From Candidatus Krumholzibacteriota bacterium (GTDB lineage Bacteria > Krumholzibacteriota > Krumholzibacteriia > LZORAL124-64-63), in assembly GCA_039714075.1 (NCBI GenBank), contig JBDLKA010000113.1, positions 1 to 11,073 of the forward strand: a DNA stretch of 11,073 nucleotides, given 5' to 3'. Numbering within the stretch: position 1 is the first letter of the stretch; each line of letters begins with the position of its first letter. Both the position numbers and the translations under genes were made by a program. The notes under the pieces are model-generated. The model saw nothing but the letters and a program-made list of their open reading frames with translations. It had not been told where the DNA came from and did no database searches. Positions 1 through 11,073 of the stretch are shown here, one piece after another.

Positions 1-104
1 CCGACGGCATGAGTTGAAGATGGCCTACTGAACCATCCCGAATTAAGAACCAAGCACCATGAGAATCGGGAAAAACACAATTTCGAAGGCACAACCAAAT
101 TATT

Positions 105-128
105 AAAAAAGGCCCCCCGGGGGCCTTT
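105..128 (-). terminator. Rho-independent terminator of the DUF805 gene
   Basis: The minus strand reads AAAGGCCCCCGGGGGGCCTTTTTT: a GC stem followed by a T6 tract, about 40 nt after the TGA stop at 171-173. Confidence 0.8.
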
Positions 129-170
129 GTATGTTAACCCAACCCGCCGAGAGGCCTGAAATCATTCCCA

Positions 171-536
171 TCAAGCAGCGGCGCTGGAGATCTCCCCGTA
201 CTGGTTCCGTCCCCCCTGACCTTCCTGGACAAAGAAAAAGAGCAAGGCGATGGGACCGATGATGGGCACGAATATCAGCAGGTACCACATGCCCGAACGA
301 TTGGTGTCGTGAAGCCTGCGAACCGATACCGCGATGGTGGGAAGAAGAATCGCCAGCGTGTAGATACCGCCCAACAGGCCGTAGCCCGCACTGTTCATCG
401 AGCCCATTGAGTAGTCGATGGCAGCCAGAACCAACGATACGACGACATTGATCAGCACGAACATCCAATATTCCCTGCGGTGGGCGCGCCCACTGAATTT
501 CGCGTATTTTTTCAGGACTTCCAGATACCAACCCAT
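171..536 (-). CDS. DUF805 family inner-membrane protein (YhaH/YhaI-like), 121 aa
   Basis: Family signature WY..VLKKYA.FSGRA.R.EYW.F, AV.VRRLHDT.RSG.W and G..N.YG, with three hydrophobic segments. Start moved from 575 to the ATG at 536 (MGWYLEVL), which is preceded by the SD-like AAGGGAGA. Confidence 0.92.
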   Translation of the reverse strand: MGWYLEVLKKYAKFSGRAHRREYWMFVLINVVVSLVLAAIDYSMGSMNSAGYGLLGGIYTLAILLPTIAVSVRRLHDTNRSGMWYLLIFVPIIGPIALLFFFVQEGQGGRNQYGEISSAAA

Positions 537-585
537 GATTTTCTCCCTTTGGTTTTCCTTCGCTCGAATGGCCATGATAGTTAGG

Positions 586-615
586 CCTAATCCCTAACCC
601 CCTAATCCCTAACCC
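586..615. repeat. Perfect 15-bp tandem duplication (CCTAATCCCTAACCC x2) with TTAGGG-like units on the minus strand
   Basis: 586-600 and 601-615 are identical. The minus strand reads GGGTTAGGGATTAGGGGGTTAGGGATTAGG. Confidence 0.9.
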
Positions 616-674
616 ATTGGGTATCGGCATTGTCAGGGGAGCCTTTAACACCCACTGGAAATCTCGGTTTTAGG

Positions 675-702
675 AAAAAAAAAGCCCGGCCGAAGCCGGG
701 CT
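675..702 (-). terminator. Rho-independent terminator of the lipoprotein gene
   Basis: The minus strand reads AGCCCGGC-TTCG-GCCGGGCT followed by T8, with a cUUCGg tetraloop, about 25 nt after the stop at 727. Confidence 0.92.
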
Positions 703-726
703 CATGAATTGCCTGCATTGTTTGAA

Positions 727-1152
727 TTACTGGTTCTTCTCAGTCCGGAAGTTCAGGGTGCCGCTGCCGTTGGTCAGCGAAACCACGATCCGCCACTGGC
801 CCGTGGTTCCCTGATCGGTGGTGAAACTTCCGCCCTGGCTCAGGTCGCCCGAGTACACGGTTTTCGCCGCGCTGTCCTTGATGGTCAGGGTGATGGTCCC
901 GGCCGTGATGGCGGATGACTGGTCCACGTTGACGATGGTCCCGGTGGTCGTCCAGTCGTAGGTCCAGTAGCCCGTGTAGTTTTCCACGGAAGTGACCTGG
1001 AACTGGAAACTGTCCTGCAGATTGACGACCTCGGGCTCCACGCCGGGGAGCGGAGGACTTGTGGGCTCGTCGCTACTGCAACCGGTGACGGCTGCAATCA
1101 AGCAAATAGAGATGATTCCTGTTTTCATCAGGCGCTGGGAAATGGCGTTCAT
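727..1152 (-). CDS. Small predicted lipoprotein (141 aa), beta-rich domain, function unknown
   Basis: SD GGAGG at 1159-1163. Basic N-terminus, hydrophobic stretch and lipobox AVTG-C, then a Pro-rich linker (SSDEPTSPPLP) and a Thr/Ser/Gly-rich domain with alternating strand patterns. It has its own terminator. Confidence 0.82.
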   Translation of the reverse strand: MNAISQRLMKTGIISICLIAAVTGCSSDEPTSPPLPGVEPEVVNLQDSFQFQVTSVENYTGYWTYDWTTTGTIVNVDQSSAITAGTITLTIKDSAAKTVYSGDLSQGGSFTTDQGTTGQWRIVVSLTNGSGTLNFRTEKNQ

Positions 1153-1250
1153 TGTTTTCCTCCGTCATTGCAACTGCCTGGCTCCAGGCGTCTTATAGAC
1201 TTCAAGACGCCCAGGCAGATGTCTATTCGTGGCCTTGACGGAGATAAGAG

Positions 1251-1266
1251 AGCAATACCAATACCA
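1251..1266 (-). promoter_or_regulatory. Putative sigma54 (-24/-12) promoter of the lipoprotein gene
   Basis: The minus strand reads TGGTATTGGTATTGCT, which fits TGGYA..TTGCW with exact GG-N10-GC spacing. An AT-rich tract (1277-1310) lies immediately upstream. Confidence 0.6.
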
Positions 1267-1303
1267 AACCCTATGGTTTTAGTATGTATTTCAATAATTA
1301 ATA

Positions 1304-2182
1304 TTAATTGTGCTCCACCAGCCCCATCTCCAGGATGCTGGTCATGTCGTCGTAGGTGGCGTCCAGGCGGTCACGATAGGGCTCCAGCGATTCACGGATC
1401 TGGGCCGGCAATCCTTCTTCCCATAACAACCGCAGCGATTCCCGATCCATGGCTTCGGCTTCGGCGGCCAGCTCGGCGCGCCAGATATCGAAATCCAGGC
1501 CGGCCAAATCTCCCGCGTGCTCGTCCAGGGCTTGCAGCTGGTTGGCCAACACATCGCTCTGCACCCGGTTCACGAAACGGCGGACCTCGCGTTCGCGCTT
1601 TTCGCGGACTTCCTCTTCATCGCCCTTGCTGCCGGCGTTGGCTTCCCAGCGCCAACCATCATCCGAATCGTCATCGTCGTCCGAGGCCACCGTGAAACCC
1701 GGGCCGTCCGAGGGATCCTTGTCCAGCAACCCGTAATAGGCCAGGGCATAGATGTACTGGTACTCGCCCACGCCCATGCCCTGGTCCAGCATGACCTGGT
1801 TGCGCTCTTCGATGAAGATCAACAGCGAGGGAAGGAATTTCACGCCGGCCTGTATCTTGTCCATCCAGCCCGCATCGCCGGAGCCGTCCAGGGTCCGGAA
1901 CAATCCGGATACTTCCTGCTGCACCGGCTGCATGCCGTCGCGTACCGCAAGGAAGACCTCCATCCGGTCGGTGGGGATGCGGCCGTCGATCTCGGGGGTG
2001 AAATCGGAGGGGTGGCCGTATTCGGCATCCATCCTGTCGAAGGTCTCCTCGATCCTTTCGGTGCGGTCGGCGAACTTCTTCACGCCGAAATATCCGACGG
2101 TGCCGACACCGGCCATCACCAGAATAAAAAAGCCGCAACCGATGCCGCAGCCGATGAGCCATTTCTTCCCCGTGCCGGCCAT
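1304..2182 (-). CDS. Membrane-anchored hypothetical protein (292 aa)
   Basis: SD GGGGAG before the ATG. N-terminal KKWLIGCGIGCG followed by one TM helix, then a large acidic helical domain with a DDDDDSDD loop. Codon usage resembles neighbouring genes. Confidence 0.8.
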   Translation of the reverse strand: MAGTGKKWLIGCGIGCGFFILVMAGVGTVGYFGVKKFADRTERIEETFDRMDAEYGHPSDFTPEIDGRIPTDRMEVFLAVRDGMQPVQQEVSGLFRTLDGSGDAGWMDKIQAGVKFLPSLLIFIEERNQVMLDQGMGVGEYQYIYALAYYGLLDKDPSDGPGFTVASDDDDDSDDGWRWEANAGSKGDEEEVREKREREVRRFVNRVQSDVLANQLQALDEHAGDLAGLDFDIWRAELAAEAEAMDRESLRLLWEEGLPAQIRESLEPYRDRLDATYDDMTSILEMGLVEHN

Positions 2183-2307
2183 ATCAATCTCCCCTGTATG
2201 AATTCGGGTTGCCGTTCCGCCCTCTTGGCATGACTATATCCGGGAACCATACCCACGCAAACCAATGATATTCACCACCGATTGTTTCTGAAGGACGGTA
2301 TTTCGCG

Positions 2308-3987
2308 ATGGCTCAGCAGTACATCTACACCATGCAGGGACTGAAGAAGGTCGTGCCCGGCGGCAAGGAAATCCTCAAGGGCATCTGGCTCTCCTTCTTT
2401 CCCGGAGCCAAGATCGGCGTTATCGGCCTGAACGGGGCGGGCAAATCGACCCTGTTGAAGATCATGGCCGGGCTCGACGACGACTTCATCGGCGAAGCCA
2501 AACCCGACCCTTCGATCAAGGTGGGCTACCTGGCGCAGGAGCCCCAGCTCGACCTGTCCAAGGACGTCAAGGGCAACGTCGAAGAGGGCGTGGCCGCCAT
2601 GAAGGCCAAGCTGGACCGCTTCAACGAGATCAGTATGAAGATGTGCGAACCCATCGAAGACGACGAGATGAACAAGCTGATGGAGGAGATGGGCAAGCTA
2701 CAGGCCGAGATCGACGCCTCCGAAGGCTGGGACCTGGACCGCCACCTGGAAATCGCCATGGACGCCCTGCGCTGCCCGCCCGGCGACGCCGACGTGTCCA
2801 CCTTGTCTGGCGGTGAAATCCGCCGCGTGGCCCTGTGCCAGTTGCTGCTGAAAAAACCCGACCTGCTGCTTTTGGACGAGCCCACCAACCACCTGGACGC
2901 CGAGTCCGTGGCCTGGCTGGAACGCCATCTGCGGGAATACGAGGGCACCGTGGTGATCGTGACCCACGACCGCTACTTCCTGGACAACGTCACCGGCTGG
3001 ATCCTGGAGCTGGACATGGGCCAGGGCATCCCCTGGGAGGGCAACTACTCTTCCTGGCTGGAGCAGAAGCAGAACAAACTGCTGGAGCAGGAAAAGAAGG
3101 ACAACAAGCGCCTCAAAACCCTCCAAAGAGAGCTGGAGTGGGTCAATGCCTCGCAGAAGGCGCGGCAGAAGAAGAGCAAGGCGCGTGTCAGCCAATACGA
3201 AGAGCTGGTCAGCCAGGATCGCGAAATGCAGCAGGGCACCGCGCAAATCCGCATCCCCACCGGCGAACGGCTGGGCAACGTGGTCGTGAAGGCCGAAAAG
3301 GTGCGCAAGGCCTTCGGTGAGAAGCTGCTGTTCGACGACCTGAACTTCCATCTGCCGCGCGGCGGCATCGTGGGCGTGGTCGGCCCCAACGGCGCGGGCA
3401 AGACCACCCTGATGCGCATGATCACCGGCGACGAGACCCCCGACAGCGGCGAATTGACCATCGGGGAAACCGTGCAGCTGGCCTACGTGGACCAGTCGCG
3501 CGACGACCTGGACGGCGAAAAGACGGTCTGGGAAAACATCTCCGGCGGCGCCGACGAACTGGACCTGGGCGGCGTGATGGTCAACAGCCGCGCCTACTGC
3601 AGCGGCTTCAACTTCAAGGGCCACGACCAGCAGCGGAAGGTCGGCACCCTGTCGGGCGGCGAACGCAACCGGGTGCATCTGGCGCGTCTGTTGAAGAGCG
3701 GCGCCAACCTGATCCTGCTCGATGAGCCCACCAACGATCTGGACGTCGATACCCTGCGCGCGCTGGAAGACGCACTGATCTCGTTCGGCGGCTGCCTGGT
3801 CGTCGTCAGCCATGATCGCTGGTTCCTGGACCGGATCTGCACGCACACGCTGGCCTTCGAGGGGGACAGTAATGTGGCCTGGTACGAGGGGTCATACTCC
3901 GAGTACGAAGCCGATCGCAGGCGGCGGTTGGGTGAAGACGCTGACCAACCGCACAGGATCAAGTATCGCAAGCTGACACACGGGTAG
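2308..3987 (+). CDS. ettA: Energy-dependent translational throttle protein EttA (ABC-F ATPase)
   Basis: Two ABC domains (GLNGAGKST / LSGGE / [11 protein letters not shown] and GPNGAGKTT / LSGGE / [11 protein letters not shown]), no TM segments. Typical EttA termini AQQYIYTM...[11 protein letters not shown] and HRIKYRKL; linker ELEWV..S.KARQ.KSKAR. Confidence 0.96.
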
Positions 3988-4111
3988 GGGTGGTGGTTTT
4001 TCCACCTCCTCGAACAGCACAGACCCTCTCTGAAAAATGTCCTCGTCCGAGCCCTGCGGATTATTTTCAGAGAGGGTCTGTGCTGTTCGAGGAGGTGGAA
4101 AAAGCACCGCC
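3985..4111 (+). repeat. Long palindromic element copy 1: 40-bp perfect arms around a conserved 27-nt core
   Basis: 3997-4036 is the exact reverse complement of 4064-4103, and pairing extends imperfectly to 3989/4111. Core 4037-4063 is ATGTCCTCGTCCGAGCCCTGCGGATTA. The element begins TAGGGGTGGT at the ettA stop codon. Confidence 0.9.
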
Positions 4112-4186
4112 GCAACTCGAAGGTAACCTGCGGAACATCTACCTGGTGGATGCCCTCCCACCACCAAGCGGCCGTGCCATTCTGGG

Positions 4187-4208
4187 AAGTGTCCCCGGGG
4201 GCACTTTT
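4187..4208 (+). terminator. Possible intrinsic terminator between convergent ettA and the peptidase gene
   Basis: AAGTGTCC-CCGG-GGGCACTT stem (one G:U pair) running into TTTT. The U-tract is short. Confidence 0.5.
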
Positions 4209-4239
4209 CGTCGACTGAGACAAGAACTTCGCCCAAAGG

Positions 4240-6024
4240 TCAATTCAGAGAGTCGACCACCTCGCGGGAATCCAGGGCGCCCACCGGATAAATACCAACG
4301 CGTTGATCGAAGTATGGAGTCTTGGCGTAGAACCAGTAGCGGATCGCCCAGGGATCGGCGGCGAATTCGGGGTCGGCGGCCTTTCGTTCGGCCAGCTCCA
4401 CCGCCAACGACGGATCTTCCTTCAGCATTTCGATGATCATTTCCTCGATGACGTAGGACTCTACGTATTCCACCTGCTCGAAGACCGCGTCGAAAAAACC
4501 CCACTGCACCAGGGAGTCGGGGCCCTTGGGTTCCAGCAGGTGGGCGGCCACGCGCGCGGCTCTCTGGTTCATGTCCACCACCACCGATCCGGCGGGGAAA
4601 AGGCGGGTCTCGGTCAGGGGTTCGGCGGTGAAGGTGACCGGGTGACGCCCTTCATAGGGGCGCTCCCGCCATTTCGCTTCGGAGAATTTCCAGGTGCGGA
4701 TTTCAAGCTCCGCCGGTGAGGCCAACCGACGGAAAGCCACACCGTGGGCCGCCAGGCGCTCGATCGCCACGGTCCATGCGGGCGGGATGATGTAGGCCTC
4801 GGGCAGGTCGGCGGTCACCGAAGGGGTGTGTTTGCCGAAAAACCACAAGTCGCTTGTTTCGGGCTCGCCGGTGAACCGGTTCCACTCGCCCCCCGTCACC
4901 TCGCTGGTGATTGTTTCGTAGGACACGCCGGCAAACGCGACGGTGGTGGAATCGGCGGCCAGATCGAATTTCAACGGGTAGGGTTCGGAGCGAAAATCGG
5001 CACCGGCGGTGGCCTCATCCGCCGCTGCGACCAGGTCGCAAAGCTGTTCCGCCTCGGTGTTCAGCCAACCGAGGGTGTGGGTCACCAACTGTTTGGCGCT
5101 TTGTACGCGCGTGGCGTAATCCTTGAGCATGTGCGTTTCGATCAACAGGCCCGGCCGATTCTGCAGGGCGGTGTAACCCTGGCTGAACCGGGGGGTCGCC
5201 ACCCAGGTTTTCAGGCCGCTGCGCGGATCGTGCCACTTTTTGAAGGCCACATAGGGCGCCATGGGGAACCCGTCGGCGGCCATGGCCTCGTTCATTTTTT
5301 CCTCGTAGGCAATGGTCCATTCGGTCAGCCCCGGGTCCATGTTGCCGCGGGTCTCCAGGCTGTAGGTGATCGGATACTGGTAGTCGGCGCCGTCGGTGGA
5401 GTGGATGTCGATGAAAAAATCGGGCAGCCACTCGTTGAACATACCGAGCCACGCCCGCATTTCCGGAGTGTCGGCCTTCAGGTAATCGCGGTTCAGGTTC
5501 AGGTTCTGCCCCGTGACCCGCCAGCCCATCTCCTCGGGACCGTTCTGGTTGACGCGGCTGTAGGGACTGAAGCGCTCGTGCCCGTCCACGTTGAAGATGG
5601 GCACGAAGAGGATCGTCACCCTGTCCAGCAGTTCCGCCGCCAGGGCGGGATCCTCGGCCAGATCCCGCAGCAGCAGCATGCCCGCGTCCTTGCCGCAGGA
5701 TTCGCCGGCGTGGATGCAGGCCTGGACCAGCAGCACCACCCGGCCGGTGCGGTCATGGTGGTCCGCCGGCGCGAACCGTCCCTGGCGGTCGGCAATGACC
5801 AGAGGCAGCGAACGACCCTGGGGACTGGTGCCGAAAGTCGTCAGCTCGATGAGCGGGCTGCCCTCCGCCAAATCGGCGAACCAGGCCATGGTGTTTTCGT
5901 AGGTGGGCGTTCGAAGTCCGCCGGATTCTTCGAAGGGAGTCGGCACGGCCGACGCGGCGCCCGACAGGACAAGAACTCCGGTCAACAAGGTTAACATCGT
6001 GAAGATCCGGCTCCTGGTCATCAT
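4240..6024 (-). CDS. Secreted M14 family zinc carboxypeptidase (594 aa)
   Basis: Signal peptide ending AASA. Zinc motif IHAGE (HxxE), P..NVDG, NLNRD, third ligand in IDIH and candidate catalytic Glu in LLIETH, plus a C-terminal extension. SD-like GGAG before the start. Confidence 0.92.
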   Translation of the reverse strand: MMTRSRIFTMLTLLTGVLVLSGAASAVPTPFEESGGLRTPTYENTMAWFADLAEGSPLIELTTFGTSPQGRSLPLVIADRQGRFAPADHHDRTGRVVLLVQACIHAGESCGKDAGMLLLRDLAEDPALAAELLDRVTILFVPIFNVDGHERFSPYSRVNQNGPEEMGWRVTGQNLNLNRDYLKADTPEMRAWLGMFNEWLPDFFIDIHSTDGADYQYPITYSLETRGNMDPGLTEWTIAYEEKMNEAMAADGFPMAPYVAFKKWHDPRSGLKTWVATPRFSQGYTALQNRPGLLIETHMLKDYATRVQSAKQLVTHTLGWLNTEAEQLCDLVAAADEATAGADFRSEPYPLKFDLAADSTTVAFAGVSYETITSEVTGGEWNRFTGEPETSDLWFFGKHTPSVTADLPEAYIIPPAWTVAIERLAAHGVAFRRLASPAELEIRTWKFSEAKWRERPYEGRHPVTFTAEPLTETRLFPAGSVVVDMNQRAARVAAHLLEPKGPDSLVQWGFFDAVFEQVEYVESYVIEEMIIEMLKEDPSLAVELAERKAADPEFAADPWAIRYWFYAKTPYFDQRVGIYPVGALDSREVVDSLN

Positions 6025-6054
6025 GCTCCATCCATCCTTCTTGGTCTGTGGTTA

Positions 6055-6063
6055 TGTGGATAA
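6055..6063 (-). promoter_or_regulatory. Single perfect DnaA-box match (TTATCCACA)
   Basis: The plus strand reads TGTGGATAA, with an abutting 2-mismatch copy TGTGGTTAT at 6047-6055. Function is unproven. Confidence 0.3.
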
Positions 6064-6103
6064 CCTGGACGATACTACTGAATCCCAGCCAAAAGGATGC
6101 AGG

Positions 6104-6140
6104 AAAAAACAAGAGGGAGCCCCCGGGGGGACTCCCTCTT
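6104..6140 (-). terminator. Rho-independent terminator of the beta-barrel gene
   Basis: The minus strand reads AAGAGGGAGTCCC..GGGGCTCCCTCTT-GTTTTTT, 60 nt after the stop at 6201. Confidence 0.85.
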
Positions 6141-6200
6141 TCTGCAGGTATTACCGGCGCGCCTGACAGGGCGGAGCGTTCCGGATTGGGTTTTTCCTGT

Positions 6201-7379
6201 CTACCAGGCCAACCAGGCGGACAGGTAGGCAATGGGATCGTTGCCGATACCCTGGTTGCCGTTCAGGACAACATAACCGCTGTGCAGGGTCTGTTCTTCC
6301 AGAGCCATGTCGATGCCCCAGTTACCCTTGTCGACGCCCAGACCGAAGGTCCAGAAGAAGTCGTACGCACGTTCATTGTATTCATCCACCAGATCGACGC
6401 CGACTTCCTCGGACATGGTCTCGGTGGCGTTGTAGGACCTCACGCCGCCACGGGTAACGAACCAGGAGTTCAGGTAATACTCCATGGCGATGTTGTAACC
6501 GGGGAAGCTCATGGTCTTCCAATAGTCATCTCCGCCGAAGTCGTACTTCAGGTATTCGAAGTTCATGTAGGCGGCGACTTCCCACTCACCGGGATTGCCC
6601 CAAACAGGACCGAAGGAACCCCGGAAGCCGGTGGTGGACACATCTTCCGCGCCATCGGCATCGGGGCTATGGGAACCGTTGCCGAAGGCCGCGATCCAGC
6701 GCCAATCCAACCCGCCCATATCTTCCAGATCGCCCCGGGCCAGCAGGCTGAAGTTGAACATGCCGTAGTCGTTCTGGTTCTGGGGATCCAGCCCGTCGGA
6801 CTTGTCCTCGTAGCCACCAAAGCCGACTTCAGCGGCCAGATCGATCGTGCCGAGCGTGATACCGGCCTGGAGGCTCAGCATGCTGAGGCTCTCGTCGACA
6901 TCAGCTCCCGGCGTGCCGCCGGTAAACTCGTCTTTACTCGAGGCGTAGCTGATATTGACACCGAAGGGAGTGTCGCCCAGGTGGGTGGCCAATCCCAGGT
7001 CCCACCACTCCATGGGATCCTCGATGATCCCGGGAACACCGAACATCGGGAATGTGCCGAAACGATCGGCCGAGCCGGCGGCCCACGTGGCCGTGTTGTT
7101 CAGGAAATCACTCCGGCCGGTGTTGAAGTTCCACACCATGTTGTCGCCGAAGACCACCGAAGCGTTGCCTTCGTCGCCATTACCGGGAGCCATGTCGATG
7201 ATGACACGGTTCTTGTACTTGTGAAGCAGCTGGGGAAAGGCAAACATGTCATCAGCGTCATTGATGAACTGGTTGCCGGCAAGACTGGACCGACGTGCGG
7301 CCTGGGCATCCATGGCACCGGACACCAGAACGAGCGTCAGCGAAAGCAGCATAATAGCGCGCCAAGTATTGGACCTCAT
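6201..7379 (-). CDS. Outer-membrane beta-barrel / porin-like protein (392 aa)
   Basis: Start moved from 7448 to the ATG at 7379 (SD GGAGG at 7389-7393). Signal peptide ending AQA, many alternating aromatic/Gly amphipathic strands, acidic loops and a C-terminal beta-signal-like AYLSAWLAW. Confidence 0.82.
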   Translation of the reverse strand: MRSNTWRAIMLLSLTLVLVSGAMDAQAARRSSLAGNQFINDADDMFAFPQLLHKYKNRVIIDMAPGNGDEGNASVVFGDNMVWNFNTGRSDFLNNTATWAAGSADRFGTFPMFGVPGIIEDPMEWWDLGLATHLGDTPFGVNISYASSKDEFTGGTPGADVDESLSMLSLQAGITLGTIDLAAEVGFGGYEDKSDGLDPQNQNDYGMFNFSLLARGDLEDMGGLDWRWIAAFGNGSHSPDADGAEDVSTTGFRGSFGPVWGNPGEWEVAAYMNFEYLKYDFGGDDYWKTMSFPGYNIAMEYYLNSWFVTRGGVRSYNATETMSEEVGVDLVDEYNERAYDFFWTFGLGVDKGNWGIDMALEEQTLHSGYVVLNGNQGIGNDPIAYLSAWLAW

Positions 7380-7535
7380 CAGTAGCAACCTCCTGTTTTT
7401 TGATCCAGCATCTGCTCCCACCGCGCCGTTCGATCCACATCGATCCATCGTGTCAACCCAGTTGGGCGGCGGTGAGGCAACCTCGTTGTTGCCTCTTCAT
7501 TGCATGATGCCGGGTCAGCTTTTCTACTGATGGGA

Positions 7536-7567
7536 GTAATTAGGAGCCCTCCCCTAAAACCTGTCAA
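7536..7567 (-). promoter_or_regulatory. Possible sigma70 promoter for the beta-barrel gene
   Basis: Perfect -35 TTGACA on the minus strand (7562-7567), but only an imperfect -10 (CCTAAT or TAATTA) at 17-19 nt spacing. Confidence 0.4.
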
Positions 7568-7669
7568 CAGAAAATCCACAATTTTCCCGAATTTTCTGCC
7601 CAAATCCCCCAATAACCCCCAAATTCAGCACTTAATCCCTTGTTTAGGATGTTTCAGATCCATTTGGAT

Positions 7670-7797
7670 GCCTTTTGAGGCCCTGAAAGGGCTCCCTGTG
7701 CACGAAGAACCCGAGTAATCCGCAGGCCGAAGACTGAGGACATCCCGGGTTCTTCGTGCACAGGGAGCCCTTTCAGGGCCCCAAAAGACCACCCCTA
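7670..7797 (-). repeat. Long palindromic element copy 2: 35-bp perfect arms around a conserved 28-nt core
   Basis: 7679-7713 is the exact reverse complement of 7746-7780, and pairing extends to 7670/7789 and 7715/7744 with three A-C mismatches. The core (minus strand, 7743-7716) is ATGTCCTCAGTCTTCGGCCTGCGGATTA. The element begins TAGGGGTGGT at the DUF4097 stop codon. Confidence 0.9.
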
Positions 7798-8715
7798 ATG
7801 TTTCTGAATCACCACATCACCACTGAAGGTATTGATGCGCACCCGGGCGTCCCCCCCGCCGGTGGTAAACTCCAACTCCCTGCCGGGAGCGTACTTGCTC
7901 GTCTTGCGGGATTTCTGACCGAAGCCGTTGTCGATCTCGCCGGAGAAGGTTTCGATCTCGAAGTCGGCGCTCACATCCGCCGGTACGATCAGGGTCAGGT
8001 CGCCGCTGTGCAGGTCGAAGCTGAAATAGGCGTCGTCGGCCAGGTCGCCCTTGACCGTGGCGTCACCGGCCACCGATTCCAGGTTCAGGCCCAGGAACCG
8101 GTCGAAGACCAGATCGATGCTGCCGCTGACGGTCCCGGCCTCGATATCGCTGACCTTGCCCCTGGCCTTCACCTTGCCGCTGATGCTGCCGATCTCGATT
8201 TCCGGGGCGCCGCCATCGATGAAAACACCGCCGCTGATCGATTCGGCCTCGATCCTTTCGCACGCACCGTTGACGGTGACATCACCGCTGATGGAGGACA
8301 CATCAATCCGGCCGGTGACCTCGGAGACCTCGATGGACGCGCTGATGCATTCCACTTCCAGGCGGCTGCCGTGGGGCACATTGATGACCAGGTCGGCGCT
8401 CCCATTAACATTCTTCTTCTTGGGATAGACGACCTCGATCCGGCTTTTTTTCTTGCCCGCCTTGAACTTGATTTCCTCGATATCACCGGTAAGAGTTGCA
8501 TTCACCCTGACTTCGTTCTTGTCCCAACCGACGACCTGGACCGAACCGGCGATGTTTTCCACCAGGACGGTTCCTTCGGGGGATGCGGGACCGGCGTCCT
8601 CGATTTTCTTGTCGGCCAAAGCGGCCGGAACGGCCAACGTCATCACTAGCAATCCCGTCAGCAAAGCCATGAACCCAAACTTAAGTTCCTTTTCCCCAAC
8701 CAATTCCGTGACCAT
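7795..8715 (-). CDS. DUF4097 family beta-strand repeat exported protein (306 aa)
   Basis: SD AGGAGG and a signal peptide ending PAALA. N.AGSV.V.GWDK.EV and L.I.VP motifs, repeated (S/T)(I/V)SG.(V/I) strands and a terminal NTFSGDV. Confidence 0.88.
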   Translation of the reverse strand: MVTELVGEKELKFGFMALLTGLLVMTLAVPAALADKKIEDAGPASPEGTVLVENIAGSVQVVGWDKNEVRVNATLTGDIEEIKFKAGKKKSRIEVVYPKKKNVNGSADLVINVPHGSRLEVECISASIEVSEVTGRIDVSSISGDVTVNGACERIEAESISGGVFIDGGAPEIEIGSISGKVKARGKVSDIEAGTVSGSIDLVFDRFLGLNLESVAGDATVKGDLADDAYFSFDLHSGDLTLIVPADVSADFEIETFSGEIDNGFGQKSRKTSKYAPGRELEFTTGGGDARVRINTFSGDVVIQKH

Positions 8716-8776
8716 TAGGTTTCCTCCTGTATTCCCGCCGGGTCCGCGGGAAGGGTGTCATCGACGACGCCGACTT

Positions 8777-9235
8777 CTATTCGCGCACGAGTTTTTCCGA
8801 GTTCCTGCGCAGCAGGTTGCCCCGGGTCTTATGAACCATGAGAACGAGATGGGACAGATTCCGGTTTTCGGGATCGTCAGCCAAAGCAAGGGTCAACTCG
8901 TCCAGGGCCTGGTCGATGACCGCCATGCCGTTGCTCCCGGCTTCCGGCCGGCCGGCCAGTTCCGGCACCGCCCTCTGTCCGGTGATCGAACGCATTCCGA
9001 GCCAACCGGCGGCCAACATCAGGGTCAGCGCCGCCGCCGTGGCCGTGATCCGCAACCAGCCGGCAACATGACGGCTTGGCAAACGGCTGCGGCCCCCTTG
9101 TTCCTCCCGGTCGATGGCGGCCTCGATGTCAGGCCACAGATCGCGGTCCGGAGCCGTACCGATGTCCCGCATCTGTCCCGCCAGACGTTCCAACTGCCTG
9201 TCCTGCTGATGGTTTTGTGATGGATTACGCCCCAT
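8777..9235 (-). CDS. Putative transmembrane anti-sigma factor (152 aa)
   Basis: 11-bp overlap with the ECF sigma gene and SD GGAGG. Cytoplasmic P.RDLWP.I..I motif, one TM helix (TAAALTLMLAAGWL) and a C-terminal helical AL..DP.N..L segment. Confidence 0.75.
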   Translation of the reverse strand: MGRNPSQNHQQDRQLERLAGQMRDIGTAPDRDLWPDIEAAIDREEQGGRSRLPSRHVAGWLRITATAAALTLMLAAGWLGMRSITGQRAVPELAGRPEAGSNGMAVIDQALDELTLALADDPENRNLSHLVLMVHKTRGNLLRRNSEKLVRE

Positions 9236-9821
9236 GAGCGGCCTCCCTGTCCTCGGCCAACATTTTTCTGAGAAGGCGCCGGGCCCGGTGCAGCTGGGCT
9301 TTCACCGTTCCGACGGCCAGATCTAGCAATTCCGCGATTTCCCGGTGGGTGTAGCCCTCCACGTCGTGAAAGACGAACACCAACCGTCCCCCTTCGGGCA
9401 GCCTTGCAATGCAACGCTCCAGGTCCATTCCGGTCAAAAGGTCGATGACCCCGTCCCGGTCAGGCCGCCGGGCGACCTTTATTTCCTCCACCAACCGACC
9501 TTGGCGGGCCGTGGCCCGGAATCGATCCCGCCACAGATTCACCGCCACCCGTCCCAGCCAGCCACCCAGATTGCCGCGACCGGCATACCCGGACATGGCG
9601 AACCAGGCTTTGACGAATGTGTCCTGGGTCAGCGTTTCGGCCTCACCGACATCGGTCGTCAGACGAAGGCAAAGCCCGTAAACCCTGTTAACATGGCGGC
9701 GGTAGATTTCTTCAAAGGCCGCCCGGTCCCCCTCGGCAGCCCTTTCAGCCAACCCGCGGTCAATGGCCAGGTTTTCCCCCGCCAGGGCCGATTGTGGGTA
9801 TTTTAACCTTCGTTCTGCCAT
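9225..9821 (-). CDS. ECF RNA polymerase sigma factor (198 aa)
   Basis: Region 2 (GDRAAFEEIY...AETLTQDTFVKAW...WL.RVAVN) and region 4 (LP.G.R.VFV.HDVEGYTH.EIA..L....GTVKAQLHRAR), with no region 3. Confidence 0.93.
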   Translation of the reverse strand: MAERRLKYPQSALAGENLAIDRGLAERAAEGDRAAFEEIYRRHVNRVYGLCLRLTTDVGEAETLTQDTFVKAWFAMSGYAGRGNLGGWLGRVAVNLWRDRFRATARQGRLVEEIKVARRPDRDGVIDLLTGMDLERCIARLPEGGRLVFVFHDVEGYTHREIAELLDLAVGTVKAQLHRARRLLRKMLAEDREAAHGA

Positions 9822-9882
9822 GAAAATGAGTTATCCTTATTCCACGAAGCGTAGCTCGACCTGAAACGAAGCTCGTCAATAA

Positions 9883-9908
9883 GACGCCCCGACCTTCTTA
9901 AAGGTTTA
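9883..9908 (-). promoter_or_regulatory. ECF-type autoregulatory promoter
   Basis: The minus strand reads TAAACC-N16-CGTC (AAC -35 core, CGT -10 core), about 60 nt upstream of the sigma ATG. Confidence 0.7.
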
Positions 9909-9944
9909 ACCGGGGTTTCAATTTTCCCGAGATGTCTCGGTAGA

Positions 9945-9973
9945 TTGACATCAGTAATTATTATCATTAACTT
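9945..9973 (+). promoter_or_regulatory. sigma70 promoter of fur/perR with an embedded Fur/Per box
   Basis: TTGACA (9945-9950), 17 nt, TAACTT (9968-9973). The spacer holds a 7-1-7 site CAGTAAT-T-ATTATCA (9952-9966). Confidence 0.8.
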
Positions 9974-10039
9974 GGCCCTTCAAAGAGAACCGGGGTCAAT
10001 TGCCGATTTCTCGCCCCGGATCATGGAAGGATAAATACC

Positions 10040-10471
10040 ATGGCTGTCGGAAAACTTCGCCGGAATACACCCCAGAGAAGAGTGATTCTGCAAGAACTCT
10101 GTCAGATGACATCGCATCCGACCGCCGCTGAACTCTACGCAGTTGTGCGCCGGCGGTTGCCCCGGATCAGCCTGGGTACCATCTACCGCAATCTGGAAGT
10201 CCTGCACGAAGACGGCATTATTCGCAAGATGGAATTCGCAGGCAGCGAAACCCGGTTCGACGGCAATCTGGACGAGCACCATCATGTGCGGTGTACGGAA
10301 TGCGATCGGGTCGACGACATTCATTCGACGGACCCGGGTCTCTTCCCGACCCGGCCCGAAGAATTGGGGGGATTCCGGATCACCGGACATCGGTTTGAAT
10401 ATTTCGGGGTATGTCCCGAATGCCGGAAAAGGGAAACACTCCCGGGTTTTTTGAGCAACCCGGTTAATTAA
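10040..10471 (+). CDS. Fur family transcriptional regulator, probably PerR-like (143 aa)
   Basis: R.TPQR..IL, HPTA.E.Y, ISL.TIYRNL, RFD, HHH and two CxxC motifs (CTEC, CPEC). SD AAGGA. The PerR-like call rests on the adjacent peroxiredoxin. Confidence 0.92.
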   Translation: MAVGKLRRNTPQRRVILQELCQMTSHPTAAELYAVVRRRLPRISLGTIYRNLEVLHEDGIIRKMEFAGSETRFDGNLDEHHHVRCTECDRVDDIHSTDPGLFPTRPEELGGFRITGHRFEYFGVCPECRKRETLPGFLSNPVN

Positions 10472-10478
10472 TTACTGA
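10463..10478. promoter_or_regulatory. Second putative Fur/PerR operator upstream of the peroxiredoxin
   Basis: 10469-10478 (TAATTACTGA) is the exact reverse complement of 9951-9960 (TCAGTAATTA) and overlaps the regulator's stop codon. Confidence 0.55.
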
Positions 10479-10552
10479 CCATTCACGGTTCTTTCCCGGT
10501 GCGCCGCAAGGTGGCGCGCCATCCACCAACCTGTCCAAAGGAGAAACACGAC

Positions 10553-11073
10553 ATGGACAATCTTGATTTCGATTTCGTTCCCGTGCCCCTGGTCTCGACC
10601 GAGGCCCCCGACTTCACCGCCACCGCGGTGATGCCGGACAACAGCTTCAAGGACGACTTCAAGCTTTCCGACTACCGGGGCAAGTACGTGGTCATGTTCT
10701 TCTACCCGCTGGACTTCACCTTCGTGTGCCCGTCCGAGATCATCGCCTTCGACAAGCAGCTCGAGGAGTTCAAGAGCCGCGGCGTCGAGGTCATCGGTGT
10801 CTCGACCGACAGCCACTTCAGCCACTGGGCCTGGAAGAACACCGAAGTGAACAACGGCGGCATCGGCAACGTGCAGTACCCGCTGGTGGCCGATTTCCAG
10901 AAGGTCATCAGCCAGGACTACGGCCTGCTGCTGGAGGGCGGCATGGCCCTGCGCGGCACCTTCCTGATCGACAAGGACGGCATCGTGCAGCACAGCACCG
11001 TCAACAACCTGGGCCTGGGCCGGAACATCGACGAGATGATCCGCATGGTCGACGCCCTGCAGCACCTCGAGGA
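10553..11073 (+). CDS. ahpC: Typical 2-Cys peroxiredoxin (AhpC/Prx1), 3' truncated by the window edge
   Basis: Not in the ORF track because it has no stop in the window. Manual translation from ATG 10553 (SD AAGGAG) gives ...APDFTATAV...GKYVVMFFYPLDFTFVCPSEIIAF...GVSTDSHFSH.AW...GGIG...ALRGTFLIDKDG...GRNIDE..RMVDALQ. Confidence 0.95.
   Translation, partial: MDNLDFDFVPVPLVSTEAPDFTATAVMPDNSFKDDFKLSDYRGKYVVMFFYPLDFTFVCPSEIIAFDKQLEEFKSRGVEVIGVSTDSHFSHWAWKNTEVNNGGIGNVQYPLVADFQKVISQDYGLLLEGGMALRGTFLIDKDGIVQHSTVNNLGLGRNIDEMIRMVDALQHLE

Follow-up and report, generated by a model that had tools for sequence, protein, structure and literature searches.

One question raised by this locus is what kind of element would place two long palindromes, with related loops on dissimilar arms, at the ends of two unrelated genes. 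The window (the whole stretch of DNA analysed, 11,073 nucleotides from a Candidatus Krumholzibacteriota bacterium) holds two copies of what is a genuine and undescribed family of hairpins, sited just 3' of functionally unrelated genes in a single uncultured group of bacteria from marine sediments.

Copy 1, on the plus strand, follows an ABC-F type ATPase gene (2308..3987, plus strand; Pfam ABC_tran twice and ABC_tran_Xtn, E 3.7e-51; retained by the codon-model gene call), whose TAG stop at 3985-3987 lies at the foot of the element. Its perfect 5' arm of 40 nt (3997..4036), from which looser pairing extends out to 3981 and spans the stop codon, leads into a 27-nt core (4037..4063) consisting of ATGTCCTC, a degenerate tip and then CTGCGGATTA; the 3' arm (4064..4103, looser pairing to 4119) starts with TTTTC, a T-run straight after the core hairpin, and the element reads GAAAA-core-TTTTC. 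Copy 2, on the minus strand, has at its foot the TAG stop (7795-7797) of a DUF4097 ('toastrack') gene (7795..8715, minus strand; PF13349, E 2.8e-13) and comprises, in minus-strand reading, a 5' arm (7744..7787), a 28-nt core (7716..7743; ATGTCCTC-A-GTC(TTCG)GC-C-TGCGGATTA) and a 3' arm (7672..7715), with a perfect 35-bp run inside 42-bp arms spanning 7672-7787, of which 41 of 42 positions are paired. Folded as RNA, the copies reach minimum free energies of -101.6 (copy 1) and -111.8 kcal/mol (copy 2), at z of about -15 relative to shuffled sequences, none of 200 of which folded as well. Both palindromes and the alignment of their loop cores are thus as the preliminary description had given them, and its statement that pairing stops at the core boundaries needs amending for copy 2, in which one G-T pair carries the pairing to the core.

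Scanning the source and related genomes for cores with flanking arms, as had been proposed, reveals the extent of the family. The 4.06-Mb source genome (G000) carries about 29 copies, the two in the window included: a strict core pattern gives 13 matches, against none for a reversed-pattern control, and 28 copies are found when a longer tip is permitted and arms are demanded, to which one variant and one contig-end fragment can be added. One family-level clade was sampled with 60 genomes, of which 34 carry the family; matches number in the hundreds across 35 genomes, and all eight genomes of the genus are positive. It was found in none of 90 genomes representing the eight other families of the phylum. 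Within the genus, the majority of tested loci are common to G000, and the tips of orthologous copies resemble each other, as for copy 2 and for copy 1, whose unusual tip recurs in its orthologue in G002. Among genera the sets of loci differ (just one of 18 upstream Pfam identities in G074 is common to G000), the core and clamp variants are genus-specific, and neighbouring elements in clusters carry identical cores.

What these copies share is an asymmetric, invariant tip, GUCCUC-R-(variable mini-hairpin)-C-UGCGGA, in which GUCCUC pairs with UGCGGA around a U.C mismatch, followed by an R-U pair and an extra C, the whole ending in a small hairpin that is mostly of the c(UNCG)g type. The conserved tip on free arms, claimed from two copies, is therefore a true property of the family, and the covariance model matches copy 2 at 7705-7753 with 64.6 bits. 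The position following GUCCUC is A or G in equal proportion (20:20), facing an invariant U, and c(UNCG)g loops occur in the sense reading of 38 of 75 elements as against one of 75 in antisense. Opposing loop positions co-vary, U.U being exchanged for G.G, A.A for C-G, and in full closure for Watson-Crick pairs, a pattern which suggests, as had been proposed, that the tip is read in its folded form. Tip length ranges from 5 to 42 nt and, at two loci, the tip is flipped between orthologues. A small peptide translated from the ATG of the core was considered and rejected, because tip lengths are not multiples of three and some variants lack the ATG.

The siting of the family is equally regular. 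In G000, 24 of the 26 elements with a callable upstream neighbour begin at -39 to +59 nt relative to the stop codon of a gene in the same orientation, placing the copies at the ends of transcription units and in sense to the gene upstream. The genes concerned are functionally unrelated and many resemble operon ends, such as rpoC, secF, ackA, RNase E/G, the hydrogenase large subunit and ispG. Approximately half of the copies sit between convergent genes and none between divergent ones. Where the neighbours in G000 are in tandem, 10 elements are sense and 2 antisense, and the ratio of sense-only to antisense-only gene ends is 8:1 in G074 and 12:3 at loci of genera g1 and g13, counts which include orthologous, and hence related, copies and depend on crude gene calls made with our own codon model. 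Inverted element pairs no more than 750 nt apart, of which there are at least 10, are all convergent and never divergent, each gene end having its own copy. Not all features common to the two window copies extend to the family. Their similar distance from TAG to core (49 and 51 nt) had been taken for a constant, but stop-to-core spacing varies between 15 and 92 nt (median 42), and the 5' TAGGGGTGGT, which both indeed share, is confined to these two among 24 elements with a called upstream gene and is not kept in their orthologues. Neither this motif, nor a fixed stem length, nor guide-like arms can be retained as family features.

How, then, might such hairpins act? The preliminary description had excluded intrinsic terminators on account of T-runs 5' and A-runs 3' in the arms, but next to the core the polarity is the opposite. 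The consensus, a.A.aaag..tCCgGG-core-CCCGgat.cttt.T.t, has a GC clamp flanked by an A-rich 5' and a T-rich 3' side, and over positions 7-18 of the 3' arm T makes up 32-65% with a single exception, while A mostly does not exceed 17%, against a genomic G+C content of 62%; together with the sense siting at gene and operon ends, this leaves the exclusion unsupported. On the transcribed strand the family has the GC-rich hairpin and U-rich tract of an intrinsic terminator, although this tract is not as pure as those of the canonical short terminators that a terminator scan also finds in the window and that are of the same build; the scan picks up copy 1 itself at 4045-4061 plus the tail TATTTTCAGA. 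The GC clamp, the A/T polarity, the sense-only c(UNCG)g loops, the A or G facing a constant U and the convergent pairs all argue for a role in the sense RNA, as an intrinsic terminator or 3'-end hairpin. We accordingly favour, at a probability of about one half and on the strength of sequence comparison, the reading that the family consists of dispersed gene-end hairpins acting in the sense-strand transcript, predicted to be terminators or 3'-end protectors, the tip of which would serve as a handle for a putative trans-acting factor. The RNA of the upstream gene would fold into a GC-clamped hairpin, with the invariant module at its tip and a U-rich stretch next to it, and this hairpin would most likely halt transcription or shield the mRNA 3' end at operon ends, the lopsided module most likely being the handle. 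In the course of evolution the module may have reached new gene ends by a REP- or MITE-like route. Against this reading, an invariant tip of about 13 nt is more than an ordinary terminator requires, and our searches turned up no partner for it. A search for RNA runs containing positions 3300-8400 gave none. Canonical short terminators also occur in the genome, and a second class is not obviously needed.

The arms appear to obey different rules. They extend over 30-60 bp, at odds with the fixed-length duplex suggested before, are unique to each copy and are almost purely Watson-Crick paired; 25 of 28 have no match elsewhere in the genome, the remaining three matching at contig ends, and no two arms of unrelated loci share sequence. 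At the copy 2 locus the arms co-vary across six orthologues, 28 of the first 40 arm positions displaying at least two Watson-Crick pair types, on constant cores whose sole departures are G.G in place of U.U in G001 and a single change in G002. In an alignment of the copy 1 core with 42 other cores (alignment A1), 97.9% of cells are paired, compared with 68.1% in shuffles, none of the 500 reaching the observed value, and 34-48% when the partners are slid. Overall, 2857 Watson-Crick pairs stand against 169 mismatches, with 58 of the G-T and 57 of the A-C type and thus no excess of G-U, and in fixed register the inner 25 bp contain 42 A-C type mismatches against 17 of the G-T type, the opposite of what selection on the sense RNA predicts. 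An RNA-level account also fails to explain the perfection of the outer arms, because these lie beyond the U-rich stretch and would be absent from the terminated RNA. Covarying arms without an excess of G-U, together with the tip flips at two loci, fit copying between arms at the level of DNA, one of the possibilities raised at the outset. We infer that the arms would have no sequence requirement of their own and that their complementarity could be kept by events within the palindrome, such as intrastrand template switching or inter-arm recombination, which might occasionally also flip the tip. Another candidate origin, the duplication of whole hairpins as in the Clostridia repeat described below, can be discarded, since the sub-hairpin loops of the two arms are mutual reverse complements and not direct copies.

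It is possible, if somewhat doubtful, that the family is instead selfish DNA of the REP or MITE kind. A transposase or recombinase encoded elsewhere would then recognise the tip in folded single-stranded form, the module would colonise the tips or surroundings of terminator hairpins, any terminator activity would be incidental and the sense orientation would be a matter of target choice or tolerance. The lineage-specific loci, the genus-specific cores and clamps, the clusters of identical cores and the lack of G-U tolerance in the arms all speak for this reading, as does the occurrence of the same tip module in other phyla. This is patchy: one Bacillota-labelled MAG has 21 matches, its arms being plain terminators of the AAAAGCCC...GGGCTTTT kind, and only five of 41 genomes, its relatives included, are positive, while in Clostridia the module lies, at 16-27 cores per MAG, within a repeat of approximately 240 nt with inverted ends. 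Whole terminator hairpins are directly duplicated on the two sides of this repeat, which, unlike the Krumholzibacteriota copies, has the features of a MITE. Patchiness across phyla and locus sets that differ among genera are as compatible with a mobile element as with a host function. Against mobility stand the arms never shared between unrelated loci, the absence of any target duplication seen around Krumholzibacteriota copies, the loci and similar tips shared within the genus, the retention of the core while orthologous arms drift and the restriction of c(UNCG)g loops to the sense strand. Nor do the searches for an enzyme provide support. In no copy in G000 do head and tail enclose a gene, as those of an autonomous element would, and in relatives the genes between paired elements are ordinary ones (an outer-membrane barrel, a hydrolase, a dehydrogenase, an acetyltransferase). 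The suggested link to an HUH transposase of the RAYT/IS200 type finds no support, because PF01797, the Y1/RAYT transposase domain, was detected in only three of 25 searched genomes and in two of the eight of the genus, all of which carry the repeats, in MAGs that are 76-93% complete; the two matches in G000 are on tiny contigs without an element match. A reverse-transcriptase link fares no better: RVT_1 occurs in 19 of 71 genomes of the family-level clade without correlation with the family, not being found in the element-rich G000, G003, G006, G007 and G116 and being present in the element-free G014, G015, G017 and G128. Viral contigs yielded 55 pattern matches, all without arms or tip hairpin, which served as a chance control.

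Other readings place the function in the RNA in a different manner. A conditional terminator, in which the invariant internal loop would be a small aptamer or protein-binding switch within the terminator stem, tuning read-through or convergent transcription at many operon ends together, would account for an invariant asymmetric module inside a terminator-like hairpin and for opposing loop positions that co-vary like those of a structured pocket, and terminator-embedded riboswitches exist as a concept. There is also a same-strand downstream gene for 10 copies in G000, at -156 to 254 nt, or 24-254 nt in the seven non-overlapping cases by crude gene calls. We nevertheless consider it improbable: the lower internal loop differs between genera and is replaced by Watson-Crick pairs in one copy, a tip of down to 5 nt leaves little for a pocket, the copies between convergent genes have nothing downstream to regulate, and no candidate ligand or protein was found. 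That the family gives rise to small RNAs, either guide-like or derived from the hairpin, in which the handle is constant and a variable arm is directed at other nucleic acids, is very improbable. Long perfect duplexes with a constant tip do resemble processed hairpin precursors, and the sole Rfam matches are to microRNA-precursor models below threshold, which merely reflect a long hairpin; the arms, however, match nothing else in the genome, neither window copy has a match among phage and plasmid records, orthologous arms drift freely, and many arms extend into the 3' end of the coding sequence that precedes them, so that their sequence is dictated by that gene. The guide-like arm of the preliminary description thus finds no support. 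That the palindromes are assembly fold-backs is scarcely conceivable. Unitigs of short reads from four public DNA runs do break at the palindromes, no piece spanning either element, as expected for any long inverted repeat, but copy 2 recurs at the same locus in five other, independent assemblies of the genus with different and compensating arms, copy 1 has its orthologue in G002, and the matches in 35 genomes number in the hundreds.

Returning to the preferred reading of a sense-strand gene-end hairpin with a handle at its tip, the presence of the module in other phyla permits a bolder and rather unlikely extension. The invariant tip might be a cross-phylum module, of RNA or folded DNA, with a dedicated partner, either a putative factor that marks or processes mRNA 3' ends at the tips of terminators, as a bacterial counterpart of a stem-loop-binding system, or an agent that recognises structure and inserts the module at terminator hairpin tips. 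Such a partner would explain a signature of about 13 nt at terminator apices in both Krumholzibacteriota and Bacillota-labelled MAGs, its position inside a Clostridia repeat that duplicates whole terminator hairpins, the co-varying loop versions proper to each lineage and the module's occurrence at the ends of different genes in different genera.

Several known systems resemble the family in part. The REP/BIME and REPIN-RAYT repeats of Proteobacteria are short palindromes in tens to hundreds of copies, outside genes, mostly after them and often between convergent ones, and are thought to stabilise upstream mRNA or attenuate transcription; in these repeats the stem and an adjoining GTAG-type tag are conserved, and a Y1 transposase (RAYT) accompanies them. 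Likewise multi-copy, extragenic and sited at gene 3' ends, the family differs from them in its locus-unique stems, in conserving only the lopsided tip, in having no tag after the stop and in the rarity of the transposase. With intrinsic terminators, often bidirectional, it has in common the GC-rich hairpin after the stop, the A-rich 5' and U-rich 3' flanks and the frequent UNCG loops, but these share no 13 or so invariant nucleotides with fixed mismatches, and complementarity over 30-60 bp that passes the U-tract and enters the coding sequence upstream is rare in them. Bacterial MITEs that supply terminators or RNase III sites, the Correia elements (CREE/NEMIS) of Neisseria among them, are likewise foldback repeats at gene boundaries that form long mRNA hairpins affecting the 3' end; MITEs, however, have sequence identity over their whole length and target duplications, whereas the family shares only the core and a short clamp. 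Integron attC sites also lie, folded from a single strand, at the ends of cassettes, and depend on their structure, their unpaired bases and a variable terminal loop, most of the sequence being free, but attC conserves the outer R and L boxes and not the tip, and occurs in cassette arrays beside an integrase; the housekeeping genes in conserved synteny at the family loci argue against a cassette nature. Lastly, the minute inversions and template-switch correction associated with hairpins and quasi-palindromes are a mutational process rather than a functional class, which accounts for drifting yet perfect arms and a flipping loop but not for the invariant tip.

The novelty suggested for the family holds with respect to Rfam: in release 15, at E<=1, the window gave chance matches besides the microRNA models (best MIR831, 40.4 bits against a gathering score of 100), and the Clostridia-type loci gave nothing relevant and no match at E<=0.1. 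Phage and plasmid records contain no match to the Clostridia repeat either. Among the literature matches listed, no description of the family appeared and the Krumholzibacteria titles dealt with ecology and metabolism, those to the tail 10-mer in four spellings were primer-type coincidences, and those on terminator-associated MITEs or stem-loops with target-site duplication in Clostridia were irrelevant. If the preferred reading is correct, the family would be a terminator-associated repeat inverted with respect to REPs, with a constant asymmetric RNA tip and free stems, under clear constraint and shared with unrelated phyla. The signature and the covariance model could be used to seek an RNA-binding or DNA-processing partner and to annotate operon ends in a phylum without cultured members, and the family offers a test case of how long palindromes in bacterial chromosomes stay perfect and flip their loops. 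An entry by way of culture is at hand, in that the related Clostridia repeat occurs in Chakrabartyella piscis (by the title of the record), an organism in culture.

Both long palindromes claimed in the preliminary description are indeed present in the window. Copy 1, on the forward strand, consists of a 27-nt core (4037-4063) between perfect 40-bp arms (3997-4036 and 4064-4103), with looser pairing that reaches 3981-4119 and takes in the TAG stop of the ABC-F gene upstream. Copy 2, on the reverse strand, has a 28-nt core (7716-7743) between arms (7744-7787 and 7672-7715) paired at 41 of 42 positions and begins 8 nt past the TAG of a DUF4097 gene. In the RNA fold predicted for both, the arms lead through a 2x2 loop into a short helix that contains a U.C mismatch and is capped by a small hairpin at the tip; the folding energies are -101.6 kcal/mol for copy 1 and -111.8 kcal/mol for copy 2 (z about -15; none of 200 shuffles as good). 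The DUF4097 gene (7795-8715) is the last of three reverse-strand genes arranged head to tail at 7795-9821, after one for an ECF-type sigma factor (9225-9821) and an unannotated ORF of 152 aa (8777-9235); together they may represent a sigma/anti-sigma/toastrack module terminating at copy 2.

The expectation of further copies was confirmed by scanning the genome of the window (G000; 4.06 Mb, 260 contigs), in which a strict pattern of core head, 8-12 nt and core tail occurs 13 times. When the tip was allowed 3-45 nt and the arms were required, 28 copies with arms of 30-60 bp were obtained, together with one copy with a variant head and one contig-end fragment. The tip, from head to tail, varies from 5 nt without a stem through stems of 3-4 bp to stems of up to 9 bp, with one 42-nt insert. 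On contig C8 (about 52800-52900) lies a variant copy with the head altered such that the lower internal loop closes to Watson-Crick pairs. Strict matches number 6-13 per genome in all eight genomes of the genus, the reversed-pattern control giving none. A covariance model built on 43 copies detected the element in 35 of the 151 sampled genomes of the phylum, all within one family-level clade, with up to 24 matches per positive genome; besides G000, 34 of 60 clade genomes were positive, as against 0 of 90 in eight other families.

Within the genus the element is inherited vertically: among 27 loci of relatives compared with G000, most fall where G000 too has an element. Copy 2 occupies the same position after the same gene in five congeners (G001-G005). 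In G002 copy 1 has an orthologue that shares its odd tip. The copy 1 core is absent from G001, G003 and G005; at this locus of G001 the outer stem survives with a portion of the 5' arm, a state that looks like the outcome of an internal deletion.

With genes called by ORF and a codon model trained on long ORFs (2989 genes, 86% coding in G000), an upstream neighbour could be called for 26 elements. Of these, 24 start between -39 and +59 nt from the stop of a same-strand gene; two are antisense, and no element sits between divergent genes. The core follows the stop by 15-92 nt (median 42), and the upstream genes are unrelated, including rpoC, secF, ackA, RNase E/G, the NiFe-hydrogenase large subunit, ispG and mazG, as well as a ccsA/resB fusion, peptidases, ABC-F and DUF4097. 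In orientation counts that take in related copies and are not independent, tandem neighbours (both genes in the same direction) carry 10 sense and 2 antisense elements in G000, a cruder ORF test of sense-only versus antisense-only positions gives 8:1 in G074, a genome of genus g2, and 12:3 in loci of relatives, and inverted element pairs up to about 750 nt apart are convergent in at least 10 cases and divergent in none. Since inverted pairs are always convergent, each convergent gene has its own copy instead of sharing one palindrome.

The view that these are not terminators had been drawn from the outer ends of copy 1 and fails for the family, in which the 3' side is T-rich and the 5' side A-rich. 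The consensus adjoining the core is a.A.aaag..tCCgGG on the 5' side and CCCGgat.cttt.T.t on the 3' side, and at all but one of positions 7-18 in the 3' arm T makes up 32-65%, with little A, the genome having 62% G+C. Copy 1, which takes the form GAAAA-core-TTTTC, is picked up by a simple terminator scan, which also lists canonical terminators of the window, 6140-6111 (-) and 703-682 (-); the organism thus possesses ordinary terminators beside the element family. These two sites and a further one at 100-137 are GC stems of 9-13 bp followed by T-runs, located after other genes.

Within the core, GTCCTC and CTGCGGA are without variation. Three positions flanking each side (AUG/UUA in the genus of G000) differ by lineage and change jointly, from U.U to G.G in three elements and from A.A to C-G throughout genus g2, and are closed to Watson-Crick pairs in one copy of G000 and one of G074; these joint changes indicate two strands facing each other in a fold. 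After GUCCUC comes a purine, A and G being equally frequent (20:20), and the U facing it does not vary. The tip loop reads c(UNCG)g in the sense direction in 38 of 75 elements and in the antisense direction in 1 of 75, and loops of this type are especially stable in RNA.

Of the accounts considered, an RNA element on the sense strand has the best support, and to a putative function at the RNA level we assign a probability of about one half. The element would form a terminator or 3'-end hairpin in the sense-strand RNA, the hairpin tip being a conserved asymmetric module and probably a handle for a trans-acting factor, with the arms presumably kept perfect by DNA-level copying inside the palindrome. 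Among the six copy 2 orthologues, at least two Watson-Crick pair types occur at 28 of the first 40 arm positions, and 5 of 174 cells are unpaired at positions 1-29. In the 43-copy alignment 97.9% of cells are paired, compared with 68.1% in shuffles (0 of 500 as high) and 34-48% with slid partners. The 75 distinct elements contain 2857 Watson-Crick pairs and 169 mismatches, of which 58 are of G-T type and 57 of A-C type; for the inner 25 bp in fixed register the corresponding numbers are 17 and 42. As the G-T type is not in excess over the A-C type, the arms are without RNA-style wobble tolerance, and their complementarity looks like a property of the DNA. Many 5' arms run into the end of the upstream coding sequence, overlapping it by up to 39 nt, and there the 3' arm must therefore be the copy.

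The leading alternative is a selfish DNA element, similar to REPs or MITEs, which targets terminators. The 22 matches in G074 follow other genes (peroxiredoxin, glutamine synthetase, infB, cyclophilin, GTP cyclohydrolase I and others), with ccsA alone common to G074 and G000, in 1 of 18 Pfam-annotated cases. Neighbouring elements often have identical cores; at two loci, L286 (G132 C44:1-2200) and L287 (G007 C121:7900-8800), 2-4 identical-core elements lie about 0.2-1.2 kb apart, which suggests local spread or conversion among neighbouring gene ends. The core is inverted between orthologues at G000 C35:19952-20089 relative to G001 (L003) and at G000 C7:32864-32997 relative to G004 (L002), with arms, stop codon and flanks unmoved at both loci, and it behaves there like a very short invertible segment delimited by the arms; one of these flips explains one of the antisense exceptions in G000. 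Because inverted arms make flips easy, the strong sense bias points either to selection or to an origin in the sense orientation that flips have seldom altered. Neither of the enzymes searched for as partners tracks the element: the Y1 transposase domain (PF01797) turned up in 3 of the 25 genomes searched, and in 2 of the 8 that make up the genus. Of the 71 genomes of the family-level clade, 19 yielded a reverse transcriptase domain (RVT_1); it shows no correlation with the element, and G000 yielded none. In G000 none of the copies has a gene inside it, and the genes between paired elements in relatives are ordinary. We consider a purely selfish nature rather unlikely. RNA-level function and selfish behaviour are not exclusive: all data would fit an element that was mobile in origin and later put to use by its host.

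A conditional terminator, that is, a switch, would share the terminator-like make-up and is distinctly improbable. Little weight falls to guide RNAs or to artefact. The arms are unique within the genome in 25 of the 28 copies, the remaining three matching at contig ends, and neither window copy has a match among phage or plasmid records. Short-read contigs end at the palindromes in four public DNA runs, and a search for RNA runs containing window positions 3300-8400 returned none; an assembly artefact is ruled out by the orthologues of copy 2 in G001-G005 and of copy 1 in G002.

Y1 transposase domains occur in G000 on two tiny contigs, C247 and C256 (L184 and L186), within one ORF each, about 250-330 aa long; the element scans gave no match on these contigs. 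In G074, a segmental duplication on contigs C3 and C21 (L290/L292, L291/L306 and L299/L300) includes three elements along with the genes that flank them; between paired copies the arms differ by a few substitutions.

The suggested novelty holds with respect to Rfam, in which no family matches the element, and the literature, searched by titles and abstract openings, gave no mention of it. Palindromic repeats at gene ends are a known type of object; no precedent was found in this material for the pattern of conservation, for a module shared across phyla or for a tip that flips.

A wider scan, which took one genome per species and reached beyond the phylum, returned at least 122 matches at no fewer than 118 loci. 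Among the 122 matches listed, 25 have arms, 9 have a tip hairpin of at least 5 bp without arms and 88 have neither; the 55 matches on viral contigs lack both features and therefore serve as a chance control. The matches listed with arms include a metagenome-assembled genome (MAG) labelled Bacillota in its record title, with 21 model hits and arms resembling canonical terminators; together with its relatives, any hit occurs in only 5 of 41 genomes. A 'Firmicutes' MAG accounts for two further matches listed and a Coriobacteriaceae chromosome for one, again by record title. The tip-only matches listed correspond to a repeat of about 240 nt in Clostridia, with core matches at L174-L182 and L189-L194 (for example L175:1418-1660, reverse strand) and no match in Rfam, phage or plasmid records. 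Three genomes carry 5, 16 and 27 of its cores, the first being the cultured Chakrabartyella piscis BP5G by record title and the MAGs having 16-27 each, and in two of the three its 5' hairpin is present in 41-46 copies. The repeat has similar inverted ends and flanking direct duplications of a whole terminator hairpin (21-28 nt). Immediately 5' of its core lies a perfect hairpin that varies between loci, and one copy contains structured expansions.
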